Shown in pieces: positions 1-64,000 of a stretch of 64,000 nucleotides of DNA. The stretch lies in sequence record PP496440.1; one strand, 5' to 3'. How positions within the stretch are numbered: the first letter of the stretch is position 1; each line of letters opens with the position of its first letter. Position numbers and translations under genes: made by a program. Below the pieces are notes generated by a model. That model made no database searches. It saw only the letters and a program-made list of their open reading frames with translations, and was not told the origin of the DNA.

Positions 1-1
1 T

Positions 2-259
2 GCAGACCAGTACCGCGCCATCCACATTGCCCGTAACTTCGCCCGTCTGGTGTTCGACACCGTAGCGGCACCTAGCGATGACCAGATAGTTTATCAGTAC
101 CGTTCGCGATGGAAAGCGGAAGATTCTTGGAGCGAATGGCATACCACGACGAAGTCTAGCTTCGACACTATCAAGATCACGTGGGGTCACATGGCTGACC
201 GTTACGAGTTCCGTCTCCTGCGCGTTATTCCTGAGGTGATCAATGCCGACTCCAACTGA
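2..259 (+). CDS. Hypothetical phage protein, 5' truncated by window edge
   Basis: Frame of ORF 50..259 is open back to position 2; overlaps next gene. Confidence 0.7.
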   Translation, partial: ADQYRAIHIARNFARLVFDTVAAPSDDQIVYQYRSRWKAEDSWSEWHTTTKSSFDTIKITWGHMADRYEFRLLRVIPEVINADSN

Positions 260-515
260 ACAGACACTACCCACGGTCGCATCACTGGACGATATATCAT
301 CTAGTGGCACCTACCGGGTGGACTACACCATCGTTATGCAGATGAATTTCACCCCTGATTTCATGTCCCGCGTCAAGTTCATACGGGACATCATGGACTC
401 GGAAACCAAGAAGCTGGTATCTCAGCAGGTGGGATTCGAAGACGGTAGCATCTTCACTCGTACCCACGGGGAAGATGGGGACTGGACGTATGGGCCGTGG
501 GTGAAGGAGGTGTAA
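243..515 (+). CDS. Small protein resembling a single pyocin-knob-type tail fibre module
   Basis: SLDDISSSGTYRV...SQQ...IFTRTHG...WTYGPWVKEV resembles the knob repeats of the fibre at 29207..33247. Confidence 0.5.
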   Translation: MPTPTEQTLPTVASLDDISSSGTYRVDYTIVMQMNFTPDFMSRVKFIRDIMDSETKKLVSQQVGFEDGSIFTRTHGEDGDWTYGPWVKEV

Positions 516-516
516 G

Positions 517-687
517 ATGTATCGTAGCGCAGTGAAGTATAAAGACCACGGCTATCTTGCTCCGGGTAGCCGTGCGTTCGAACTCTACCACGACAAGTCT
601 GACAAAGGCCACAAGTTGCTGGATCAGCACATGGCCGAGGTGGACGCCGCGTGGCGCAAACTGGAGGGACGCAAGAATGGAAAGTAA
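517..687 (+). CDS. Hypothetical 56 aa protein (not in ORF track)
   Basis: ATG at 517 after AAGGAGG (503-510 region), TAA 685-687; fills the gap exactly; MYRSAVKYKDHGYLAPGSRAFELY... Confidence 0.7.
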   Translation: MYRSAVKYKDHGYLAPGSRAFELYHDKSDKGHKLLDQHMAEVDAAWRKLEGRKNGK

Positions 688-1123
688 CAAGTTAAAGTCC
701 CTCCTTCTTACGCAGCTGGTTGTCGTGTTGCTCATCTCAGGCTACTATATGTTCAAGGTCGGCCAGCACCGAAGTGAAGAGGTGATGCGATATGCCTCTA
801 TGGTGGATACCAGTGCCGACTCTGCTCGCCATAAGTCGAACTACTCGTACAACACATCTGGTTACTTCCGCGACGAAGAGACCAACGCTTTCTTTCGCGA
901 CGACATCTCGGACAAGCTGTATCGGGAGTTCGAAGCGGGAGGCAACAAGCCGATCCGGGTGAGCTGGCACTACAGCATCGACAAGCGAGAGCAGACTAGC
1001 ATCGGCGTCTTCTACATGATGGGCGGCGTTATGTTAGAGGCCATTGCGATCATCATCCTGATCCATCTGACCATGGTGGCGTGGGCCAAGCACGTACGGG
1101 AGCGCAAACCTGATGTGGATTGA
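677..1123 (+). CDS. Hypothetical membrane protein (two hydrophobic segments)
   Basis: Start moved to ATG 677 (GGAGG upstream); LLLTQLVVVLLISGYYMF and GVMLEAIAIIILIHLTMVAW. Confidence 0.7.
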   Translation: MESNKLKSLLLTQLVVVLLISGYYMFKVGQHRSEEVMRYASMVDTSADSARHKSNYSYNTSGYFRDEETNAFFRDDISDKLYREFEAGGNKPIRVSWHYSIDKREQTSIGVFYMMGGVMLEAIAIIILIHLTMVAWAKHVRERKPDVD

Positions 1124-1496
1124 TTACGTCTGGGGTTACAAGCTGTTTGGTGGCCTGTACGAAACAGTGCGGGTCAAGTTCCAAAGCGAAGAGATGGACA
1201 AACTGGATAACGTCTTCCTCAGTGAAACGGATGCCCGTAAAGCAGTCGAGACGTTGAACTACAAACGCATTCAAGGTGCCGTTACCTACTTGCACGCTCT
1301 CAACAAACTCGACACCGAATCGGTGCAGGGTGAGCAGGCTGTGTACAACGTGATTGCAGGGTATGGCGAACCCGACGCGTGTATAGACGGTTACGAAGAT
1401 AGGTTGCTGCTCAGAACCAAGACGGCATGCCTGATTCGCTTTGACCGCCGCATCACCCAGAGCTCACGCAACATTCCCTTTCCGGAGATCCTATGA
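1113..1496 (+). CDS. Hypothetical protein
   Basis: 127 aa ORF overlapping both neighbours in operon style. Confidence 0.65.
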   Translation: MWIDYVWGYKLFGGLYETVRVKFQSEEMDKLDNVFLSETDARKAVETLNYKRIQGAVTYLHALNKLDTESVQGEQAVYNVIAGYGEPDACIDGYEDRLLLRTKTACLIRFDRRITQSSRNIPFPEIL

Positions 1497-2089
1497 ATTC
1501 TTACGAGATTAAAGAGGTACATGTGGGTGTCCATCGCAACAACCCAACCTTTAAGTTAATGCGGCGGATACCTAGTCATACGCATCGTGGACATATCATC
1601 TCGGACGAGCAGTTCCGGGTTAAGATGGACACCATTATGCTGCTTGACCTGGCCCATATGTCCGAAGCCGAAGTGAATGCAAAGGTGGAGGAAGACTGGA
1701 TCAAGCATCTAAACTTCAGTCTTCCTAACGGCGAAGGTGAATACCCGTGCCTGAAACTTACGGACGAGGAGATAGCTGCCCATCGTCGCGCTGATCCAGA
1801 ATCGCGACGAGTGATGAAGTATGCCAATGAAGAGAATGGCAACTACAGTAACCAGTGCGCGCACTGTAGCTCTATGTTCATCGGCTACAAGGGGTTCGGT
1901 TCCTGCCAGCTATGCAGCGACCTTTTAACTTTTCGCCGAGACCAGCATGAGTTTGAGTTCCACGCTAAAGAGAACCTGGGGCTGAGCACGAAGAAGCTGG
2001 CGTCTGGGGAATACCAATCATTCGGTGCTCAGATGGCGTGGGTTACCTGGCAGTACACTGGTGGCTACAACAGAGGTGGAAACAAATGA
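1493..2089 (+). CDS. Hypothetical protein with CxxC...CxxC zinc-binding motif
   Basis: QCAHCSSMFIGYKGFGSCQLCS; ATGA overlaps at both ends. Confidence 0.7.
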   Translation: MNSYEIKEVHVGVHRNNPTFKLMRRIPSHTHRGHIISDEQFRVKMDTIMLLDLAHMSEAEVNAKVEEDWIKHLNFSLPNGEGEYPCLKLTDEEIAAHRRADPESRRVMKYANEENGNYSNQCAHCSSMFIGYKGFGSCQLCSDLLTFRRDQHEFEFHAKENLGLSTKKLASGEYQSFGAQMAWVTWQYTGGYNRGGNK

Positions 2090-2535
2090 GCGACGATAAA
2101 GATCGAGTAGTTGAAGACCGTGACTATCAACAGCCGGTCAACGTCGGCACCGTAGTTACTGACCCGCCAGAAGTTGGCACGGTAGACGGGCGTAAGATCG
2201 TCGTTGTCGGGGCCGGTAGTGGAGGATCTGTGTTCGGGTGTAGCCGCAGTGAAAGAATAAGTCCGGCTCGGCGCAGCATAGGGCTGGCCGTTGCAGCAAT
2301 GGCTCTTGCTGGTTCCATGGCTATGCCGTCAAACCGTGAATTCGAGCCTTCCCGCCGACGTAAACCTGAACGCGTGGTACCTCGGGTGTTCCCCAAAGAG
2401 TGGTACATGGACGAGAGAGGTCACTACAAAAAGACCCCGGTAACCGAGGACGATCATGCTGCCGTCTCCGCTGCCGAAGCCAAGCGCCAACGGAAAGCCA
2501 AGAAGCTTGCCGCCACCCAATCGAAGGAGTCCTGA
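2086..2535 (+). CDS. Hypothetical protein with hydrophobic segment and basic C-terminus
   Basis: ATG 2086 overlaps upstream stop (ATGA); GAGGT upstream. Confidence 0.7.
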   Translation: MSDDKDRVVEDRDYQQPVNVGTVVTDPPEVGTVDGRKIVVVGAGSGGSVFGCSRSERISPARRSIGLAVAAMALAGSMAMPSNREFEPSRRRKPERVVPRVFPKEWYMDERGHYKKTPVTEDDHAAVSAAEAKRQRKAKKLAATQSKES

Positions 2536-2537
2536 TC

Positions 2538-2966
2538 ATGGCACCGCAAAAGAAAGCCAAGCCTGCACCCAAGAAGACAGTCCCCGGTCGAGACGATGGC
2601 AAGTTCGTCGCTCGGCTAGGCGCCCTCCGTGACCTGGTTGCCGCACGGGCCAAGGAACAAGGCGTCAGCATGAACACGTGGCTGGTCAGCGCAGTGGCTC
2701 AGGTCCTTGGCGTGGAAAAGGATGAAGATGGTAATCAGTTGCTCCTGCCTCATCTTGGACAGACCCAGCCTCCGTTAGTACCCGGCATGACGGTACGCAA
2801 CAAGAAGGCACCCTATCAGGTGTTCCAAATCAACACGTTCTCCATCAGCCGATCCGTTGAAGCCGCGAAGCAGGTGGATCAACGTCCGTTCATCAAGGTG
2901 TACGGTATCGATCTTAAAACTGGTAAGGGCGTCTCAGCGCAGTTGAACGACGTGCAGGTGGTGTGA
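2538..2966 (+). CDS. Ribbon-helix-helix (Arc/HicB-like) DNA-binding protein
   Basis: GKFVARL...LRDLVAARAKEQGVSMNTWLVSAV matches the RHH pattern; ATG 2538 with AAGGAG. Confidence 0.6.
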   Translation: MAPQKKAKPAPKKTVPGRDDGKFVARLGALRDLVAARAKEQGVSMNTWLVSAVAQVLGVEKDEDGNQLLLPHLGQTQPPLVPGMTVRNKKAPYQVFQINTFSISRSVEAAKQVDQRPFIKVYGIDLKTGKGVSAQLNDVQVV

Positions 2967-2967
2967 C

Positions 2968-3246
2968 ATGGGTACTAGGGCAGATGCATATCGCCAGCTC
3001 AATAAAGATATGACCAATACGTTGAACCGCCGCCAGCGTCTTGACCGAACCGTGGACATCCTGCTGCGAGCCCTTGGCGTGGACGACGATGCCGCCGACA
3101 AGATGTTGGACGAAGTACAGTCTTGTGACTTCCGGTCGATGGGGAAACTCCTGCAAGAGAAGTTCCCGGATAGCCCGGACATCGAGTGGTGTCTGAAGAC
3201 GCATCAAGGTTACGACACCGTTCAAGTTGAGAGGGATAAACCATGA
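2968..3246 (+). CDS. Hypothetical protein
   Basis: 92 aa ORF, tight packing. Confidence 0.7.
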   Translation: MGTRADAYRQLNKDMTNTLNRRQRLDRTVDILLRALGVDDDAADKMLDEVQSCDFRSMGKLLQEKFPDSPDIEWCLKTHQGYDTVQVERDKP

Positions 3247-3551
3247 AGGATCTTCAGGAACACTTCGCAGAGAACTTCGAACGTACTGACCTGACTGGCG
3301 CGATCCACTGGGCGCAGAAGTGGTACAAGGAAATGGAACAGGTGCTTCCGGGCGAGGATAAAGCCCAGTTCACCTGTCGAGTAATGGCTGGGCACATTTC
3401 CGACTACCTGGAAGGGTACACCGGAGTGGAGATAGAATCATATAATCAAGGCTCATGGCACGACAACGCTACCTACATGGACACGAAGTATGGTTCTACG
3501 GTCTACAGCTTTATGCTGGGTGGTGAGTACCCACCCGTTGAGAAGTCCTAA
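3243..3551 (+). CDS. Hypothetical protein
   Basis: 102 aa ORF, ATGA overlap. Confidence 0.7.
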   Translation: MKDLQEHFAENFERTDLTGAIHWAQKWYKEMEQVLPGEDKAQFTCRVMAGHISDYLEGYTGVEIESYNQGSWHDNATYMDTKYGSTVYSFMLGGEYPPVEKS

Positions 3552-3555
3552 TTAC
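3543..3555 (+). promoter_or_regulatory. Candidate phage promoter (CTAATTA class)
   Basis: AAGTCCTAATTAC is identical to the minus-strand 13-mer at 9858..9870; 35 nt upstream of the PL7 gene. Confidence 0.45.
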
Positions 3556-3589
3556 TGACTGATGATTCAACTCACTCAGGAAGATAGTT

Positions 3590-4270
3590 ATGACCATTTC
3601 GCTCTCGAAGTTCGTTGTCACCACGCCGATGACCGCCAAGGTAGTTAAGGGTAAGAACATTGCCCTTACGGTCAAGGGTGACGATGCCTGTTCCCGTTGT
3701 GCGGAGTTCATCTCGGCCACCCCCGACGGCGAACTAGACCTGTTCGCCCCGACCCATGGCGCGGCCACCGAGTCGGTACACAGAACCCGTACCGAACTGA
3801 TGGAAGCAGACTACTGGGCTTTGGATTCTGCCGCCCACCACTGGCTGCGTCTGGCGATGACCGTCAAGTGCGTCAACAAAGGCGGCCGTGTCGTGATCGG
3901 CCAGTGCCATGTGGAAGATAGCAACAACCCGCTGATCAAGATCTTTTGGGACAAGGAGTCCATCAAGATCGGTTTCCGTGAAAAAGAAACCGAAGAGCCA
4001 GTGACCACCACGGTGTGCCGTGGCGTAGAACTGGGACAGCGGTTCACTCTGGCACTGCACATCACCAAGGCGGGTAGCGTTTCCCTGACCGTATCCGTGG
4101 ACGGCAAGAAGTACAACTTCACGGAGAAGATGGATCCAACGTGGAAAGACTTCGAGTTCAACTTCCATGCCGGCCTGTACAACCAGCTGGACTACTCGGA
4201 CAAGGTCCCTACCACTGACTGCTCCCGTGCGACCATCCACACGCTGGACGTAGACCACGACGCAGCCTAA
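3590..4270 (+). CDS. Polysaccharide lyase family 7 (alginate lyase 2-like)
   Basis: RTELME (RxELRE), IGQCH (QIH), FHAGLYNQ (YFKAGxYxQ), C-terminal LDVDH; no signal peptide. Confidence 0.8.
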   Translation: MTISLSKFVVTTPMTAKVVKGKNIALTVKGDDACSRCAEFISATPDGELDLFAPTHGAATESVHRTRTELMEADYWALDSAAHHWLRLAMTVKCVNKGGRVVIGQCHVEDSNNPLIKIFWDKESIKIGFREKETEEPVTTTVCRGVELGQRFTLALHITKAGSVSLTVSVDGKKYNFTEKMDPTWKDFEFNFHAGLYNQLDYSDKVPTTDCSRATIHTLDVDHDAA

Positions 4271-4364
4271 GCCCCACCAGCCGCCGCAGGCTGAATGATC
4301 CACTAGTGACTTGGGCCATCGGTCCGGTTATCCGGTAGCGTTCAGCCTGCGAGCGTATACGCGC
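4271..4364 (+). ncRNA. Candidate structured RNA element, copy A (unrecognised family)
   Basis: 13-bp stem 4285-4297/4339-4351 flanked by motifs shared with 37000..37108. Confidence 0.4.
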
Positions 4365-4367
4365 CCA

Positions 4368-4417
4368 CAAAAAAGCCCCACCATCCGGTCAAGTGCCGAG
4401 TGAGTGGGGCTTTTTTG
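4368..4417. terminator. Bidirectional intrinsic terminator between convergent genes
   Basis: Perfect 14-bp inverted repeat CAAAAAAGCCCCAC/GTGGGGCTTTTTTG. Confidence 0.85.
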
Positions 4418-4419
4418 TC

Positions 4420-7266
4420 TTACATGGTTACCAGAGTTACAAACCGGTTGGACATTGCGCGAGCTGTCAGCAGAGTTGCCAGCAGTCCTGTGTCTGCCCG
4501 ATACTTCAATACCACCTTATACACTTTGCCCGGTGTCAGACCAGTTGCCACGTATTCCCAAGAGCAAGTAGCGGCAGTCGCCGAGTAGCAGCTTCTGTCG
4601 TCACTGGCCGCGAGCACAACCGTAGCACCTTCGGTCATTGTAAAACTGACCCGAGTACCTGCTGCACACTGAGCCCCGAAGGTCACCCGGATAATCCCGG
4701 ACAGCCCACACGTTATCTGCGCAGTCGGCCCTACCGTGGTCAGATCCACGAAGCCCACACTGAGAGTAGCCTCTGATGTGTTGAGCACAGCGTTGACCAG
4801 CGAGGTACTGTTCGGCGGAATGGCGTAGGTTCCATCTGCCTTGAGGAACTTGCCGGTGTCAGCAATCTTCGGAGCCGGAACCAGACCATGCTTGCCGTCG
4901 GTAGTTGCAGTAGATCCCACCATGTCGGCCAGCCCGGCCAGTACGTTCGCCATGAAGGTGGAACTGTCCTTGACCGACATCAGGCTACGTCCGTAGTCCG
5001 TGGTCAGGAATGCCTTCACCGAACTCGCCAGTGCATCCCCCATGAGCACAGCGTTCTCAGGAAGGGCCAACGCTGAGATGTTGCTAAGGACGGTAGCCTT
5101 GGCTTGATACCCCGACAAATCTGGGGGCGCTACGACGGGTTGCCCACCTTCCAGCTCCACCGTGGTTACCTTGATGGCGTTGTCCGGCAGTGTAGGTTCC
5201 GTTACCAGCCCATTGGTTTCCGTACCTTTGCGCAGCTTGAACGTACCCGTCGTGTCCGCGTAGATCAAATCAATCCGTTGCTGACTGGTACCTGCTGCGG
5301 CAATCGTGAACGTCACCGAGGTACCGTTGATGGTGTAGGTGTTCCCTTTTATTCGCCATTGAATCTGGGTGCCGCTGCGCAGCGTCAGGGTCACGTTCAA
5401 TCCCGTCTGTGTGACTTCCAGCGGAGTCAGCAATCCATCTGCCAGCCCGGCTTTCAACGCCAATGCCTGCGTGATGGTGTCCAGCGCTTGCTGCACCGTC
5501 TTGGGAATCGGCTTGTCAGCATCTGCCGTGTTGTCCACGTGGTCCAATCCGATGTTCGCACGCACCTGAGCTTTCTGGGCGTCAGCCAAGGTCTGAGCAT
5601 TATACCGAACCAGCTCGGTGATTCCCAGATTGGTACGTACCTGTGCACGCTGCTCCGCAGTGAACACCTGATCGGCATCATACCGGAGGAAGTACCCGGT
5701 CAGCAGATCACGCAGCGACGGGCTGTCACCTAACCCCAGCATCTTCAGTCCGAAATCACTGTAAGGTATGTTGACGTTGCTGCCGTCCAGCTTGAAGCCT
5801 AAGAGCGTGGCGGGCGTGGTTCCCATCTTGGCGAGCGCATCCAGCACGTTACTCTTGGCTTGGAACCCCGACAGGTCCGGGGGCGTAACCATCGGTTGTG
5901 CACCTTCCACAAAAACCGAGGTGATACGAATGGTGCTATCCGGCAAGGCAGGTTCAACGGCAGTGACATTGGATTCCACGCCTTTGAGGACGTGCACAGT
6001 GCCGGTCGTATCCCCGTACAGGAGGTCGTATCGCTGCATGCCAACGCCCGACGCGTCCAAGACAAAGGATACTGAAGGTGTAGGGGACGTGTAGGTAACT
6101 CCGTCGATCCGCCATTGCAGGTTGCTGCCGTTGTCACTCGCCAAGCCAATAAGCAGCCCATTGCTGCTGGTAGATATCGGAGTCAGTAATCCATCCTGAA
6201 GGTCAGCCTTTCCGTCCAGCAAGGAGAGGATGTTGGACAACTGATGCAGGACCGAGGTGGGGATCGGCTTGTCGATGTCCGCTGTGTTATCTACCTTGTC
6301 CAAATGCAAGTCAGCTAGGGTTACAGCACCTGTGAGTCCGTTGATCGATGCGACGACCAGACTATCCTTGAGCCGATCCCATGCTTCCCCGTTGGAGATG
6401 ATCCAATCCCCGATCTGCCAATCCTTGTTTCCGTCGATGTTGGTCGTGCCTGCTACCTTGACGATGTAGTACAGTCCCTTGTTCGCCGTGCTCGCCGCTG
6501 GCATGGCTGGCAAGTTCTTATCCGCATCCCACGTCCCCGCGTACCGCAGGCTACCGAGGATGGATTCCGGAAGATAGGATAGGTCGATCTTACGATTGCT
6601 ATCCAGTGGCACCAGCCCACCTGACTGACCCAGCAGAAGAGCGTCCAACTTGGCGTCCAAAGCCATCTGTTGCGGTAGAGATACAGGCTTCTGAGAATCG
6701 GGGATATTGCTTACGTGTTCCAGGCCCACGGCGGCGGGGGTCAGCACATCTAGCAGACGGTCGCCCCGAATGTACTGCCGGAAGGTACCCAACGGGATCA
6801 GGGAGCTGATATCTGGTGCTGTCACCTTACCCAAGTCCGCGAGGGTTCCGTCGGTGTACATCACCATCAGGTTACCCGCAGCATTGATCATCGATGTGGA
6901 GATACCCCGTCCGGCAGACCCTTTGACCGTGCCCGCATATTCCTGATCCCCGTTGGCATAGGTGATCAACAAGCGACCGTCAGCTGTCACTTGCGTTTTC
7001 TGCACCACCTTACCCGTGGTATCACTACCGGCATCCGAGGTGAGTTGATCCTGTGCTGTCAGGAAGGCCTCGTAGCTGGTCATCAAAGACGGACGTGAGC
7101 AGATCAACAGATTATGGTTGACCAACTTGGCGAGTTCTTTCCAGTTCTTGTCAACAACTGCTAAAGACACGTAGTACCACTCGTCTACGCGCATGCGTTT
7201 TCCATTGACCTGTACGTCTTGCTTCACATTCGGAAATTTCCGGAAGCCTACTAATACGTTATCCAT
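4420..7266 (-). CDS. Large virion fibre/decoration-like structural protein with internal repeats
   Basis: LDxVDNTADxDKP repeats, duplicated ~130 aa module, N-terminus similar to that of 7344..9740; ATG 7266 with AGGTG. Confidence 0.6.
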   Translation of the reverse strand: MDNVLVGFRKFPNVKQDVQVNGKRMRVDEWYYVSLAVVDKNWKELAKLVNHNLLICSRPSLMTSYEAFLTAQDQLTSDAGSDTTGKVVQKTQVTADGRLLITYANGDQEYAGTVKGSAGRGISTSMINAAGNLMVMYTDGTLADLGKVTAPDISSLIPLGTFRQYIRGDRLLDVLTPAAVGLEHVSNIPDSQKPVSLPQQMALDAKLDALLLGQSGGLVPLDSNRKIDLSYLPESILGSLRYAGTWDADKNLPAMPAASTANKGLYYIVKVAGTTNIDGNKDWQIGDWIISNGEAWDRLKDSLVVASINGLTGAVTLADLHLDKVDNTADIDKPIPTSVLHQLSNILSLLDGKADLQDGLLTPISTSSNGLLIGLASDNGSNLQWRIDGVTYTSPTPSVSFVLDASGVGMQRYDLLYGDTTGTVHVLKGVESNVTAVEPALPDSTIRITSVFVEGAQPMVTPPDLSGFQAKSNVLDALAKMGTTPATLLGFKLDGSNVNIPYSDFGLKMLGLGDSPSLRDLLTGYFLRYDADQVFTAEQRAQVRTNLGITELVRYNAQTLADAQKAQVRANIGLDHVDNTADADKPIPKTVQQALDTITQALALKAGLADGLLTPLEVTQTGLNVTLTLRSGTQIQWRIKGNTYTINGTSVTFTIAAAGTSQQRIDLIYADTTGTFKLRKGTETNGLVTEPTLPDNAIKVTTVELEGGQPVVAPPDLSGYQAKATVLSNISALALPENAVLMGDALASSVKAFLTTDYGRSLMSVKDSSTFMANVLAGLADMVGSTATTDGKHGLVPAPKIADTGKFLKADGTYAIPPNSTSLVNAVLNTSEATLSVGFVDLTTVGPTAQITCGLSGIIRVTFGAQCAAGTRVSFTMTEGATVVLAASDDRSCYSATAATCSWEYVATGLTPGKVYKVVLKYRADTGLLATLLTARAMSNRFVTLVTM

Positions 7267-7294
7267 TATACGCACCTATAACCGGATTGAAGAT

Positions 7295-7327
7295 AAAAAA
7301 CGGGGAACCAGTTTAAGGGTTCCCCGT
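7295..7327 (-). terminator. Intrinsic terminator
   Basis: ACGGGGAACC/GGTTCCCCGT stem followed by a U-tract on the minus strand. Confidence 0.8.
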
Positions 7328-7343
7328 GGGACTCAGATTAAGG

Positions 7344-9740
7344 TTAGATATGCTTTCGTGGGGCGAACTGGCCGATACGAACCACCGAGTCTTGAGCAAC
7401 GTTCTGCGCGAAGTAAACGGTAACACGAACAGTCACCGCAGTCTCCGTGCCGTCCCACGTGTAGCGCTGAGTCTCCAGCGATGTCAATGGAACAACAGCT
7501 GGCAAGGTGTAAGGATCTACGTACTTGTCACCGTCTCGGAAGTAGAACACGGTCGATGCGGAGTTGACAGGTTTGGTTACCAGCACCTCAGCAGTTACTC
7601 CGAGAATACCGGACGTAGTACCGTCTACCCGAATCGCACCCACCAGACTGAACACGTCGCCCACGGCCATGTTGGCAAGTGAGAAGGTAGTCGTCGGGGA
7701 GAACGCCAGATACGCGGCGGCTACACTAGGTGTACCCCCGAACTGAATGACCTGGTATTCACCGGGGCCGTCAGTACGTACTTCTTTGCTCCAGGTGGTA
7801 GTCAACCCGGTGAACGCTGAGCCTGCAGCCTTGAAGCCAGTCGCAACCACCGAACCTGCTGTGGGGTTGACCGAAGCCGTAGACATGTTCGAGGAACCGA
7901 GCAGCAACGGATTCGCGCCGAGAGATCCGGTCTTGTTAACCGCGCTGTAGAGGTCACCCGAGTCAACTGGCAGGTCAACTGGCAGGAACTCCAGTCTACG
8001 AACCAATGGCAGGTAGGGTTGAGCGAGCTTGAACGCACCTTGTACGTGTGGGTGCAAGCCATCACGCAGGTCGGCTTCCACGATAGCGTCCCAGGTATTG
8101 ACTACCGGAGTCCACTTCGACACCTCGTTGGTGATCCAGTTGTGCACTTCGATGTGATCTGCGAGGGCTTGGCCGGTAAGGACCTTATCACCAAAGCGGG
8201 GCGTCTCGTTACCCACGATAACGATCTTGCCAGCACGTTGCAGGCGGCGGATGATTGCCGTGATGTTACGCTTGGAATCACCTGCAGTCATTGCCGGGGC
8301 AGAAGCGGTACGGTCGTTGGTACTTCCGAGGAAGAACACGATGTCGCCTACCGCAGCAGCAACTGCCTCGACACGTGCCAACATCTCAGCAGTGTTCTGG
8401 CCGCCGATACCGAAGTTCAGCGTGTAAGGCAACCGGATCACGCCAGTGAGCATGGCTACCCAGTTGTAGATGCCATAGTTCTTGGTCGAGAACGCGGTGG
8501 AAGATGCGGTTGCCGCGAGGCCTGTAACCGCGTGGTTCATCTCAGTACGGCTGTCGCCGAAGAGGATGACTTCCCGAAGCAAAGGCCGGGACGGAAATAC
8601 CAGCTTGTTCCAAGACCCGTTGGACCGAGTGAACTGACCTGGAAGTGATGCACTCACATCCGAGATCAACCCGGATAGATCTGTTTTGCTTGCCAGCCCT
8701 ACCAGATCTGTTCTACTCGCCAGATTAGCGATTTCGGTCTTGGTCGCAGCCCCTGACACGCCCTGACTCAGCGTACTAAGCGAGGTGGACAACCCGTTGA
8801 TCGTGTTGATATCTTGAGTGCCAGTATGAGTACCCCGGTCACGCAGACTCGCATCGGTGTCGTTCTTGGTGGCGCCGACAGCAACCCCCGTGAGCTTGTC
8901 CTTGTCTGCGGTTACGTAAGCATTGGTATCAGGGTTGCTTTCGTACAGCGTCTTGACCTGGGAAGCTGTCACCGGGGTGGCGCTGCTGGAACTCAAGACC
9001 CATTTGTTGTCCGACGCGTCCCATACGTATCGGGCTACATCTGCACCTGCAACGTCCACGTCAGCATAGTTACCAGCGACCGGCAGCGATACGCCTGCGG
9101 TGAGTGCGGACAGCGACGTGAACGTACCTCGGAACATCGGACCTTCGACACCCGCAAGCTTGGTCTTTTCCGCTGGGGTGAAGTTGGACTGGGACAGTGC
9201 ATAGCCCGTCTGCTTTTCTACCTTGGTGTCCAACAAGTTCTGCAGGACGGCCCGAACGTAGGCATCGTCATAGTTGAACAGTTCGGCAAGCTTATTCTTC
9301 TGAGCCGCGTCGAAATCGTTGGTGGATAGCATCTTGCCGGGGACTACGGCAACCGCACCGAGGTCAGCAGCCGTCTTCGGAATGTAAGGGGCATCAACCA
9401 GATCCCCGAACAACCCGGTGGTAGCCACCTTGGCGAGTCCGGGAATGTTACCGCCGCCACCGGAACCATCACCTGCCGCGACTGCCGCTGCCGTACTGGT
9501 GCTGATCGAGGGGTCCATGACCCGACGGTGGAACTCTTGAGCGTTGGAGTATGAGAGGATAGAGTCTTCGGAGCAAACCAACAAGCCCCGTGCTACCTGA
9601 GTCCTCAACATCTCAAAGCTTTGCAGTACGAATTTTTCCGAAGGGTAGAAGAAATTACCCTCCGTCAAAGTAGTACCTTCGATGGACAGTCCCTTCGGGG
9701 CGGAGGCCGTTCGTTTGAAACCAATAGATGATGCTGCCAT
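7344..9740 (-). CDS. Fibre/tailspike-like virion protein with SGNH (GDSL) hydrolase domain
   Basis: Blocks FGDSRTE, NFGIGGQ, LGSTND, DGLHP; fibre-like coiled N-terminal half. Confidence 0.75.
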   Translation of the reverse strand: MAASSIGFKRTASAPKGLSIEGTTLTEGNFFYPSEKFVLQSFEMLRTQVARGLLVCSEDSILSYSNAQEFHRRVMDPSISTSTAAAVAAGDGSGGGGNIPGLAKVATTGLFGDLVDAPYIPKTAADLGAVAVVPGKMLSTNDFDAAQKNKLAELFNYDDAYVRAVLQNLLDTKVEKQTGYALSQSNFTPAEKTKLAGVEGPMFRGTFTSLSALTAGVSLPVAGNYADVDVAGADVARYVWDASDNKWVLSSSSATPVTASQVKTLYESNPDTNAYVTADKDKLTGVAVGATKNDTDASLRDRGTHTGTQDINTINGLSTSLSTLSQGVSGAATKTEIANLASRTDLVGLASKTDLSGLISDVSASLPGQFTRSNGSWNKLVFPSRPLLREVILFGDSRTEMNHAVTGLAATASSTAFSTKNYGIYNWVAMLTGVIRLPYTLNFGIGGQNTAEMLARVEAVAAAVGDIVFFLGSTNDRTASAPAMTAGDSKRNITAIIRRLQRAGKIVIVGNETPRFGDKVLTGQALADHIEVHNWITNEVSKWTPVVNTWDAIVEADLRDGLHPHVQGAFKLAQPYLPLVRRLEFLPVDLPVDSGDLYSAVNKTGSLGANPLLLGSSNMSTASVNPTAGSVVATGFKAAGSAFTGLTTTWSKEVRTDGPGEYQVIQFGGTPSVAAAYLAFSPTTTFSLANMAVGDVFSLVGAIRVDGTTSGILGVTAEVLVTKPVNSASTVFYFRDGDKYVDPYTLPAVVPLTSLETQRYTWDGTETAVTVRVTVYFAQNVAQDSVVRIGQFAPRKHI

Positions 9741-9857
9741 AATACTCTCCAGTTCGGTCCTGATTACGTTGTATGTCTATACCACCTTTGATTAGGTGGG
9801 ACGGAATGCCCGAAAACAGATCTGGGAAATAACGTCCTGATTTAACCTGGTATGCGT

Positions 9858-9870
9858 GTAATTAGGACTT
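9858..9870 (-). promoter_or_regulatory. Candidate phage promoter (CTAATTA class)
   Basis: AAGTCCTAATTAC on the minus strand between a terminator and the SGNH gene. Confidence 0.5.
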
Positions 9871-9880
9871 TCAGACAAAT

Positions 9881-9913
9881 AAAAGCCCGCACGGCGGGGG
9901 CCAATGCGGGCTT
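9881..9913 (-). terminator. Intrinsic terminator
   Basis: AAGCCCGCA/TGCGGGCTT stem with U-rich tail on the minus strand. Confidence 0.75.
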
Positions 9914-9916
9914 AGA

Positions 9917-11125
9917 TTATGCAGAGGGTACAGGATCCCAACTAACCTTGAATACTTTTCCGAGGTATTTGACAACCCGGCTGTAGTTCTTGGACTCGTC
10001 CATAATGCCGATCACGTAGTTGAGCACGTCACCCCGGATCTGTGACTGACTCCACGCTTGGGGTACACCTTTCATGTAGTCCTGTGCTGGACCTGGAATC
10101 CACTTGGCGCTGGCTGCGGAGTGCAACGTCAGGTTAGTAGCACTCATCTCTGTCAGCTTGATCGCACCCAAGTCCCGGAGGACCAGCATCAAGGTGTTGA
10201 TTGCCCGGTAGCTTGGCAGGTCCATATTGCGGCATACGCCTTGAACCGTGGCGAAGTCGATGAACTCATTGGGCTTGAACATTTCCGCAGGCTTAGGGTA
10301 ATGATCGATAACCTTGAATGGTTCGTAGTACGGCCCCTTCTCAGTCTTAGGCGGTTCCTTTTCCATGGATCTAACCAGATCGTCGATAGCCTCCGGACAC
10401 ATTGAGTTCTCACGTCGCGGTTCGCTGACGATGGTTGCCAACACCTTAGGGGCATCCCACTTGGCTGGCTCTTTAACTGACAACGGCGGCGATGGGTCAA
10501 CGGCCAGCACTGGCGCTGGAACTTCCGGTTTGGCCGGGGTCACCGGCTTCGCAGGCTGCGTTTTGGGCGGCTTTGCTGGTTTGGCCGGGGATTGTGTAGC
10601 TTTCGGCAGTTTGTTCAAGGCGGAGCGTTTCACGGGCTTGCGAGTGGCGAGCATGATGTCGAGCGTGTGCTTGGTCTCAGGACACTTGCACGCGTTCATC
10701 AGATCCACGATGGCGTTGATCGGCATCATCATGCTCTCAGCTTGCAATTCTCCGTCAGGAATCTTGATCGGTTTGCTTTGGCCTGGCTGACGTACTATCT
10801 CAAAGTGCAGCAGGTTATCAGCCAGTCCCGGAATGTTGGCCCAGTACTCACAGACGGCTTTGATGTCATCGTGAGTCTTCGGCAGTTGAAGCAGATGCTT
10901 GCGCAGGGACGCGCCGGAATAGGTGAGCCCGCAAGACTTGAGTGCCGAAGCAATCTGCTCGAATGAGGCGCCATACGTACGCATCCTGACAATACCCGGT
11001 AATGCCTTGTCCAACAACAACTGTACTTCTTTTCTTAACTTACGCGGCCCATCATAGTCGTACTCTTCAGCCAGCTTTAGGAACTGGTCAAGGTCGAACT
11101 GTGGTTTATCAGTTGTGTCTTTCAT
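9917..11125 (-). CDS. Hypothetical protein, possible N-terminal helix-turn-helix, Pro/Lys linker
   Basis: GASFEQIASALKSCGLTYSGASLRKHL; PAKP repeats. Confidence 0.6.
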   Translation of the reverse strand: MKDTTDKPQFDLDQFLKLAEEYDYDGPRKLRKEVQLLLDKALPGIVRMRTYGASFEQIASALKSCGLTYSGASLRKHLLQLPKTHDDIKAVCEYWANIPGLADNLLHFEIVRQPGQSKPIKIPDGELQAESMMMPINAIVDLMNACKCPETKHTLDIMLATRKPVKRSALNKLPKATQSPAKPAKPPKTQPAKPVTPAKPEVPAPVLAVDPSPPLSVKEPAKWDAPKVLATIVSEPRRENSMCPEAIDDLVRSMEKEPPKTEKGPYYEPFKVIDHYPKPAEMFKPNEFIDFATVQGVCRNMDLPSYRAINTLMLVLRDLGAIKLTEMSATNLTLHSAASAKWIPGPAQDYMKGVPQAWSQSQIRGDVLNYVIGIMDESKNYSRVVKYLGKVFKVSWDPVPSA

Positions 11126-11187
11126 TTAGGGTAGTCTCAAAGTGGGAGGAACCTACGCATTGCAGGTCCACCCCGGTTGCTTCGGTG

Positions 11188-11481
11188 TTACTCTGACGAG
11201 ACGTTGACGATGGTTACGCCTTCACATTCCTTCAGGCGATTGATGAACTCCTGAATAGCCTCTGCTGGGTCCACGTAGAATATCTGGCGGGCCACAGCTT
11301 CTACGTCGAAGAAGCTAGCGTCGGTATGAACTGCCAGACGACTAACGCTTCGTATGGTGGACTGCTGACTACCCGATTCCGTATCTACATCAACGGACCC
11401 GGACAGGGTTACCATAAAGATAGTAACCTCCGTCGATGTTCCCGGCTCAGAATCCACATTTGGATCTTGTGTATCATTCAT
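11188..11481 (-). CDS. Hypothetical protein
   Basis: 97 aa ORF overlapping the recA-like stop. Confidence 0.65.
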   Translation of the reverse strand: MNDTQDPNVDSEPGTSTEVTIFMVTLSGSVDVDTESGSQQSTIRSVSRLAVHTDASFFDVEAVARQIFYVDPAEAIQEFINRLKECEGVTIVNVSSE

Positions 11482-13030
11482 CTTCTACTTCCTCTTCTTC
11501 CTCATCCAGACCAGCGCCGGACAAGTGGTTGAAATACAACTCCAGGCCACGGCCCGAAGAAATCTGTGCGGCCAGCACTTCACGGATGTCGAAGTCTTTC
11601 ACTTCCCATTCCGCCGTCAGCTCCTTGCGGGCCTTGCCTTTGAACAGGACCAGTTGCTTCAGGTCTTCCCACGTCAAGTCCAGTTCAGGGATAGACTTGC
11701 TGTCGGCGTGCAGCGTAAAGGTCTTCATGTTGCCGGACAGCTGACCGGTCATACGCAGGTAGTACCACGTATCCCAGACCGGATCGAAGCCACGACCTTT
11801 ACCACTGGCGTCGCTGATCCACAAGCGCTGCCAGATTTCAAGGTTGTCAACCCCGTACTTGTTCTTGATCGCCTTCATATTGATGAAGCGATAAGTGTCT
11901 GTACCGGACGCGCCTACGCTTGGCTCTTCCATCGTGGCGCCAGTGGCCGAGATGAAGTCCGGGCAAGCGCGAGGGGTTTGCATGATCCGTGCACCGGTGG
12001 CGTGTTTGATCGCCATGCCGCCAGGTTCATAGTTCGGGTTACCCATTCGCATGCCCGGATTCTGACGGATCTGGTTGATCGACACCACGGTCGCCATTTT
12101 CTTCCGCAGTCGGCCCCACACCTTCTTGATGTGCTTGGAGTGCATACGTGCATCCAGAGCCATACCCCGGCTACCGTCACCGTCTTCCCCTTCGTCTTCC
12201 TCGGTGGTCATCGAGGCAATGGAGTCGAGCAGGATCAGACACTGCATCATGCCGCCGTTGGGCGACTTCATCCGCAGCTTGCCTTTGTAGACGGTGTACT
12301 TGCCCTTGAACTTGCTCATGTTCTCTTTGGTGCGGTCATACAGCAGATACCACTCGCCGTTGATATGCACCTTGTCGGGCAGCTTTTTCAGGATCGACGA
12401 CATCACCTTGTAGAACTTCTCGCCCGACGATTCGTTGTAGTAACGAACGCGAGGTGGGACTACGTAGTTGCCTTTATCGTCCTTCACGCCGAACATACGC
12501 TTCATGCTGATCTTGATGCCTTGGGCTTCGAGCATGTTGACGATGTAGTCTTCGGCACCGGTGTTCTCATAGTCCCACCAAAAGGACATTGGAACGCCAG
12601 CCAAACAGATGGAACCCAACCACGACATCAGGTTGGTGGACTTGCCCGAACCTTCCGGCCCCGAGAAGTTATACCAGCCGCCGGGATAGATACCACCCGC
12701 CAGCATCAGGTCGGTGCACAGCATCCCCGTGGACACTCGCCCTTCCCGGAGGATCTCCAAGTCCGATACACCTTGGACGATGTTGAAGTGTTCCTCCACC
12801 TCGTCGATCATGGCAGTGACGCCCATCATCTCAAGGATTTCGTCTACCATGTCTTCGCGAGACTTGGGTGGCGCTTCAACCTTTGCAGCGGCTGCTTTGT
12901 TGGCCCCACGCTTGGCGGGTACCTTGGCGTCCTCGATCAGCTTTTCCGCAAGTGCGCTGACCTTTTTCTTGGTTGCTACCGTCGCAGTCTTGACGGGTTT
13001 AGCTTTAGCTCTGGTAGTGGCTGCTGCCAT
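11474..13030 (-). CDS. uvsX: RecA/UvsX-like recombinase
   Basis: Walker A GPEGSGKST, Walker B ILLDSIA, INQIRQNPG...PGGMAIK; start reassigned to ATG 13030. Confidence 0.85.
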   Translation of the reverse strand: MAAATTRAKAKPVKTATVATKKKVSALAEKLIEDAKVPAKRGANKAAAAKVEAPPKSREDMVDEILEMMGVTAMIDEVEEHFNIVQGVSDLEILREGRVSTGMLCTDLMLAGGIYPGGWYNFSGPEGSGKSTNLMSWLGSICLAGVPMSFWWDYENTGAEDYIVNMLEAQGIKISMKRMFGVKDDKGNYVVPPRVRYYNESSGEKFYKVMSSILKKLPDKVHINGEWYLLYDRTKENMSKFKGKYTVYKGKLRMKSPNGGMMQCLILLDSIASMTTEEDEGEDGDGSRGMALDARMHSKHIKKVWGRLRKKMATVVSINQIRQNPGMRMGNPNYEPGGMAIKHATGARIMQTPRACPDFISATGATMEEPSVGASGTDTYRFINMKAIKNKYGVDNLEIWQRLWISDASGKGRGFDPVWDTWYYLRMTGQLSGNMKTFTLHADSKSIPELDLTWEDLKQLVLFKGKARKELTAEWEVKDFDIREVLAAQISSGRGLELYFNHLSGAGLDEEEEEVEDE

Positions 13031-13053
13031 GGAGATGTACCTGCGTCGTAAAT

Positions 13054-13094
13054 AAAAATGGGGCACCGACCAGCGAACCGGCAGATGCCCCATT
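13054..13094 (-). terminator. Intrinsic terminator downstream of the read-through extension
   Basis: AATGGGGCA/TGCCCCATT stem with UUUUUAUUU on the minus strand. Confidence 0.75.
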
Positions 13095-13110
13095 AGGGTT
13101 GCGCAACAGA

Positions 13111-13287
13111 TCACTTACGTGACTTGCGACGCTTCGCTTTGACCGTACTCACCGCCTTGAAGCCGGGCTTATTGTAGTCCGGTCTGGCATCGGCGGCGAG
13201 GTTGAACAACCCCCCGCTGCTCGGGTCAAAGCCTTTGGCGGATCGGCCCTTCGGCTTACCGCCGCCGGACTTACCGCCGGCCTGCAG
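13111..13287 (-). other. 58-codon in-frame basic extension after the UGA of the acidic protein (read-through candidate)
   Basis: LQAGGKSGGGKPKGRSAKGFDPSSGGLFNLAADARPDYNKPGFKAVSTVKAKRRKSRK then TGA at 13111-13113; no ATG. Confidence 0.6.
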
Positions 13288-14091
13288 TCACTCGATGTCG
13301 AGTTCGATCTTCAGCTTTTTGGCCGCTTTGACGATCTTGTCCTTGCCCGCTTCGACAACTTTCTCGACGATGGCGTCGGTGTCGTCCTTGCGGCCGATGG
13401 TGATCTTCAGCGCTTTGGCCAGCGACTTCAGTTCGTCTTCGTCCAGCTCTTCGAGGGCGTCTTGGAGTTCTTCTTCCTCCTCTTCTTCCTCCTCGTTTTC
13501 TTCTTCCTCTTCTTCGCCGTCGCCCAGTTCGATTTCCAGCTCTTCAGCTGCGTCACGAACGTCGTCTTCGTCTTCTTCGAGGATCAGCGCGATGATCGCG
13601 TCTTCGTCGTCTTTCTTGCCGACTTTGATTTCCAGCTCTTTGGCCAGCGCTTTGAGGTCTTTGAGGGAAAGTTCACCGAGTTCGGCTTCGAGGTCGCCTT
13701 CCTCTTTTTCGTCTTCTTCCTCCTCCTCCTCGTTTTCTTCCTCTTCCTCTTCTTCGGATTCCTCCAGTTCGAGGTCGATGTCCAACGCGTCGGCCGCGTC
13801 TTCGATGTCCGACTGGGACGCCGCTTCGGCCAGAGCTTCGGCCATGGCTTCTTCGTCAGCGCCCTTGGCGAACTTGACCTTCAGCTTCTTGCCCAGCTGC
13901 TTCAGCTCGTCTTCGTCCAGATCGGCCAGCGCTTCGATCAGTGCTTCCTTGTCGTCGCCCTTTTCACCGCCGCCTTCTTCGTCCAGCTCTTCCGCCAGTT
14001 CAGCGATTTCGGCGAATGCTGCCTTGGCCTTTTTGTCCTTGGTCGCTTCTGCTGCTGCTTCGGCCAGTTCGATGATTTTTTCAACAGACAT
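13288..14091 (-). CDS. Extremely acidic protein with three Rho-N/HeH-like helical repeats
   Basis: LDEDELKQLGKKLKV, LSLKDLKALAKELEI, LDEDELKSLAKALKI separated by poly-Glu linkers; AAAGAGGA RBS. Confidence 0.85.
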   Translation of the reverse strand: MSVEKIIELAEAAAEATKDKKAKAAFAEIAELAEELDEEGGGEKGDDKEALIEALADLDEDELKQLGKKLKVKFAKGADEEAMAEALAEAASQSDIEDAADALDIDLELEESEEEEEEENEEEEEEDEKEEGDLEAELGELSLKDLKALAKELEIKVGKKDDEDAIIALILEEDEDDVRDAAEELEIELGDGEEEEEENEEEEEEEEELQDALEELDEDELKSLAKALKITIGRKDDTDAIVEKVVEAGKDKIVKAAKKLKIELDIE

Positions 14092-14173
14092 GGTACATCC
14101 TCTTTACGGGTAGGGTGCCAACTAAGGCTCTTTAATCAACGGGGCGCCGTTTGGCTCACCCCGTTATACGAAT

Positions 14174-14182
14174 GATTTACAG
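14174..14182 (-). promoter_or_regulatory. Candidate phage promoter (GTAAAT class)
   Basis: CTGTAAATC in the intergenic region upstream of the acidic protein gene. Confidence 0.35.
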
Positions 14183-14189
14183 CGGTCTT

Positions 14190-15275
14190 TCAGCGACGAC
14201 TTGAACGCGAGGATCTTGTCGAAGTTTTCTCTTTGTCGCGGCTGGTACGGCTGCTGCGTTCCGACCGGCTCGACGTTGATTTACCGGACTTCTCCGGCTT
14301 ATCCGCTTTCGCAGTCTTTTCACGGCGGGAAGTACGCTCTGGCTTCTCTTCACGGCTACTGCGCTTGCTGCCTCGCAGTGGACGATCCGATTCACGTTTA
14401 CGCTTGCTGCCCCGGTCAAGGTCCTTACTGGCTTTCTTGCCTTCTTCCTCGACTTCCTCGGCGTCTGGCGCTTTGGATTCCAAGTTTGCCACTTCCTTTA
14501 CAGCATCAGCATAAGACAGCGGCTGATCGAGGTTGCCTTCGATATCCCACTGCAGATACTTCTGCTCGGTGCGGGTCAACGGAGTAGGGCCAGAGCTGGA
14601 ATCCAGTTGCACGTCGTACATGTCCGACGCCGACTTCGCGTCTTTGTCGTAGGACACCAGCAGGTCACGACCAAACTCAGGGTCGCCCAGCGCCATGATC
14701 TGCACGCCGTTCTTGGTTTTGACCTTGTTGGTGTCTTCCAGCTTCTTGATCTTGCCAGCGATGCGGTCAGTAACCCGCAGTACACGAACCGGGGTCCACG
14801 ATGCGCTGGAGATGCTGTCCATGAAACCGGACTTCTTCTCGTTGGCCGACGGATCAGGAACACGCTTCGGCTCGCTGTCTTGCAGTTCCCGGACGATGAC
14901 GTTCAGATAGTAATACTTCTGCGTCTTCTTCGGGTTTTCGATCTCAGCGAACGGGCACTCGATGGTGGTGTCGAACGTGTCGGCCTCACGGTCGAAGTTC
15001 AGCGGGGTGAACGGCAGATCGATCGGCGTGCCATCGTTCTTGTTGATCGTGATCCGATACACCACCTCGGGGATTGGATCGCCGACGATACGCACCGCGA
15101 TAAAAGAACCGTTCGGTGGGTATTCCAGCATCTTCACTTTCTTGTTGAAGTAAACTTTCTTGCCACCGGTCTGGCCAGCATTGGTCGCACCGAAACCTTT
15201 ACGAGCTGGGGCAGCACCAACGCTACCACCTCCGCCAGTACGGCTACGACCGGTTCTTGCACTGTCACGTGCCAT
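14190..15275 (-). CDS. T4 gp32-like single-stranded DNA-binding protein with basic RS-rich tail
   Basis: VRIVG...CPF...YYYLNVIVR...DPEFGRDL...YDV...PTPLT pattern; upstream of uvsX. Confidence 0.6.
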   Translation of the reverse strand: MARDSARTGRSRTGGGGSVGAAPARKGFGATNAGQTGGKKVYFNKKVKMLEYPPNGSFIAVRIVGDPIPEVVYRITINKNDGTPIDLPFTPLNFDREADTFDTTIECPFAEIENPKKTQKYYYLNVIVRELQDSEPKRVPDPSANEKKSGFMDSISSASWTPVRVLRVTDRIAGKIKKLEDTNKVKTKNGVQIMALGDPEFGRDLLVSYDKDAKSASDMYDVQLDSSSGPTPLTRTEQKYLQWDIEGNLDQPLSYADAVKEVANLESKAPDAEEVEEEGKKASKDLDRGSKRKRESDRPLRGSKRSSREEKPERTSRREKTAKADKPEKSGKSTSSRSERSSRTSRDKEKTSTRSSRSSRR

Positions 15276-15307
15276 GGTACATCCTCTTTCGGTTAGCTTA
15301 CATCCCG

Positions 15308-15316
15308 TATTTACAG
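15308..15316 (-). promoter_or_regulatory. Candidate phage promoter (GTAAATA class)
   Basis: CTGTAAATA 33 nt upstream of the SSB start. Confidence 0.5.
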
Positions 15317-15334
15317 GATCTGATTTGGGGTGGA

Positions 15335-15844
15335 CTATTTCGGATCTGAAACTGGCTGCATGTCCATCAATTTACCGGACACTAGCACGAACATCTCCAG
15401 AAAAGCGCGGGTGACCACGTTCTTCTTACGCTGGGACTCTTGAATCCGCAGCATGGAGTTGAAGGTGGCCAGCCGCAACGATGCCGAGGCGCTAAGCGCT
15501 GCATCGAAATACTCGGTCAGAGCCATTCCTTCCAGAACCTTGAAAGGAACCCCGGTAGTCTTCCAATCAACGGGTAGGACCACGGAGTCTGCGTCGCCGT
15601 TATAATTAGGCCACCCCGGCTTGCCCAGGCTTGGAACGTATACCGAATCCTTATCCAGACCGGACTTACCAATCTCGGATAGCACGCGGTCCACCTGCAT
15701 GTCGAACCACGCCCGTAGCGTAGAATCCATGGCCTCGAACTGGGCAAGACTCATAGTGGACAGGATCACCGGGGTCAGTACTGTCTCGTTCGTGAACACC
15801 GGCAGTTCTTTATCGAACGGTGAGCTCTCGTCGTTACTGAGCAT
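15335..15844 (-). CDS. Hypothetical protein
   Basis: 169 aa ORF overlapping the upstream gene. Confidence 0.65.
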   Translation of the reverse strand: MLSNDESSPFDKELPVFTNETVLTPVILSTMSLAQFEAMDSTLRAWFDMQVDRVLSEIGKSGLDKDSVYVPSLGKPGWPNYNGDADSVVLPVDWKTTGVPFKVLEGMALTEYFDAALSASASLRLATFNSMLRIQESQRKKNVVTRAFLEMFVLVSGKLMDMQPVSDPK

Positions 15845-16379
15845 CGTTGTTACCTTTGGCGACGTGCATCAGATGCTGATCCCAGTTGTTCATAGTAGGG
15901 GAACTCTCATCCTGAGCCATGCTCGAATAGTCCACAAGCCCCTTCTTAGCCACCCAGCTCCGGAAGGCTTCTACCGCAGGCGCTGCATCGTGACGGGCGC
16001 TGAGAGTGATAACTTCGTCACGGGTGGTCAGGAAGCCGAGGAAGTCCATGACTGCCATCTGAACCAGCTCGGTGCTGATACGCGCCTGATCCGGGTGCGG
16101 CTGGTAGTTCTGGCTGAACTGGGTCTTACCAATGACATCGAGCCGACGCTGACCATGCTCATCCAGCTCTTTCTGCAAGCGGACCAGTCCGTCCAGTCCT
16201 GCATAACCTGGGTGTTCGGCGGCTTGTGCAGCGGAATCAATCGCGGTCTTGACGGCTGCATGTTGATCTGGAGTCAGTTCCTCCACTTTGGCGTATGCGA
16301 CGCCTGTGGTGTTCAGCTGCTTGATCTGATCTTCGGTCAGTTGCGCGCCCATGGAGGGGTAGTCTTTCTTGTCAGTCAT
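15834..16379 (-). CDS. Hypothetical protein
   Basis: Start reassigned to ATG 16379 (GAGG upstream). Confidence 0.65.
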   Translation of the reverse strand: MTDKKDYPSMGAQLTEDQIKQLNTTGVAYAKVEELTPDQHAAVKTAIDSAAQAAEHPGYAGLDGLVRLQKELDEHGQRRLDVIGKTQFSQNYQPHPDQARISTELVQMAVMDFLGFLTTRDEVITLSARHDAAPAVEAFRSWVAKKGLVDYSSMAQDESSPTMNNWDQHLMHVAKGNNDAQ

Positions 16380-16450
16380 TTCAGATGCCTCATTAGGGTA
16401 GGAACACCAGATGTCGTACAGTGGTGTGTGCATTGGGGTAGGGCCTTATG

Positions 16451-17410
16451 TCAGTCCAAGTTGAATGCTGACCTAGCATAACCAACTGGGTCTGCGTATA
16501 CGCATAGTTGGTAGATGCGGTCCGTACTGTTCTGCTCCACGATAGCTTCCTCGTAAGACGGAACCGAAACCTCTTCCACCGAAGGATCGTCCATTCCCGT
16601 ATACAGATTGGTTTGGCCCTCCCCTTCTACCGCTTCCACACTCGGGACGTAATACGCCAGCCCCAGGTAGTGGTTGAACTCGTTGCTGGTCTTGGCGTCC
16701 TTGACCCAAAACTCAAGGTAGGATGTGAACGTACCCTTACTGACCTTGTACTTGTTGATCGCCCGCAAGGTGGCCAGCATGTAGTTCTGGGCCATGTCGT
16801 TGATGTCCACCTTGATCTTGGACATCGTGACTTCCTTGCGCACCTTGGAGAACAACCAGCGGCTGTACTTCTTGGCGATCAGCTTGCGCAACTCGTTGGC
16901 CAGACCATACCACATGATCACCTGACGCCGGGCTGACCATAGATCACGGTGACCGGTATAGCGAACGCTGGCTTCGATCTCCGACTTGCTCCGTACCAGC
17001 GTGTGATAGTTCGCCTTGGTAGCGGACGCCAACTCAAGGCACACACCGTCATAGCCTTCCGTTCGTTCAAGGAAAGCCTCGATGATGGCATGGTACATGG
17101 TTCTTTCCAGCTGCATATCGAAGAACAGGGTCAGCTTTTCCTGTGGATCTTTAACCGACAGGAACCCGGCCATCAGGGATACAACATCACCCCGTGAGAA
17201 GGAGGACAGCTTGCGGCGCTTGTTCATCATCTGCCACGACATGGTAGTGGCAACCACCTCGTCGGCGATCAGCGTTGTTTGGAAGATGACCAGTAATGCC
17301 CGGCCAATGAGGTCATCAAGTAGGCCAAACATCTGTGCACTGGTCAGGGTGAGGTCGTATGGATTATTCTGCTTCATCCACGACATCACATCTTGATGGT
17401 GACCGGCCAT
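16451..17410 (-). CDS. Phage RNA polymerase sigma factor (region 2 present, no obvious region 4)
   Basis: DINDMAQNYMLATLRAINKYKVSKGTFTSYLEFWVKDA matches sigma-70 region 2. Confidence 0.75.
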   Translation of the reverse strand: MAGHHQDVMSWMKQNNPYDLTLTSAQMFGLLDDLIGRALLVIFQTTLIADEVVATTMSWQMMNKRRKLSSFSRGDVVSLMAGFLSVKDPQEKLTLFFDMQLERTMYHAIIEAFLERTEGYDGVCLELASATKANYHTLVRSKSEIEASVRYTGHRDLWSARRQVIMWYGLANELRKLIAKKYSRWLFSKVRKEVTMSKIKVDINDMAQNYMLATLRAINKYKVSKGTFTSYLEFWVKDAKTSNEFNHYLGLAYYVPSVEAVEGEGQTNLYTGMDDPSVEEVSVPSYEEAIVEQNSTDRIYQLCVYADPVGYARSAFNLD

Positions 17411-17419
17411 GACCTACTC

Positions 17420-17581
17420 CTAGTTGAGCGCTTTGAGTGATTTCTTCTTCTGGAAGTCATCCCACATCACGTCGTATTCTTCACGGGTGATACCCGGCTT
17501 GGCAATCTTGGCGATGTCCCAGAATTCTTCCTTAGTCATCAAAGACAGTTTTTCTGCGTCCTCTCCCGGTAACTTTTCCAT
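17420..17581 (-). CDS. Small hypothetical protein
   Basis: ATG 17581 immediately after the SWIM gene stop; 53 aa. Confidence 0.55.
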   Translation of the reverse strand: MEKLPGEDAEKLSLMTKEEFWDIAKIAKPGITREEYDVMWDDFQKKKSLKALN

Positions 17582-17583
17582 GA

Positions 17584-18036
17584 TCAGTATCCTTTGGCCT
17601 TGATAGCCATAAGTAGGCGCAAGACGTGCTTGCATACCAGTGGAACCATCGAGGCGTTCTTGACGATGGGCTTCTCACCGTTGGAGTACACGATGTCGGC
17701 AGCACCTACTCGGTACAGCGCCACTTCCCACGTGAAGCAATGGTCTTCGCAGTCGCACTCCACCTTGATACCCGCAGCCCGGCTCACCTTGGAAGCACGG
17801 TCCAGCGCAGTGATCTTCACGCGGCGCTTCTGCGGGTTGGTGTTGATCCGGGTGCGACGACTCTTGGCCGTGCACTCGACGACGAGGTTACCCTCCTTGT
17901 CAACGGTGCGCTTAGGGGAATACAGGCGAACGTCACGGCTGCGCTCATATGTGTAAGGCATGTAGCGCGTTGTCTCGTTGATCAGCTTTTTGAGGGGCAA
18001 TCCCTTCTTACTTTTTTGCTTTACTACGCTCGCCAT
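17584..18036 (-). CDS. SWIM-type zinc finger protein
   Basis: CDCEDH...VCKHVLRLL (CxC...CxH); start reassigned to ATG 18036. Confidence 0.7.
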   Translation of the reverse strand: MASVVKQKSKKGLPLKKLINETTRYMPYTYERSRDVRLYSPKRTVDKEGNLVVECTAKSRRTRINTNPQKRRVKITALDRASKVSRAAGIKVECDCEDHCFTWEVALYRVGAADIVYSNGEKPIVKNASMVPLVCKHVLRLLMAIKAKGY

Positions 18037-19609
18037 CGCTCTGCTTCCTTCTCTTAGCAACCCGGTCCCGCGCTTCCTTGGAAGCCTTCGAGCCACGTTT
18101 GGTTGAAGTACTGGATGCCTTGGTATGACCCTTCGGTGCCCCGGTCTTGGACTTCACGCCGTGCTTGACCTTGGCTACCGTGTCGGACTCGTAACGCTCC
18201 AGAATGCTGGTGATACGGTCACGTGCGTCTTCCTCGGTCATCTCCGGAACAGGAGCCCCGTTCTCGTCCAGCACCTGTGTTTCAGGAACTGCGCCGAACA
18301 ACGACGAGGTCTTGCCGGGGCCAGTGGTCGGCAGCGAGTTCAGGAAGAAGGAATACTTGTTCCGAGTCGCGTCGTAACCTACGTCCACTACGCTGTCGAT
18401 CAGATCGTACAGCTTCATCGACTCACCCTTGCCGCCGCGAGTCTTCAAGTGACCGTTGACCACTTCACGCACTTCCTTATCGGTAGAGTTCATGATGATC
18501 TCAGTCATCGATGTCACAATCCGATTGTAGGTGTACATGTTGTGGTAGGCCAGCAGGAAGGTGGAAACGTTGCCGCCAATCACGCTGAGAACGTCGGTGT
18601 ACTTGATCGCGGTGCACACTGGGCAGTTGCACGGCAGATGGTTGAACGGGCTCGGGCTGTTCACCTTGTCGAACATCTTGAAGAAGCCCGGCGGGGTGCT
18701 GATGTGCTCTTGGAAGTAGTAGCCCTTGGATACCGATTCCTGCAACCACGTAGAGGCGTCACTAGTGATCAGCGGGGCCAGGCCTTTCTTCGCCATGTAG
18801 ATCAGCGGATAGACCAGCGAGAGCTTGGCGACACCGAGCATGTGGTACTGCTCGTATTTGCGACCGGTAACCATCTGCTGGATGATCTTGGCGATGGCAG
18901 TCATCTGGGTATCGTAATACGTGCCACCCATGGCCAGACGAGTTATGTCGTCACGCTCTACCAGTTCACGGTAGCGGCTTACTTCTTCCTGCGTGTTACC
19001 GTGGAAGATGTTCATCAGCTCCAAACTGGGACGCTTGTTCTGCATCATCAGTTCGGTGTTTGCAGCCTGAACTCGACCCAAGCGCTGATACAACTCTGGA
19101 TCGTTGAAGTGCATCGGGATATCGAGCACGATACCGATGTCTGCATTGTTGTTGTACCACTGGATGATCTCCATCGGGTCTAGGTAGTCGAGACGACCCA
19201 TACCGAGCTGGAAACCTCCGGAGTCCGCGACGATGTGTCGAGACTTGTCAGCGAATGCAGTCACGTCACCTTTACGAGTGTTGTGAGAGATACTGTCTTT
19301 GTTGATGTGCTGGGTGTAGTTGACCATGTACTGGCTGACGCCCATGTCTCGCGCCGTCAGATCGTCAAACGCACTCATGTGGTACATCTCGTCGAACGAC
19401 CCATCTGCCCAGCGTGTGGACACCGCGTGGTGGGTATTGGACACGATGAACAGGTCACGGTCGGGACACTTGAGGAAGATATGGTTGCCACCTATTTCCA
19501 CTAAGTCGATCTTGTTGGGGTTCTTGGCGTAACGGACGTATACCGAAATGCCTCCATGCGCGGGGTAGAACACTCCAGCAGGCACCAGTTTGAATTGACC
19601 AGGCGTCAC
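18008..19609 (-). CDS. tRNA-guanine transglycosylase (TGT/DpdA)-like protein
   Basis: ADSGGFQ, VLDIP, AMGG, HMLGV, SDAST, CNCPVC...H zinc site; GTG start with AGGAG. Confidence 0.8.
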   Translation of the reverse strand: MTPGQFKLVPAGVFYPAHGGISVYVRYAKNPNKIDLVEIGGNHIFLKCPDRDLFIVSNTHHAVSTRWADGSFDEMYHMSAFDDLTARDMGVSQYMVNYTQHINKDSISHNTRKGDVTAFADKSRHIVADSGGFQLGMGRLDYLDPMEIIQWYNNNADIGIVLDIPMHFNDPELYQRLGRVQAANTELMMQNKRPSLELMNIFHGNTQEEVSRYRELVERDDITRLAMGGTYYDTQMTAIAKIIQQMVTGRKYEQYHMLGVAKLSLVYPLIYMAKKGLAPLITSDASTWLQESVSKGYYFQEHISTPPGFFKMFDKVNSPSPFNHLPCNCPVCTAIKYTDVLSVIGGNVSTFLLAYHNMYTYNRIVTSMTEIIMNSTDKEVREVVNGHLKTRGGKGESMKLYDLIDSVVDVGYDATRNKYSFFLNSLPTTGPGKTSSLFGAVPETQVLDENGAPVPEMTEEDARDRITSILERYESDTVAKVKHGVKSKTGAPKGHTKASSTSTKRGSKASKEARDRVAKRRKQSDGERSKAKK

Positions 19610-19633
19610 TGCGCGTACTCCTATGTAAGGGTT

Positions 19634-19668
19634 AAAAACCCGCGTCCCAGTTTCCCAGAACGCGGGTT
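19634..19668 (-). terminator. Intrinsic terminator
   Basis: AACCCGCGT/ACGCGGGTT stem followed by UUUUU on the minus strand. Confidence 0.7.
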
Positions 19669-19678
19669 GGTTACACGC

Positions 19679-19687
19679 TATTTACAG
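19679..19687 (-). promoter_or_regulatory. Candidate phage promoter (GTAAATA class)
   Basis: CTGTAAATA upstream of the TGT-like gene, but also upstream of the terminator hairpin. Confidence 0.35.
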
Positions 19688-19702
19688 GCGTGTTGGCCCT
19701 AC

Positions 19703-20281
19703 TTACTTCGAGTCGGCAGCTTTAGCTTCCTTCTTGGCTTCCTTTTCGGCAGCCTCGGAATCCGCCTTGGTGAAGATCGCTTGGATCAGGTGTGCGGCCG
19801 CGCGTGGGTTGTGCGAGTTGCGATCCAGAATAGTACGGATCTCTTGCAGGCTGGCACCCGCGCCCGACTTGCCGGAAGTGGACTTCGCGCCTTCGTCGTG
19901 AGCATTGATCTCGACGGCGTGGAGTTCGTCCTTGGTCAGCAGGGTCAGGCCGTTGGCTTGAACGTAGCGGTCTACGACCAGCTTCGTGTCGGACTCAGAC
20001 AGGTCCTCCGGGTCGAACGACTTGAGCATGGGGTCAGTACTGACTTGACCTTCAACGTCGGAACCGATAACCTTGTCGGCGGTGGCCAGGTCTTCCGGGG
20101 TGGCTTTGTCTTTCGCAGCCGCTTGACCTGCACCGCCGGTATCGACCGCGCTCGCATCGGAAGAAGTGGAAGGAGTGGACTTGGCCGAGGTTTCAGACTT
20201 GGCAGCAGTTTCCTTCGCTTCGGTGGTCGCTTTGGTTTTGGTCTTTTCTTCGGCAGCAAGTTTCGAGGATTTAGCAGTCAT
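19703..20281 (-). CDS. Hypothetical protein with low-complexity Ala/Lys/Thr N-terminus
   Basis: ATG 20281 with AGGAG; highly biased codon usage. Confidence 0.75.
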   Translation of the reverse strand: MTAKSSKLAAEEKTKTKATTEAKETAAKSETSAKSTPSTSSDASAVDTGGAGQAAAKDKATPEDLATADKVIGSDVEGQVSTDPMLKSFDPEDLSESDTKLVVDRYVQANGLTLLTKDELHAVEINAHDEGAKSTSGKSGAGASLQEIRTILDRNSHNPRAAAHLIQAIFTKADSEAAEKEAKKEAKAADSK

Positions 20282-20362
20282 GGTGAATCTCCTAACATTG
20301 GAATTACCACCCAAGAGGCCTCTCGGTGTGGGATGTTGCAGTGCAGCACTTGCGGTAGACGG

Positions 20363-21460
20363 TTACTCCGGGTTCCGGTCGAAGCCTTTGCCGCGCATGG
20401 CGGTGAAGCTCTTCTCAACCAGCCGGTGGATCGATTTCGGCAGCTTCTCACCCATGGCGTACCAGCGCACGGCTTCACAGAAGAATTCCGATGGGTTCTT
20501 CTGGCTGTACTCACCGATAGGTGATTCCATGATGTTGACCGGCAGGTCAGTGGTCGGCCACACGGCGTCGGGCACCAGATTGCCGGACAGAAGGATGTTA
20601 AGCTTCTCCTCATCCAGATAGTGGTTCTCGCCGACGTACGTGATGATCGCTGCCAGAGCCGCTTCATCTTTCTCGTTCATGCTGGCGTAGGCCAGTTCGG
20701 TGTTGCCCTTCTTGATCAGCGTACGCACGATCCGATCCAGCTGCTTCTTCGACGCCTTATCTTCGATTACGTACTTGTGGTACTCGCTGATCCAGAGTGC
20801 CTGAATGGAATCAGGCATCAGTCGGCTCATCAGTCCGTGGGCGAACTCATGCGCAACCAGATGCTGCACGTAGTTGACGTTCTGAGCTTCCTTCGGTCGC
20901 AGGCGAACACGGTCCATTGGCTCTTTCGCCATGTTCACCGTGGTGTAGTCGCCGTCGTATTTACCTTTCGGCTCATGCAGCTCGATGCGCAGCGGGAAGA
21001 TAGCGTCCAGCCCCCAGCCTTTGTACTGCTCGTACACCTTGTCCAGCCCGGTCATCAAACCTTTGAAGCTGGCTTCGTCCAGATCGGGGATGTAGCTGAA
21101 CACCGGACCGTAAGGCTTGTCGTCGAAGCTGTCGTGGCGCAGCAGAATGGTGCAACCGTAGACGCTGCCCGGCTCGGGGCGTGGGCCAAGGTTGAGGATG
21201 ACTTGAGCGTGCGGGACACGGGTGAGCATCTCGTCGTCCAGCTCGTAGTCTTCCGACTTGTTCAACGCACCCAAGTCGGCGCCGGTGACTTCGGAACCTT
21301 TGAGGCTGTACACGCGCAAGGCCATCTTGCGGTACTTGGTCTCACCGCCCTCGTCATCATTCTTGGCCGACTTGCTGATCTTGACGATCACGATATCCCC
21401 GGCGTTGACCGGGACCAACGGCACCTCTGGAGCTGCCTTATTACGGTCTTTCTTTTTCAT
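20363..21460 (-). CDS. Zinc metallopeptidase-like protein (HExxH...E)
   Basis: AHEFAHG and EYSQKNPSEFFCEAV. Confidence 0.65.
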   Translation of the reverse strand: MKKKDRNKAAPEVPLVPVNAGDIVIVKISKSAKNDDEGGETKYRKMALRVYSLKGSEVTGADLGALNKSEDYELDDEMLTRVPHAQVILNLGPRPEPGSVYGCTILLRHDSFDDKPYGPVFSYIPDLDEASFKGLMTGLDKVYEQYKGWGLDAIFPLRIELHEPKGKYDGDYTTVNMAKEPMDRVRLRPKEAQNVNYVQHLVAHEFAHGLMSRLMPDSIQALWISEYHKYVIEDKASKKQLDRIVRTLIKKGNTELAYASMNEKDEAALAAIITYVGENHYLDEEKLNILLSGNLVPDAVWPTTDLPVNIMESPIGEYSQKNPSEFFCEAVRWYAMGEKLPKSIHRLVEKSFTAMRGKGFDRNPE

Positions 21461-21479
21461 CGGTAGGGTCTCTTGCGGA

Positions 21480-21767
21480 TTAAAGGTTGGCAGCGAGTAG
21501 TTCGCAGAACTGCTGCACGGTTAAGTACTGGGCCTCAGACTGCTTGACCAGTTCACTGACCAACTTATCTGGAACGTCACAAGCAATGCCTTCGTAGTCC
21601 TCCAATGCCATGGCAAACTCTACCCAGTCCAGCGAGTCAAGGCCCATATCGATAACCAGTGTGTCTGGCTGGGCCATGTAAGGAGCGGTGTTAACGTTCA
21701 ACCTCGGTGTGGGCAGCGCGTGCAGACATTGGATGACAGCAGATGTTACAACATTGATGTGAAGCAT
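21480..21767 (-). CDS. Acyl carrier protein-like
   Basis: DMGLDSLDWVEFAMALED phosphopantetheine motif, acidic, TVQQFCELL end. Confidence 0.75.
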   Translation of the reverse strand: MLHINVVTSAVIQCLHALPTPRLNVNTAPYMAQPDTLVIDMGLDSLDWVEFAMALEDYEGIACDVPDKLVSELVKQSEAQYLTVQQFCELLAANL

Positions 21768-21829
21768 GTATCTTACCTATGACGAATACGAACAAACCCG
21801 CCAGACAGTAGCCTAGCGGGTGCTGGGGT

Positions 21830-22450
21830 TTAGTTTACCGCGACTTCAACCTCGGGTGCTTCCGGGATCGCATTGTCTCGGATACGGGCCGCCCAAGGCT
21901 TGTCAGCGAACGTGCCCCGTTTAAGGTGAAGGTGTGGCAGGATCGGATCAGGGATTGCCTGATTGGGCAGCAGCGTCGTCTCGATGCGCTTTCCATTACG
22001 CTTGCGGGCGCCCAGCTGGAAGATGTAAGTCGGGACACGACTGCCCGCCACCACCTTCGGGAACCTGCTATTCAGGGTAAGCTGATGTTCTACGTCTTTT
22101 GCTTGATGCAGGAACACTACACCGACCAGGTTGGGATTCGCCAAGATGACGACATCCCGTTTGACTCCGGCCAACTTGTTGTACTCTTTGCCGTCAGCCC
22201 GATACGCAATCTCACACGGCTCGGACATATCGCCCCACGGCATCTCCACGCCGACCGGATCGTTCCCCAACTCATCCAGACAGTATGAAGCGGCATGGGT
22301 TTCAGCACCTCGGCAGCGGCTGTTAATGATCGCCACCTCCTTCGGGTCGAGTCCCATGTGCTGAATCACAGAATTCAAGCATGCAACCATCAAAGGATAG
22401 GTCGTGAAACCATAATCCCCGATCACGGCGATCAGCTTCTTATCGGACAT
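21830..22450 (-). CDS. SLOG-family (DUF2493/YspA-like) protein
   Basis: IAVIGD..., SRCRGAETHAASY, PWGD...YNKLAGVKRD pattern. Confidence 0.5.
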   Translation of the reverse strand: MSDKKLIAVIGDYGFTTYPLMVACLNSVIQHMGLDPKEVAIINSRCRGAETHAASYCLDELGNDPVGVEMPWGDMSEPCEIAYRADGKEYNKLAGVKRDVVILANPNLVGVVFLHQAKDVEHQLTLNSRFPKVVAGSRVPTYIFQLGARKRNGKRIETTLLPNQAIPDPILPHLHLKRGTFADKPWAARIRDNAIPEAPEVEVAVN

Positions 22451-22497
22451 GGTAGTGCTCCTACAGGTAGACTTATGGGTAGTGTTGACCCATTGAA

Positions 22498-23118
22498 TTA
22501 GTAGGTATAACGGGGAGCTGCTGGAGTCTCAGGAACGACCAGTTGGTGCGTAGGGAAGAGTGAACCGATCACGATGCGGAAGTATTGGCCTTCGCCGCAC
22601 TCCGGGATGTTGAACGACATGAAGAACTTGCCGTCGTCCTTATCGTTGCCGCTTTCCAGCCTCATATCTTCCCAGCGCAGGATCTTCTGAGCTTCCAGAT
22701 ACTTGGTATCGGCGATCTCCACGATGGTGACTTCGCGCAGCATGGTCATCAGGCTGGCGCTACCCCGCAGTGCCTTGAGTGGCAAGCGGTAGTACTCGTA
22801 GCACAGGTCGTTGAGAACTTTGAGGAACGTAACGTCGCTTACCTTGGGCAGCTTGGTGAAGTCCACCGTGTGAGAGTAACCTTGTGAACCGAGCTTGCCG
22901 CTGACGTTGCGAGACATAACAATCTCCCGTTGTGACATTCCCTTGTGGATTTTAGCCAAGGCTTCCCGAACGTCGTCCTGCGCATCACGGGCGGCTTGCT
23001 GCGCCTCGGTCAGTGGCTTGTGATGATGACCGCGACGAGAGCTGGCGTGCTGGAAGGCGTCGTTGTTGGACGCGTTGTGCTGAGTGCGGTATGCCGGGGT
23101 AGGTGCTGGAATAGTCAT
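22498..23118 (-). CDS. Hypothetical protein
   Basis: ORF 22498..23160; ATG 23118 avoids overlap with the upstream gene. Confidence 0.65.
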   Translation of the reverse strand: MTIPAPTPAYRTQHNASNNDAFQHASSRRGHHHKPLTEAQQAARDAQDDVREALAKIHKGMSQREIVMSRNVSGKLGSQGYSHTVDFTKLPKVSDVTFLKVLNDLCYEYYRLPLKALRGSASLMTMLREVTIVEIADTKYLEAQKILRWEDMRLESGNDKDDGKFFMSFNIPECGEGQYFRIVIGSLFPTHQLVVPETPAAPRYTY

Positions 23119-23128
23119 GGTCTTGTTC

Positions 23129-24229
23129 CTATAGGTTGCGGACTTTAATGAGGTTGCCACTGGATGCGGCGATTAACATGGTCTTGGTTAGCCCTCGCTT
23201 GCTGAAGCACAAATCGTCTTCGGCCAGCGGGCAGCTGAAATAATCATTCTTCATGATCTCATCGTGATCCGCCTTGCAGTGGCAGGGACGCAACTTTTCG
23301 ATCTTGTCGAATGTGGTCAACAATGCTGATTTACTGCGAACTTTCAACAAGTCCCTCCAGAGCTCCCATCCCAGCTCATATTCTGCCATGAGTTTTCGCA
23401 GTTGGCGCTTCTCTTTATCTGGCAGGATATCACCCACAATAACGCGGCGATGGAAGTTGTCTCGGGTGATGTAGATAAGCATCCAGCCTTCGATGACGAT
23501 GTTGTGCATCATCTCAAGCAGCACGATGTACGACTTGATCTGCGGCACGTTGGCTTTGGCTGGGAACACCCCACCCTCTTTCTGATGCTTCATCACCTTG
23601 TAGCTGGACGTGGTCTTGTAGTCGATCACGTAGTACTTGCCGTCGAGCCAGAGCAACCCGTCGGTGTGACCCGTGATGTTCTTTCCATATCGAACTGCCA
23701 GCTCTTCATAGCGGAAGAACTTGTGACCACACTTGACGCACTTGCCGGGATGGGGTGAGAACTCGTGGTTGTGTTTGCACTTCTTGCAGTAGTAGTCACC
23801 GACGATGGCCCGCTTGAGGCCCTTCATAAATTTCTGGCGACTCAGCTTCTTCTTCGTGGCTGTATCAAGGACCTTGGCGTTACGGCGTGCTGAATCTCCC
23901 ATGGCGAACGGGGTCAGGCTGACAGCGTGCTGGAACGTCTCGTGCACCGCCGTACCGATGGACGTATAAAAGCCACCACCGACAACTTCTTCCTCACGTT
24001 CCATGACCAGACCGCTTTCCAGTGTGGCGATGGCGTGATAGATCGGGCAGAACGGGAATGAACTGGGGTGAAGGTCCATTACCCGTGTTTCAGACATATG
24101 GCGAACGTCCGTGACTTTGCACGCCTCCGCCATGATGCGTTCCATTTCTTTGAGCGCGTCGGCCATCGGACCAGATACTACCTGATGCCGACTCACTAAC
24201 CCGATGTTTGCTTTTCCGAAACCTTTCAT
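23129..24229 (-). CDS. Cas4-like PD-(D/E)XK exonuclease
   Basis: HPSSFPFCP, GTAVH, GHTDG...VIDYKT, QIKSY, C-terminal Cys cluster, internal zinc ribbon. Confidence 0.75.
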   Translation of the reverse strand: MKGFGKANIGLVSRHQVVSGPMADALKEMERIMAEACKVTDVRHMSETRVMDLHPSSFPFCPIYHAIATLESGLVMEREEEVVGGGFYTSIGTAVHETFQHAVSLTPFAMGDSARRNAKVLDTATKKKLSRQKFMKGLKRAIVGDYYCKKCKHNHEFSPHPGKCVKCGHKFFRYEELAVRYGKNITGHTDGLLWLDGKYYVIDYKTTSSYKVMKHQKEGGVFPAKANVPQIKSYIVLLEMMHNIVIEGWMLIYITRDNFHRRVIVGDILPDKEKRQLRKLMAEYELGWELWRDLLKVRSKSALLTTFDKIEKLRPCHCKADHDEIMKNDYFSCPLAEDDLCFSKRGLTKTMLIAASSGNLIKVRNL

Positions 24230-24247
24230 GGGGTACTCTTTTAGGTC

Positions 24248-24281
24248 GGGTAAATGTTCAATAATTATGGGCTATTTACCG
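24248..24281. promoter_or_regulatory. Overlapping divergent candidate promoters (GTAAAT class)
   Basis: GGGTAAATG on + (24248-24256) and CGGTAAATA on - (24273-24281) between the nuclease and primase genes. Confidence 0.5.
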
Positions 24282-24292
24282 AGGTAATGGCA

Positions 24293-25411
24293 ATGGCCAG
24301 CCAAGTCAAGCAAGATTATGCAGCGATCAGTGCGGCGCACCGTACGATCCTGCGGGAGATCGAAAGAATCCCCGGTCGTAAGAAGCATAAGCCGACCAAC
24401 ATCGAGATTCAGTGCCCGTTCCACCCCGGAGACAATACGCCGTCCTGCGGCATTTATATAGGCACGGGCGGCACGCTACCCCTAGGTTGGTTCTACTGTT
24501 TGGGTTGTGGTGCCAAAGGTCCGTGGAATAAGCTGGCCGAGAAGTTGAAGCTGCAAACCATTGCAAGGTCTGATACCAAACGGGACAGTGCCTCCGTATC
24601 CAGTACGGAAATGGATCGGGCCAGATTGAAGTGTATGGGCGCTGACAAGACCGGGGTGGATCAGTATGCCAGTGTGATGCGTCTGGGAATGCCTAAGCCG
24701 TTCGACAGGCCCCAGTGGCGGGGTATCAGTGGCGCCTTGATGAGGGACTTGGGTGCACAGATCGCAGTAGACACGACCAGCAAGCGGCTGCGTGAGGTGT
24801 TGCTGCTACCACTGACTCTATATGGGGAATTGGTTACTGTCATCAAGGCAGCGATGTACAAAGTGAAGGGCGACCTGAGCTATGTCGTATATGACGAAGC
24901 GGACACCAAGACGAAAGGGCTGTTCGGCTTCGATCTAGTGGTGGACATGCTGAACAAAGGCAAGTATCAGTGGGTGGTGCTGGTGGAAGGTCAGCGGGAC
25001 GCATTGCGCCTGATCCAGTACGGCATCCCGGCCATCGCCATCCTTGGCACCCAGAGCTGGACAGCGGAAAAGCGTGACCTGCTGGTAGGCTTGGGTACAG
25101 GGGTGGCAGTGATGATGGATGGTGACCCGGCAGGGGTGGCAGCGGCTAGGAAGATCATGCCGGACTTGCGCCGTCTAACCGAGGTTAGGGAAATCGATCT
25201 GATGCCGTTGACCGAGGAGTTCGGACAAAAGGTGGACCCCGGCAACATGCCCATCTGGAAAATCAAGGAGCTGCAGGCACTCAATGTCAGCAGCCGCAAA
25301 CTTCGGGGACGAAGAGTTCCCCGGTACAGTCGCAGGCAGGAACGTGTTGATAAGCAAACACGTCAAGGCCAAGTTAACCGATATCAAGTTGAACTGGAGC
25401 AGTCAGAATGA
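24293..25411 (+). CDS. DnaG-type DNA primase
   Basis: CPFH...CLGC zinc finger; TOPRIM VEGQRD and MMDGDPAG; GAGGT 7 nt before ATG 24293. Confidence 0.85.
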   Translation: MASQVKQDYAAISAAHRTILREIERIPGRKKHKPTNIEIQCPFHPGDNTPSCGIYIGTGGTLPLGWFYCLGCGAKGPWNKLAEKLKLQTIARSDTKRDSASVSSTEMDRARLKCMGADKTGVDQYASVMRLGMPKPFDRPQWRGISGALMRDLGAQIAVDTTSKRLREVLLLPLTLYGELVTVIKAAMYKVKGDLSYVVYDEADTKTKGLFGFDLVVDMLNKGKYQWVVLVEGQRDALRLIQYGIPAIAILGTQSWTAEKRDLLVGLGTGVAVMMDGDPAGVAAARKIMPDLRRLTEVREIDLMPLTEEFGQKVDPGNMPIWKIKELQALNVSSRKLRGRRVPRYSRRQERVDKQTRQGQVNRYQVELEQSE

Positions 25412-26412
25412 AACGTAGTTCATGGGGTGCCATCTTTCGCTACACGTGGGCGGACATGTTCAAGGGCATGGGGCCAGATTGGGCTCGTACGTGGAAAGAC
25501 ATACACGGGAGTATATACGGACCCAATACGCCACTTACGTGGGTTCTTAAGGCGATCATCACGGTGATGATCATCTTAGTGTCCATGGTGGTGTTCGTTA
25601 TCCCCTTGATGATCACCGTATTCTTTGGTAACCTTTGGGAGAACTACAGACGGTTCCGGACTCCAGACATGCACTATGCTGCCGGTCGCCGTACGAGAAG
25701 AAAGCTTGATCTCCTCCTTCGTGCATATAACGTCGTAGATGTAGATAGGCAGAAAGGAACTCGGCCAATGATACGAGACGTATCCTTCGATCCGTTCTGG
25801 GGTGATTTCGTTCGACGGTGGATCTCCGTATCTTACGATAAACCTGTGAATTACGACCATATCCCCAAACCGGATACGTCCGGGGTCATTCCAGCCGTGC
25901 ACCCGCTTGTGCGTAACGCTGCAGGCGGGGTTTCCGACATTCCAGCGCCCCAACGTACCACGCCCCGCGTATCGAAGCGCCTGCGTCGTCCTGTGAAGCT
26001 CGTTCCCGTGTCCGTGAATGTCACGACGGTGGAAGGTGAGAGTTGTCCGATTGGGCACAACTGGACAATCACGGAAGAGATTGTTGCAGGTAGGGTGTCG
26101 CCGGGTGTCGAAGTCAAGATCGGCCGCATGTACAGGGAACCCGAGGGAGAGGAAGTCAAAACTGCACAAGTCCCTTTCAAAGCCGGGGAGACGTGGATTG
26201 ATCCTAGATCAATTCCGCGAGCTTACTCTATGTCAGCTGTGGGAGGTGGTGGTAGAGGTATAGTTAACGGAACCCCTTTGGATTCTCAATCCCGACCCAG
26301 CTATTATATCGGAGGTGGCCGCTGGACTTACGACTATGCGGAAGCGATCCGGTTCAAGCTGTTCTTTGAGGGACTGGTAAAAGATTTGGTTAATGTAATC
26401 GTCGAGCAGTAA
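25408..26412 (+). CDS. Hypothetical membrane-anchored protein
   Basis: 334 aa ORF, long hydrophobic segment aa ~45-78, ATGA overlap, terminator follows. Confidence 0.65.
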   Translation: MKRSSWGAIFRYTWADMFKGMGPDWARTWKDIHGSIYGPNTPLTWVLKAIITVMIILVSMVVFVIPLMITVFFGNLWENYRRFRTPDMHYAAGRRTRRKLDLLLRAYNVVDVDRQKGTRPMIRDVSFDPFWGDFVRRWISVSYDKPVNYDHIPKPDTSGVIPAVHPLVRNAAGGVSDIPAPQRTTPRVSKRLRRPVKLVPVSVNVTTVEGESCPIGHNWTITEEIVAGRVSPGVEVKIGRMYREPEGEEVKTAQVPFKAGETWIDPRSIPRAYSMSAVGGGGRGIVNGTPLDSQSRPSYYIGGGRWTYDYAEAIRFKLFFEGLVKDLVNVIVEQ

Positions 26413-26472
26413 GAAATAAAAACCCCCAAGCATTCTCGGACATAGCGCCGGTGGCTTGGGGGTTTTTATTTC
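26413..26472. terminator. Bidirectional intrinsic terminator
   Basis: Perfect 19-bp inverted repeat GAAATAAAAACCCCCAAGC/GCTTGGGGGTTTTTATTTC between convergent genes. Confidence 0.9.
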
Positions 26473-26919
26473 TTACTTGACAGCTCCGCCGACAATTGCG
26501 GCAGCAGGGCTGTACTTCGCCATCGGGTCTTCCGGCAAGGGAACGTCTTTGCACTGGTCCTCCTTGAGGTCACGCCGGTAGTAGCACAGGAGTACCTTGT
26601 CCGACTTGATGTACCCCATGATCGATTGCAGATTGACACCCATGCTCAGGTAGTCCTGCCATGACAGTGCCACGAACGTGGTCTTTCCGTCAGCGACTTG
26701 CTTCTCGAACTCATCGATGTTCTTGTCGCTGACCACTTTCCACGTGACCGACTTAAGGCTTAGCGCTTGCTGCCTTGGTGGATGGAACTGGGGTATTACT
26801 CCCGCATCTTCCGCCGGTTGCACATTGGAGGTCGTTGAGCACGCTGTTAGAAGCATTGTTAATACGACGCTCAACAAGGGTAGGCTTCTTACGTACGACT
26901 TCTTCAGTCTTTTTATCAC
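26473..26919 (-). CDS. o-spanin (outer-membrane lipoprotein)
   Basis: Lipobox LLTAC; overlaps the i-spanin 3' end; exact start uncertain. Confidence 0.75.
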   Translation of the reverse strand: MIKRLKKSYVRSLPLLSVVLTMLLTACSTTSNVQPAEDAGVIPQFHPPRQQALSLKSVTWKVVSDKNIDEFEKQVADGKTTFVALSWQDYLSMGVNLQSIMGYIKSDKVLLCYYRRDLKEDQCKDVPLPEDPMAKYSPAAAIVGGAVK

Positions 26920-27256
26920 GGTGACTCTCCAATTTATCGGTAGCGGTTTCTTTCTCGCTGCGGATGATGTTCAACTGTTCGTTGACCGCGTTGGCAAAGA
27001 GCTGGGTAGACGTGGCGGACGTTTGCAGCCGGGAGATCTGGAACGCGGCTTGACCCAGTTGCAGGTCACGTTGCGCGATAGTTCCCGCCTGCTTTTGGTT
27101 TTCTTCCTGAAGATGATACACCACTAGAATGCTGGCACCCAGTAGCGTTGCCAGAACAAGCGTAACCCCGATCATCACCTTGCCCAGCATTGAACCGATA
27201 AGGCTCTTGCTGCCGGTAACCACCGCTTCCTCCACGGTATCGATCACGTTACTCAT
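26753..27256 (-). CDS. i-spanin
   Basis: N-terminal TM, coiled coil, KKPTLVERRINNAS similar to T4-type i-spanins. Confidence 0.75.
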   Translation of the reverse strand: MSNVIDTVEEAVVTGSKSLIGSMLGKVMIGVTLVLATLLGASILVVYHLQEENQKQAGTIAQRDLQLGQAAFQISRLQTSATSTQLFANAVNEQLNIIRSEKETATDKLESHRDKKTEEVVRKKPTLVERRINNASNSVLNDLQCATGGRCGSNTPVPSTKAASAKP

Positions 27257-27569
27257 TGGTAGGATCTCTAGTTATGATTACAGATGGGGGAGGGCCATTG
27301 TCGAACTTCCCGTTAGGTCCGGTTTCCACGTAGAACTTGAAATAGGCCGCAGCAGAGCCGACGGTGGCAGCTAAGATTGCAGCAGCCCCCAGCCCATCCA
27401 TGGACGACGCCTTCATCCAGTTGATAACATCAAATGACAGCTTCATCCAGAAGAACAGCAGCAGGATGGGGAAGATCCGCCATGCGACCATGATGTATTG
27501 CACGTGGTCCACGAAAGACCTGAACCACGGATTTAGTTGTTGCGGATCAGGTTTCTGTGACGAAGCCAT
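27249..27569 (-). CDS. Putative holin
   Basis: 106 aa, two hydrophobic segments, between amidase and spanins. Confidence 0.6.
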   Translation of the reverse strand: MASSQKPDPQQLNPWFRSFVDHVQYIMVAWRIFPILLLFFWMKLSFDVINWMKASSMDGLGAAAILAATVGSAAAYFKFYVETGPNGKFDNGPPPSVIITRDPTNE

Positions 27570-28041
27570 ACGGCACCCCTTGCAGTGTTTGAACTAGCGC
27601 TTGTACATCGAAGCAGGGACTCTCAGTCGGCGGCTGTCCTTCCACCTGGGGATGTTCCTTGGCCCCGCGTATCTCCGTAAGGGGAATCCTGTACTTGCTG
27701 ACCAAACTGTCCAGCAGATAGCACAGCGATTCCTTTTGCACCGGCGTGAAGTTGTCCACCCACTCGCCTTTGTTGTTCAAGCCCCCGATCAAGCAGATAC
27801 CCAAGTTGCCCTGAGCCTTGTTCGGGGTGTGCATGCCGATCGATCTGTCGTCCCGGCCATTGATCACGTTCCCGTTAGGAAGTATCAGGTAGTGAAAGTC
27901 AATGAACAGTCCGGTGTGTGAACACTTGCGCTTCGGGTCTGACTGGCAGGACTTCATAGTCTGGGAGTTCAGGAATTCAAGCCATGAGAACCCCGTCATC
28001 TTTTCAGTCCCGGAGCAATGGATTGTTACCTCTGAGATCAT
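27547..28041 (-). CDS. T7-lysozyme-like N-acetylmuramoyl-L-alanine amidase fold with altered active site
   Basis: IHCSGT, GRD...GMH, GICLIGG, NFTPVQ; H122 and C130 equivalents appear as Ala and Ser. Confidence 0.75.
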   Translation of the reverse strand: MISEVTIHCSGTEKMTGFSWLEFLNSQTMKSCQSDPKRKCSHTGLFIDFHYLILPNGNVINGRDDRSIGMHTPNKAQGNLGICLIGGLNNKGEWVDNFTPVQKESLCYLLDSLVSKYRIPLTEIRGAKEHPQVEGQPPTESPCFDVQALVQTLQGVPYGFVTET

Positions 28042-28508
28042 TATAACTCCCCTTGTAGCAATTGGCGGGTGTTGCCAGTCTTCCCGGTCAAGCCAAGGTT
28101 CTTAGTGAAGAAATCGAACAGGACTTTGCCCGTGACCGCGTGGTTCTTAGGCATAACTTCCACCCCGTTCTCGCGAAGGCACTCGGAGATGAGTTCGAAG
28201 CAGTACCACCTGTCCTTGGAGTGAATGTGCAGGAACCACAAGGCGATCCCGAGGAAGTCGTACTTACGGCCTCTGTTCCGTAGCAAGAATTCCTTGGCAT
28301 CCATCTGTGGGAAGTCGAACACCATGATGGTGCGATCCATCTCATGCTCCGGGAACGTGTTGATGTCGAGGTGACCCCGAGCCATGTTCGAGTCCCAGAC
28401 TTCGTCTCCCTGCACAATGGACGCATGCGAAACAGGATAGCCTGTGCCGATACTGACAGCCATCGATGCGATATCGTAGACATAGGCTTGATGAAGAATA
28501 ACGCGCAT
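28041..28508 (-). CDS. Permuted papain-like (NlpC/P60, YiiX-like) enzyme
   Basis: VSHASIV (His), KYDFLG, WYCFEL (Cys). Confidence 0.65.
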   Translation of the reverse strand: MRVILHQAYVYDIASMAVSIGTGYPVSHASIVQGDEVWDSNMARGHLDINTFPEHEMDRTIMVFDFPQMDAKEFLLRNRGRKYDFLGIALWFLHIHSKDRWYCFELISECLRENGVEVMPKNHAVTGKVLFDFFTKNLGLTGKTGNTRQLLQGEL

Positions 28509-28593
28509 GATCCTAACCTTCCCTATTAAGCGGAGCCACTGGTACCTGTATGATGTTTCGGATTGGGATAGGCAATCCTTTGCCTGTTCTTGC

Positions 28594-29154
28594 TTACCAG
28601 ACGATAACGTTCAACTCTTCCCGAGTTCCTGCCACTTTGATCTGGTTTTCCAGCTGATCCTTCCGGACTAAGGTATCCAGTATAAAGGCTTTGGCATCTT
28701 GCCCCACCTTTTGAATCTGGTCCTTGTTGTGCATCCGGTACTGACTCACGTTGTCCGAATCGGTGCACCAGAACGGAGTCTGCCAGTTGTCATCTTTACT
28801 CAACAGTGAATCCACGACGGATGCTGTCAGGTTGGCCTGATCCGTAACCTTGGACGGGTACGTGTAAGACTTACCCAGCGCCGTGCTGACAAAGCCACTG
28901 GTGATCGCTACGGCACACGCCTTGGCAATGATGTCCAGCTTGTTCTCTCGCAACAATTCCACGTCGATCATCTCAACGGGGGTAAGAGGTGCTTCGAACT
29001 GACCAGAACGGTATGTCCATCCCACTTGAACAGGTGAATCATCGCGAAGGCGTTGAAGTGTTCGGTTTGCTTCAGGTTTCCAATCGGATATACCATCCCA
29101 CATCGCAATAGATTCCACGACGCCCTTGTAGATTACTGCGTAGTTGTCACTCAT
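28594..29154 (-). CDS. Tail fibre assembly protein (DUF4376-like)
   Basis: Directly after the fibre; ITSGFVSTALG..YTYPS...DQANL pattern. Confidence 0.7.
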   Translation of the reverse strand: MSDNYAVIYKGVVESIAMWDGISDWKPEANRTLQRLRDDSPVQVGWTYRSGQFEAPLTPVEMIDVELLRENKLDIIAKACAVAITSGFVSTALGKSYTYPSKVTDQANLTASVVDSLLSKDDNWQTPFWCTDSDNVSQYRMHNKDQIQKVGQDAKAFILDTLVRKDQLENQIKVAGTREELNVIVW

Positions 29155-29164
29155 TGTATCTCCT

Positions 29165-29186
29165 TAACTGGGCCGAAGCCCAGTTA
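29165..29186 (-). promoter_or_regulatory. Intercistronic C(UUCG)G hairpin abutting the chaperone RBS
   Basis: TAACTGGGC-TTCG-GCCCAGTTA followed by AGGAG on the minus strand. Confidence 0.7.
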
Positions 29187-29206
29187 TCTAACTTGGGTAT
29201 TGAGGG

Positions 29207-32200
29207 TTACCACTGGAGGAAGATTACGCCTGCTTTACCTGCGCTGCCGTTCCCGCCTTTTGCCGCGCTGACGTTGGCGTAGTTCTGGCGAGTATACGCA
29301 CCGCCACCGCCACCGCCACCTGCACCGTAACCAATCGAGGCTGACCCGTTGCTACCCGGACCGTTGGCCTGACGACCACCACCACCGCCCGTACCCCAAG
29401 GAGTACCTGCACCGGCACCGCCCGCACCACCCAGATACAAGCCGGGGGCGTCTTGTCCGTCGGTAACACCGGGAACAAGGCTAATACCGCCTGCGCCCGA
29501 AGCGGTGCCACCTACTGAACCACGTATACCTCCACCTAGGGTAAGAAGTGTGGTAGATCCGAGTTTGAACGTGGTAGCACTACCGTTACCCCCTTGCAGA
29601 CCTGCACCTGCCTCACTACCTACCACACCTTGAGCCAAAGCCGGTCCACCATTACCTCCTGCGCCACCGCCACCGATGGTAATGGTATAGGTGCTTCCCG
29701 GTACTACCGTGATCGGAGTAAGAACTGCATACGTACCACAACCACCACCCGAACCCCCACCTGAGCCACTGTCTGAGGCGCCACCGCCCCCCGCACCACC
29801 GCCACCGCCACCGCAACCCGAAAGGTAAACAGTGGTCACACCTGCTGGACACAACCAAGAGCCACTAGCAGTAAACGTCTGAACGCCGGTGAATTGCCCG
29901 ATCATGTCTTGCGGCGCTACGATCGAACCCCGGTCAACGATCCAGTAGGAGGTGCCACTTGTTGCCAGCTCCAATGTCTCCAGTGGTTGCATGGTGATCT
30001 GCTGCACCGAACCAGAGTCACTGATGGTTGCACCGGACGGAGCTACAATCGTCTGAACCGTGGAAGTCGGGTTGCGGAACACGAAGGTTGCACCCGGAAG
30101 CAACGTGGTAGGATCTGGGAGCGTTACTGTGATTCCACTACCCGCCAGGTTCAACCAGTAGCCGGAATGGGAGACGTCCAACGTGATGCTAGCGGATACC
30201 CCGACACCGACACCTTTGAACTTACGTGACTGCGAGAAGTTCAAGTTCTGTGCATAGGCCGTGTTAGCCAGACGAGTGCTGTTGTCCGTGGTAGGTGGTG
30301 TAGGTGCGGTCGGAGTTCCGATTAATGAAGGCGAGTCAGTGGCTACCGCCTCGTTCCACGCAGTCCAGTTTCCACCTGCCTGACTCCGCCAGAACATCCT
30401 GTTGTTGGAGTTAAGAGCAGTAGCAATCTGTAGGCAACCCCCACCGTTGTAGGGGACCACGATGACTGAGAAGTTAGACGAGATAGGAATGTTGGCCGTG
30501 GTAGACTGAGCGCGGTACAAGCCACCCAATACAGCCTGGTTCATGTCGTTGCCGGTGACGATGTTGCTGACCAGCGTGCCTAGGCCCCATGCTGCCAACT
30601 GGTTCTGAACGAACGCGGTGTTAGCGATGGTCAGGTCGGTATCACCCAGCGCAGCTGTAGGGGCCTGCGGGTCACCAGTGAATACCGGAGAATCTGTAGT
30701 AGCCAGTTCTTTCCATGGGAACCAGGCACCATCATGCTTGACCCGCGTGAAGGTACGGTTGCGGCCCGACGGGAAGATCGAGCTGGCGTACTGCGTTACT
30801 CGAAACGCCCCAGGTACACCAATGGTGATCAGGGTGAAGGCTACTGCTGTCGTACCCGCAACACCCAAGAGTGGACGGTTGTAGGTAGTCGAGTTGGTTT
30901 CCGTACCTTCGGCCTTAACGAAGGAGTTCAACGGGGCGTCGTTGAAGTTCAGAGTGTCGCCGCTGATCGCGGAACCACCCAACCCAGATGCACCCATCAA
31001 ACCTTGCACGAAAGCGGTGTTGGCAATACTCAGGTCGTTGTCTGCCAACGATGCTGTAGGAGCCTTGGGATCGCCGGTGAACGTCGGCGAATCCAGGCTT
31101 GCAATTTCACGCCATTGCGACCATTGAGTAACGCTGTTTACCTGCCCGTTGGACACCCGCTGGAACATGCGGTTGTTAGCCTGCGGCATGAAAATCTGCT
31201 GGGTGTAATACAGAGCGTTAGTGGCAACAATCACAACGCCGGACAGGAAGTTGTTACCTAGGATCGTGATAGTAGAACTGACCTGATACGTGCCCCCTTC
31301 GGTCAAGGCATTGATATCAGTGCTGATATCATCCATGTCCGAGGTACCCATACCGTACTTCGCTATGATATTGCGAACGAAGGCCGTGGTAGCAACCGAG
31401 GTGTCGTTGTCTGTGGTTACCGGCGTCGGAGCCTTCGGGTCACCAGTGAAGACTGGGGAGTCCAGCGCAGCAAACTCTTTCCACCCACCCCACGAATTCG
31501 ACGCGCGAACACGCCAAAAGATTCTGGTCGGGTTCAACGGAGAGGCCCAGATCTGCAATGCTGCGCTGCCGTCTCCGAACGGAGTATGGATCAGCAGGCC
31601 GTTCGATGCGTAGGGTACACCTGTTGCCGTAGTCGAAGCGTTGTAATAGAACCCTCCCAGTGTCACTGCGTTCAGATCGGTGATGTTGGCTGCGCCTGCA
31701 GTGCCGATACCGAACATCGCCATAGCTGCTCTTACGAACGCCGTATTTGCCACCGAAGTATCGCTGTCGGTGGCCGCAGCAGTCGGAGCCTTGGGATCGC
31801 CGGTGAACGTCGGCGAGTCAATCGTCGCCTTGGTAGCAATCAGGTTGTTCATCGTGGTTGCGAAGTTGGGATCGTCTCCCAGTGCCGCAGCCAGTTCGTT
31901 CAAGGTGTCCAATGCGCCCGGCGAAGAATCGATCAACGCCGCAATCGCCAGCTTCACGAAGGCCGTGGTAGCAACCGAGTTGTCATTGTCTGTCAGCGGC
32001 GGAGTTGGTGCCTTGGGATCACCAGTGAACGTCGGGCTGTTGATCGGTGCGTACGCCGTCAGGTCAACTCGGGTACTGCTTACGAGTTGGAAGCTCGCCC
32101 CGTCGTAGAACACGTCATGCACCTTACCTACCGACAGCTCGCCGCCTGTGAGGGCATCCGTACCATTGGACGTAATTGACTTGGCGCCCAAATTGTTCAG

Positions 32201-33247
32201 GTTCAGGGTAGCTGCACCGGTGTTGGCGGTAGCAACCTTGAGCTGAAAGCGCTGGCCTGCTGCGTAGCTGGTGAACGCTTGCCCGAATGCACCCGCTGTC
32301 GGGATGCTGTAGGTCAGTACGTTGGCACTCGGCTGACTTACCTGACCTAGGTAAGTGAGTCCGGCACCGCGTTGAGCTGCGGTCTTGACGAAGCCCGCAT
32401 GAGTGGCATCATCTACCACACGCCAGCCAGTAGTGGCGTTGACGTACTGGTAGCCTCGCACCCCATTGATCGACTGGATGTAGTCTGAACCTACGACCAC
32501 ACCTTCTAATGCTTGGCCCGTAGCCGCCGTGATCTTGATCGGATACAGGTTGGAGTTGGCCGAGTAGTCGCCTACGAACACCAGGTCACCAACCCGGCCT
32601 TGTGGCAGGGCTACCGAAGGTGCGGCAACGTTGTTGGTGTTATTGACCCACAACATCTCACCGTTGTTGACTGGCAAGGCAGTGGCGATAGCTACCGCGA
32701 CCCGGCTGTTACCGAAGCCGCCGACACCCATCTGACCTACAGCCAGTTGAGCGTCCCACGAGGCACCGTTCCAGATGAACCGGTAATCCGCATAGGGGGT
32801 TGCCATGACGAAGTTAGGCAGGCCAGCAACTACGGCGCCGTTACCCGAGATGGTAACCGGGTACGTACCGATGGTGCCACCGGTTACCTGAACACGGACC
32901 GCATCGCCGACGACCAGAGCAGTACGCTTGGTGGTGTCGGTCTGATTGGGCACCTGCTTATCCGTAGGTAGCATCAGAGTAACTGGATTGAGCAGCGCCT
33001 GATGCTGGTACATGCCGTTGGCGAACAGCAGGGTGTTGTTGTCCGAGCCATTGGTCTGAAGCAGTGTCAGATAGGCACCCATGGCTTGCTGCAACATCTC
33101 GGTGCTTTGGTACAAGCTATACAGCGGCCTGTTCAGCACACCTTCCGTGGGTACGGGCGGTTCTTGAATCGAACCGTCAGCATGCTCGCCGTCTTTAAAC
33201 CAGCCGACCAGTGCCTTTGGAATGAATTTGAGTAAGTTATTAGCCAT
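29207..33247 (-). CDS. Long tail fibre with four knob domains and a Gly-rich tip
   Basis: Six SPxFTGDPxAPT...NTAFV repeats, knob motifs ending W..WxE, Gly-rich C-terminus. Confidence 0.9.
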   Translation of the reverse strand: MANNLLKFIPKALVGWFKDGEHADGSIQEPPVPTEGVLNRPLYSLYQSTEMLQQAMGAYLTLLQTNGSDNNTLLFANGMYQHQALLNPVTLMLPTDKQVPNQTDTTKRTALVVGDAVRVQVTGGTIGTYPVTISGNGAVVAGLPNFVMATPYADYRFIWNGASWDAQLAVGQMGVGGFGNSRVAVAIATALPVNNGEMLWVNNTNNVAAPSVALPQGRVGDLVFVGDYSANSNLYPIKITAATGQALEGVVVGSDYIQSINGVRGYQYVNATTGWRVVDDATHAGFVKTAAQRGAGLTYLGQVSQPSANVLTYSIPTAGAFGQAFTSYAAGQRFQLKVATANTGAATLNLNNLGAKSITSNGTDALTGGELSVGKVHDVFYDGASFQLVSSTRVDLTAYAPINSPTFTGDPKAPTPPLTDNDNSVATTAFVKLAIAALIDSSPGALDTLNELAAALGDDPNFATTMNNLIATKATIDSPTFTGDPKAPTAAATDSDTSVANTAFVRAAMAMFGIGTAGAANITDLNAVTLGGFYYNASTTATGVPYASNGLLIHTPFGDGSAALQIWASPLNPTRIFWRVRASNSWGGWKEFAALDSPVFTGDPKAPTPVTTDNDTSVATTAFVRNIIAKYGMGTSDMDDISTDINALTEGGTYQVSSTITILGNNFLSGVVIVATNALYYTQQIFMPQANNRMFQRVSNGQVNSVTQWSQWREIASLDSPTFTGDPKAPTASLADNDLSIANTAFVQGLMGASGLGGSAISGDTLNFNDAPLNSFVKAEGTETNSTTYNRPLLGVAGTTAVAFTLITIGVPGAFRVTQYASSIFPSGRNRTFTRVKHDGAWFPWKELATTDSPVFTGDPQAPTAALGDTDLTIANTAFVQNQLAAWGLGTLVSNIVTGNDMNQAVLGGLYRAQSTTANIPISSNFSVIVVPYNGGGCLQIATALNSNNRMFWRSQAGGNWTAWNEAVATDSPSLIGTPTAPTPPTTDNSTRLANTAYAQNLNFSQSRKFKGVGVGVSASITLDVSHSGYWLNLAGSGITVTLPDPTTLLPGATFVFRNPTSTVQTIVAPSGATISDSGSVQQITMQPLETLELATSGTSYWIVDRGSIVAPQDMIGQFTGVQTFTASGSWLCPAGVTTVYLSGCGGGGGGAGGGGASDSGSGGGSGGGCGTYAVLTPITVVPGSTYTITIGGGGAGGNGGPALAQGVVGSEAGAGLQGGNGSATTFKLGSTTLLTLGGGIRGSVGGTASGAGGISLVPGVTDGQDAPGLYLGGAGGAGAGTPWGTGGGGGRQANGPGSNGSASIGYGAGGGGGGGAYTRQNYANVSAAKGGNGSAGKAGVIFLQW
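31059..31816. repeat. 32-nt exact direct repeat within the fibre gene (31059-31090 and 31785-31816)
   Basis: GGAGCCTTGGGATCGCCGGTGAACGTCGGCGA occurs twice. Confidence 0.9.
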
Positions 33248-33317
33248 TTAAAGAATCCCTGAATCAGTGGTGGCTGTACATCTGAGGAGCCTAGGACTTA
33301 GGCGAATATGATTGGGA

Positions 33318-33914
33318 TCAAGCAAACACAATCGTCCACCTTAGGACTAACTTGCGCTGGTTGGTCTTGACCAGTGCGGGGAACGTCTCGCGGCAAAACA
33401 GGTTGCCGTTGGTGCAAAACATCCCTGCTTCGGTATACGCCAGACCAGCCGACGGCGTGGTGGGGTTGTTACCTTCGGACTTGTCAATGACCAGCGTGTA
33501 CTGAACCTGGGTCTCGCTGCCGGTCGGCTGATACGTGTAGTCTTTCGGATCGACCGACGTGTTGAAGAGCTTGCTGAACACCGTGGAAGATACGTCCAGC
33601 AGGCCAACGTCAGTTTCTTTCGGCGCAACCGGGGTCATAATGTCGCCGGTGGTCAGGTTGTGACCTTTGGTGCCGAACTTGAACGACGCAATGGAATAGG
33701 CTGCATCTGCTGACGCCAGCAAATGGGCCAGCGCCTTGGCACCGAGCGTTACCACGAGGTTGGGTTTGAAGTGCACCAGTCGAGTGATGCCGTCTTCCTC
33801 GATGTACGCTTCCACCTGACCACGGCACTTGATTCCCTCAGCCTTGTCCATGCCGATACCCGTTTCCATTGCTGCGATGGCCTGAATGGCTTCTACGGTC
33901 TGATGCGTGCTCAT
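33318..33914 (-). CDS. Baseplate/tail-fibre attachment protein
   Basis: NLVVTLGAKALA...FGT...EAGMF...RWTI pattern; between wedge genes and the fibre. Confidence 0.6.
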   Translation of the reverse strand: MSTHQTVEAIQAIAAMETGIGMDKAEGIKCRGQVEAYIEEDGITRLVHFKPNLVVTLGAKALAHLLASADAAYSIASFKFGTKGHNLTTGDIMTPVAPKETDVGLLDVSSTVFSKLFNTSVDPKDYTYQPTGSETQVQYTLVIDKSEGNNPTTPSAGLAYTEAGMFCTNGNLFCRETFPALVKTNQRKLVLRWTIVFA

Positions 33915-35107
33915 GTGGTCTCCTCAGCTGGGGCATAGTCTACCCATTCAGCGTTAATATAATCGTGTGCGTAGATGTTGGAACCACCGATCCACTTGCC
34001 TTGGGTTGCCGGGGTTGCTCTCACTACATCGGGATTGTTGATGTAGAACCCACCGATGACCGGCATGCCTCGCCCATTACGACTTGGCTCGCTGATATTG
34101 GTGACGATCTCACCTGCGTCGAATTCTAGCACTGACAGCGAAGACGAAGGAATCGCCGGTTGCGTTATCAATACCTCAATGTCGAAGTCTAAAGTAAGCT
34201 CTAGGGCCTTGATGCGGGGTTCAACCACGTCATGGTAGCTTTCGATTGAATTAGCATCGAGGTACTTTTTGACGATATCCCGGAAGTCCGCACCGTAGAA
34301 GTCCATCTCGTACTTGTCGTACCAGCCGTCCAAGGCATTGATCGGTTTGTTCCGATGGTGGCCTCCGATAGTCGGGTAGGGGTACGGCAGCGGTGCACCC
34401 TGACCGATGAAGAAGCCCCCTATATCGAACGGCGGGTACGGGTAGTCTCGCAGCTTGCCGACACGAAACGGCTGGCGGATGTCTTCGTTGATTTGTTCCT
34501 CGATGTCTTCCGTGAAAGGAACAATGTCTTTGATGTTGACGCCCAGTTTGAAGCCGATGATGTTGGAGCAGACCCACATGAACTCTCGGGCCAGCACCAG
34601 CAACTGTGCTTCGGTCAGCAGGTCAGGGGCGGACGTAGGGGAAGCCTCAAGTCCGATCAGGATCTCGCAGTTGTTCAACCCAACCAGCTCCGGGTCATCT
34701 GCCCACGCCACACCGTTGGCGGTTTGCAGTTCGATCTCCCGCTGAACCCGCGTACCTTCGTAGATAATCGCACCAATGCCCAGCAGGCGGAGGATGAACA
34801 CCAGTCCACGTGACGTACCTTTCAACCGGTAGATCATGCGAGTGACGCCGACCAACGATCGGTCTTCAATGGCAGCACCGGCGGCACTCAGGATGCGCTT
34901 GATCTCATCCGCACCAAACTCGTCTGCGCCGATGCCCGGATCATAGGCGTCACCTTGAATGTTGAACCGGTCTACCATCTCCTCCACGTTCGCATAGTGG
35001 TTGGTCAGCGAGATGAAGTCCATGATCGCTGCCACTTTCTGGAACACAGGGTGATTACGTTGTTGTTCTGGAACCAGCTGAATGCTTGGTAGGATCTCCA
35101 TAGCCAT
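33911..35107 (-). CDS. Baseplate wedge protein (P2 gpI/T4 gp7-like position)
   Basis: IYRLKGTSRGLVFILRLLG motif; synteny. Confidence 0.6.
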   Translation of the reverse strand: MAMEILPSIQLVPEQQRNHPVFQKVAAIMDFISLTNHYANVEEMVDRFNIQGDAYDPGIGADEFGADEIKRILSAAGAAIEDRSLVGVTRMIYRLKGTSRGLVFILRLLGIGAIIYEGTRVQREIELQTANGVAWADDPELVGLNNCEILIGLEASPTSAPDLLTEAQLLVLAREFMWVCSNIIGFKLGVNIKDIVPFTEDIEEQINEDIRQPFRVGKLRDYPYPPFDIGGFFIGQGAPLPYPYPTIGGHHRNKPINALDGWYDKYEMDFYGADFRDIVKKYLDANSIESYHDVVEPRIKALELTLDFDIEVLITQPAIPSSSLSVLEFDAGEIVTNISEPSRNGRGMPVIGGFYINNPDVVRATPATQGKWIGGSNIYAHDYINAEWVDYAPAEETT

Positions 35108-35110
35108 GGT

Positions 35111-36595
35111 TTAATCCTCTGTAACGACGGTGTAACCCGTTGAGAGATCACCGTCATCAGGCCCAAAGTTAGCCAATTGGGTTTCGTCCGTGGTGAAGGA
35201 AACGTTCAACTCTCCGGGAATGAAGTACTGGTAGAAGCGCAACTTCTTATCCTTGATCGGGGTCTTGACATACACCCGAGTAACCTTGTCCAGTTTCTGC
35301 CCAATACCGCCGGTGAAGAACGTCCCACCCAGCTTGTAGCATTGGGCCAGACGTTGCTTGGCGATAGCAGCTTCCAGCGCCGTGGTGTCGGCCGTCTTAT
35401 CGATTACCAGTACCAGCTCAAGGTCAACTCGTACCGCAACCGAATCGATCCACACAATGCCTTCAGCACTGATTTTAAACTTGGCCAGATAGTCCAGCAA
35501 GGCCAGCTCTTCAAGCGGGGACAGGGAATGGGTATCGTCGAACAGGTAGGCGATGGCGCACCGGCAGCAACCTTCCTGCTTGCCGTCGTCCCACGTACCC
35601 CCAGCAACTTCACAGACTTCCTTGCTCCACTTGTCATCGAGGTTGCATTCACCCCGGTGGAACTTGGCATCGATCATACCTGGGTACGACTTCACCAGAG
35701 CTTCGTGATCGCTCGGGGTCACCATACGCCTTTGAGTTGAGTGGTACGCCGGGGCCAGCGTAGCGATCTTTTCCAGTGTGTCAGCGGGGTAAAACGGGGT
35801 GGACGTCTCGATGGCTTGCGGCGTCATAAAGCCTGAATCCAGCGACACCTTGGGCAGCGTCAGGTTGAAGCTTGCCAGCACACGGGTATCTACCACCCGC
35901 AAATAGGACAATGACACCTTACCGTTGAATGGCAACCGGTAGCCGATGGCCCCGTCACCTGATTTCAAGGCCAGCGCGTCGGGAAGGGTAGCTACAGGCA
36001 ACGCACCTTCGTACATGTCGTCGGTGAACTTGCTGGTCGGAACCACCTGATCCTCAACCGTTACCTGAACGAAATTGTTGTCCACGGTCATTATGTCTTC
36101 GACAGGAATCACGAACGTGTAGAAGTCTGTGTCGGAGTCCACGAACGTTTCAATGGTCTCCCACGTGCCCAGTAGCAAGGTAAGTTTGTGCGTACCGACT
36201 GCAAGATACTGGGACTCTCGCAAGGAAAGCGGTTGGCTGTCAACGTAGCCGAACGGCACTTCTCGCAGGAAGTAATTCGCTTTGGTAACCTGAACCGTGA
36301 CGTCGATGGTCATGGCTGTGCACCTGTTGACCGGGTAGTCAAGGTGATACGCGATGTTCAGGATTGTGCTCTGAAGTTTTGCGGTGACCAGCGAGCGTTC
36401 CCGTAGCAGGGACATACTGTGGAAACGCAAAAATGTCCCCAGACCAGCAGCCAATTCCTTGACGACCGTACCTGTGGACATGCTGAAATAGTCTTTCCAC
36501 TTCGCTGCGTCGTCTTGGCCGTCTAGAAATGTATTCAGGTCGTCCAAGATCGTAGCTTGGGAGATGCGGCTAGGATCAATGATGGTAGTGCCCAT
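35111..36595 (-). CDS. Baseplate wedge protein (T4 gp6/baseplate J-like)
   Basis: RERSLVTAKLQSTILNIAYHLDY, QRRMVTPSDHEALV; ATG 36595 with GAGGA. Confidence 0.8.
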   Translation of the reverse strand: MGTTIIDPSRISQATILDDLNTFLDGQDDAAKWKDYFSMSTGTVVKELAAGLGTFLRFHSMSLLRERSLVTAKLQSTILNIAYHLDYPVNRCTAMTIDVTVQVTKANYFLREVPFGYVDSQPLSLRESQYLAVGTHKLTLLLGTWETIETFVDSDTDFYTFVIPVEDIMTVDNNFVQVTVEDQVVPTSKFTDDMYEGALPVATLPDALALKSGDGAIGYRLPFNGKVSLSYLRVVDTRVLASFNLTLPKVSLDSGFMTPQAIETSTPFYPADTLEKIATLAPAYHSTQRRMVTPSDHEALVKSYPGMIDAKFHRGECNLDDKWSKEVCEVAGGTWDDGKQEGCCRCAIAYLFDDTHSLSPLEELALLDYLAKFKISAEGIVWIDSVAVRVDLELVLVIDKTADTTALEAAIAKQRLAQCYKLGGTFFTGGIGQKLDKVTRVYVKTPIKDKKLRFYQYFIPGELNVSFTTDETQLANFGPDDGDLSTGYTVVTED

Positions 36596-36611
36596 ACGTT
36601 CCTCGATTCTG

Positions 36612-36995
36612 TTAGGAGGCTGGGCGTTTAAGATCGCCGCCAACGGAATAGTTACCGTCTAAGCCTTGGATGTAGAAGTTCAGCTGGACGTAATACATCT
36701 GGGCGTCCATGTAAGGGATAACCGAAGACGACTTCATGTCCAACCGGAGGCGGGGTTCATACTTCTGAATGCCCCCGATGAAGTGAGCCATGATCATCGA
36801 GGCCGTATCGGAATTGATGGGCTCGAATAATAGGTCTCGAAGATCGGGATCGATGTCAGGACGAAACAATCGCTGCTTCTGCCCGGTGTTCATCAAATTG
36901 TCCAGCGCCTGATAAACTGCTGACTCATTGAACTGGAGCGGAAGCCCAGACAATGGATCGTTGCTCAAGTCGCTGTAGAGTACCGTGATCGCCAT
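36612..36995 (-). CDS. Baseplate wedge gp25-like protein
   Basis: AVYQALDNLMNT...RLFRPD...LLFEP...IQKYEPR. Confidence 0.85.
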   Translation of the reverse strand: MAITVLYSDLSNDPLSGLPLQFNESAVYQALDNLMNTGQKQRLFRPDIDPDLRDLLFEPINSDTASMIMAHFIGGIQKYEPRLRLDMKSSSVIPYMDAQMYYVQLNFYIQGLDGNYSVGGDLKRPAS

Positions 36996-36999
36996 AGTC

Positions 37000-37108
37000 C
37001 GGCTCCAGCGTGCCGCCCGTATACGCTCACAGGCGGGGTTTTACGTGATGAGTGGTTAAATGGTACGTCCCGATAAATAACGAGCCCGCCTGCCGCCGCT
37101 GGGGGCCG
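37000..37108 (-). ncRNA. Candidate structured RNA element, copy B, occluding the gp25 RBS
   Basis: Shares flanking motifs with 4271..4364; inner stem GCAGGCGGG/CCCGCCTGT; outer stem covers GGAG. Confidence 0.45.
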
Positions 37109-37131
37109 TTACAGTTCAACCTGATTCCACG

Positions 37132-37632
37132 TCAGTTCTTGCCGCGTAGTTCCAGTGTGCTCGCCGACGAAGCCGTCGGAAAGAACTCTACTACAGGGTC
37201 TCCCTTGGAATCAGTGAAAAGCCGCTCCGGTAGATTAACCTCAGGGATTGTCGTTGCAGCGTTGGACGCCGCTGACGGAGATAAGCTACTGGGAGGTGGA
37301 ACGGCTACCATTTTTTCCTTGTCGTCTCCTTCCTTACTTCGGGAGGAGTTGAACCTGCTATACAACTCGCTGATTTGACTCTGTTGATTTCGGAACTGCT
37401 CCGTGGTTTCCCGGTTGAACTTGGTCTGGGTAGACACGAAGGAGATTACCGTCTTCTTCAAAGCATCGATGTCAGCGCTAACAGGAGCCTGCTTGGCATA
37501 GCGATCTTCCACAAAGAAATACATGGAGAACAACGCAATGACAATGGCTATTACTTGGGTAGGCGAGAGACGGATGGCAGAAACTTCTGTGTTAGGAGAA
37601 GGTGTGCCTCCGCTTGCGGGTTGACCAGCCAT
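37132..37632 (-). CDS. Hypothetical membrane protein
   Basis: TM VIAIVIALFSMYFFV followed by coiled coil; GAGG RBS. Confidence 0.7.
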   Translation of the reverse strand: MAGQPASGGTPSPNTEVSAIRLSPTQVIAIVIALFSMYFFVEDRYAKQAPVSADIDALKKTVISFVSTQTKFNRETTEQFRNQQSQISELYSRFNSSRSKEGDDKEKMVAVPPPSSLSPSAASNAATTIPEVNLPERLFTDSKGDPVVEFFPTASSASTLELRGKN

Positions 37633-37670
37633 ACTACCGTCCTCTACAGGCCATCAGGCAGTGGGTTAGC

Positions 37671-38678
37671 TCAGGCGAGGAATCTGTGTAAGCCCGAGGA
37701 ATATTTGTTCAGGTACATGGTCATCACCTTATTGGACGCGGTGGTGGCTCGGTTACCTGATCGGTTAAACGACATATGCAACCAAGGTCGGTTCCCGTGC
37801 TCAAAGATGAACTGGTCATAATTGATGTTGTCTTTGACCCAATTGGCACGATCCCAATATTCTTGATTGCTAATGCCGGGCCACTGTACATCGATGGCTT
37901 GTCCCGTCTCATGCTGGGACCTACCATTCTGCTGTGTACGGAAACCGGAGTTGAAGGAGAAACCTGGGTAGGCGTCCCACAACGGTTCCAGTATATGCTC
38001 GGCCAATGCCTTGAGGTTGCAAACTATCTCCTGTTCCGTCAAGCCCCGTTGAGCCTTGATGGTGTGAGGGAAAGCAGTCTTGATCGATACGTTAGCCAAC
38101 GTAAACCTTTCGGATAGACGCAGCCCGTAATCCAGCGGTAGAGTAATCATGGCGCAGTCAGTGATAGGTGTAACTCGGTCCGGCGGGGGCACCTTGTTCT
38201 CTTCCTGTGCGGGTGTGTCTATTGGCGGTGGCGGTGAAGTCTGGGGTGCCGGTGGATAACTCTGCTGCGGAGTACCGGGACTGGTCTCGTATTCATCAGC
38301 GAAAGCGTCGTAACCTGCAGTCCGAATAAGCTTGGCTGCATTCTCAGGGCTGTTCTGATCCACCGGAATAATAGTGGCAGCTATAATCTCCACCTTACCC
38401 TTATCCGATGTACCGTCACCTACCAGCACAGTAGGTGAGCCTGTCATGGGTGCGTCATTGTCTTGGAACCCGTCACCCAGTCGGGCAACTGGTAGTCCGT
38501 TGGTGAACACCGTGGCACTTCCAACTCTTTGCGAAGTAGGTCCGGGTGGGCCAATCCAGGTATCGCTGACCCGTACAACAGGGAAGCCATTGACCATGTG
38601 ATTCGGGGATCCAGACACTGCCACCCGTTTAGCGTTTGACAAGTCTGGGCCTTGCCGGGCCACTGGTTTCAATGCCAT
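37671..38678 (-). CDS. PAAR spike-tip protein fused to a peptidase M15-like domain
   Basis: VARQG, NGFPVVRVSD, NGLPVARLGD; C-terminal NSGFR, SQHETGQAID, EHGNRPWLHMS. Confidence 0.8.
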   Translation of the reverse strand: MALKPVARQGPDLSNAKRVAVSGSPNHMVNGFPVVRVSDTWIGPPGPTSQRVGSATVFTNGLPVARLGDGFQDNDAPMTGSPTVLVGDGTSDKGKVEIIAATIIPVDQNSPENAAKLIRTAGYDAFADEYETSPGTPQQSYPPAPQTSPPPPIDTPAQEENKVPPPDRVTPITDCAMITLPLDYGLRLSERFTLANVSIKTAFPHTIKAQRGLTEQEIVCNLKALAEHILEPLWDAYPGFSFNSGFRTQQNGRSQHETGQAIDVQWPGISNQEYWDRANWVKDNINYDQFIFEHGNRPWLHMSFNRSGNRATTASNKVMTMYLNKYSSGLHRFLA

Positions 38679-38687
38679 GTGCCCACC

Positions 38688-39326
38688 TTAAGGGTTGTCC
38701 TGAATCATGCCAGCCTTACGAGTCTCGATACCGATGGTGTTGGTATCCTTAGCTCCTTCTACGTTCTCAGCCAGATTGCCTTTGACCAGTACCGCGCTGT
38801 CACCCACCACTTGCCGTGAGAAGTTCCTGCCGACAACCTCGATCAAGTCCCGCTTGGCAGTTCTGATGATGTCACCGTCGTTGGTGAATACTTCCTTACT
38901 GCCGGTGTGGTGGATGAACGTCACCTCACCACTGGTCAGGTCCGTGATCCACTGGTTACCAGACGCATCAATCTGGCCGTAAGTGGTCGGGTAGTTGGTG
39001 CCCGACACATCCGTCTGCTGCGTGCCCGCCGACTTCCAGAACCCCGTATATACTGGGAAGTGGGGATCTTGGCTGGGGAACTCGATGATCAGTTCAGATC
39101 CGACGATAGGCACTCCGAAGGAACTGGTGCCACCTCCGCCACCCTGATCAGCAGGAACCTGAGCGTAGCACCATGGCAAGGAATCCACGTCTCCGTCGAT
39201 GAACGGCGGAATGCGACACTTCACCCGTGAGATGCCACGTGGGTCTTGGTTGGTGACCACGATGCCTTTGAGCGGCTGATCGAAGAACCGCCGGGGTTTC
39301 ATCACTTGATTGATAGAAAAGAGCAT
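38688..39326 (-). CDS. Central spike gp5/VgrG-like protein (OB fold plus short beta-helix)
   Basis: GIVVTNQDP...RVKCRIP...LPWC, VPIVGSELIIEF..QDP..PVYTG. Confidence 0.85.
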   Translation of the reverse strand: MLFSINQVMKPRRFFDQPLKGIVVTNQDPRGISRVKCRIPPFIDGDVDSLPWCYAQVPADQGGGGGTSSFGVPIVGSELIIEFPSQDPHFPVYTGFWKSAGTQQTDVSGTNYPTTYGQIDASGNQWITDLTSGEVTFIHHTGSKEVFTNDGDIIRTAKRDLIEVVGRNFSRQVVGDSAVLVKGNLAENVEGAKDTNTIGIETRKAGMIQDNP

Positions 39327-39344
39327 GGAAACCTCTCGTGCCGG

Positions 39345-40166
39345 TTAGAAATATTCCGGCTTGAACTGCTCGATCTGAACCGCGAATTCCTTTTTCAACT
39401 TCTCCTGACGATCCTGATCTTCCATCACGATGATGTGGCGACGGATCTTCGAGCACGCGGTCAAGTCACCGGCAGCACGTTCCAGGTCACGGGCGTAATC
39501 CTCAAGCTCGCTGATCTGTTTATCCAGCTTGAACGTGGTCTCACCCTTCACATACTTCTGGATGTAGAACTTTCGCATCTGCTTGTCGTACAAGCTGCGG
39601 TAGGTCTTCTCGTATTCCGCCAGCGCATCCGCCGGTTTCATTTTGAGCGGACCTTTACGCACCTTGTCGGTCTTGATGGTATGAACGGTGTCCTTCGTTT
39701 CCACCTGCTTGATCGTCGGGATCAGCGGATTGTTCTTGTCCGCTTTGGTTTGCGTAGGAATCTGCGCTTTAGGCTTTTCCTTGGCAACCTTGACGGTGGT
39801 GTCTACCTTTGGCCGTGCACGACCGAGGAAGCCAGCAACATCATCTGCGCTAACCCACTTCGGCAGTTCCTTGACCGGTAAGGCAGTCTTGCGCACCTTA
39901 TTGCTGGTGCACTTGCCCAGTACCCACTTGCGGGTGGCCGGGAACTCTGCGACTTCGCCGTCGTCGAAGCGGATGAACAAAGTCTTGTCCGCCACGCTGC
40001 GTTTGGATACGGTGCCGATGAAGATCAGCGGGTCTTGCTTCTTGCCGTCGTAGTTGATAACGAGCCGGTCACCTTTCTTGAATTCATCAATCAGGGCTGA
40101 CGTTTCGATCTCTTGCTTGTCGTGCGACGACGTAGAGCGGGCCGGGTTAAGAGTCCGAATGCTCAT
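39345..40166 (-). CDS. Hypothetical protein with SH3/Tudor-like paralogous domain
   Basis: FKKGDRLVINY...FIGTV...IRFDDG shared with 56994..58142 and 62781..63944. Confidence 0.7.
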   Translation of the reverse strand: MSIRTLNPARSTSSHDKQEIETSALIDEFKKGDRLVINYDGKKQDPLIFIGTVSKRSVADKTLFIRFDDGEVAEFPATRKWVLGKCTSNKVRKTALPVKELPKWVSADDVAGFLGRARPKVDTTVKVAKEKPKAQIPTQTKADKNNPLIPTIKQVETKDTVHTIKTDKVRKGPLKMKPADALAEYEKTYRSLYDKQMRKFYIQKYVKGETTFKLDKQISELEDYARDLERAAGDLTACSKIRRHIIVMEDQDRQEKLKKEFAVQIEQFKPEYF

Positions 40167-40214
40167 TATTTTCTCCTGTTCGGGCGCTGTGCCATGTCAT
40201 TCAAATCATGCCCA

Positions 40215-40222
40215 TAATTAGG
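40215..40222 (-). promoter_or_regulatory. Candidate phage promoter (CTAATTA class)
   Basis: CCTAATTA about 50 nt upstream of the 40166 start, intergenic. Confidence 0.45.
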
Positions 40223-40234
40223 CCTTTTGCGTGT

Positions 40235-41398
40235 TTAGCGAACGTTGCCTTTGATGGCAGCTGGCGCTTCCCGACTCATCTCAACCCGAGTAACCATATC
40301 GCCGTTGACGATCCGTCTTGCGACCATGTTGACCAAGTACATCCCGGTATACGTCTCCGAGGTTTGCTTGTTCTGGTTATTAACCTCAAGCTCATCATCC
40401 TTGAACAGTACCAGATCCAGCAGTCGCACCGGATAGAACTCGTTCTTGAACGACACGTCCACCGTACAGGCGGAGTAGCTGCACAGATAGTTCAAGTTGT
40501 TGATGTAAGACTCGTTATACCGGGCGTGCACGTTGTCCCCTGCAAAGGAGTTCGGCACTCGGCGAATCTTTACATCCGCGTTCCGGCCCAGTGTCTTGGA
40601 CGCGGCCAGCAGCGTTGATACCGTACTGCTCTTACCGATGCTACCCCCACTGTCCAGGTTATACTCCAGCGTTTCCAGACCGTACCCGGCGAACTGATTC
40701 AGCAGGCCGTTGGACAACTGGATCGTGTACTCACCTTGGATAGGGATTTGTACGCTTGCTGCCTTTTGTTCTGGCGAGGATGCCCCATAGTTGAAGATGT
40801 AGGCCGGAGCCAAGCTCAACATGGACTTCAGACTGCGGAACCGGAAGATGGAATCCGACGTGATGCCGATCAGAGGAACGTTGTTCAGCCCCACGTCAGT
40901 GCGCAGCCAGGTGCTGTTGACGAACGCACGGTCTGTCGTGTACGGTTGAATCCACTTCATCTTGTCCACGGACGCGGGCAGATTGGTGTCGAACTTCATG
41001 TTGTTCCGTTGGGCAACCCCGGCCATAACCTCGACACCCGACATCAGCTTGGTGATCTGCTGGTGGCAGTCGTTCACATAAGACGGATGGTACGCCAGCC
41101 CGGACAGGTTGAACACATACTCCGACTGACCATTCCGTTTAACCTTGGGGTTCAGAATCCAAAGGCGATAGTCCATCATGTTGTCCGCTGTCCGACCAAT
41201 GGAGATCGTCAGCGGATTGCCTTCGTTCATGTTGTACATCACTTCCTTGTTGCTAGTTGAGAACGTCATCTCGAACTGTGGAAGCTCGCCCCCGGCACGT
41301 TCGATGATCTGGAAGTCAGTGAGCTGATCCCCGGACAAGAAGTCCTTGATGGTGCCGATGGATGCCGAGAGTCGCCACTGACCGTTAACGCCGATCAT
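40235..41398 (-). CDS. Baseplate hub protein (gp27/gpD-like)
   Basis: Size, synteny between gp53-like and gp5-like genes, KMKWIQP..TDRAFV pattern. Confidence 0.65.
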   Translation of the reverse strand: MIGVNGQWRLSASIGTIKDFLSGDQLTDFQIIERAGGELPQFEMTFSTSNKEVMYNMNEGNPLTISIGRTADNMMDYRLWILNPKVKRNGQSEYVFNLSGLAYHPSYVNDCHQQITKLMSGVEVMAGVAQRNNMKFDTNLPASVDKMKWIQPYTTDRAFVNSTWLRTDVGLNNVPLIGITSDSIFRFRSLKSMLSLAPAYIFNYGASSPEQKAASVQIPIQGEYTIQLSNGLLNQFAGYGLETLEYNLDSGGSIGKSSTVSTLLAASKTLGRNADVKIRRVPNSFAGDNVHARYNESYINNLNYLCSYSACTVDVSFKNEFYPVRLLDLVLFKDDELEVNNQNKQTSETYTGMYLVNMVARRIVNGDMVTRVEMSREAPAAIKGNVR

Positions 41399-41784
41399 AA
41401 TGGAGAACTCCCGTAGGACGTGGTAGGCACACCTGAAGACTTCAGCGGCTTTAGTCGGAAGTACAAGTCTTCCAAGTCAGATAGGCGGAAGTAGTTCATC
41501 ACGGTGCCCACCTTCAGCTCGGTGAACAGGCACTTGTTGTTGTAGTGCATCAGCAAGGCCCAATAGTCCACGGAGCCGTAGATGGTATAGGACAAGAACT
41601 CAGGGTGGTACTCGTCTTCCGCACCGACCAGCAGTGTGCCTGCCTTTTCCAACAGCGATACCTGCTTGAGGAATACACTGCTCAGGGGGTCATACATCTC
41701 AACCCCACCGGCGCTGACCGTCTGGATGAATTTCTCCAGATCGTAGCGGCCATCAACTTTTCCTTCGTCAATGATGAAACCCAT
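41395..41784 (-). CDS. Baseplate gp53-like (LysM-like) protein
   Basis: HPEFLSYTIYGSVDYWALLMHYNN. Confidence 0.75.
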   Translation of the reverse strand: MGFIIDEGKVDGRYDLEKFIQTVSAGGVEMYDPLSSVFLKQVSLLEKAGTLLVGAEDEYHPEFLSYTIYGSVDYWALLMHYNNKCLFTELKVGTVMNYFRLSDLEDLYFRLKPLKSSGVPTTSYGSSPL

Positions 41785-41792
41785 GACTCACC

Positions 41793-42668
41793 TCAATTAA
41801 GCTTGGCCGCGCCGGAAGTCAATAGGTCCTTCAACTGCGCTGTGGTCTTGGTGCCTATTGCGGTGGCACTGGCATAAGACTTATCGAACTCAGATGATAT
41901 CTGAGCCAGCCGTTGCTGATTGGTAAGCGAAGGGGTTGCGGCGGCAACGGCTGGCGCAGAGGCTGTAGCCGTGATGCTGGACAGCAGACCCAACCCTACG
42001 TCGCGGAAGAAGGCGAGGAACTCTTGATCGGAAACCAGACGGTACGGTTGCACCGTCAGGGAACCTGTGGCGTACAGCGGCGTGCCGTCAACGGTGACTG
42101 CCTGCGAGAATTCGAAGTTGGCATCCACCAAGATCAGGTTGGTGGCGCGGAACCACTGCCCGATCTCCAGCGTCCACGTACCCTGCGCTTCGGACTTACC
42201 CGAAGGCAAGTATCCGCCCGGCGGGGTGAGGAATGCCGAGAGGAAGGAATCTACGCCTACCTTTTCGTTCTTACCTTCACCGATCCGAGGGTACAAGTAG
42301 CTTTGCAGCTTGGCGGACTTTAGGTGGACGGGTTCCTCACTCTCGTTGTACCGCACGATAGCCACCTGAAGTGGGAACGTCGGGCGCTGTGTGCCGTTCC
42401 AGGTAGACACCGTGTTGAGCAGCGTCTTAATTTGGAAGGTCTTGAAGTCCGTACCGAAGGCGATGTTGGTCGCCGTGGTCAGCTCAGTGAGCTTCTGGGA
42501 CTTGTCGTTGAAGAATTGTTCAAATGGACTCTCATAGTTGGCCGAAGAGTTGATACCGAACGGCGCTGTGATGATGCACTTGAACTGATAGAGGTCTAAC
42601 TGGTGGGAGAGGCGAATCGTATGATCCGCACTCCCCATCAGCGCAGCGTAATCTAAACCGGCGCTCAT
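41793..42668 (-). CDS. Tail tube initiator/baseplate junction protein (gp48/gp54-like)
   Basis: Follows the tape measure; tube-like beta pattern (LEIGQWF...LILVDANFEF). Confidence 0.55.
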   Translation of the reverse strand: MSAGLDYAALMGSADHTIRLSHQLDLYQFKCIITAPFGINSSANYESPFEQFFNDKSQKLTELTTATNIAFGTDFKTFQIKTLLNTVSTWNGTQRPTFPLQVAIVRYNESEEPVHLKSAKLQSYLYPRIGEGKNEKVGVDSFLSAFLTPPGGYLPSGKSEAQGTWTLEIGQWFRATNLILVDANFEFSQAVTVDGTPLYATGSLTVQPYRLVSDQEFLAFFRDVGLGLLSSITATASAPAVAAATPSLTNQQRLAQISSEFDKSYASATAIGTKTTAQLKDLLTSGAAKLN

Positions 42669-42677
42669 GGTATCCCC

Positions 42678-45600
42678 TTAGAAGGATGAATTGTTGACCA
42701 TCATCACCATAATGTCATCGATGTTCTTGGCCGCTTTGGTCGTACCATTACCAGAGTTGCTGCCCCCACCACCGGATTGAACCACTTGTGGTGCAGGTTG
42801 CTCTTTAACCGCATTGGTGGTACGGTCCTGTGTCTGAATGAGTGCTGCCGTCTGTGCAGTCTGCAACTGCGACTTGCTCTCATTGAGATTGCTGCGTGCG
42901 GAACCAACGTCCTGCAGGTTGCTGTTGGCTGCACTCAGGGACTTGAACTCACCTGTGACAAGGGGTGCCGAAGATTCTACTGGCTTGATCATCGACAGGC
43001 GTTGTGCTGGTTCGGTCAGGACACCTTTGCTAACCAGTGGGTCCAGCACAATTGCCGGATCTGTAGGCTTGCTCTGGGTGATCGGGACCGGACCAGTAAC
43101 ACCTTTAGTTGCCGACATCGACTGATTAGCAGCAGGCGTGGACACAGTGTTCGCTGGCAATGGGGTGATGCCTGGAATGAAGGGTGGGGTAGGGGCAGCA
43201 ACACCTTTAACCGGTACGTCGGTGGCAGGTCCAGCCTTGCCGATAGCCAACGGAGTTACTACCTTGCCGTTGGTGTCTACCTTAGGTACAGTCATGGACG
43301 TACTGATCGCAGCATCCACTTTGTTCTTCATATCCTTGCTGTACTTCTGGTTGTTCTCCGTACCGTTCCAGGCGTCAAGCATTTCGATGTCGGAGATCTG
43401 ACCTTGGTAGCCTTCCTGACGGAATACTGCCTTGGCAATTGCCATCATCGTCGGCTGGTCGTTAGGGTCCAGCTTCTGGTTTGGATCGATACCGGTTTCC
43501 TTCGAGACGGCCGTGACATAGCCACTGGTATCGTTCTCGTTCGGCGGTGTCAGCTTGTTGACCAACTGCTTCAAGGTCATGCCTTCCGCGGACACGTGCT
43601 TACGCGCCAGCTTGAACCACGCCCTCGCACCGTGCACGACAGTATCGAACTTCTCGAATCCACCTTCCTGACCGATTTCCCCTACCCACTGGTTCTTGTC
43701 GCTGGCCCGGATGTTACCTGGGTTGAAGTTCCGAGTTGCCAGCGTAGCTTGACCTTTGAGCGGTCCAGAACCGGAGCCCTGATACGATACGCTCTGATCC
43801 AGCGTACCCGGCTGCGGCAGAACAGGAATGGCTTGGCCCTTGATGTTCGGCGACGCACTGAAATCTTGGGCAGGGCTGGACACAGATTGCTCTTTGTCGA
43901 ACCAGTTCATCGGGTTGATGCGGGTAGCCAGATCCTTGGCTTTCTGCACCATATCTGCAATACGGTTCGGGTTGCTGAAGAAGTCGATGGCCGCACCGAT
44001 GGCGATACCCGTCGGGCCAAAGATTGCACCCTTGAGTCCACCTTCACCGAGGTAGTCCTTGGCGGTATCCAGCATGTTCGTGCCGAGCTTGGTCACAGAG
44101 TCCAGTGTACCCGATGCTAGATCCTGTACCGACTTCCAGCCTTCCGTACCCCACGTTGTGACAGTATCCCAGCCTTTGCTTAGGCCGGTCATCATGTCAT
44201 TAGTGAAACCTTCCATGTACTTCGATGCTTTGTCCAGGCCACCCGCTACAGTGTCGGTGACGAACTTGGCTGCAGGCCCCAGTACATCGGTAACCTTGTC
44301 CAGTCCCGCATAGATGTCTTTGGTGTCGATCAAGCCGAACGACAACCCCGAGGCAATCGAGGACAGTGCCGCTTGAGACTTCTGACCGAACGTGGCTTCT
44401 TGGCCCGGCTTCAACCCGGCGATGTCTGAGGCGTTATTCCAACCGTCGAACCCATCGTAGGCCGCCATCGCAGCAATACCGATAGGACCTAAGAGTTTGC
44501 TGGCGCCGGAAAGCAGCCCTCGACCCGCCAGCCGTGCTACCTTACCCCCAGCTTTGGCTAACCCAACGCCTCGGCTGGCAAGCTTACCTGCACGTGTCGC
44601 TGGCCTTGGCCGGGCCGACGGGACGTGGGGCTCACCAGCAGATGGACCAGTTGGATGCGGCGTAGAAGAGTTACGGGGACGAACCGATCCGGTGGCTGTA
44701 TCCAGAACAGCGTCAATGTTGTCATCTGTTTGGTCACGACCACGACGCAGGCCAACCAGACTGCCAATAGCCCCGGCACCAGCACCTACAAACGCTGCCA
44801 TCTTGCCGACGCGACCGGTAGCGAAGCGGCCAACACCTTTGGCAGCACGTCCCAGCCGACTGCCACCCCGAGCAGCACCTTCCGCTGTACCCCTTGCAGC
44901 TCCTTTGCGTGCAGCACGGCCTGTGAGGATAGCCGAGCCAGCGGCACCCAGACCACCCACGATACCGTCGGACAATCCTAGAGCAGCGTCGAAGTTACCC
45001 AAGCCTAGAGCATTGAGCAAGCCAGAGATTGCGGTGGACGCTACGCCTTTACCAGCAGCAACGATGCCGGGGTTGCGAACGAAGCGATCACTCAGCTTGT
45101 TCTTTTGCAGCCCAGACTCTACGTCGCCGTGATCCAGCAACGACTCATCGAACTTCTCGTTCAACTCTTTCAGGTTGAATACGATCTTTTCGTCAGTAGT
45201 GTCAGACTGAACTTTCTGCAAGATGTTGGCAACTTTCTTGCTGGTGTGAGCATTCAGCTTACCGTCTGCCCGAAACGCTTTCTGCATAGCCACCACTTGC
45301 GCAGCGAATTGCGGAATGGCAGACAGCTGTTTGATCACACCTTGCATCGCATCCTTGCGTTCATTCAGGCTACCGTTCTTCAACGTCTTGATAGCACCCG
45401 CGATGTCCGCGTCTACCGACTGGCGTTGGAATGCAACCTTCTCATATCCCTTGAGCATGGTTGCAATCTGAGCGTATTCCTTCTCCGAGATGTCGCTGTT
45501 ATGCGACAGGAGCTTCTCGATGTCCTTTAACTGCGGGTTCTCTTTCAGCTGGCGCGACTGGCGCAGGAAGCCAACGGTCTCCCCCGCAATGGTGCTCCGG

Positions 45601-46193
45601 TAGTTCTTACCCAGTCGGCGGTCCGTGATACGATCAGTCATCTGGCTGACGACTTTGTTGCTGTCTACGTGCGCAATCGGAGCAACCGCTTTGAGATCGA
45701 TAGCTACCGCTTTGGCAGACTCGACAACGGCGTGTGCCTGATCAGAGTCAACCGACTTCCGGTTCAACACATCTTCGTACAGCTTGCGCTCGGGACCGGA
45801 CCGGAACTTCTGAAGACGCTCCAGTGCATCCATCTGGTCCTGAATGGTCTTTTGCAGGGACTCATCACCCTGCTTCTGAGCCTTCTTCATCTGCTTCATC
45901 AGTTCCAGCTGGGTCTTGCTGTAATCCAGCAGATCCGACTGGTTGCTCACCGAGTCCAGAATGGTGGTCAACTGATCATGCAAGCCTTTACCCATGAGGA
46001 AGGTGGGCACCATGGATTTCATGGCACGCTTGAGCACGTCAACGCCTTCCGTGAAAGCACTAGAGGCCAATGCGTTTGACCGCTCGGCCATCTTGAGTTG
46101 CTTTTCACTCATCTTGTCCCGATCAATGGAACTCGGGTCGATGTTGTTGCTCTTGAGGATGTCTAAGTACGTTTCATTGATTAGGGTCGGCAT
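42678..46193 (-). CDS. Tape measure protein with lysozyme-like domain
   Basis: 1171 aa helical/Gly-Ala-rich; RNFNPGNIR...FDT...GARA...PPNENDT motif; follows chaperones. Confidence 0.75.
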   Translation of the reverse strand: MPTLINETYLDILKSNNIDPSSIDRDKMSEKQLKMAERSNALASSAFTEGVDVLKRAMKSMVPTFLMGKGLHDQLTTILDSVSNQSDLLDYSKTQLELMKQMKKAQKQGDESLQKTIQDQMDALERLQKFRSGPERKLYEDVLNRKSVDSDQAHAVVESAKAVAIDLKAVAPIAHVDSNKVVSQMTDRITDRRLGKNYRSTIAGETVGFLRQSRQLKENPQLKDIEKLLSHNSDISEKEYAQIATMLKGYEKVAFQRQSVDADIAGAIKTLKNGSLNERKDAMQGVIKQLSAIPQFAAQVVAMQKAFRADGKLNAHTSKKVANILQKVQSDTTDEKIVFNLKELNEKFDESLLDHGDVESGLQKNKLSDRFVRNPGIVAAGKGVASTAISGLLNALGLGNFDAALGLSDGIVGGLGAAGSAILTGRAARKGAARGTAEGAARGGSRLGRAAKGVGRFATGRVGKMAAFVGAGAGAIGSLVGLRRGRDQTDDNIDAVLDTATGSVRPRNSSTPHPTGPSAGEPHVPSARPRPATRAGKLASRGVGLAKAGGKVARLAGRGLLSGASKLLGPIGIAAMAAYDGFDGWNNASDIAGLKPGQEATFGQKSQAALSSIASGLSFGLIDTKDIYAGLDKVTDVLGPAAKFVTDTVAGGLDKASKYMEGFTNDMMTGLSKGWDTVTTWGTEGWKSVQDLASGTLDSVTKLGTNMLDTAKDYLGEGGLKGAIFGPTGIAIGAAIDFFSNPNRIADMVQKAKDLATRINPMNWFDKEQSVSSPAQDFSASPNIKGQAIPVLPQPGTLDQSVSYQGSGSGPLKGQATLATRNFNPGNIRASDKNQWVGEIGQEGGFEKFDTVVHGARAWFKLARKHVSAEGMTLKQLVNKLTPPNENDTSGYVTAVSKETGIDPNQKLDPNDQPTMMAIAKAVFRQEGYQGQISDIEMLDAWNGTENNQKYSKDMKNKVDAAISTSMTVPKVDTNGKVVTPLAIGKAGPATDVPVKGVAAPTPPFIPGITPLPANTVSTPAANQSMSATKGVTGPVPITQSKPTDPAIVLDPLVSKGVLTEPAQRLSMIKPVESSAPLVTGEFKSLSAANSNLQDVGSARSNLNESKSQLQTAQTAALIQTQDRTTNAVKEQPAPQVVQSGGGGSNSGNGTTKAAKNIDDIMVMMVNNSSF

Positions 46194-46203
46194 GGCCTGT
46201 TAC

Positions 46204-46413
46204 CTATTTCCGCTGGATCAAATTGGAGAGCATCTTCAACATGTTAGCGTTGCGGTCAGCCTCCTCTTTGAGACGGATCGTTAACAGGTTGTTCAGCTTC
46301 ACCAGTCTGTCGTACGGCATAAATTGAATGTGGAAGGCATCAACTATCCCTTCCGCGGCCAAATCGCAAGCCATTTTTAGAAGTAGGCGTGGCTCCACGA
46401 AAGGGTGTGACAA
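46204..46413 (-). CDS. Tail assembly chaperone second ORF (GT/gp51-like), possibly reached by frameshift
   Basis: IQFMPYDRL..LNNLL..RLKEE; overlaps the upstream gene by 74 nt; TTG start with AAGGAGG. Confidence 0.6.
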   Translation of the reverse strand: MSHPFVEPRLLLKMACDLAAEGIVDAFHIQFMPYDRLVKLNNLLTIRLKEEADRNANMLKMLSNLIQRK

Positions 46414-47347
46414 GCATCGAGTCCTCCTTCACCTCGACACGAACATTTTTGATGACCCGTTCAATGAACTGCGGATAGAAGTTCTTTTGACCTTCCTCTT
46501 TCTCCGCTTCCATTTTTACCCAATCTTCATTGAGCACTTTCTCTTTGACCGGGACGATCAAGTCCGAGATACCGTGGTAGAGCATGGTATCGATGGCCGT
46601 CAGCATCATCATCCGCTCGCCTGTGGCGTCGGCCACCAGCTTCAACATGGGCTCAAGATCCTGATCACTGCCCAAAGCCAACCATGCGTGAGCCTGATTG
46701 ATATCCTTGCGAACTTCTTCCGGGACATTGAGGTAGGCCAGATGCTGGCGCAGAGTGACCGGCATGAACTCGATGCTCTGCATGCGACCACTGATCTCAG
46801 TATCGAGGATGATCGGTAGCTCTATCGTGAGTTCGTCGAATGCCAGTTCAGACGCACGCATGACGTGGTGACATTCCACCTCGTCTACCACGAAGGACAG
46901 CTGCACTTCTTCCGTGCCCATGGTGGAGAACTTGCGGTACATCGCGATGCAGATGAAGTCACCCATAGTCAGGTCGAGCGGATCGATCCCGGTGGCAGTA
47001 ATGCCGTCGAGAATGTGCATGAACCGCTCAATCTCGGAGAACCGCCCTTCACTGACCGTTTCAATCTCGGCAAACGTGTAGGGACGGTAAGACACCGTGA
47101 CGCCCGCCGGGTAGGGGCGGAACTGGCTCGGCAGTTCCTTCATCTGGAACCACGGCACGTCCACTTCTTCAGTGGTGAGCTTCTGAGGGGGCAGTGGCTC
47201 GGGTGCTGCTTGCATCATGGAGGCCAAGCTTACTGCATCACCATCCACGGAGTCTTGATCAACGTCGCCCCAATCAAGGCTTTCCTTCTTAGGGTCGGGC
47301 GTATCCGCCTGCCGTTGGTGTGGGGGAATGGGGTTCTGGGTGAACAT
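46340..47347 (-). CDS. Tail/baseplate assembly chaperone (gp26-like)
   Basis: ELPSQFRPYP...VSYRPYTFAE, LTMGDFICIAMYRK pattern; upstream of the tape measure. Confidence 0.7.
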   Translation of the reverse strand: MFTQNPIPPHQRQADTPDPKKESLDWGDVDQDSVDGDAVSLASMMQAAPEPLPPQKLTTEEVDVPWFQMKELPSQFRPYPAGVTVSYRPYTFAEIETVSEGRFSEIERFMHILDGITATGIDPLDLTMGDFICIAMYRKFSTMGTEEVQLSFVVDEVECHHVMRASELAFDELTIELPIILDTEISGRMQSIEFMPVTLRQHLAYLNVPEEVRKDINQAHAWLALGSDQDLEPMLKLVADATGERMMMLTAIDTMLYHGISDLIVPVKEKVLNEDWVKMEAEKEEGQKNFYPQFIERVIKNVRVEVKEDSMLVTPFRGATPTSKNGLRFGRGRDS

Positions 47348-47374
47348 TATGGTGACCTCATTTATAGGTAGGGT

Positions 47375-48457
47375 TTAGCTGAAGAACTGACCGATACTCG
47401 TCTTGGCCGACTTGTAGCCACTGGCTACCTGGTTTGCACCGCTGTTGATCGCGTTGTTAGCTGACTGCGAGATTCCACTAGTGGCGCTGTCGAACTTGCT
47501 GGAGACGGCACCGATGGCACTGGTGTAAGCATTGCTGACATCGTTCTGCAGGGTGGTCAAGCCGGTAGAGATGCGGTCGATGGCACTGTTGGCCGTGCTA
47601 CTCAGCCCCGCAGCACTCTTGAGCAAGCTGGTCGCCGTTCCAGATGGATCCAGGTCGCTACGGGTTGCACCTGGCGAACCGATGACCTCAAGCTTGAGCA
47701 CGTACTGGCTCAAGTCCCCTTGTGACTTGCCGGAGAACGTGAGCGTACCGGAAGGAACTACCTTGTATGGTCTAATCTCTACAGTGTCCTTTTGCCGGGA
47801 CATCTTCTTGATGTACAGCATCTTGTACGCATCACCCATGGGCACGATACGACCCCCGGACCCGCCGATGTTCTGGTTCATCCACGTGGTGAAGTAGTTG
47901 AACAGACTATTGACATGATCGTCCAAGAAGACAATCTGGATCGACATGGCATGAGTACCTTCCATGATGGTGATCGTGGTAGGCCCCATCTGGAAGTCAC
48001 GGGTGGTCACGTGCGCAGCGTCTTCCTCGATGTCAATTACCGGGAGCCAAGACTGGAAGTACGAGGGCAGCGCATTGGCGTCGGCCAGCTTGATGTCCCA
48101 GAGCTGATCCGTGTTCCACTCCACCTGTTGCAAGTCCAGCACGTTCTGCAAGTAACCGGAGTGTGCCGGGATAGGAGGTGAAGCGTTGGCATAGTTGCCG
48201 ATGCTTCCCTGAAACAGCCCGAGGGACGTCAGCCCGCTCTTGATGGCCCCCAGTGACAGGGAGTTGTCACCTGTGAGTCGATACAACTTGTCGTTGATCT
48301 TTTGTTCAACGTAGCCACCCAGCCGACTCTGAATGGTGTTGCCAATGATGCCTGTTACCGCGCCAAGTGATCCACTCTTGCGATAGGTACTGATTGCCTC
48401 GATACCCGTAGTGAATGCCCCCAGCGCGCTATTGGTCTTTAGACTGAAAAGGCCCAT
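47375..48457 (-). CDS. Tail-tube-fold baseplate protein (gp54/gp48-like)
   Basis: IQIVFLDD...LFNYFTTW...YK.LYI pattern; start reassigned to ATG 48457 (AGAGGA). Confidence 0.6.
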   Translation of the reverse strand: MGLFSLKTNSALGAFTTGIEAISTYRKSGSLGAVTGIIGNTIQSRLGGYVEQKINDKLYRLTGDNSLSLGAIKSGLTSLGLFQGSIGNYANASPPIPAHSGYLQNVLDLQQVEWNTDQLWDIKLADANALPSYFQSWLPVIDIEEDAAHVTTRDFQMGPTTITIMEGTHAMSIQIVFLDDHVNSLFNYFTTWMNQNIGGSGGRIVPMGDAYKMLYIKKMSRQKDTVEIRPYKVVPSGTLTFSGKSQGDLSQYVLKLEVIGSPGATRSDLDPSGTATSLLKSAAGLSSTANSAIDRISTGLTTLQNDVSNAYTSAIGAVSSKFDSATSGISQSANNAINSGANQVASGYKSAKTSIGQFFS

Positions 48458-48494
48458 ACCGATATCCTCTTGTATGTAGCGGCGGCGCATACAC

Positions 48495-48502
48495 GTAATT
48501 AG
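48495..48502 (-). promoter_or_regulatory. Candidate phage promoter (CTAATTA class)
   Basis: CTAATTAC between a terminator and the first gene of the tail operon. Confidence 0.5.
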
Positions 48503-48529
48503 CGTAAGGGCTTAGTTGCCACACAGACG

Positions 48530-48564
48530 AAAAAAGCCCGCGCAGCTTGTGGCCGGGCGGGCTT
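48530..48564 (-). terminator. Intrinsic terminator
   Basis: AAGCCCGC/GCGGGCTT stem with U-tract on the minus strand. Confidence 0.75.
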
Positions 48565-48585
48565 GAGGTGGTGCAAGTACAGGGT

Positions 48586-49077
48586 CTAGCGTTTGCTTAG
48601 CAACCCCATTATCGCCAGCAGTCGATCCTTAGTTGTGGCTTCGCCTGATGCGATTGGGGGCGTTTCCGGGGTTTCCTCCACCGCTGATACGTCCAACGGG
48701 GTGATCGTGTCGCCTGCGCTGTCCTGCGTCGGTTCCGGTGCGTCGGCCACGGCCAGCGCATCGACCCACGTTGAATCTGCGGGACCACGTTGCACGTCCC
48801 GGCCAGTCAGATCCACATTGGTTGCGACGATGAGTTGATCGTCTTGAGTGTCAGTAGCCCCACCCTTCTTCATGGACAGCACCGAAATGATCTCCTTGAC
48901 CAGTAGTACGTCATTCAGGTTGATTTGCTTGGGGTAGCGTTGCACACTCTTACTTCGCATGTAGGCCACGTAAGCGCGAGTGGTAGGTGCATCCCACACA
49001 CCAGGTTCATAATCGTCGTGCAGCAGACCACGGCGTATGAACGCCCGCTGCACCTTGGCTAGCAAGGCGGTATCCAT
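48586..49077 (-). CDS. Hypothetical protein with possible peptidoglycan-binding-like N-terminus
   Basis: VQRAFIRRG...PGVWDAPTTRAYVAY resembles PG_binding_1. Confidence 0.5.
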   Translation of the reverse strand: MDTALLAKVQRAFIRRGLLHDDYEPGVWDAPTTRAYVAYMRSKSVQRYPKQINLNDVLLVKEIISVLSMKKGGATDTQDDQLIVATNVDLTGRDVQRGPADSTWVDALAVADAPEPTQDSAGDTITPLDVSAVEETPETPPIASGEATTKDRLLAIMGLLSKR

Positions 49078-49138
49078 TTCAACAGTTCCTTTTGGTAGAC
49101 AGGGTGGATGGGAATTCCCATCCACCCTGTATCACGTG

Positions 49139-52100
49139 TTACGCCACCTCACGCAGCTTCCACTTGGTTTCGGCCTTGACTGCTTTCGCCAGTGCCCGAC
49201 CGGCAGCAGCCTCGCTGATCTTGCCGAGGTCTGTGTTGCCGTCCTGCGTTTCGAGTACGTAGCCAGCCTTGGTCTTGACCAGTGCAATGAAGCGCGTGCC
49301 AGACTTGGTTTGGAAGCGACGGATCGTCTTGCCGGTTACTTCGGTGTTCACCTTGGCAGCGGGTGTACGCTTCTTCGTGCGCAGCGTCAGCGACTTGATC
49401 GTTTCCATGACCTCGTCGTAGTTGCCCACACTTACACCTGAACGCACGATGGCGTCCAGTTCTGCCTTGGCTTCCGCCTTGCTGTTCGACAGGATGAACC
49501 ACTCGCTGTCCGAAGACTCCCACTTGACCGTAGGAACGATAACCTTGCGACGCACCTGTACAGCCGATGGTTGCTTAGTCATGTCTACCAAGATCCAGCA
49601 TTCACCTTCGTAGAACATCACGTATGGACGCAGTTCACCTTTCGGCACCGCGCGCTTGCGGTCCAGGTGGAAGTTGCGAACGTCGGTGTCGAGTGCAGCC
49701 TCGAAGTTCAGGAGTCGGCGCTTGCCCTGTGTGAAAGCGGCCAGTGCGGATTCCAGATCCTTCAAGTAGCGCGGCTGAACCTCGAAGTTCTCTTTCAGCT
49801 TGTCGATGACGCTGGACAACGCCCGGTAGGTCGGCACGATTGCATAAATGAACTTCCCGGTCTCGCGGAAGCCCAACTGCGTAGCCATCTTGTCCGTGAC
49901 ATCCGGATCTTCGCGATCCAATGCCAGCTGGATCATGTTGTTCAACACACCTGGGTACACGTAGATCTCACCATCAAGATCACGGTTACGTTCCACCACG
50001 GCTTTCTTGACCGGGGCATCCGGGATCGGCGCGGGTGCGTCTTCCGGTTCCTCGGTGTCGTCTTCCTCCGGTTCCTCTACCACTGGATCGGATTCAGGCG
50101 TCGAGTACTGGGTGGCGCGTTCCGGCATGCCCACCATCTCTGCCAGTCGCTGGCGTACGGGCACCTTGTTCGGCTTGAGGATCACGAACACCGCCAGCTT
50201 GTTAACCGAGACCGTGCCGATTTCCTTGATCTTCACCTTGAGGGTGTTTTTCCCGGAGCTGATAACCTCTCCATCCCCGTACTCGGTGTGAACCTGCAAA
50301 CCTTTCATGTCGGCTTCATCAGCCGTCAAGTCATTGTCTGCCAGCCAGTCGGATACCGGAATGATACCCAGCGCGTCTGTGAACGGCAGCTGCATGTTCG
50401 AGGTGTACGGCACCGTGATCAGCGCGGAGCCCGGCAGGTTACCCGCTGTCGGAATCTCCTTGGCTTTTGTTGGGCCGTCGTACGTCTTGAGAAAGTCGGC
50501 GTATTCATCCCGGCGGATCTTGGTGTACTGCCCGTAAGCATCTACGTAGCTGAACAGCGAACCCTGATCGTCTTCCGAACCGAACTTGTTGGCGTCCATG
50601 ATCGAATCAAGAGTCATGCTGACCAGCGGCAGGTTAGGCAGCTTGTCGTAACGAGCGTCCGACGCCTGGAAGCGAACCATCGTCAAGAGCTTCGACATCA
50701 TCCGTGCCGTCTTGGTCACGTCGATAGTGCCGTCGGCAATGATGCGGTCGAAGAAGATCTTGCTGCGTGCACCATACTTGTTCTTCGGGTCGGGGCGGTT
50801 GAGTCGCGACTGCCCTTGTTCGAATTCCCCCGGCGACCATACCGAGTCCGTCGAGATCAAGCGGTTGACGAACTGGAAGTTGTGGCCTGTGTTCAGGGAT
50901 GTCTCAACCCCGATCAAGCCGATGATACTGTCATCCTTCTCGAACTTCGGCAGCAGCTTGTCTTTGTCTGCGGCGTAGTACAGGATAACCTTCTTCTGGA
51001 GGTCAGGTGGAAGCGATGCGTGCAATGCCTGAGCCGATGCCACATACGCACAGAAGATCAGCACCTTGCCGTTCGTTTTGTCGCGGCTGTGCTCATCGAA
51101 CAACCGGATGATCTCTTTGGCTTTCGGGCTGATACGATCCGAGCCCTGCAATACCTTGTCACCAACCTTATCGTGCGCCGGTGCCGAGATGAACATTTCC
51201 AGTCGCTGCAAGTACGGACGCAGCAGCATCTCGATGTTGGCGACGTTTTCCTCACCTTCATCCGACGCTTTCAGTTTCTTCATCAGATCCGCATCGGCCA
51301 TGATGGCTTCGACGGCATCATTCAGAATGTCCTGATAAACGGCCATCTGTTTCTTCGACAGCGATACCTTGTGGAACGTCTCAGTGGCCGCTGGCAACAA
51401 TGCTGCCCACTCCCGCCGGGACACACGCACGTAGTCTGCTGCGCTGTTCATCTGGGTACGCACGTCACGCTCGGCGTTGTTCTTCCAGCTGAGCGGTTTC
51501 CCTTGGAACGTCTCGGCAGCGTACCGCTCGATGAAGTCCTTCTTGGAACCGAACGTCGATGGCGACATGATCGAGAACTGACCTGCCGCATCCGTCAGTT
51601 GCCCGTGCACGTAGGTACCTGTGGTCTGACGGAGGTTATCCGACAGGGTGGCCTGCGCCCGTACCGAGGAAGATCGTGCACTGTCCAAATTGGCCAGATA
51701 CTGCGATTCGTCCATGGACAAGTAGATCCACTCGAAGCGGCGCATCAGCTCTGAGTTGTTCGACAGGATCAGATCGGTGTTGCCGTACTGAATGCTGTAC
51801 TGCCCGTTCTTGGGGAAGTCGAAGTCACACAGAACCAACGTGTTGACCGGCGCGTTGTAGATCAAGTTGTACATGTAGTCGTGACCATAACGGTTGATCA
51901 CGTCTGTGGACAGCACGATCACGTTGACCGAACCTTGGGTCAAGTAAGTGATGTCCTCGATGTAGTTCTTGATCAGGTTCTTCGGGCACATCATCAGCGG
52001 ACGCTTCTGCTGCTGGCCTTTCAGATCGCCACGCTCGTAATACTGACCGAGGGTGTACAGGCAGTCCAACACGTTCATCAGCGTCTTACCGCCGCCCGCA

Positions 52101-54889
52101 TCCACGTGGTCAACCTTCTTGTCCGGCTGGCGCTGACCCGACACAATTGGCCTGATCTGGTGAGCCAGTGCGGAGAAGTCGGAACGGATGAACGGAACCG
52201 GTGACACTTCCGTCTCGTCGTTGACCTTGACCGGGTTCAGCGAATACTTCGCCTGCTTGGCCGCTACTTGGGACTTCAGTTCATCCTTGGCTGACTGGTC
52301 TGCATACTTCGCCATGGCAAAGATAGAAGCCACACCTTGCATACGACTGGTGACCGACAACACGTTACTGGTGCCGATGGCCTTCGGATCGCTTAGGACC
52401 TTGAACAACGCGTCCGTACCGTCTTGCATGGCTTCGACCGCAATACGGCCAATGCCTCGGAGCATAGGGATATTGGAATCCGCAGTCAGATGGCTGAGTC
52501 GCAGGTCCTTATACACCTCTTCGAACGGGTAATCGCCAATGTCGATGTCCCGATCAACCAGACGCTTCGACAGCGAGGACACGGATTGCAGCACCTCGTG
52601 GATAGTTGGGTTGCCCCCAGCCGGGAACAGGAAGTCTTGAACGCTCTCACCCAGCACGTCAGTCACTGTGGGGGGTACGTCGAAGTCACCTTCCTCGAAG
52701 TAATCCGTAACCTTCTTGCCCTTGTAGTTCAACCACGCGGTCAGCGAGTTACGCAGGTAGCCGAACGACAGCGACTTGGGCGCAACATACTGTTCCAATG
52801 TCTTGCTGTATTCCATGACGCTGGCCGGGGAATAAGCCGAGACATCATACGTGACCAGTCCACCAGACGAAGTGGTGTAGCTGAGGATGTCCGCACCCCA
52901 GTCAGTGAAGATGTAGTAGGAGCGTAGACGGCCTTGAGCGAATTGCTTGATAACCAGATTATCCGTCTTGGCGTTGTCCGGGATCATGTACTGGTTCTGG
53001 ATGCTGATCTCAGGAGTTTCCTGACCCTCAACCTCTTTGAACTTCGCTTTGACGCCACCCATGCCCACGTCTTGGCGGGTGTATTCGTTGTCTGCGAAGG
53101 CACCGCGATACGAATCCTCGATGGCCTTCTCGTACTGCGCAACGATCTGTGGATCAGCGGTGGGCACGAACACCAGGTCAGCATCGGGACCAACCATCAT
53201 CTGGTCACCGTTCAAACGCGAACGCTGCGGCATTGCGCGGGTATCTGCGATTGCCTTGCCCACGGCACGATAGAACGATGCATCTGTCTTGGCGAACGAG
53301 TACTGCGCGTCAGTCATCTGATACGCCCACTCGGCCACGTCAACCGGGGCGGGTGGAGAGTGCTGAGTCACGAACGCAGCCACGTCTTCCGAGATAGTGA
53401 ACTCGGAGAAAGCAACAACCTCGGCGTCACCTGCCTCACCGATGTTAGACAGACGACACATGAACGAGCGGGACTTCAGACGCGCCATCGCATCCTTGTA
53501 GTCCGCCTTGTCTACCACGTCAGTCTGCAGTGACGGTGGCACTGGCATCTTGTTGGACGTCAACCAGCCATTGAGGCGGGTCATCGGCGTGTTTTCCAGA
53601 AGCCAGTTGATGAAGTCAACCGGTGCCTTTGGCATGGTTGGTTCTTCCGGTGCGCCCGCAGTCAGGTTGCCGTCCAGCCCCCGGTACGCATGGTTCCAGT
53701 TCTTGAGCAGGCGCTCTAGAATCTTGCCGCCGACTTCCTGCCGCACTTTTTCAAAGGACGGTTTGTCTTCCTTCGAATAGGCGAAGATGATCTTGGCGAC
53801 CATGCTCTCGTTGACATCAGACCAGTTGTTGTCGTAGTCCAGATCTTCGATGCGATACTTGCGCAGCACATCTAGCTGTTGCTGGTTGGTGAAGCTGCAA
53901 TACATCACGTTCTCACCAAGAGTACGACGCACGTACGGCATCTTACCGGCGGTGCCCGTGCCATTGAGGAAGCTTACCTCATTGGTGCTTTGTACGCCTG
54001 CATCACCACGGGGTGGTGATACTTCGATCAGCAGGTTGAGCCCACCAACCAGTTCCTTCAACCCATCTTTCTCGAAGGCGAAGTCGTTCTCGCCCATCAA
54101 GATTTCCTTGTCGATGAACGGACTGTTCAACGCAGATTTGAAGTTGACAGGAATGCGCAACCGCATCTGGCGAGTCATGTCGTCCAACGCCAGCGGATCT
54201 TCCATGAACTTGCCCAGTGCAGTCTTGAGCAGTTCCAGTTGGCTGGTCATCAGTGCGTCGACCTTGGTCTGCATCCGGCTACGCTCGTCCAGCGGCAGAT
54301 ACACCATGGCATTTTGCAGGATCTTAACACGCGGGACAACGTAGGCCATGTCGATTCTGCTTTCGACGCAAATGCCGATTGCGTCAAGCATCTCAGGGAC
54401 CGAGAATCCGGGGATGCGGGACTCTTTGACGTTGCTGCCCATGGCCGGGATAGCCAGCGTGAAGTCACCTCGACCATTCGCCGTCACCTTGGTATACGGC
54501 GCCAGCGTACGCATGCCTTCCGACATCTCGTCCCACTTATCAGCCTTGATCGTAGCACGGTTGGCACGGAAGGAGGCCGGAGGGTTAACACCGTAGTCCT
54601 TGAACTCCAGGCTTTCCTTCATGTCCTGCAACAGACGCTTGCCGTTGTCGAACAACTTCGGCAGCTCGGTCTCGAACAAGTTCGGTACCTTGGACAGTTC
54701 GTCCATCAGCGATGCGCCGCCCACGGACAGAACAGCGTACGCCATGCTGTGCAGGTCACCCAGCTTGTAGTCGTACGTTGCTTCGTAGTCTTCCGGCTCT
54801 TCAACCGGCTCGGCCAATGGTGCTGCCAGCGAGCGTAAGCGTTCCGTCTCTTCCGGGGCGCGACTACGCCGTTTTGATTTCTTGCTCAT
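49139..54889 (-). CDS. Giant SNF2-like (SF2) helicase/ATPase
   Basis: DAGGGKT, MDESQ, TTGT, KVLIFC, GHNFQ...VWSPGEFEQGQSRLNR; ATG 54889 with AGGTG. Confidence 0.85.
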   Translation of the reverse strand: MSKKSKRRSRAPEETERLRSLAAPLAEPVEEPEDYEATYDYKLGDLHSMAYAVLSVGGASLMDELSKVPNLFETELPKLFDNGKRLLQDMKESLEFKDYGVNPPASFRANRATIKADKWDEMSEGMRTLAPYTKVTANGRGDFTLAIPAMGSNVKESRIPGFSVPEMLDAIGICVESRIDMAYVVPRVKILQNAMVYLPLDERSRMQTKVDALMTSQLELLKTALGKFMEDPLALDDMTRQMRLRIPVNFKSALNSPFIDKEILMGENDFAFEKDGLKELVGGLNLLIEVSPPRGDAGVQSTNEVSFLNGTGTAGKMPYVRRTLGENVMYCSFTNQQQLDVLRKYRIEDLDYDNNWSDVNESMVAKIIFAYSKEDKPSFEKVRQEVGGKILERLLKNWNHAYRGLDGNLTAGAPEEPTMPKAPVDFINWLLENTPMTRLNGWLTSNKMPVPPSLQTDVVDKADYKDAMARLKSRSFMCRLSNIGEAGDAEVVAFSEFTISEDVAAFVTQHSPPAPVDVAEWAYQMTDAQYSFAKTDASFYRAVGKAIADTRAMPQRSRLNGDQMMVGPDADLVFVPTADPQIVAQYEKAIEDSYRGAFADNEYTRQDVGMGGVKAKFKEVEGQETPEISIQNQYMIPDNAKTDNLVIKQFAQGRLRSYYIFTDWGADILSYTTSSGGLVTYDVSAYSPASVMEYSKTLEQYVAPKSLSFGYLRNSLTAWLNYKGKKVTDYFEEGDFDVPPTVTDVLGESVQDFLFPAGGNPTIHEVLQSVSSLSKRLVDRDIDIGDYPFEEVYKDLRLSHLTADSNIPMLRGIGRIAVEAMQDGTDALFKVLSDPKAIGTSNVLSVTSRMQGVASIFAMAKYADQSAKDELKSQVAAKQAKYSLNPVKVNDETEVSPVPFIRSDFSALAHQIRPIVSGQRQPDKKVDHVDAGGGKTLMNVLDCLYTLGQYYERGDLKGQQQKRPLMMCPKNLIKNYIEDITYLTQGSVNVIVLSTDVINRYGHDYMYNLIYNAPVNTLVLCDFDFPKNGQYSIQYGNTDLILSNNSELMRRFEWIYLSMDESQYLANLDSARSSSVRAQATLSDNLRQTTGTYVHGQLTDAAGQFSIMSPSTFGSKKDFIERYAAETFQGKPLSWKNNAERDVRTQMNSAADYVRVSRREWAALLPAATETFHKVSLSKKQMAVYQDILNDAVEAIMADADLMKKLKASDEGEENVANIEMLLRPYLQRLEMFISAPAHDKVGDKVLQGSDRISPKAKEIIRLFDEHSRDKTNGKVLIFCAYVASAQALHASLPPDLQKKVILYYAADKDKLLPKFEKDDSIIGLIGVETSLNTGHNFQFVNRLISTDSVWSPGEFEQGQSRLNRPDPKNKYGARSKIFFDRIIADGTIDVTKTARMMSKLLTMVRFQASDARYDKLPNLPLVSMTLDSIMDANKFGSEDDQGSLFSYVDAYGQYTKIRRDEYADFLKTYDGPTKAKEIPTAGNLPGSALITVPYTSNMQLPFTDALGIIPVSDWLADNDLTADEADMKGLQVHTEYGDGEVISSGKNTLKVKIKEIGTVSVNKLAVFVILKPNKVPVRQRLAEMVGMPERATQYSTPESDPVVEEPEEDDTEEPEDAPAPIPDAPVKKAVVERNRDLDGEIYVYPGVLNNMIQLALDREDPDVTDKMATQLGFRETGKFIYAIVPTYRALSSVIDKLKENFEVQPRYLKDLESALAAFTQGKRRLLNFEAALDTDVRNFHLDRKRAVPKGELRPYVMFYEGECWILVDMTKQPSAVQVRRKVIVPTVKWESSDSEWFILSNSKAEAKAELDAIVRSGVSVGNYDEVMETIKSLTLRTKKRTPAAKVNTEVTGKTIRRFQTKSGTRFIALVKTKAGYVLETQDGNTDLGKISEAAAGRALAKAVKAETKWKLREVA

Positions 54890-54899
54890 GGATTGCACC

Positions 54900-55376
54900 T
54901 TACTTGACTAAGCCGTTGTTGTTGACCAGTAGATCCCAGTACGGAATCGGCGGGGTGATCTTGCGGCGCTGGAAGAAAACCAGAATGGTCTTGGCCACCT
55001 TGATGCGGTCGTAGGGCTTCAACCCTTCGATGAGCGTGGGACCGTACAGCGTCTCCGCCAGATTGCTCGCTTCCCGATCCGTGTAGCCATCGAGGTTGGT
55101 GCCGATGACCGTACACAATCGATCAACTGGCATGTCCAAACCTTTTTCGTACAGCTGGACGTGCATCTCGTTGATCTGCCCGCGAAGACGACGCAGCGTG
55201 TTGTACAACTGCGTGATCTGCTGGGCGTTAAGCTGGGGCACGTCCATGGTGCCTGAATCATCGGCGCCGGGGATAGGGGCCACCAGATTCTCAGCGATGG
55301 TCACATCCTTGATCAGCCTGTCGTACTGGTCAAGCATGGTGACGCTGATACTCTTGATTCCTTTACCTTTGTTCAT
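54900..55376 (-). CDS. Hypothetical protein
   Basis: 158 aa ORF, GGAG RBS. Confidence 0.7.
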   Translation of the reverse strand: MNKGKGIKSISVTMLDQYDRLIKDVTIAENLVAPIPGADDSGTMDVPQLNAQQITQLYNTLRRLRGQINEMHVQLYEKGLDMPVDRLCTVIGTNLDGYTDREASNLAETLYGPTLIEGLKPYDRIKVAKTILVFFQRRKITPPIPYWDLLVNNNGLVK

Positions 55377-55420
55377 ACTAGTGCTGCTCCTACTCTCGAA
55401 TTGGCATGTGTCAATACGGC

Positions 55421-55429
55421 TATTTACCG
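55421..55429 (-). promoter_or_regulatory. Candidate phage promoter (GTAAATA class)
   Basis: CGGTAAATAGC identical to 24271..24281; overlaps the HNH stop codon. Confidence 0.4.
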
Positions 55430-55834
55430 TTTGTTTTGCCGTGCGATCTTCTTCCGCTGCTCATCTTTATATAGGTGACCATGCAGGAAATTCTTGGAAT
55501 GACACGCGGGGCATAACGGGATCAGGTTGGACTTGCTGTCGGTGCCGCCACGGGATGCCTGCTTGATATGGTGCAGCGCGAGCCGCCCACCGTCAGGGAT
55601 CTTGCTCTGGTGAATGCCACAGCGACCGCAGCAGTTGTTGAAGACCGCTTTGACTTCCTTCTTACGGTCCTTCCACTCGTCCGTCTTGAGCCCGCCCAAG
55701 TACGTTGCCTTCTTGGCTCGCTTGACGATACCGGTCTTGCTGATACCCGAACCAGTCGATGGGCGTGCTATCTTGATGCCCGGCTTGCCCGGCTTACGGG
55801 GGCCATTGATCCGGGCACGGGGCGGCGTTTTCAT
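55424..55834 (-). CDS. HNH endonuclease
   Basis: CGRC...LHHIK...GG..SKSNLIPLCPACH. Confidence 0.85.
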   Translation of the reverse strand: MKTPPRARINGPRKPGKPGIKIARPSTGSGISKTGIVKRAKKATYLGGLKTDEWKDRKKEVKAVFNNCCGRCGIHQSKIPDGGRLALHHIKQASRGGTDSKSNLIPLCPACHSKNFLHGHLYKDEQRKKIARQNKR

Positions 55835-55837
55835 AGC

Positions 55838-56587
55838 TTACTCCAGAAACGATTTCAAGTCAACATTGATCTTCCCGTACATTTCCTCGGTCTTTTTGCC
55901 CATGTCGCGGAAACATTGCAGCACGGCATCTTCAACCTTGGCCCAGCGCTTGTCCTTGATATGCGGTGCCAGTGCAGTCTTCAGCATGTTGGCCTGACTC
56001 ACGTACATGTGCGCGAAGCCAATGAAGATCGGGTACATAACCTTCTCGCTGATGTTGGCCGCGAGATTGCTTTGCTCCTGATTAGCCTGCATATCGTTGA
56101 TCAGCTCTCGGATCGAGTTGATCATGGCATTCAGAGAGTAGACAGCGGACTGGGAGCCTTCCGTGTTCCTCACCCGGAGTTCGAGAATGGGCACCATGTC
56201 AATCAAGGTGATCAACATGCGTACCTGGAACATGGAAAAACCCCGATCTTTTTCCTCAGCGGACGAGATCAGGGACATAATCTTATTTGAGTCAGTACCG
56301 AAGATCGACTCCAGCATATCCGGGTCAACTTCCAGCTCACCACCTTCCGCCATGGAAGTTTTCATCTTAACCAAGTAGTCCCGCAGTTCATCCGGGTTCT
56401 TACTGGACACGGCGTCAACCCCGGTGAATCCGCAAGAGTCACACACGGGATCATCGTTGAGTATCTCGGAGGACAACTCATCTGGTGCACGGCATTTGGT
56501 ACACCGGCACTTGTATGTATCTTTGGTCAAAGTCTTCACGACACGGAACGCGCCGTAGGTGGCCTTCACCTTGATTGGATCAGCCAT
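55838..56587 (-). CDS. Zinc-ribbon plus helical protein, possibly terminase small subunit
   Basis: CRCTKC...CDSC; helical SAVYSLNAMINSIREL; next to HNH. Confidence 0.4.
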   Translation of the reverse strand: MADPIKVKATYGAFRVVKTLTKDTYKCRCTKCRAPDELSSEILNDDPVCDSCGFTGVDAVSSKNPDELRDYLVKMKTSMAEGGELEVDPDMLESIFGTDSNKIMSLISSAEEKDRGFSMFQVRMLITLIDMVPILELRVRNTEGSQSAVYSLNAMINSIRELINDMQANQEQSNLAANISEKVMYPIFIGFAHMYVSQANMLKTALAPHIKDKRWAKVEDAVLQCFRDMGKKTEEMYGKINVDLKSFLE

Positions 56588-56987
56588 GGTTGAGCACCTC
56601 TAATACATTCACGGTAGACAGGAAGTGTTTGGTCGGCGGGTTGGTCTGGAACAAACGAAGCATCTGCGGCTGGATCCAAAGGAACCTGTCGTGTTCATCG
56701 TTCAAAGTGATGGGTGGCACATGAGTCAGATTAATCAGGACGTACACCCGGTCGGCATCCAGCTTATCCGCCTTGATGCGTTTCCATGGCTCGCTCTTGA
56801 TCGTGTGCCAGCCCAACTCCTCTGCCAGTTCCCTGCGCAATGCAACCGCTGCCTTCTCCCCGGCATCCAACCGACCACCGGGAAGATTCCACGTTCCTGC
56901 GTTATTCACCTTAGCGCTGCGGCGTGCCAGTAGCACATCGCCTGTTGCAGTGTTTCGAATGATGGCGTACACGCCGCGCTTTTCCAT
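56580..56987 (-). CDS. Nudix hydrolase
   Basis: Nudix box PGGRLDAGEKAAVALRRELAEELG. Confidence 0.9.
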   Translation of the reverse strand: MEKRGVYAIIRNTATGDVLLARRSAKVNNAGTWNLPGGRLDAGEKAAVALRRELAEELGWHTIKSEPWKRIKADKLDADRVYVLINLTHVPPITLNDEHDRFLWIQPQMLRLFQTNPPTKHFLSTVNVLEVLNHG

Positions 56988-56993
56988 ACCTAC

Positions 56994-58142
56994 TTATCCT
57001 TGACGTGAAGCCCATGCTTCCAGAATCTTTTCCGCTTGCTCCGCTACATCACCTGCAAACTTCGGATTGGGTTTCTGTTGCTTCGAGCTCTTGACAGCCC
57101 ACTGACCAATCTGAATCGTAGGACACGCTGGAACACCGGTCTCTTGGGTGGAGGCCATGAGTTGTGCAAACTCGACTGTCCCATTTACTGCTTTGTTCAA
57201 GACGTCACGTGCGAAGCTGTTCAGACGCTCCGCTGAAGCAGTGCCGGCCTTGAACGCCATGGTGACGATGAACGACGTAGTGCTCTTGTCCACCGCGATG
57301 ACAAGCGGCAGGGTATCCGTGATGCTACCCGAGGCGCTGGAAGCCGTAATGCGCTGCACGTCACCGCTGGCCAGACCCTTGAGTGCGTCCAGCTCTTTCT
57401 TGCCGAGCGAAGTCATGGCCGCTTTGATCTTGTCAAGGCTGGTGTAATCTTCGATGCGGAACGTGGACTTGTCTTTCAGCAGGGTGAACTCCTTGCGGAA
57501 TCCGGTCTTGGAGCCGATGTAGATGGCGAACGTGTCGTCTTCGTACGAACGGTACACCGCGTAGTTCTTGTCGCCGGGGTCTGCGAAGAAGAACTGGTGA
57601 ATGACACCCCGCGCCGAGTCCAGCGTGCCCTTGGCGACTTCCTTGAACTGCAACGTCTTGACCAGTTCGGAGAACGCCTTGCGCAGCTTGCCGTACGTAC
57701 TGTCTTCATCGCCGTACAGAATGAACACGTCTTTGCCGTTGGGGCTGGCCTTAACCTTATCCAGACCGAGTGATTCGGTGAGCTGATCCACGTAGCGTCT
57801 GACCACGGTGCTGCGGCCAGTGTCCGGGTTGAGCTTCTCGAAGTCCTCCGGCACTACCCACTTGGAGAGCTGGCTGGCCGGGATCGGTTTGGTACGGGCG
57901 GTGAGAATGGCAGCGCGGCCGATGATGCCAGACATATTCATCATGGCGTAGTACATTGCCACGTCATCATCGTCGAACAGCACCTTGATGCTGTCTTTGC
58001 CCCGGTACTTGGAAAACTCTGTGATCACCACAGTGTAGTAATACGGGTCGCTCTTATCACCGTAGTTGACGATGATGCGGTCATTGATCTTTACGGGTGG
58101 GAGAGCCGCAGCCACCACGATTTCTGCATGTACTAGGGGCAT
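56994..58142 (-). CDS. Hypothetical protein with SH3/Tudor-like paralogous domain
   Basis: KINDRIIVNYG...VLFDDD...SGIIGRA. Confidence 0.7.
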   Translation of the reverse strand: MPLVHAEIVVAAALPPVKINDRIIVNYGDKSDPYYYTVVITEFSKYRGKDSIKVLFDDDDVAMYYAMMNMSGIIGRAAILTARTKPIPASQLSKWVVPEDFEKLNPDTGRSTVVRRYVDQLTESLGLDKVKASPNGKDVFILYGDEDSTYGKLRKAFSELVKTLQFKEVAKGTLDSARGVIHQFFFADPGDKNYAVYRSYEDDTFAIYIGSKTGFRKEFTLLKDKSTFRIEDYTSLDKIKAAMTSLGKKELDALKGLASGDVQRITASSASGSITDTLPLVIAVDKSTTSFIVTMAFKAGTASAERLNSFARDVLNKAVNGTVEFAQLMASTQETGVPACPTIQIGQWAVKSSKQQKPNPKFAGDVAEQAEKILEAWASRQG

Positions 58143-58180
58143 GATTTATTACCTTGAGTTGCGTGTCCACATGCGTTAAA

Positions 58181-58729
58181 TTAGACAGGCGGGAAAGTGA
58201 AGGCCGTGTGGCGGGTTACTTCAGAGCCACTGGCATTGATGGCGTCATCGATGAAGGACAAGACCTCCCAGTCACGGTCTTCCGCATACCGGGTCAGCGT
58301 GATTCGGGCCAGATCGGGAAGGGATACCGGCGGACATTCAACCTCACTCAGTGGATCCGTTTGGGACACTGCACCCTGTAGCTCGTCAACCACCATCACG
58401 ACGCCTGTGATGTTACCGCTGGCGTGCATGTTCAGCAGGATGTCTACTAAGGTGCCTATGACGCGTGCCTGATCGTCTCGGTCCGCCATCAAGGCCATTA
58501 CCACATTGCCGTAGGTTTCAGGGATCGACAGGTTCCACACGGTGTCCAGCGGGTATGCCGGGGTAGGATCGATCAGCAGGTCAGCGTCCACTCGATCTAG
58601 ATCGATGCGAAACTGCGGCATGTTAGGCAGCGCTACCGTGGCCTGCATTTTGTTGGGCGCCTGCAGTGACCAGTTCCACTGCAAGGGCTCGAAATAGGAC
58701 AACACAACCTGTTTGGCTTGTTTAATCAT
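58181..58729 (-). CDS. Hypothetical protein
   Basis: 182 aa ORF, GAGGT RBS. Confidence 0.7.
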   Translation of the reverse strand: MIKQAKQVVLSYFEPLQWNWSLQAPNKMQATVALPNMPQFRIDLDRVDADLLIDPTPAYPLDTVWNLSIPETYGNVVMALMADRDDQARVIGTLVDILLNMHASGNITGVVMVVDELQGAVSQTDPLSEVECPPVSLPDLARITLTRYAEDRDWEVLSFIDDAINASGSEVTRHTAFTFPPV

Positions 58730-58751
58730 TGGAATGTCACCTCACACATAC

Positions 58752-58783
58752 AAAAATGGGGGATGAACGTGTCATCCCCCATT
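58752..58783 (-). terminator. Intrinsic terminator
   Basis: AATGGGGGATGA/TCATCCCCCATT stem plus U-tract on the minus strand. Confidence 0.8.
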
Positions 58784-58806
58784 GGGTGCTTCGCCTGCGC
58801 TACCGA

Positions 58807-59079
58807 TTAACGGTCGCCCAGTTTGATCTTGACTGGAGCACCAACCTTGCTACGTTTGCGAGTGACGCGCAGGTCACCCTTGGCTTTCCGCGAGCGGCGC
58901 AGCTTGGCCCGTTTCAGGATCTCGGACTTGTTCTTGCGGTAGTACTGCTTGCTCGCCAGCTTGCGGGCAGCTTTGTTCTTGCGAGCTTCCATCAGCGCCT
59001 TTTTGCGCTCAGCGGCAGTACGGGGTTTGGTACGACGGGTCAGGCCATTGCCTTTCAGCTTCAACCGTTTCATAGCCAT
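58807..59079 (-). CDS. Small highly basic protein (DNA-condensing candidate)
   Basis: About one third Lys/Arg, GGAGAG RBS, followed by a terminator. Confidence 0.75.
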   Translation of the reverse strand: MAMKRLKLKGNGLTRRTKPRTAAERKKALMEARKNKAARKLASKQYYRKNKSEILKRAKLRRSRKAKGDLRVTRKRSKVGAPVKIKLGDR

Positions 59080-59095
59080 GGTGGTATCTCTCCAG

Positions 59096-61075
59096 TCAAT
59101 TGATTCCGTACTTTTTGATAAAAGCGGAATAAGGGGTTTTATCGCCTTCGAAGGAATTGACCTTCGAGTTACTTGCCCCGTCTTTGTAGATCAGGGTCGT
59201 GGTAAGGTTCGCGCTGAACGGCCCAATGACGCCGCCGTTCTTCACGATGAACTCGTTTACCTTGCTGTCCCTTACACCGGTCAAGTAGAAGCGCTGACCT
59301 TTGAACAACTGGGACGCCACCCGAACCTTCTTCGGTGGCTTCGGCAACACGTACGTCAATCCAGCCTTGGTATACGCCATGAAGGCCGTCATGAAGGCCG
59401 GAAGGGCTGCAATGAACTGATCCGCACGCTTAGGTCCGAATCCATCCAGTTCTGCCAGCTTTTCCCGCAATGCCTCACGGGAAGCTTTGGTCCGCTGCAA
59501 GCCCGTAGGATCACCCAGGCTCAACGCTGCCGGTTTCAGCAGTGTGAGTCCCATCCCGTGGCCGAACGCCCCGCTGGCGACCATTAGGTCGGCTAGGTCA
59601 ACGTCCACCACACAGTCGGCCAGCGCCGCAACGAACTTCTTAGCCGTCGGGGCACCGAAACCAGCTTGCTCGACCAGCTCTTTGGCGAACCGGATCGGGG
59701 TTTTGGTCACTTTACGAATTAGGCCCTGTACGCCGCCAACGTCCATGTACTCTAGCATAGCGTCAAACGTGGCTTCCTTGAACCCTTCCAGGCCGAGCGT
59801 CACGAAGAAGAACGTCATGGACTTCGTAAGCTGTTGCTCTCCGCTACCAATGGTGCGGATGTTAACCCCGTTCTCATCCCAGTCGTACGACCCCGACTTG
59901 GGCAGATCGGCTTTACGTGCGGGGGTGACCACACCTGTGATGTAGGGGATCACGTCACCAGACCGAACTAGGGTGATTACGGCGCCTTTCCCGATCTTGT
60001 TGTCCTTGATGAACTTGGCGTTATGCCCTGTGGCCCACGTAACTTTGACACCCGCCAGTCGTACGGGAGTTATCTTGACGCGGGGTTTGAGCGTCCCGTA
60101 TCTTGATTCGTTCCACTGGACTTCTTCAACGGTTGCTGTTGCCACCTCGGACATCAGTGCGGACTTGAAGGCGAACTGATAGTCTGGGTTACCTGAACCC
60201 GAGGGGACGCGACCCACCTTGGTCGTGGACACGATGATGCCGTCCATCTCGTATATCGACTTCTTGCGGCGGTCCAACAGGTAATCGGTCAGCTCATTGA
60301 CATCCAGTCGCAGTACCCTCTTGACCGTAGGGATCAGGAAGCCCATTGCCTTGAGTTTGGCGAACTGCTTGTCCACGTCCATGGCAGGCTTGACGATCTG
60401 GTACATGACCACTTTGATCTTCTTGCCCTTGAACACCGGCGGAATGATCTTGCTGTTCGCGGCACCGGCCACCAGATTGCGGGGGTTGGCGAAGTCGTCC
60501 TTGAACTGCTCGAAGGTGGCCACCGGCATGATCAGCTCACCCCGGCCTTGCCAGCCATTGGGGATTGGGGGCAAGTCCAGATAGGGGGCCACGTGGCTGA
60601 TGTCCAAGCCTTGGTTCCCGTCGCCACGGGTGTACAACTCCGGCTTCTTGGGATTGGTTGTTCCCTTGATGCCGATGGAGATGCCGTCCAGCTTGTCCGA
60701 CAGCACGTAGGGGCCTGGGTTAGCTACCGCCCAGCGCAGGATGGACTTCTCGTCCAGATACTTGTTCATGCTGCCCATGCCGAACGGTAGTGACGTCTTG
60801 TTCAGCTCGTTGGACTTCGAACCCACCTGATACATCTTCTTGTCCACGGTGAGGATGACGGTCTCGAACTTGTCGAACTCTGCGTCGCTGACAACAGGCA
60901 CACCGGCGTAGTATGCGTCTTTCAGCAGTAGGTAGGCATCGGCCAGCTGCTTCTTGGGCACGGACTTCGCCGCTTCCACCTGCATGGCTTTGTTAGCCAT
61001 GTGGATGATACCGAACACGAAGTCTTTCAGTTCTTGGCGACCTTTTTTGGTGCCTATGGTGAACTTGGTCGCCAT
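59096..61075 (-). CDS. ligA: NAD-dependent DNA ligase
   Basis: VSDAEFD, DKLDG, YTRGDG, NPRNLVAG, DGII, AFKS, C-terminal BRCT. Confidence 0.92.
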   Translation of the reverse strand: MATKFTIGTKKGRQELKDFVFGIIHMANKAMQVEAAKSVPKKQLADAYLLLKDAYYAGVPVVSDAEFDKFETVILTVDKKMYQVGSKSNELNKTSLPFGMGSMNKYLDEKSILRWAVANPGPYVLSDKLDGISIGIKGTTNPKKPELYTRGDGNQGLDISHVAPYLDLPPIPNGWQGRGELIMPVATFEQFKDDFANPRNLVAGAANSKIIPPVFKGKKIKVVMYQIVKPAMDVDKQFAKLKAMGFLIPTVKRVLRLDVNELTDYLLDRRKKSIYEMDGIIVSTTKVGRVPSGSGNPDYQFAFKSALMSEVATATVEEVQWNESRYGTLKPRVKITPVRLAGVKVTWATGHNAKFIKDNKIGKGAVITLVRSGDVIPYITGVVTPARKADLPKSGSYDWDENGVNIRTIGSGEQQLTKSMTFFFVTLGLEGFKEATFDAMLEYMDVGGVQGLIRKVTKTPIRFAKELVEQAGFGAPTAKKFVAALADCVVDVDLADLMVASGAFGHGMGLTLLKPAALSLGDPTGLQRTKASREALREKLAELDGFGPKRADQFIAALPAFMTAFMAYTKAGLTYVLPKPPKKVRVASQLFKGQRFYLTGVRDSKVNEFIVKNGGVIGPFSANLTTTLIYKDGASNSKVNSFEGDKTPYSAFIKKYGIN

Positions 61076-61086
61076 CTGGATCGTCC

Positions 61087-61671
61087 TTATATGGGAATGG
61101 TGTCTATGTCAGCGAACCGCTGCATGCACCACTTGACGTAGGGTTTTACCTGCTCTGGCCAACGCTTCGTATATCCACGGGCGTACAACTCTACCATTCC
61201 GGGCACCGCTTCGTAATAGTTGCCGAAGGGATACACGTCGAAGTTCTTGAGTTTCAAGCCGAGCAGCTGCATCAGTAATTTACCGTTCTGGATAGTCGTG
61301 GCATACGCCGGATTATCGTAGGTAAACCCCTTACGCCATTCGTTGAACTTCGGGTCTTGCGGGTTCTGGCCGAGCAAGGACAGCAGCAGGTCCCCGCTAC
61401 GCAGTTGTTGCAGTGTCGTCCCTTCCTTCTCCAGCAGTGCGTGCGTACACTCATGCAGCAAGGTGGCCCAAGCTTTCGGCTCGGTGAAGAAGGAGTCCCG
61501 GAGTAAGCAGGTGCCGCCGGTGAATGAAGCGGTAGGCTGGCCGTTGCCCGGAATCAACGTGAAGGTGTGAGTCCGTGCATAACCGTAGACGGGCGCCCGC
61601 ATGTTCTGCGGCATCTTGTCGATGATCTTCAGTAACGCCGAGTTGTCAACCTCTTTCCCGCTTCGATCCAC
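61087..61671 (-). CDS. Zincin-like metallopeptidase
   Basis: LLHECTHALL (HExxH); start uncertain. Confidence 0.55.
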   Translation of the reverse strand: MDRSGKEVDNSALLKIIDKMPQNMRAPVYGYARTHTFTLIPGNGQPTASFTGGTCLLRDSFFTEPKAWATLLHECTHALLEKEGTTLQQLRSGDLLLSLLGQNPQDPKFNEWRKGFTYDNPAYATTIQNGKLLMQLLGLKLKNFDVYPFGNYYEAVPGMVELYARGYTKRWPEQVKPYVKWCMQRFADIDTIPI

Positions 61672-61676
61672 CGTCG

Positions 61677-62243
61677 TTACTTTGGGACCTCGGCAACCTC
61701 CATCAGGTGTGCCACTTCCGCAAAGTTCTCAGCGCTGGACAGAGCCGACATGCGTTCCCGGTACAGCTGAATCTCGATGGGTTCCTCCAGCTCTTTCAGG
61801 AACTTTTCCAGCTTGGTCTTGAACCGCTCAGTGTACGGCTTCTGAATGGTGATGTGTGCCTTGTAGTCGGGAAACGTCGGCGCCGCACCGATACCCAGTA
61901 GCTGGTTGTGCAGGTCAGTCAGTTCCTTGCAGTTGACCAGCAGGACCAGAGTGTCTTCCTTGGGGCCGAACACGTCAACACCTGTCACCTCAGCGGTGTA
62001 CTTGTGCGACGGATTGAGAACGCCACGGGCCGCTACGTCGTCGATGGTTGACGAAGAGTACATAACGGTGCAGTGCAGCTCAGACATCGGCATCACGTCC
62101 GGCTCACGATCTTGGCCGTACTTGCTCAGGGTCATCAACATCTTGGCGAGGGTCAGCTTGGAATCCGGGTGGATCTTGACATCCACGTAAGAACCTTCCT
62201 TGATCAACGACCGGGCCGTCTCCATTACCTTAACTGTTTTCAT
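61677..62243 (-). CDS. acb1: 2H phosphoesterase, T4 gp57B/Acb1-like anti-CBASS candidate
   Basis: LHCTVMYS and YKAHITI HxT motifs; LVLLVNCKEL...H...GAAPTFPDY pattern as in T4 57B. Confidence 0.7.
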   Translation of the reverse strand: MKTVKVMETARSLIKEGSYVDVKIHPDSKLTLAKMLMTLSKYGQDREPDVMPMSELHCTVMYSSSTIDDVAARGVLNPSHKYTAEVTGVDVFGPKEDTLVLLVNCKELTDLHNQLLGIGAAPTFPDYKAHITIQKPYTERFKTKLEKFLKELEEPIEIQLYRERMSALSSAENFAEVAHLMEVAEVPK

Positions 62244-62736
62244 TGGTGAACCCCTCGAGTGGGAATATCGTAGCCGTGGACTTGTCAGGGTTGACCTGAA
62301 TACTCGCCGGGTTGACTTTCAGATACTGCTTCAAGATCTTTTCGATCCGCAGCAAGTCAACGTCCTCTCCTTCCTTTTTCTCTACCCACGGCAGCATCAC
62401 GTAGGAGTACAGAGCGGGGTTGATCAGGACTACGTTGAAGAATGCAGTGATGGCGTGGATCAAGGTGTTGCCATCATGTTTGGTACTGGTCGGGTCTCCT
62501 TCCTTACTCCGGAGGATCACCCGAGGCTGGATAGTGTCGTAGGTGATAATCACCCCGAAACTGTCCGCAAGATTCGCTGGCACATTAACGCCTGCCGGGG
62601 CGCCGCGTGTCCAGAACGTAACGCGTGACTTGGTTCCGTCTGGGCGGTGGATTGTTGCCTTGGTGCAGTATTCCGAGGAAGTCCACAAGACCGGATAGGT
62701 CGGGAGGATATCCACCTGGGGGATAGACTTTATCAT
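62230..62736 (-). CDS. Hypothetical protein
   Basis: Start reassigned to ATG 62736 (GAGG). Confidence 0.65.
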   Translation of the reverse strand: MIKSIPQVDILPTYPVLWTSSEYCTKATIHRPDGTKSRVTFWTRGAPAGVNVPANLADSFGVIITYDTIQPRVILRSKEGDPTSTKHDGNTLIHAITAFFNVVLINPALYSYVMLPWVEKKEGEDVDLLRIEKILKQYLKVNPASIQVNPDKSTATIFPLEGFTNENS

Positions 62737-62780
62737 GGTTGCCTCTAAGCCAACGGGGCCTTTCGACCCCGTGCCATTGT

Positions 62781-63944
62781 TCACTGGGGAACCAGAGGAC
62801 TCAGTTTGGTCATGGTTTCCGACAGCTCTTTCAGGACGAATGCACGCTTGTCCTCCGGCAACTTCTTCATGCTGGATTGAAGCGAGGCGATCACCGCGAT
62901 TGCCATCCCCAGTTCTTCCTGATACCGGCCCGTCCGGCCTTGGCGTGCACCGGACGTTTCGGTCTCGCCGTCGTCCACAATCAGACGTTCACCACAACGC
63001 TTACACCACCGAGAGTCATCAGCGTTGTTCGCACCGCAGCGTGGACACTCGATCTCGTCGTCTTTAGGCGGGCCATCCAAGTCATCGCCTTCTTCTTCGA
63101 GTTCCTCATCGGTCATCCGTGCCGGGGCGTCGGGATCCTCTTCGCTTTCCGGTTCCGCCGAGTCTTCATCCTCCGTGGTTTCATCTTCGGCGTCGGGATC
63201 CTCTTCAGGATCAACTTCAGCCTCCGGGTCTTCCTCGGTTTCGGTGTCCGCTTCCGGATCATCCTCTTCCATTTCGGCGTCCGGATCCTCTTCTTCGGTG
63301 GACGCTTCATCCTCGTCCGGTACTTCCGTTTCCTCTTCCTTCGCCTTTTTGTTCTTGGCTTTGGTCAGATTCTTGGAAGCTTCCTGCTCTTCATCAGTCG
63401 GGCGGAACGTAGGATCTTCCGCATCGTCGGTGAGGTCAGGAACGTCGGTGTCCATTGCGATTGGACGTTCCACGAAGAACGGGGAGTCCTCGGAGTTGCC
63501 GTAGGACCGCCCGTACCATGGGCTGGCCTCGTCGAGGATGTCCGGGATAAGCGACAGCTCGATCTCGCCCGTGCCTTTCAGGTTACCCCGTGCACGACCA
63601 ATGATACCCACGCCAGACTTGGTTGGGCGGAAGCTCTGAACCGAACCCGTGTCATCCAAGACTACAGAGGTCATGTCAGCGGCAACCCGAGTAACCGTGC
63701 CGAGGTAGAATTCGGGGTTGGCCCAAGACTTGCCCATGTTGACCAGCACACGCTCACCTTTGTTATAGCGAACGTAGTAGCCAACCTCCATGTGACGAAT
63801 GGATGCCGCCAGCGTATGCACCTTGGTCCAGAAGCTCTTTCTCTCCTTGACCGGCACCTTGACGGCGGCGGTTACTTTGTATTGCGTCGAGACGCGATCC
63901 AGCGCTTGGCGGAAGGCCGCGTCCGAGGGATTGGCCATGGTCAT
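62781..63944 (-). CDS. Protein with SH3/Tudor-like domain, acidic linker and zinc ribbon
   Basis: YNKGERVLVNMG...YLGTV...GIIGRA; D/E/P-rich linker; CPRCG...WCKRCG. Confidence 0.8.
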   Translation of the reverse strand: MTMANPSDAAFRQALDRVSTQYKVTAAVKVPVKERKSFWTKVHTLAASIRHMEVGYYVRYNKGERVLVNMGKSWANPEFYLGTVTRVAADMTSVVLDDTGSVQSFRPTKSGVGIIGRARGNLKGTGEIELSLIPDILDEASPWYGRSYGNSEDSPFFVERPIAMDTDVPDLTDDAEDPTFRPTDEEQEASKNLTKAKNKKAKEEETEVPDEDEASTEEEDPDAEMEEDDPEADTETEEDPEAEVDPEEDPDAEDETTEDEDSAEPESEEDPDAPARMTDEELEEEGDDLDGPPKDDEIECPRCGANNADDSRWCKRCGERLIVDDGETETSGARQGRTGRYQEELGMAIAVIASLQSSMKKLPEDKRAFVLKELSETMTKLSPLVPQ

Positions 63945-63945
63945 C

Positions 63946-64000
63946 TTAAGCCACCGTCTGTTCGCTCAGCTGGTTATCCAGGTCCATGTAGAACTGGGGG
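63946..64000 (-). CDS. 3' end of a gene truncated by the window edge
   Basis: ...PQFYMDLDNQLSEQTVA then TAA at 63946-63948. Confidence 0.55.
   Translation of the reverse strand, partial: PQFYMDLDNQLSEQTVA

Follow-up and report, generated by a model that had tools for sequence, protein, structure and literature searches.

Two intergenic elements in the window, the 64,000-nucleotide stretch of DNA analysed here, are copies of a single non-coding repeat of about 100 nt, of which the genome of their source, a jumbo phage of Pseudomonas putida, holds five copies that are certain and a sixth that is probable. They define a new sequence family, intergenic and restricted to one lineage, and do not amount to a new class of regulatory RNA. 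Megablast showed the window to be identical to bases 62001–126000 of Pseudomonas phage vB_PpuM-KoPa-5 (PP496440.1), and genome coordinates are given below as window position plus 62000. KoPa-5 is a 201-kb P. putida myovirus of the CEPEST collection, placed in genus cluster G3, and the paper describing these phages does not mention non-coding elements (PMC7616413). It has eight sister phages with 85–100% identity, and the next GenBank relatives beyond the genus are Vibrio phages at about 40% amino-acid identity, which is too distant for DNA comparison. The KoPa-5/Peetri jumbo phages of P. putida are a barely studied genus with T4-like replication genes, a sigma factor of their own and 7-deazaguanine genes. 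As the best explanation we tentatively favour a lineage-specific ‘punctuation’ cassette of transcription units that would act on the sense transcript, in a REP- or PeSL-like manner.

The first element, copy A, occupies 4269..4371 (+) and was delimited as a unit of 103 nt by an ungapped 103-column alignment with copies B and C; it is recovered by nhmmer with an E-value of 1e-22 and by a covariance model with one of 4e-21. It lies within the 3′ untranslated region of KoPa5_00090, annotated as an alginate lyase family protein (3590..4270, +; Pfam PF08787, E 4e-38), ahead of a bidirectional intrinsic terminator at 4367..4418 that consists of an A-tract, a GCCCCAC/GTGGGGC stem and a T-tract. The terminator is placed between convergent genes, and KoPa5_00091, the annotated minor tail protein on the opposite strand (4420..7266, −), ends at it. 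The 5′ arm of copy A, CCAGCCGCCGCAGGC (4277..4291, +), recurs in B and C as the same 15-mer with two variable positions, and its last 6 nt are the 5′ half of an inverted repeat whose halves, GCAGGC at 4286–4291 and GCCTGC at 4345–4350 (+), enclose a 53-nt insert. The 19-nt core that follows, GCCTGCG-AGCGTA-TACGCG (4345..4363, +), was identified as a regex match and includes a 10-bp palindrome, GCGTATACGC, at 4353–4362.

The second element, copy B, occupies 37008..37110 (−), as defined by alignment with A and C and by a covariance model hit with an E-value of 4e-16. It fills the 136-nt intercistronic gap from KoPa5_00123, annotated upstream as a hypothetical protein of 166 aa (37132..37632, −), to KoPa5_00122, annotated downstream as a gp25-like baseplate wedge protein (36612..36995, −; Pfam PF04965). 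Its inverted repeat, spanning 37029..37093 (−), is formed by GCAGGC (37093–37088) and GCCTGT (37034–37029), again with a 53-nt insert, and has a predicted 9-bp stem. The core GCCTGTG-AGCGTA-TACGGG (37016..37034, −; regex match) is invariant in four phages and ends 20 nt upstream of the ATG of the gp25-like gene at 36995. An earlier note, made from the letters of the window, had pointed out the resemblance between these two sites, and the strings it quoted are all found where it placed them. The match at the 3′ side, GCCTGCGAGCGTATACGCGC at 4345–4364 (+) against GCCTGTGAGCGTATACGGGC at 37034–37015 (−), is 18/20 identical, and the 20-mer has only two matches in the window at three or fewer mismatches, where 0.02 would be expected by chance; the match at the 5′ side, CCAGCCGCCGCAGGC against CCAGCGGCGGCAGGC at 37102–37088 (−), is 13/15 identical. 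The range given for the copy B match, 37108 to 37015, has the correct end and should start at 37102 unless a CCCCC lead is counted.

The earlier note had proposed a search for further copies, and these exist. Searching the whole KoPa-5 genome with patterns, nhmmer and a covariance model, we found a third canonical copy, C, at genome 133040–133142 (−), two partial copies, D and G, with cores at genome 54596 (+) and 14513 (+), respectively, and a probable sixth copy, H, at genome 171968 (+). With the two profile methods, nhmmer and the covariance model, the signal is strong for A, B and C and weak for D, G and the locus C element of Peetri. The anatomy of the repeat is an inverted repeat, GCAGGC/GCCTGC, around a variable insert, followed by an asymmetric 19-nt core, GCCTGYG-N6-TRYGSG; the 3′ half of the inverted repeat doubles as the first 6 nt of this core. 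Copies A, B and C share the layout AA-N7-CCAGCNGCNGCAGGC, an insert of exactly 53 nt and GCCTGYG-N6-TRYGSG, with 0 gaps over 103 nt, and the insert is exactly 62 nt in both D and the Peetri locus C element. The inserts had been described as unrelated; they turn out to be diverged homologues of fixed length, with 21/53 identical positions between A and B (shuffle p ~0.01) and 26/53 between A and C (p ~0.0005) in the ungapped register, and with no insert match between A, B and C in reverse orientation. At 40–49% identity for the A/B and A/C inserts, the geometry has remained fixed despite near-saturated divergence. Copy G has lost the 5′ arm, and has GCTGGGATA in common with D and GGCATCG in common with C, while the 5′ flank of copy D differs from that of the other copies. 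The regex for the 19-nt core, which was derived after the copies had been seen, gave five matches in the 200-kb genome against 0.125 expected, and all five are family copies and intergenic. The joint pattern CCAGCNGCNGCAGG[CT]-N53-GCCTG[CT]G gave three matches in the 200-kb genome and none in 40 Markov simulations.

Two other candidates, E at genome 31202 and F at genome 145485, have CGAAGCGCCTGCGA...AGGAGCCCGTGG in common. E contains a perfect inverted repeat of 14 bp and lies in an open frame that apparently escaped annotation; neither candidate has the 19-nt core, and both were excluded from the family. The possibility that the upstream genes are paralogues carrying the element as a 3′ tail was rejected, the five upstream genes being unrelated. 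A small protein-coding gene was likewise rejected on the stops, the missing start codons and the absence of periodicity: the frame CCA-GCN-GCN-GCA-GGC (PAAAG), read by eye, meets TGA at once in copy A, and the variable columns among orthologues show no 3-nt periodicity in alignments read by eye. ARAGORN predicted 0 tRNA or tmRNA genes in the window.

The repeat appears to be confined to the KoPa-5/Peetri genus, as the sequence searches found no copy elsewhere. Two pattern scans of IMG/VR produced seven matches, all in unrelated coding DNA, and a protein-anchored search of the same database found no relatives of the gp25-like neighbour. Among 185,579 species genomes there were 99 single chance matches in the coding DNA of unrelated bacteria (e.g., enoyl-CoA hydratase-like), and the JGI metagenomes gave one chance match, inside coding DNA. 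Rfam 15 returned 0 hits at gathering thresholds for the whole window, and no Rfam family matches the element. In E-value mode, copies A, B, C, D and G gave only sub-threshold, terminator-driven matches, with the best score being that of Thr_leader at 26.9 bits versus a gathering threshold of 55. The lack of resemblance to known ribozymes and riboswitches, judged by eye in the earlier note, was borne out by the models, as no hammerhead, twister, HDV, pistol or riboswitch model matched at E <= 10. A part of copy D, GCTGGGATAAACC, resembles a type I-E CRISPR repeat and could hint at a solitary CRISPR repeat (RNA anti-CRISPR); the CRISPR-DR models gave no match to this copy.

Copies A, B, C, D and G are all intergenic and, like the probable copy H, follow the direction of the upstream gene (5/5; 6/6 with H). 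Three of them, D, A and C, are located at convergent gene junctions (genome 54.5, 66.3 and 133.1 kb, respectively), of which we counted about five in the whole genome from the annotation tables. Four copies lie within approximately 25 nt of an intrinsic terminator: a strong terminator is found just upstream, in the sense direction, of G, D and C, and just downstream of A. Copy C is thus between two terminators, copies B, D and G have no terminator downstream, and copy G has a terminator on one side and, on the other, the promoter-like GGTAAAT box that belongs to the next gene. From the gene arrangement, copies A and B are certainly inside predicted sense transcripts, A in a 3′ untranslated region and B in an intercistronic gap. 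With a strong terminator immediately upstream, G, D and C may receive little sense RNA, and a position behind a terminator, shared by 3/5 copies, is an odd site for a cis-regulatory RNA. Taken together, the copies form an oriented, non-coding repeat of hairpin and core that lies at the borders of transcription units.

This arrangement bears on two explanations based on expression. Independent small RNA genes, such as C between its terminators or A as a 3′-UTR-derived sRNA, would be consistent with the constant orientation and with the sense-direction intrinsic terminator that comes next after A and C. The lack of such a terminator after B, D and G, the lack of a promoter-like site upstream of A or B, and the absence of a common fold make this very unlikely. 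Slightly less improbable, and still quite doubtful, is a promoter-proximal or operator element, with the core being bound by a phage transcription factor or being part of the promoter of a phage sigma factor. The closeness of copy B to the gp25-like start codon and the orientation with transcription argue for it, and TACGCGGTCGGGTA is directly fused to a GGTAAAT box, the −10-like promoter motif of the phage, with a perfect box in probable copy H and a degenerate one in copy G, which keeps a promoter-proximal role alive for some copies. On the other hand, A, C and D face terminators or convergent genes and have nothing to express, the 34 GGTAAAT sites have no upstream element in common, neither A nor B contains a sigma-70-like promoter, and a general class of promoters would be expected to have more than five sites.

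The folding predictions differ among the copies. In comparison with shuffled sequences, stable RNA hairpins are predicted for A (z −3.9) and D (z −3.1), whereas B is barely (z −1.1) and C no better (z +0.3) than the shuffles; the predicted stems are 13+3 bp in A, long in D, 9 bp in B and 6–7 bp in C. The copy A hairpin (4285..4351, +; RNA fold) has a 13-bp stem, CGCAGGCTGAATG/CGTTCAGCCTGCG, in agreement with the 13 bp and the G–U pair given in the earlier note (one G–U pair in CGCAGGCUGAAUG/CGUUCAGCCUGCG), and folds at −41.6 kcal/mol, with the z-score of −3.9 on the plus strand falling to −0.8 on the minus strand. The further claim that each insert closes its own stem did not survive the comparison: given 13 A/B/C sequences from six phages, RNAalifold retained only a 7-bp closing helix. 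The covariation that had been suggested as a check was not found either, as the 13 sequences show 0 compensatory pairs in this helix and only one-sided G–C to G–U changes. A possible local U–A to C–G swap in copy C is a single case, and there are substitutions that break the stem, for example A>C in copy A of Pori-4 and T>C in copy D. A structured RNA family is recognised by structure backed by compensatory changes, and the repeat does not show this. By our count, this helix has changed independently six times, in every case by C↔U opposite a G, which leaves a wobble pair on the sense strand and would create an A–C mismatch on the other. We take this as a weak hint that the sense strand folds, either as RNA or as single-stranded DNA (sign test, p ~0.03, hand-calculated).

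The 11-mer AAGCCCCACCA is present, as reported earlier, both at 4269..4279 (+), overlapping the TAA stop codon of KoPa5_00090, and in the terminator 5′ arm at 4373–4383. Such a duplication is by itself within chance, since 37 of 100 shuffles gave at least two matches at one or fewer mismatches. The earlier note had counted the resulting alternative pairing as part of the architecture of a cis-regulatory RNA, which amounts to a switch at copy A, with the 5′ AAGCCCCACCA and the 5′ arm of the terminator as rivals for pairing with its 3′ arm. The duplicated 11-mer, the stable hairpin of copy A and the sub-threshold likeness to attenuator leaders would agree with a switch, but the energies and the other copies make it extremely unlikely. 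Hairpin and terminator at copy A fold together at −74.5 kcal/mol (the terminator hairpin alone at −32.4 kcal/mol), and forcing the first AAGCCCCACC onto the terminator 3′ arm (4404–4412) gives −62.2 to −53.3 kcal/mol, a cost of 12–21 kcal/mol. The alternative fold still leaves a helix followed by a U-tract and would therefore not relieve termination. An attenuator or riboswitch is expected to have mutually exclusive terminator and antiterminator folds of similar energy upstream of a regulated gene, whereas copy A follows a stop codon at a convergent junction and thus has no downstream gene to regulate. The pairing is confined to copy A, with a terminator lacking at B and placed on the opposite side of the element at C, D and G. 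In Pori-4 and Peetri, where the terminator loop has flipped, the repeat at copy A shrinks from the 11-mer to a 9-mer, AAGCCCCAC. The switch model is largely refuted by this comparison of copies: the 11-mer arrangement at A is a local accident and not the architecture of the family, and it is perhaps a scar of the element's arrival beside the terminator. Of the cis-regulatory RNA or processing signal proposed earlier, a conserved, repeated, hairpin-bearing and oriented intergenic element stands, and the switch architecture finds no support.

Comparison with the sister phages revealed both conservation and rearrangement. The five loci are occupied in 9/9 phages, giving no sign of recent mobility, and the copy A core is invariant in eight phages. 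The core varies at 1/72 columns among the sister phages compared with 52/604 other intergenic columns (Fisher p 0.016), a weak test given that the nine genomes are 85–100% identical and the element is absent from distant relatives. Locus C is an exception, with a core that is not conserved in Peetri, Lauda and SKa-4. Inversions between phages were observed at three palindromes, namely the terminator loop of A, the hairpin loop of G and the insert of C. The terminator loop at copy A (~4382–4403) is precisely inverted in Pori-4 and Peetri in the eight-phage alignment, and the 62-nt insert at locus C of Peetri is most similar to the KoPa-5 insert in reverse-complement orientation (z 4.7). At the same locus, Lauda and SKa-4 carry a 64-aa gene and a terminator belonging to it in place of everything that otherwise comes right after the core.

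These patterns can be set against a functionless relic, that is, a decaying old duplicated or once-mobile cassette of MITE- or PeSL-like nature that is tolerated where harmless. With about 93% of the KoPa-5 genome coding by our estimate, the copies sit exactly where neutral DNA can persist, in convergent gaps and behind terminators, and the 5′ truncation of copy G, the different 5′ flank of copy D and the lack of compensatory changes maintaining the hairpins are consistent with decay; the direct repeat of 11 or 9 nt flanks copy A like a target duplication. We nevertheless consider a relic unlikely, as the ends and spacing have been retained in spite of nearly saturated inserts, the core changes at a lower rate than the intergenic DNA around it, every locus is occupied in every phage, the orientation follows transcription at 5/5 loci (6/6 with H) and no transposase candidate is known. 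The repeat also differs from MITE-like elements in showing no presence/absence polymorphism, an inverted repeat of only 6–7 bp and a direct repeat only at A.

A DNA-level site, at which a phage enzyme would bind or nick one strand of the asymmetric core, perhaps together with the strand-specific hairpin, seems to us no more probable than a relic. Its models would be the localized single-strand interruptions known from T5, phiKMV-like and tf-like phages, or the sites of HUH nucleases, which combine a hairpin with a flanking motif; the nicks would be recombinogenic and could admit a sliding clamp. The low copy number per genome and the length, asymmetry and good conservation of the motif point in this direction, as do the three copies in ‘dead zones’ of the sense transcript behind terminators and the replacement breakpoint immediately past the core at locus C. 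The tolerance of C-to-T wobble changes also suits a single-stranded DNA hairpin, and KoPa-5 encodes an HNH endonuclease, a PD-(D/E)XK nuclease and a clamp loader; an HUH enzyme is absent from the annotation. The phiKMV nick consensus CGACxxxxxCCTA/CTCCGG is resembled by ...GATCCTACGCGG in C, D and G (PMC3517423), a partial likeness of ...CCTA/CGCGG to CCTA/CTCCGG, but the CCTA box is absent from A and B. More generally, the KoPa-5 repeat shares with phage nick motifs a handful of asymmetric, conserved and strand-specific copies in Pseudomonas phages. The known motifs are short, 7–19 nt, and occur on one strand of the whole genome, mostly inside coding sequence (PMC3517423; PMC11780129), whereas that of KoPa-5 is attached to a hairpin, exclusively intergenic and found on both strands, with three core copies on the plus and two on the minus strand.

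The punctuation cassette that we favour has its closest likenesses in two classes of repeats. PeSLs, the promoter-early stem-loops of T4-type phages (Arbiol et al. 2010, PMC2839356; Comeau et al. 2014, PMC4122927), are defined by a sigma-70 promoter (PMC2839356). Like them, the KoPa-5 repeat is a composite motif of about 100 bp, repeated and intergenic only, in a large T4-related myovirus, and combines a stem-loop with a conserved linear part at terminator/promoter boundaries; recombination and inversion affect the stem-loops, and locus C is a gene-cassette replacement junction. Unlike them, its core copies come without a sigma-70 promoter (no strong sigma-70-like early promoter is found in A or B), number 5–6 rather than dozens and are not concentrated in hyperplastic regions, and three of the copies face convergent genes. 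PeSLs lie at indel or replacement junctions between close relatives, and of this layout the repeat has the stem-loop, the conserved core and the intergenic site, with a replacement junction at only 1/5 loci. The second class, REP/BIME/REPIN elements, has in common with the repeat extragenic imperfect palindromes that are oriented by the transcribed strand and typically placed at operon 3′ ends and in convergent gaps, and a stabilisation or insulation of mRNA 3′ ends is plausible for both. The KoPa-5 family differs in being carried by a phage, in having 5–6 copies versus hundreds with none found in bacterial genomes, and in its fixed-length, long variable insert, its asymmetric 19-nt core and the lack of a GTAG head; no RAYT or other transposase is annotated in KoPa-5, and the repeat falls outside this class. 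The RNase III hairpins of T7 offer a third comparison. They are intergenic, lie in polycistronic mRNAs, occur several times per genome and are partly conserved in sequence. To judge from the predicted folds, the KoPa-5 copies would resemble them in size and in their position between cistrons or at the 3′ ends of phage mRNAs, whereas long stems are limited to A and D, there is no conserved internal loop and three copies are behind terminators.

For such a punctuation cassette, our leading guess is a role at the RNA level, for example in processing or stability. All copies would then be transcribed, and the inverted repeat would fold in vivo on the sense strand to form a hairpin in the RNA of 3′ untranslated regions or intercistronic gaps. 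At the 3′ base of this hairpin, the core would be recognised by a phage or host protein, for example a nuclease that processes the transcript or a binding protein that stabilises or insulates it, and the effect would be exerted on RNA rather than on DNA. This reading is favoured by the constant geometry and orientation of the copies, their intergenic sites at convergent junctions and beside terminators, the slow change of the core and the wobble pairs on the sense strand; it is opposed by the absence of covariation, the poor folding of B and C, the three copies behind terminators and the variable core at locus C. The palindromes may additionally serve as hot spots of inversion and cassette exchange. 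A bolder proposal, which we regard as improbable, is that hairpin and core together are the substrate of an unrecognised strand-specific enzyme, either a DNA nickase or a Cas6/RegB-like endoribonuclease, and mark the ends of late transcription units. If a nickase cut the non-transcribed strand, the sites could load the sliding clamp that activates T4-type late transcription, and they would also be possible hot spots of cassette exchange. Should the core be a protein recognition site, as the punctuation cassette supposes, it would provide a handle on how the genus delimits or processes its transcription units and would also inform on the swapping of gene cassettes within it.

The repeat, the GGTAAAT promoter-like box and the flipping terminator loops are all of use for the annotation of these genomes. 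Sigma-70-like early promoters of the TGTGCTATAAT type occur elsewhere in KoPa-5, and the phage-specific −10-like box CGGTAAAT has 34 sites, with a 19-fold enrichment upstream of genes, and lacks a −35 partner.

In the terminator at window positions 4367-4418, the loop (4382-4403) in the sister phages Pori-4 and Peetri is the exact reverse complement of that in KoPa-5 and five other phages. The flip of this loop looks recurrent, as Pori-4 is otherwise close to KoPa-5. A loop inversion of the same kind separates Peetri from KoPa-5 at the hairpin of copy G of the intergenic repeat (genome about 14492-14501), and the insert of copy C is probably also inverted. At the copy C locus, Lauda (L122:578-772) and SKa-4 (the matching stretch of L123) carry, past the 19-nt repeat core, a 64-aa gene that has a terminator of its own and takes the place of the post-core segment seen in the other phages; the breakpoint of this replacement lies immediately 3' of the core.

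Several terminators have flanks in common, at window 4364-4381 and, outside the window, at genome 132975-133005, 133150-133186, 145555-145590 and about 147830, with GAGGTGAAAAAGCCC present at four. An 18-mer, CGCCCACAAAAAAGCCCC, is shared without a mismatch by the terminators neighboring copy A and copy C but lies on opposite sides of the element at the two copies. Genome 144784-145793, also outside the window, is 1 kb long without an annotated gene and has an odd composition with C/T-rich runs such as CCCACCCACCCCCGTGGCCCACCC; within it lies, in antisense orientation, the core-like sequence F. Another core-like sequence, GCCTGGGTGATCCTACGGG, is found on the minus strand at window 59502-59520, within the coding region of the NAD-dependent DNA ligase gene (nhmmer E 0.06), and either arose by chance or represents an embedded copy of the repeat, the seventh.

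Upstream of many start codons, at a distance of 25-110 nt, we observed a CGGTAAAT box that has no conserved -35 partner (window 14180, 15314, 15375, 24250, 24279 and 55427, with roughly 28 further occurrences across the genome). GTAAAT is enriched 19-fold in upstream regions, and CCTAATT is a second word enriched upstream of genes. The CGGTAAAT box is probably a promoter used by the sigma factor that the phage itself encodes (window 16451-17410, minus strand), a situation resembling that of the T4 late promoters. In several genes, a conserved leader, CCACTGTCCCAAGAGGAATGCACCATG, covers the ribosome-binding site and the start codon (among others at genome 10258, 12528, 47192, 52459 and 175639, outside the window), and sigma-70-like promoters of TGTGCTATAAT type often lie upstream of it.

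KoPa5_00090 (window 3590-4270, plus strand) carries only the annotation "hypothetical protein". The Pfam family Alginate_lyase2 (PF08787; E 4e-38) matches this protein over its full length, which is therefore possibly a polysaccharide depolymerase. The 300-nt "gap" at genome 31131-31431, outside the window, can be read as an open frame that bears a lipoprotein-like signal (…LLVLALASVLAGCAGN…). This stretch, in which there is also a perfect inverted repeat of 14 bp (GAGCCGTCGCAGGC/GCCTGCGACGGCTC), probably represents a gene missing from the annotation.

Follow-up and report, generated by a model that had tools for sequence, protein, structure and literature searches.

The window, a stretch of 64,000 nt to whose positions all coordinates below refer, is 100% identical, in the region around the acidic open reading frame (ORF) described here, to the genome of Pseudomonas phage vB_PpuM-KoPa-5 (PP496440.1, in which the record position equals the window position + 62000). 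KoPa-5 is a jumbo myovirus of P. putida with a genome of ~201 kb, and belongs to the Estonian CEPEST collection. According to the annotation, the genes on the minus strand are ordered as a sigma factor, two hypothetical genes, a single-strand-DNA-binding protein (SSB), the acidic ORF, a gap and a UvsX-like recombinase. The SSB gene, the upstream neighbour of the acidic ORF (14190..15275, minus strand), was assigned by annotation and by a match to PHROG 15004 (E 9e-33), and its product possesses a C-terminal tail that is basic and rich in Arg and Ser. The downstream neighbour (11474..13030, minus strand) encodes the UvsX/RecA-like recombinase, assigned by annotation and by the Pfam RecA family (E 6e-15). 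The gap between the acidic ORF and uvsX is 257 nt long and unannotated in KoPa-5; none of 11 GenBank records annotates the extension stretch described below.

The acidic ORF (13291..14091, minus strand) consists of 267 codons and is annotated as KoPa5_00096, 'hypothetical protein'. It starts with the ATG at 14089-14091, 6 nt behind the ribosome-binding site AAGAGGA (14098..14104, minus strand), and ends with the TGA at 13288..13290 (minus strand) in the context GAG UGA CUG. Behind this stop codon, the same frame stays open for 58 codons (13114..13287, minus strand) up to a second TGA (13111..13113, minus strand). These elements, from which the earlier note had proposed a UGA read-through candidate, are all present in the sequence. 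Its description of an extremely acidic protein with a basic tail also holds: the core contains 107 Asp and Glu residues and has a net charge of about -74, and the extension, with 15 Lys and Arg residues and a pI of 11.2, has a net charge of about +12.

AlphaFold2, run on the core with an input alignment of 10 sequences, predicts three confident helix-loop-helix-helix modules with disordered poly-Glu linkers between them (pLDDT 85.8, pTM 0.34). Neither the core nor the extension gave an above-threshold match in the Pfam, PHROGs or PDB sequence searches. Under the Pfam cut-offs, the core matches Fan1_SAP with 14.9 bits and Rho_N with 15.9 bits, and further sub-threshold matches are to DUF7440 and to Slx4-type helix-extension-helix modules. 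A Foldseek search of the PDB with the core model gave a local match to a SAP domain, which is not significant (probability 0.66, E 5.4).

The extension can be divided into three parts on the basis of the alignments described below. Codons 1-19 (13231..13287, minus strand) form a Gly/Lys-rich linker, and codons 20-34 (13186..13230, minus strand) encode a conserved short motif, FDPSSGGLFNLAADA in KoPa-5 and YNPSSGGFFNEAPDA in the Vibrio phage GR7B. The last 9 codons (13114..13140, minus strand) make up a polybasic C-terminal end. At least 58 open codons are found behind the stop in 15% of the 58 putative genes in the window, and the open frame by itself is therefore weak evidence. Its codons are the preferred ones, as had been claimed: the frame-0 coding log-odds of the extension is +0.51 per codon, similar to that of the genes (0.53 +/- 0.25), and no off-frame window reaches this value. 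The extension stop is followed, 16 nt on, by an intrinsic terminator (13050..13094, minus strand) composed of a GC-rich hairpin at about 13057-13094 and a T-run (-28.6 kcal/mol, z -3.8). The terminator lies beyond the extension stop, and the extension is therefore inside the transcript.

Eight further phages of the KoPa-5 genus are 90-99.9% identical to KoPa-5 over the region and in all of them the frame is open between the TGA and the second stop; the TGA at the core stop is invariant in the nine genomes. The isolated substitutions in the extensions of the genus, six in number, all occur at codon position 3 of the read-through frame and are all synonymous, and the non-synonymous changes are clustered in the linker and the last codons. 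Within the motif codons 20-34, the nine genomes differ by one synonymous change and nothing else. Between KoPa-5 and Peetri, the identity is 94.3% for the extension, 88.0% for the acidic core and 88.1% for the SSB gene, and it is 98.8% for the terminator region and 95.7% for UvsX. Since the terminator region and UvsX are equally well conserved, the genus alone is not decisive for selection on the peptide.

A tblastn search of phage records with the acidic core returned matches only within the KoPa-5 genus, and a word-indexed protein search with the core returned one protein, located in a different genomic context. The extension as tblastn query gave two very weak matches (E about 9), to the Vibrio coralliilyticus phages GR7B and GR11A, and both fall exactly in an unannotated gap upstream of recA, the product of which is about 48-49% identical to KoPa-5 UvsX. 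In GR7B and GR11A, an acidic repeat ORF is followed by TGA, 44 or 50 in-frame codons, TAA-TAA and a terminator, and the in-frame codons encode a peptide homologous to that of KoPa-5 with a polybasic end. Two metagenome contigs with UvsX relatives, found through a large protein collection, have a TGA and an extension as well, of 79 codons in L012 (UvsX 53% identical) and of 41 codons in L013 (49%). The KoPa-5 genus, GR7B, GR11A, L012 and L013 are counted here as five lineages, the UvsX identity of the latter four to KoPa-5 being 47-53%. All five share the same synteny: an acidic helix-loop-helix-repeat ORF, TGA, the in-frame extension, a terminator and UvsX/RecA. Equivalent terminators lie directly behind the extension stop in GR7B, L012 and L013.

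The short stretch directly behind the stop is Asn/Gly-rich in all five lineages, with a related N-G-(K/G)-S sequence immediately 3' of the stop in the lineages other than KoPa-5. The amino-acid similarity between lineages starts 3-5 codons past the stop, and the C-terminus of the extension is rich in Lys and Arg in every lineage. The consensus of the motif across lineages is aromatic-[D/N]-P-x-S-G-G-[L/F]-[F/L], of which L012 retains only a part. Comparing the extensions of GR7B and GR11A in the read-through frame gives a pS of 0.66, a pN of 0.09 and a dN/dS of 0.06, and the same nucleotides give ratios above 1 in the other two frames. No stop occurs in frame 0 of the six aligned extensions (KoPa-5, Peetri, GR7B, GR11A, L012 and L013), compared with 0-3 in frame 1 and 5-9 in frame 2. 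By these measures, the predicted extension peptide is under strong purifying selection, and in the read-through frame only. Judged from the alignments, Pseudomonas and Vibrio phages alike have kept the arrangement, the UGA and the peptide.

No further lineage was obtained from IMG/VR (queried with the extension, UvsX and two alignments), from JGI metagenomes or from GTDB genomes. The extension is absent from seven loci with other contents at the site. Four of them, with UvsX at most 40% identical (L018, L019, L028 and L029), have an SSB with an acidic tip directly before RecA; an unrelated acidic protein occupies the site in L027 (UvsX 40%) and L014 (42%), and a KilA-N gene in L015.

The core stop is TGA in 13 genomes or contigs, namely the nine of the KoPa-5 genus and, at the homologous position, GR7B, GR11A, L012 and L013, which covers all five lineages. 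TAA is the dominant stop in the background of these genomes. The TGA share is 20 of 58 putative genes (~34%) in the KoPa-5 window and 16% in GR7B (50 kb), and it is low in the small samples of GR11A, L012 and L013. With a pooled TGA background of ~11% for the AT-rich relatives, five TGAs as independent draws would have a chance probability near 5e-5, a figure that is a rough guide, as the lineages share ancestry, though synonymous sites are saturated between them. The acidic protein has two relatives without the extension, which end differently, L016 with TAA-TAG and L017 with TAA, and each is then followed by its terminator (of these two, the hairpin was folded for L016 only). Hence, loci with the extension have the leaky codon, and those without it the tight one. 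A comparison with related phages had been suggested by the earlier note, which expected a conserved stop with an open frame under purifying selection behind it if read-through were real, and a sense codon at the site or an unconserved downstream frame if it were not. The first pattern was found in five lineages, and neither of the latter two in any homologue with the extension.

This pattern immediately raises two questions. First, how is the extension translated? Second, what would such a tail do for the acidic protein? As to the first, we propose, with a probability of roughly 0.7, that the acidic ORF and its 58-codon extension are translated as a unit, divided by a leaky UGA. Read-through would be the translation route of the extension, and the case rests on comparative evidence that is unusually clean, with the codon, the frame and the peptide all conserved. 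Most ribosomes would stop at the UGA and release a polyanion of 267 residues, in which poly-Glu linkers probably connect three helical modules of a SAP/HeH-like type. In a minority of ribosomes, the UGA would be read by a near-cognate tRNA, probably Trp-tRNA, and these ribosomes would reach the next stop to give a minor isoform of 326 residues, the polyanion with a +12 tail. The C-terminus thus added would comprise the Gly/Lys linker, the conserved short motif and the polybasic end. The conservation in five lineages supports the two isoforms by UGA read-through that the earlier note had put forward, although both are predicted ones.

Alternatively, and in our view improbably, the extension might be a separate small protein whose weak or non-canonical start codon is used for internal initiation or for termination-reinitiation. 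Some possible starts do exist. In GR11A, an ATG with AAGGG ahead of it lies in frame six codons upstream of the motif, so that independent initiation is conceivable there; in GR7B, a GTG lies in frame two codons upstream of the motif, and L012 has an in-frame TTG. In a related locus, L020, a called gene that starts with GTG and has a Shine-Dalgarno-like sequence lies behind an in-frame TGA. However, none of the candidates in GR7B, GR11A and L012 has a canonical Shine-Dalgarno sequence, which is lacking in all five lineages, and all of them lie downstream of residues that are already conserved, given that the similarity sets in before any of these starts. In KoPa-5 and L013, neither ATG nor GTG nor TTG occurs in frame ahead of the conserved motif. 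In agreement with what had been noted from the sequence, the KoPa-5 extension has no ATG at all and no convincing ribosome-binding site; TTG and GTG occur in it in frame once each, as codons 27 and 46, both without a Shine-Dalgarno sequence. The first codons past the stop in the five lineages, CTG, AAG, AAG, GCA and AAA, offer no reinitiation site. The peptide lies in the frame of the upstream ORF in all five lineages and is never called by gene callers, and a profile search of 5.8 billion predicted proteins returned no free-standing homologue of the extension. Independent initiation therefore appears unlikely, and a separate protein would also leave the invariable TGA stop unexplained.

Another explanation, to which we assign a low probability, is that translation of the extension is mainly regulatory, with ribosomes that have passed the UGA reaching the terminator and altering the frequency of transcription into uvsX. 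In every lineage, the extension stop lies 3-16 nt before a strong terminator hairpin with UvsX/RecA beyond, which would agree with such a mechanism. Yet a purely regulatory role needs no particular peptide, whereas the extension shows a dN/dS of 0.06 and a motif common across genera. Moreover, a terminator near the end of a gene is ordinary, and one is also present in L016, which has no extension. Such regulation could operate together with the production of two isoforms.

It is quite improbable that the open frame is untranslated, either as the decaying remnant of a C-terminus after a nonsense mutation or as a conserved 3'-UTR or RNA element that is open by chance. The equally long open stretches behind 15% of the window's genes would agree with this explanation, and so would the neighbouring non-coding terminator region, which is more conserved than the extension within the KoPa-5 genus. 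However, the lineages have retained the TGA and the open frame despite saturated synonymous sites (pS 0.66), the substitutions fit the codon pattern of frame 0 only, and the codon usage is gene-like. A dead remnant would gain stops or frameshifts, and none of the six aligned extensions has any in frame 0; as for an RNA element, neither an Rfam match nor a shared RNA structure was found.

Dedicated decoding of the UGA by selenocysteine insertion or by a phage or host suppressor tRNA, with the long form as the main product, is hardly credible: UGA does serve selenocysteine and known phage stop-codon reassignments, and a hairpin is located just 3' of the UGA in KoPa-5, but ARAGORN detected no suppressor tRNA in the complete KoPa-5 genome, TGA terminates about a third of the genes in the window, no match to SECIS or any other Rfam family was obtained in the window region (E up to 10) or in GR7B, GR11A, L012 and L013 (E up to 1), and no hairpin behind the UGA is conserved, by position or by sequence, in the five lineages. 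A SECIS element at the UGA was rejected on the last two of these grounds. The sole ARAGORN call in KoPa-5 is a tRNA-Gly-like match within a coding sequence. In L013, the intein-bearing RecA gene is interrupted once by a stop other than TGA, and general TGA recoding in that contig was rejected, as this one other in-frame stop is not TGA.

What would make the proposed UGA leaky? UGA is the stop codon most prone to read-through (PMC7026636), and it has been established for E. coli that a bacterial UGA can be decoded by near-cognate Trp-tRNA in competition with RF2 (PMC10570021). The earlier note had pointed to UGA-C as a weak termination context; this does not stand as a feature of the arrangement, since the base at +4 differs between the five lineages (C, A, A, G and A). 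It had also pointed to hairpins 3' of the UGA. In KoPa-5, a GCCGG/CCGGC hairpin does lie 6 nt behind the stop, but the hairpins are neither unusual in stability nor shared. The KoPa-5 RNA after the stop folds no better than shuffled sequence (z -0.94). Over the 96 nt around the stop, the z-scores of the five lineages are -0.9, 0.0, -1.2, -2.7 and -0.9; folding is no better than that of the shuffles in four of them, and the predicted structures differ. The downstream hairpins of KoPa-5 were hence rejected as read-through stimulators, being not above shuffles and not common to the lineages. No conserved context from +4 to +9 and no common downstream RNA structure was found in the five lineages. 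Given that neither a dedicated decoding system nor a conserved stimulator was found, basal leakiness of UGA is the simplest mechanism. Since no stimulatory element is shared, read-through would presumably stay at its basal level, at most a few per cent, and the yield of the long form may be very low.

As to the second question, the distant relatives of the acidic core are informative. An exhaustive HMMER search gave 16 distant relatives. One of them, P0045, has the acidic repeat modules of the core behind an N-terminal domain of the SSB type (PHROG 14578, E 3e-9). In P0044, these modules follow an N-terminal domain whose sole match is a PHROG of unknown function. The modules and acidic linkers of the KoPa-5 core thus resemble the C-terminal tails of SSB-type proteins in other phages. 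Different from P0045 and P0044, the KoPa-5 modules form a separate protein beside the SSB with a basic tail of its own. In three other distant relatives, P0042, P0036 and P0039, a Gly/Lys-rich basic C-terminal tail is fused within the same ORF, and the combination of acidic repeats and a basic tail is therefore a natural arrangement. By sequence comparison, an architecture with a basic tail behind acidic repeats recurs in connection with single-strand-DNA-binding proteins. Because of this architecture in its relatives and its position between SSB and UvsX, the KoPa-5 acidic protein may, with low confidence, be an accessory of replication or recombination.

In the read-through model, the tail would serve as a binding handle on a small, fixed fraction of the polyanion, with nucleic acid or a partner from the SSB/UvsX module as its possible target. 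The earlier note had taken the tail for a possible tether to DNA or into the capsid. A more specific version, which we consider doubtful, is that the tail is a regulated docking peptide and that read-through fixes the anchored fraction of a DNA-mimicking polyanion. The motif would then bind a component of replication and recombination, e.g. UvsX, SSB or the clamp, and the polybasic end would bind nucleic acid. The levels of host tRNA-Trp and RF2 would tune the fraction anchored at replication or recombination sites. The motif might mimic a recombinase-polymerisation or clamp-binding peptide. The KoPa-5 genome contains it a single time, as do 50 kb of GR7B. A recurring docking motif common to several proteins was rejected on these counts, and a single genomic copy means that it is not a general docking motif shared among proteins.

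Textbooks describe stop-codon read-through as a strategy of RNA viruses and of the RNA phage Qbeta. Our literature searches found no description of read-through for a gene of a tailed dsDNA phage or in the phages studied here. In Qbeta, UGA read-through of the coat-protein gene gives the minor A1 protein, as recounted in passages of PMC7026636 and PMC8310308 that refer to Weiner and Weber 1973. The proposed KoPa-5 case, which is deduced from sequence, is like the coat/A1 pair in its single leaky UGA, its unchanged frame and its major short and minor long forms, and the ordinary host translation machinery would likewise do the decoding. In contrast to Qbeta, KoPa-5 is a dsDNA jumbo myovirus of ~200 kb, and the gene belongs to an SSB-UvsX module rather than being a capsid gene. 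The predicted extensions here are short (41-79 residues), disordered-looking and basic, and the acidic protein is presumably unrelated in sequence to the Qbeta protein.

Recoding in tailed phages is represented by programmed frameshifts, with the tail assembly chaperone pairs and T7 gene 10 given as cases in the relevant passage of PMC8310308. These resemble the proposed read-through in that a dsDNA phage would obtain two proteins with a common N-terminus in a fixed ratio by recoding. Different from the frameshift pairs, the KoPa-5 locus lacks a slippery site, the frame stays the same, and the event would occur at a stop codon. Stop-codon reassignment has been described in crAss-like and other large phages (PMC7886860), where, as proposed here, a stop within a phage coding region is read as sense. 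Reassignment, however, affects many genes and usually employs a suppressor tRNA, whereas in KoPa-5 a single gene is concerned, TGA is a normal stop and no suppressor is encoded. Read-through of MDH1 and LDHB adds a peroxisomal signal (PMC4207609, PMC5133446). The likeness lies in a leaky UGA by which a minor portion of an abundant protein would receive a short linear motif at its C-terminus, and also in the way the case was recognised, through conservation of the extension. Both of those genes are eukaryotic and depend on a defined short stop context, none of which is conserved here.

If the read-through is confirmed, a class of phage protein isoforms would be seen to be overlooked by annotation pipelines, and an orphan family of highly acidic proteins in the replication modules of jumbo phages would gain its first functional handle. 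It would also represent a natural bacterial use of basal UGA leakiness without a stimulatory RNA element, and the conserved motif would be a concrete target for interaction studies. Should the docking version hold as well, the acidic protein would become the first accessory factor of a dsDNA phage replisome to be controlled by read-through. Locus L020, with its called gene behind an in-frame TGA, suggests that C-terminal modules may have come to lie behind a UGA repeatedly in the family of the acidic protein.

A further member of the acidic repeat family, the protein P0035 (L020 5001-6161, JGI 3300051198 Ga0502774_0000167; L021 2659-3819), is also encoded by an open reading frame that ends in TGA. 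The called gene that follows this TGA lies in the same frame and starts six codons on, with no intervening stop. It encodes a Cys-rich protein of 108 aa and has a GTG start and a Shine-Dalgarno-like sequence. In another protein, P0047, P0035 and the downstream Cys-rich part are found as a single fused ORF (E-values of 1e-8 and 5e-6). The pair is either the second candidate for read-through within the acidic repeat family or a case of gene fission.

The SSB of KoPa-5 (window 14190-15275, minus strand) carries a basic, Arg/Ser-rich C-terminal tail. The SSB of the more distant relatives has an acidic tip and is encoded directly upstream of RecA (L018 3628-4947; L028 2-103; L029 1-276), and the separate acidic protein is absent from such relatives. 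In the KoPa-5/GR7B clade, the acidic function may have been relocated to a gene of its own.

A Ser-rich ORF of 303 codons (window 13202-14113, plus strand) runs in antisense orientation opposite the acidic gene; it mirrors the GAA/GAG-rich coding strand of that gene and is almost certainly spurious. Gene pickers based on ORF length would nevertheless choose it over the real acidic gene.

Several UvsX/RecA homologues contain insertions of an intein or a homing endonuclease (Pfam LAGLIDADG_3, Intein_splicing); among them are that of the metagenome contig L013 (453-3962), the proteins P0007, P0010 and P0013, and the Erwinia phage UvsX, whose matches are split in two pieces. The intein-bearing RecA frame of L013 contains one in-frame stop, which is not TGA.

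Beyond the window, KoPa-5 encodes QueC-like and QueE-like proteins and a GTP cyclohydrolase (L024 31654-33994; L025 18379-22059), and in the Vibrio relatives a TGT-domain protein is encoded close to the locus (L010 1-187); together, these predicted genes suggest 7-deazaguanine modification of the phage DNA.

ARAGORN called an 81-nt tRNA-Gly(GCC) (L022 8051-8131) within the CDS KoPa5_00006. A false positive, or a tRNA prediction that overlaps the CDS, is the probable explanation; the PP496440.1 record has no locus tag KoPa5_00007. Two neighbouring Rfam isrG matches in the metagenome contig L012 (10622-11172, minus strand), of 39.9 and 29.5 bits with low E-values and under the gathering score of 100, may represent a tandem repeat or a structured RNA.

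Follow-up and report, generated by a model that had tools for sequence, protein, structure and literature searches.

A REP-like hairpin repeat as a candidate punctuation element in the gp25 spacer of the Pseudomonas putida jumbo phage KoPa-5

The spacer in front of the gp25-like baseplate wedge gene of Pseudomonas phage vB_PpuM-KoPa-5 (PP496440.1) harbors a copy, here called copy B, of a hairpin repeat with six loci in the phage genome. With moderate confidence we take copy B to be a REP-like repeat private to the genus G3, which would punctuate transcript ends and one intercistronic gap, probably by way of mRNA stability, processing or read-through. The stretch of DNA that was analysed (the window) comprises 64,000 nt of this record, and record positions are obtained by adding 62000 to window positions. 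KoPa-5 belongs to genus cluster G3 and is a jumbo myovirus of P. putida with a genome of 201 kb; it is part of the CEPEST collection, and the paper on that collection contains no promoter or RNA analysis (bioRxiv 10.1101/2024.03.26.586772). Phage Voja-6 is 100% identical to the window over two compared stretches, and eight more cluster G3 phages have 92-100% identity over the gp25-spacer locus. The spacer was compared in nine phages, and both copies, A and B, from seven phages were aligned (14 sequences, 9 distinct). The most divergent relative in the comparison is Peetri, which has a genome-wide identity to KoPa-5 of 87.9%.

The spacer between KoPa5_00123 and the gp25-like gene has a length of 136 nt; homologues of KoPa5_00123 adjoin gp25 also in the Vibrio phages GR11A and GR7B. 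Upon re-reading of the minus strand, all features named in the initial annotation were found where it had placed them. The features are, in window positions:

37132-37632, minus: KoPa5_00123, hypothetical protein of 166 aa, stop codon TGA at 37134-37132 (annotation)
37097-37108, minus: 5′ strand of the outer stem proposed in the initial annotation (CGGCCCCCAGCG), specific to copy B, overlaps P0 bases
37015-37102, minus: copy B element in gene-sense orientation, two boxes and helix
37088-37102, minus: box 1 of copy B (CCAGCGGCGGCAGGC), at up to 1 mismatch present only here and in copy A in 201 kb
37085-37093, minus: 5′ strand of P1, pairs with 37029-37037, paired in every sequence
37038-37084, minus: variable, A/T-rich loop of 47 nt, no promoter-like motif of the phage inside
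37029-37037, minus: 3′ strand of P1, pairs with 37085-37093
37023-37026, minus: helix base P0, GCGT (37026-37023) pairing with box-1 bases 37099, 37098, 37096 and 37095, invariant in 14 sequences
37015-37034, minus: box 2 of copy B (GCCTGTGAGCGTATACGGGC), found solely in copies A and B
37000-37010, minus: 3′ strand of the proposed outer stem (CGCTGGAGCCG), contains the Shine-Dalgarno (SD) sequence GGAG at 37006-37003
36612-36995, minus: gp25-like baseplate wedge gene (PHROG 261/43, PF04965, annotation)
4277-4364, plus: copy A, with box 1 at 4277-4291, P1 at 4286-4297 / 4339-4350 (12 bp) and box 2 at 4345-4364
4369-4416, plus: bidirectional intrinsic terminator 3′ of copy A, where a tail gene (4420-7266, minus) converges

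Copy B had been described as the second copy of the element seen in copy A, and this is borne out by both boxes, an equal gap between them and a common helix with compensatory changes. Box 1 (CCAGCSGCSGCAGGC) and box 2 (GCCTGYGAGCGTATACGSGC) each have exactly two sites in the 201-kb genome, always together, and the count stayed at two each in searches that tolerated 1 mismatch for box 1 and 3 for box 2. The gap from box 1 to box 2 is exactly 53 nt in A and B alike, and the two 53-nt interiors are ~40% identical. Full-length nhmmer searches connect the copies with E = 0.04 (A to B) and E = 0.09 (B to A). Plain BLAST of A versus B returns a single 17-mer (E = 0.22), and a repeat search did not report the pair because the loops differ.

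From the gapless alignment of A and B from the seven phages a consensus helix is obtained that consists of P1 (9 bp) and, beyond a bulge and a small internal loop, of P0 (4 bp). All 13 pairs are formed in each of the 9 distinct sequences, and sliding the partner strand, as a control on this helix, lowers pairing to 19-49%. Between A and B two pairs are fully compensated (U-A/G-C and A-U/G-C), both of which represent one evolutionary event, the divergence of A and B; two other pairs vary through wobble alone. The two variable bases of box 1 are exactly the unpaired ones, in the bulge and in the internal loop, and a C->T change within P1 retains a G-U pair. In copy B the inner stem (37093-37085 / 37037-37029) indeed has 8 Watson-Crick pairs and one G-U pair, and GAGCGTATACG is found at 37028-37018 (minus) and again at 4351-4361 (plus). 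This motif had been called unpaired, which does not hold, since its GAGCG part is paired in the consensus fold. With respect to a sensor domain, A and B share one interrupted 13-bp helix and their loops are not conserved. All non-Watson-Crick pairs in the helix are G-U on the gene-sense strand and would be A-C on the other strand, which makes a sense RNA mildly more likely than an antisense RNA or a DNA cruciform. We infer from the sequences that RNA is the active form of the element and that its role would be one of punctuation.

Wherever A and B differ within the boxes, the change is at a third base of one reading frame and is synonymous in it (PAAAG; ACERIRA); a GCC->GCT change in copy A of Peetri is likewise synonymous in this frame. 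An open reading frame with a start codon covering the boxes was found in neither A nor B, and the third-base pattern is possibly a relic of a coding sequence or a side effect of a GCN repeat.

Copies A and B are part of a larger family. The pattern GCAGGC-N(52-63)-GCCTGC is present at record positions 31202 (locus E), 54528 (D), 66286 (A), 87921 (F) and 133061 (C), and copy B, with GCCTGT, is the sixth locus; ~0.45 hexamer pairs are expected by chance in the 52-63-nt spacing. Perfect-hexamer pairs within 200 nt amount to 7 in total versus 7.4 expected, so that the total is at the chance number and the excess is specific to the 52-63-nt spacing. Local alignments chain the loci as B-A-C-(D,F)-E above the 99th percentile of the background. 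Copy C has box 1 (CCAGCTGCTGCAGGC) and the 53-nt spacing, and its 3′ tail, which differs, is common to D. Copy A is the closest paralogue of copy B, and the family signature is GCAGGC, a free spacer of 52-63 nt and GCCTGY. Peetri retains each of the six loci. An A/B-type covariance model retrieves only A and B from KoPa-5, and A, B and, weakly, C from Peetri; in the two nearest outgroup phages, which are Vibrio phages, it has no match.

The loci do not appear to be placed at random. Four of them are intergenic and lie directly after stop codons or terminators, and three of the five convergent gene junctions in the annotation carry a copy (D, A and C); the other two have a bidirectional terminator alone. 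Copy A begins 6 nt past the TAA of an alginate-lyase-like gene (3590-4270; PF08787, E = 4e-38) and is followed by its terminator at the convergent junction, leaving it with no downstream gene to regulate. Loci E and F are weaker family members and lie within coding sequence, F in an annotated gene with a third-position substitution bias and E in an unannotated lipoprotein-like open reading frame. The latter (record 31129-31427) has a GTG start overlapping the previous stop, a lipoprotein-type signal peptide and a LAGC lipobox, and it fills an annotated gap of 299 nt.

The six-locus family was found only in the G3 genus of P. putida jumbo phages. An exact scan of IMG/VR for box 2 gave six matches, all of which lack box 1 and were discarded as chance. 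The bipartite box pattern had no match in IMG/VR, one in metagenome contigs and two in genome contigs (185,579 species genomes). The metagenome match lies inside a membrane-fusion protein gene, both genome-contig matches are from Lachnospiraceae and one of these is inside a MetK gene; the matches outside the genus are taken as chance occurrences.

No gp25 relatives were found in IMG/VR. In the nearest metagenomic relative (49% identity) the genes overlap and there is no spacer, and two Vibrio phages at about 40% protein identity have, in the homologous gap, an intrinsic terminator (GR7B) or hairpins (GR11A). From the terminator, the hairpins and the spacer-free relative, punctuation between the hub/spike and the wedge genes seems to recur at this position.

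How is gp25 transcribed? The phage encodes a sigma factor (PF04542) and has three classes of promoter-like motifs: a sigma-70-like TTGACA...TGCTATAAT; GTAAAT-N5/6-TATAAt, located on the gene-sense strand 17-28 nt ahead of start codons; and CCTAATTA. In the B spacer, a sigma-70-like site and all three motif classes are absent, which makes it probable that gp25 is expressed from a late polycistronic mRNA, with copy B between two cistrons. A search for expression data turned up one run, which holds 8% of the sampled words and is not recorded as RNA. A promoter in box 2 or in the loop was rejected, given that a sigma-70 site is absent and box 2 shares just the -10-like half of GTAAAT-N5/6-TATAAt. 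So was a sigma-54-like GGCAC..GC, whose spacing is off by 1 nt and which is missing in copy A. The sense strand of the spacer has no terminator-like site, and the 3′ strand of P1 is followed by GAGCG... and no T run; as a hairpin without a U-tract, copy B does not qualify as an intrinsic terminator. Coding explanations were discarded as well. Behind the UGA of gene 123 there is a C, and the frame stays open for 34 sense codons up to a point inside box 2, but for a read-through product (37029-37134, minus) the Peetri substitutions in frame are all non-synonymous and Pori-4 has a 1-nt deletion. Small open reading frames in the spacer or an N-terminal extension of gp25 would lack a start codon.

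A REP-like hairpin repeat in such a polycistronic mRNA would act as follows. The sense-strand transcript would form the 13-bp interrupted helix (P0 and P1) under a large variable loop. Most family members sit just past stop codons and at the ends of transcription units, and copy B occupies the one long spacer of the baseplate operon, at the place where the distant Vibrio-phage relatives have a terminator or hairpins. There, an intercistronic or 3′-end hairpin may slow 3′-exonucleases, attenuate read-through or serve as a processing site, and the hub/spike cistrons would thereby be uncoupled from the wedge cistrons. Several observations run counter to this preferred reading. P1 is not predicted for copy B in a 169-nt context, where two local hairpins are preferred, the conservation of A and B is unremarkable, the two compensated pairs amount to one event, and two loci of the family are in coding sequence. 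Moreover, the spacers of the family fall into classes about one helical turn apart, which hints at a constraint at the level of DNA.

The initial annotation had suggested a different role, in which the element is a switch that sequesters the gp25 ribosome-binding site (RBS). Box 1 of copy B and its 5′ flank would pair with the SD region and thereby close P1, a core bound by a ligand or a protein would toggle gp25 translation, and the same core would control the terminator in copy A. We consider this quite unlikely. What stands of the proposal is that there is a second copy and that one copy abuts a terminator and the other an RBS, which puts the same core into two regulatory contexts. In addition, GGAG (37006-37003) does sit 7 nt 5′ of the gp25 ATG (36995-36993). 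The outer stem CGGCCCCCAGCG / CGCTGGAGCCG is real and strong, with 6 + 4 Watson-Crick pairs on the two sides of a small, asymmetric internal loop and a duplex energy of -19.2 kcal/mol, which is matched by 2.2% of 232 gene starts in the genome. However, 12% of dinucleotide shuffles of the G+C-rich spacer pair equally well, and an RBS-covering outer stem is not clearly beyond chance.

Sequestration can thus be drawn, but as a switch it is supported neither by folding nor by copy A nor by the relatives. The minimum free energy (MFE) structure of a 169-nt transcript model (-58.8 kcal/mol) is made up of local hairpins in the surroundings of the two boxes. A constraint that enforces P1 leads to a best fold that also takes the outer stem, in a coaxial arrangement, but this fold has -52.0 kcal/mol, 6.8 above the MFE, and the ensemble pair probabilities of P1 and of the outer stem in copy B are both near 0 in this context. 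The B spacer folds no better than its shuffles (z = -0.82). The SD is mostly paired in the predicted MFE structure, too, and a clear on/off contrast is therefore missing. Furthermore, the outer stem and P0 compete for the same box-1 bases and exclude each other; it is P0 that is common to A and B and conserved in both, whereas the outer stem is present in B alone and the remaining family members lack box 2. As the spacer is nearly invariant in the nine phages, the relatives provide almost no covariation test; the sole change in the stem, C->A at 37010 in Peetri, breaks the innermost pair and is uncompensated. Peetri has also lost 1 nt between its SD and the gp25 ATG. Rfam has zero matches in the whole window at gathering thresholds, and in E-value mode one sub-threshold match, Thr_leader over the copy A terminator (26.9 bits versus a gathering threshold of 55).

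Riboswitches and protein-bound translational operators, such as the T4 RegA, gp32 and gp43 operators and the T4 gene 25 leader hairpin, have in common with copy B a structured leader by the SD of a phage structural gene, and the core is seen here in two expression contexts. Unlike these systems, copy B has no Rfam match and one helix in place of a conserved multi-helix aptamer, and its platform helix is unsupported by thermodynamics or variation. The riboswitch-like reading is therefore unsupported, given the lack of an Rfam match and a platform helix that lies 6.8 kcal/mol above the MFE, is missing in A and has a pair broken by its one substitution; a ligand- or protein-operated RBS switch is not supported for copy B. 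This spares reporter and probing work, for which the smaller chance of a trans-acting partner shared by A and B would be the sole justification.

Copy A has a counterpart that could speak for such a switch. Its 5′ flank (AAGCCCCACCA, 4269-4279) is a repeat of the left arm of the terminator (4373-4383) and could in principle compete for the right arm; in the predicted fold the terminator hairpin is by far the more stable. The inner 22 nt of the terminator hairpin (4382-4403) are exactly reverse-complemented in Peetri and Pori-4 versus KoPa-5, SKa-4, Aura, Illi-2 and Amme-1; here, the interior of the hairpin is flipped between its inverted arms.

A and B might also be two cis-sites of one circuit, in which P0/P1 and the conserved 3′ tail with the self-complementary CGUAUACG would be read by one phage factor, or in which the lyase 3′-UTR RNA (A), stable and capped by the terminator, would pair via the palindrome with the gp25 leader (B). 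This is a very improbable arrangement; it would couple the synthesis of the tail enzyme to that of the baseplate wedge via different platforms, the terminator (A) and the RBS (B). The sites lambda nut and HK022 put are cis-acting RNAs with two sense-strand copies per genome in opposite orientation, one of them just past a gene and before a terminator. Likewise, A and B are two sense-strand copies in opposite orientation, and A lies between a gene end and a terminator. However, nut and put sites are close to promoters and ahead of terminators at which transcription has to continue, whereas the terminator behind copy A is at a convergent junction, and transcription past it would yield antisense RNA.

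In a comparison of KoPa-5 with Peetri, A and B each have an identity of 95.9%, above the 82-92% of their flanking genes. As 14% of all 97-nt windows are conserved as much as A and B (the B spacer ranks 19th of 91 gaps), conservation neither proves nor excludes a function, and purifying selection on the element is not demonstrable from these identities. The element could lack a function, being either a recombination scar or a palindromic selfish element that has survived in spacers of no essential role; its complementarity to the RBS would be accidental. Its few copies, private to one genus, would fit this view, as would a conservation not above that of many other spacers, the tolerance of a coding context by two copies and the state of copy C, which is just 65% conserved: in Peetri (134997-135070) the interior of this copy (record 133061-133125) is replaced by 62 nt and partly inverted, and the GCAGGC/GCCTGC arms and the flanks stay. 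Nevertheless, we regard an element without function as rather unlikely. Boxes, helix and exact spacing are held between A and B while the loops have drifted apart, all six loci are retained in Peetri, and placement at transcript ends appears non-random.

A site acting at the level of DNA would be another explanation, and we rate it as rather unlikely as well. The inverted hexamers or the CGTATACG palindrome might be bound by a phage or host protein, be it a topoisomerase or gyrase, the Arc-like RHH protein, or a structure-specific protein where convergent junctions are under supercoil stress. The arm-to-arm spacers are in two classes, 52-53 and 62-63 nt, ~one DNA helical turn apart, despite loops that are unrelated in sequence. 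This quantisation argues for a DNA site, and so do loop interiors that have flipped or been replaced in close relatives, an event at the level of DNA. The phage has genes for topoisomerase II subunits, and the family appears enriched at convergent junctions, as is reported for bacterial REP sequences (PMC1525189). Against this, the B hexamer changes (GCAGGT, GCCTGT) preserve RNA wobble but degrade the DNA half-site at non-equivalent positions. The initial annotation had offered an operator for the RHH protein as its alternative; an Arc/HicB-type RHH gene does exist at 2538-2966, but CGTATACG is at chance frequency (7 in the genome versus 7.5 expected, mostly in genes and 5 of the 7 outside the element) and copy A has no downstream gene.

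Among known systems the family most closely brings to mind the REP sequences, which are implicated in mRNA stabilisation, attenuation and gyrase binding. Bacterial REP sequences are short imperfect extragenic palindromes that form part of the transcript of the gene upstream and are often found between convergent genes (PMC1525189). As in REP/BIME, the elements described here are short imperfect palindromes in several copies per genome. The copies are linked by chained similarity; 4 of the 6 loci are extragenic and 2 lie in coding sequence. They differ in copy number, six in a phage and not hundreds per chromosome, and in their variable loop of 52-63 nt, whereas REP is a compact palindrome of 35-40 nt. 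The record annotation contains no RAYT-type (TnpA-REP) transposase. PeSLs (promoter-early stem-loops), known from T4-like phages, combine a terminator with an early promoter in one cassette; they are located in hyperplastic regions, mediate module swapping and are, like the present family, phage-private intergenic repeats around a stem-loop at the borders of gene modules (PMC4122927). In contrast to PeSLs, copy B has no promoter motif and no U-tract, and no module exchange is seen at A or B among the nine phages. A PeSL-type cassette was rejected for copy B since the early promoter is missing from the spacer. If the punctuation role proves true, it would add a phage example of REP-like elements, explain how hub/spike and wedge proteins can be made in differing amounts from a long late operon without separate promoters, and point to inverted repeats prone to recombination where transcription units end in a newly described genus of jumbo phages.

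Some minor observations concern the promoter-like motifs of the phage elsewhere. GTAAAT-N5/6-TATAAt sites are present in the window at 14175-14200, 15290-15320, 19660-19690 and 55400-55430 (minus), and many more in the rest of the record; ATTTACA/TGTAAAT is 14-fold enriched in intergenic gaps. The TTGACA..TGCTATAAT sites are followed by a conserved CCACTGTCCCAAGAGGAA leader, and the CCTAATTA sites include the window gap 40167-40234.
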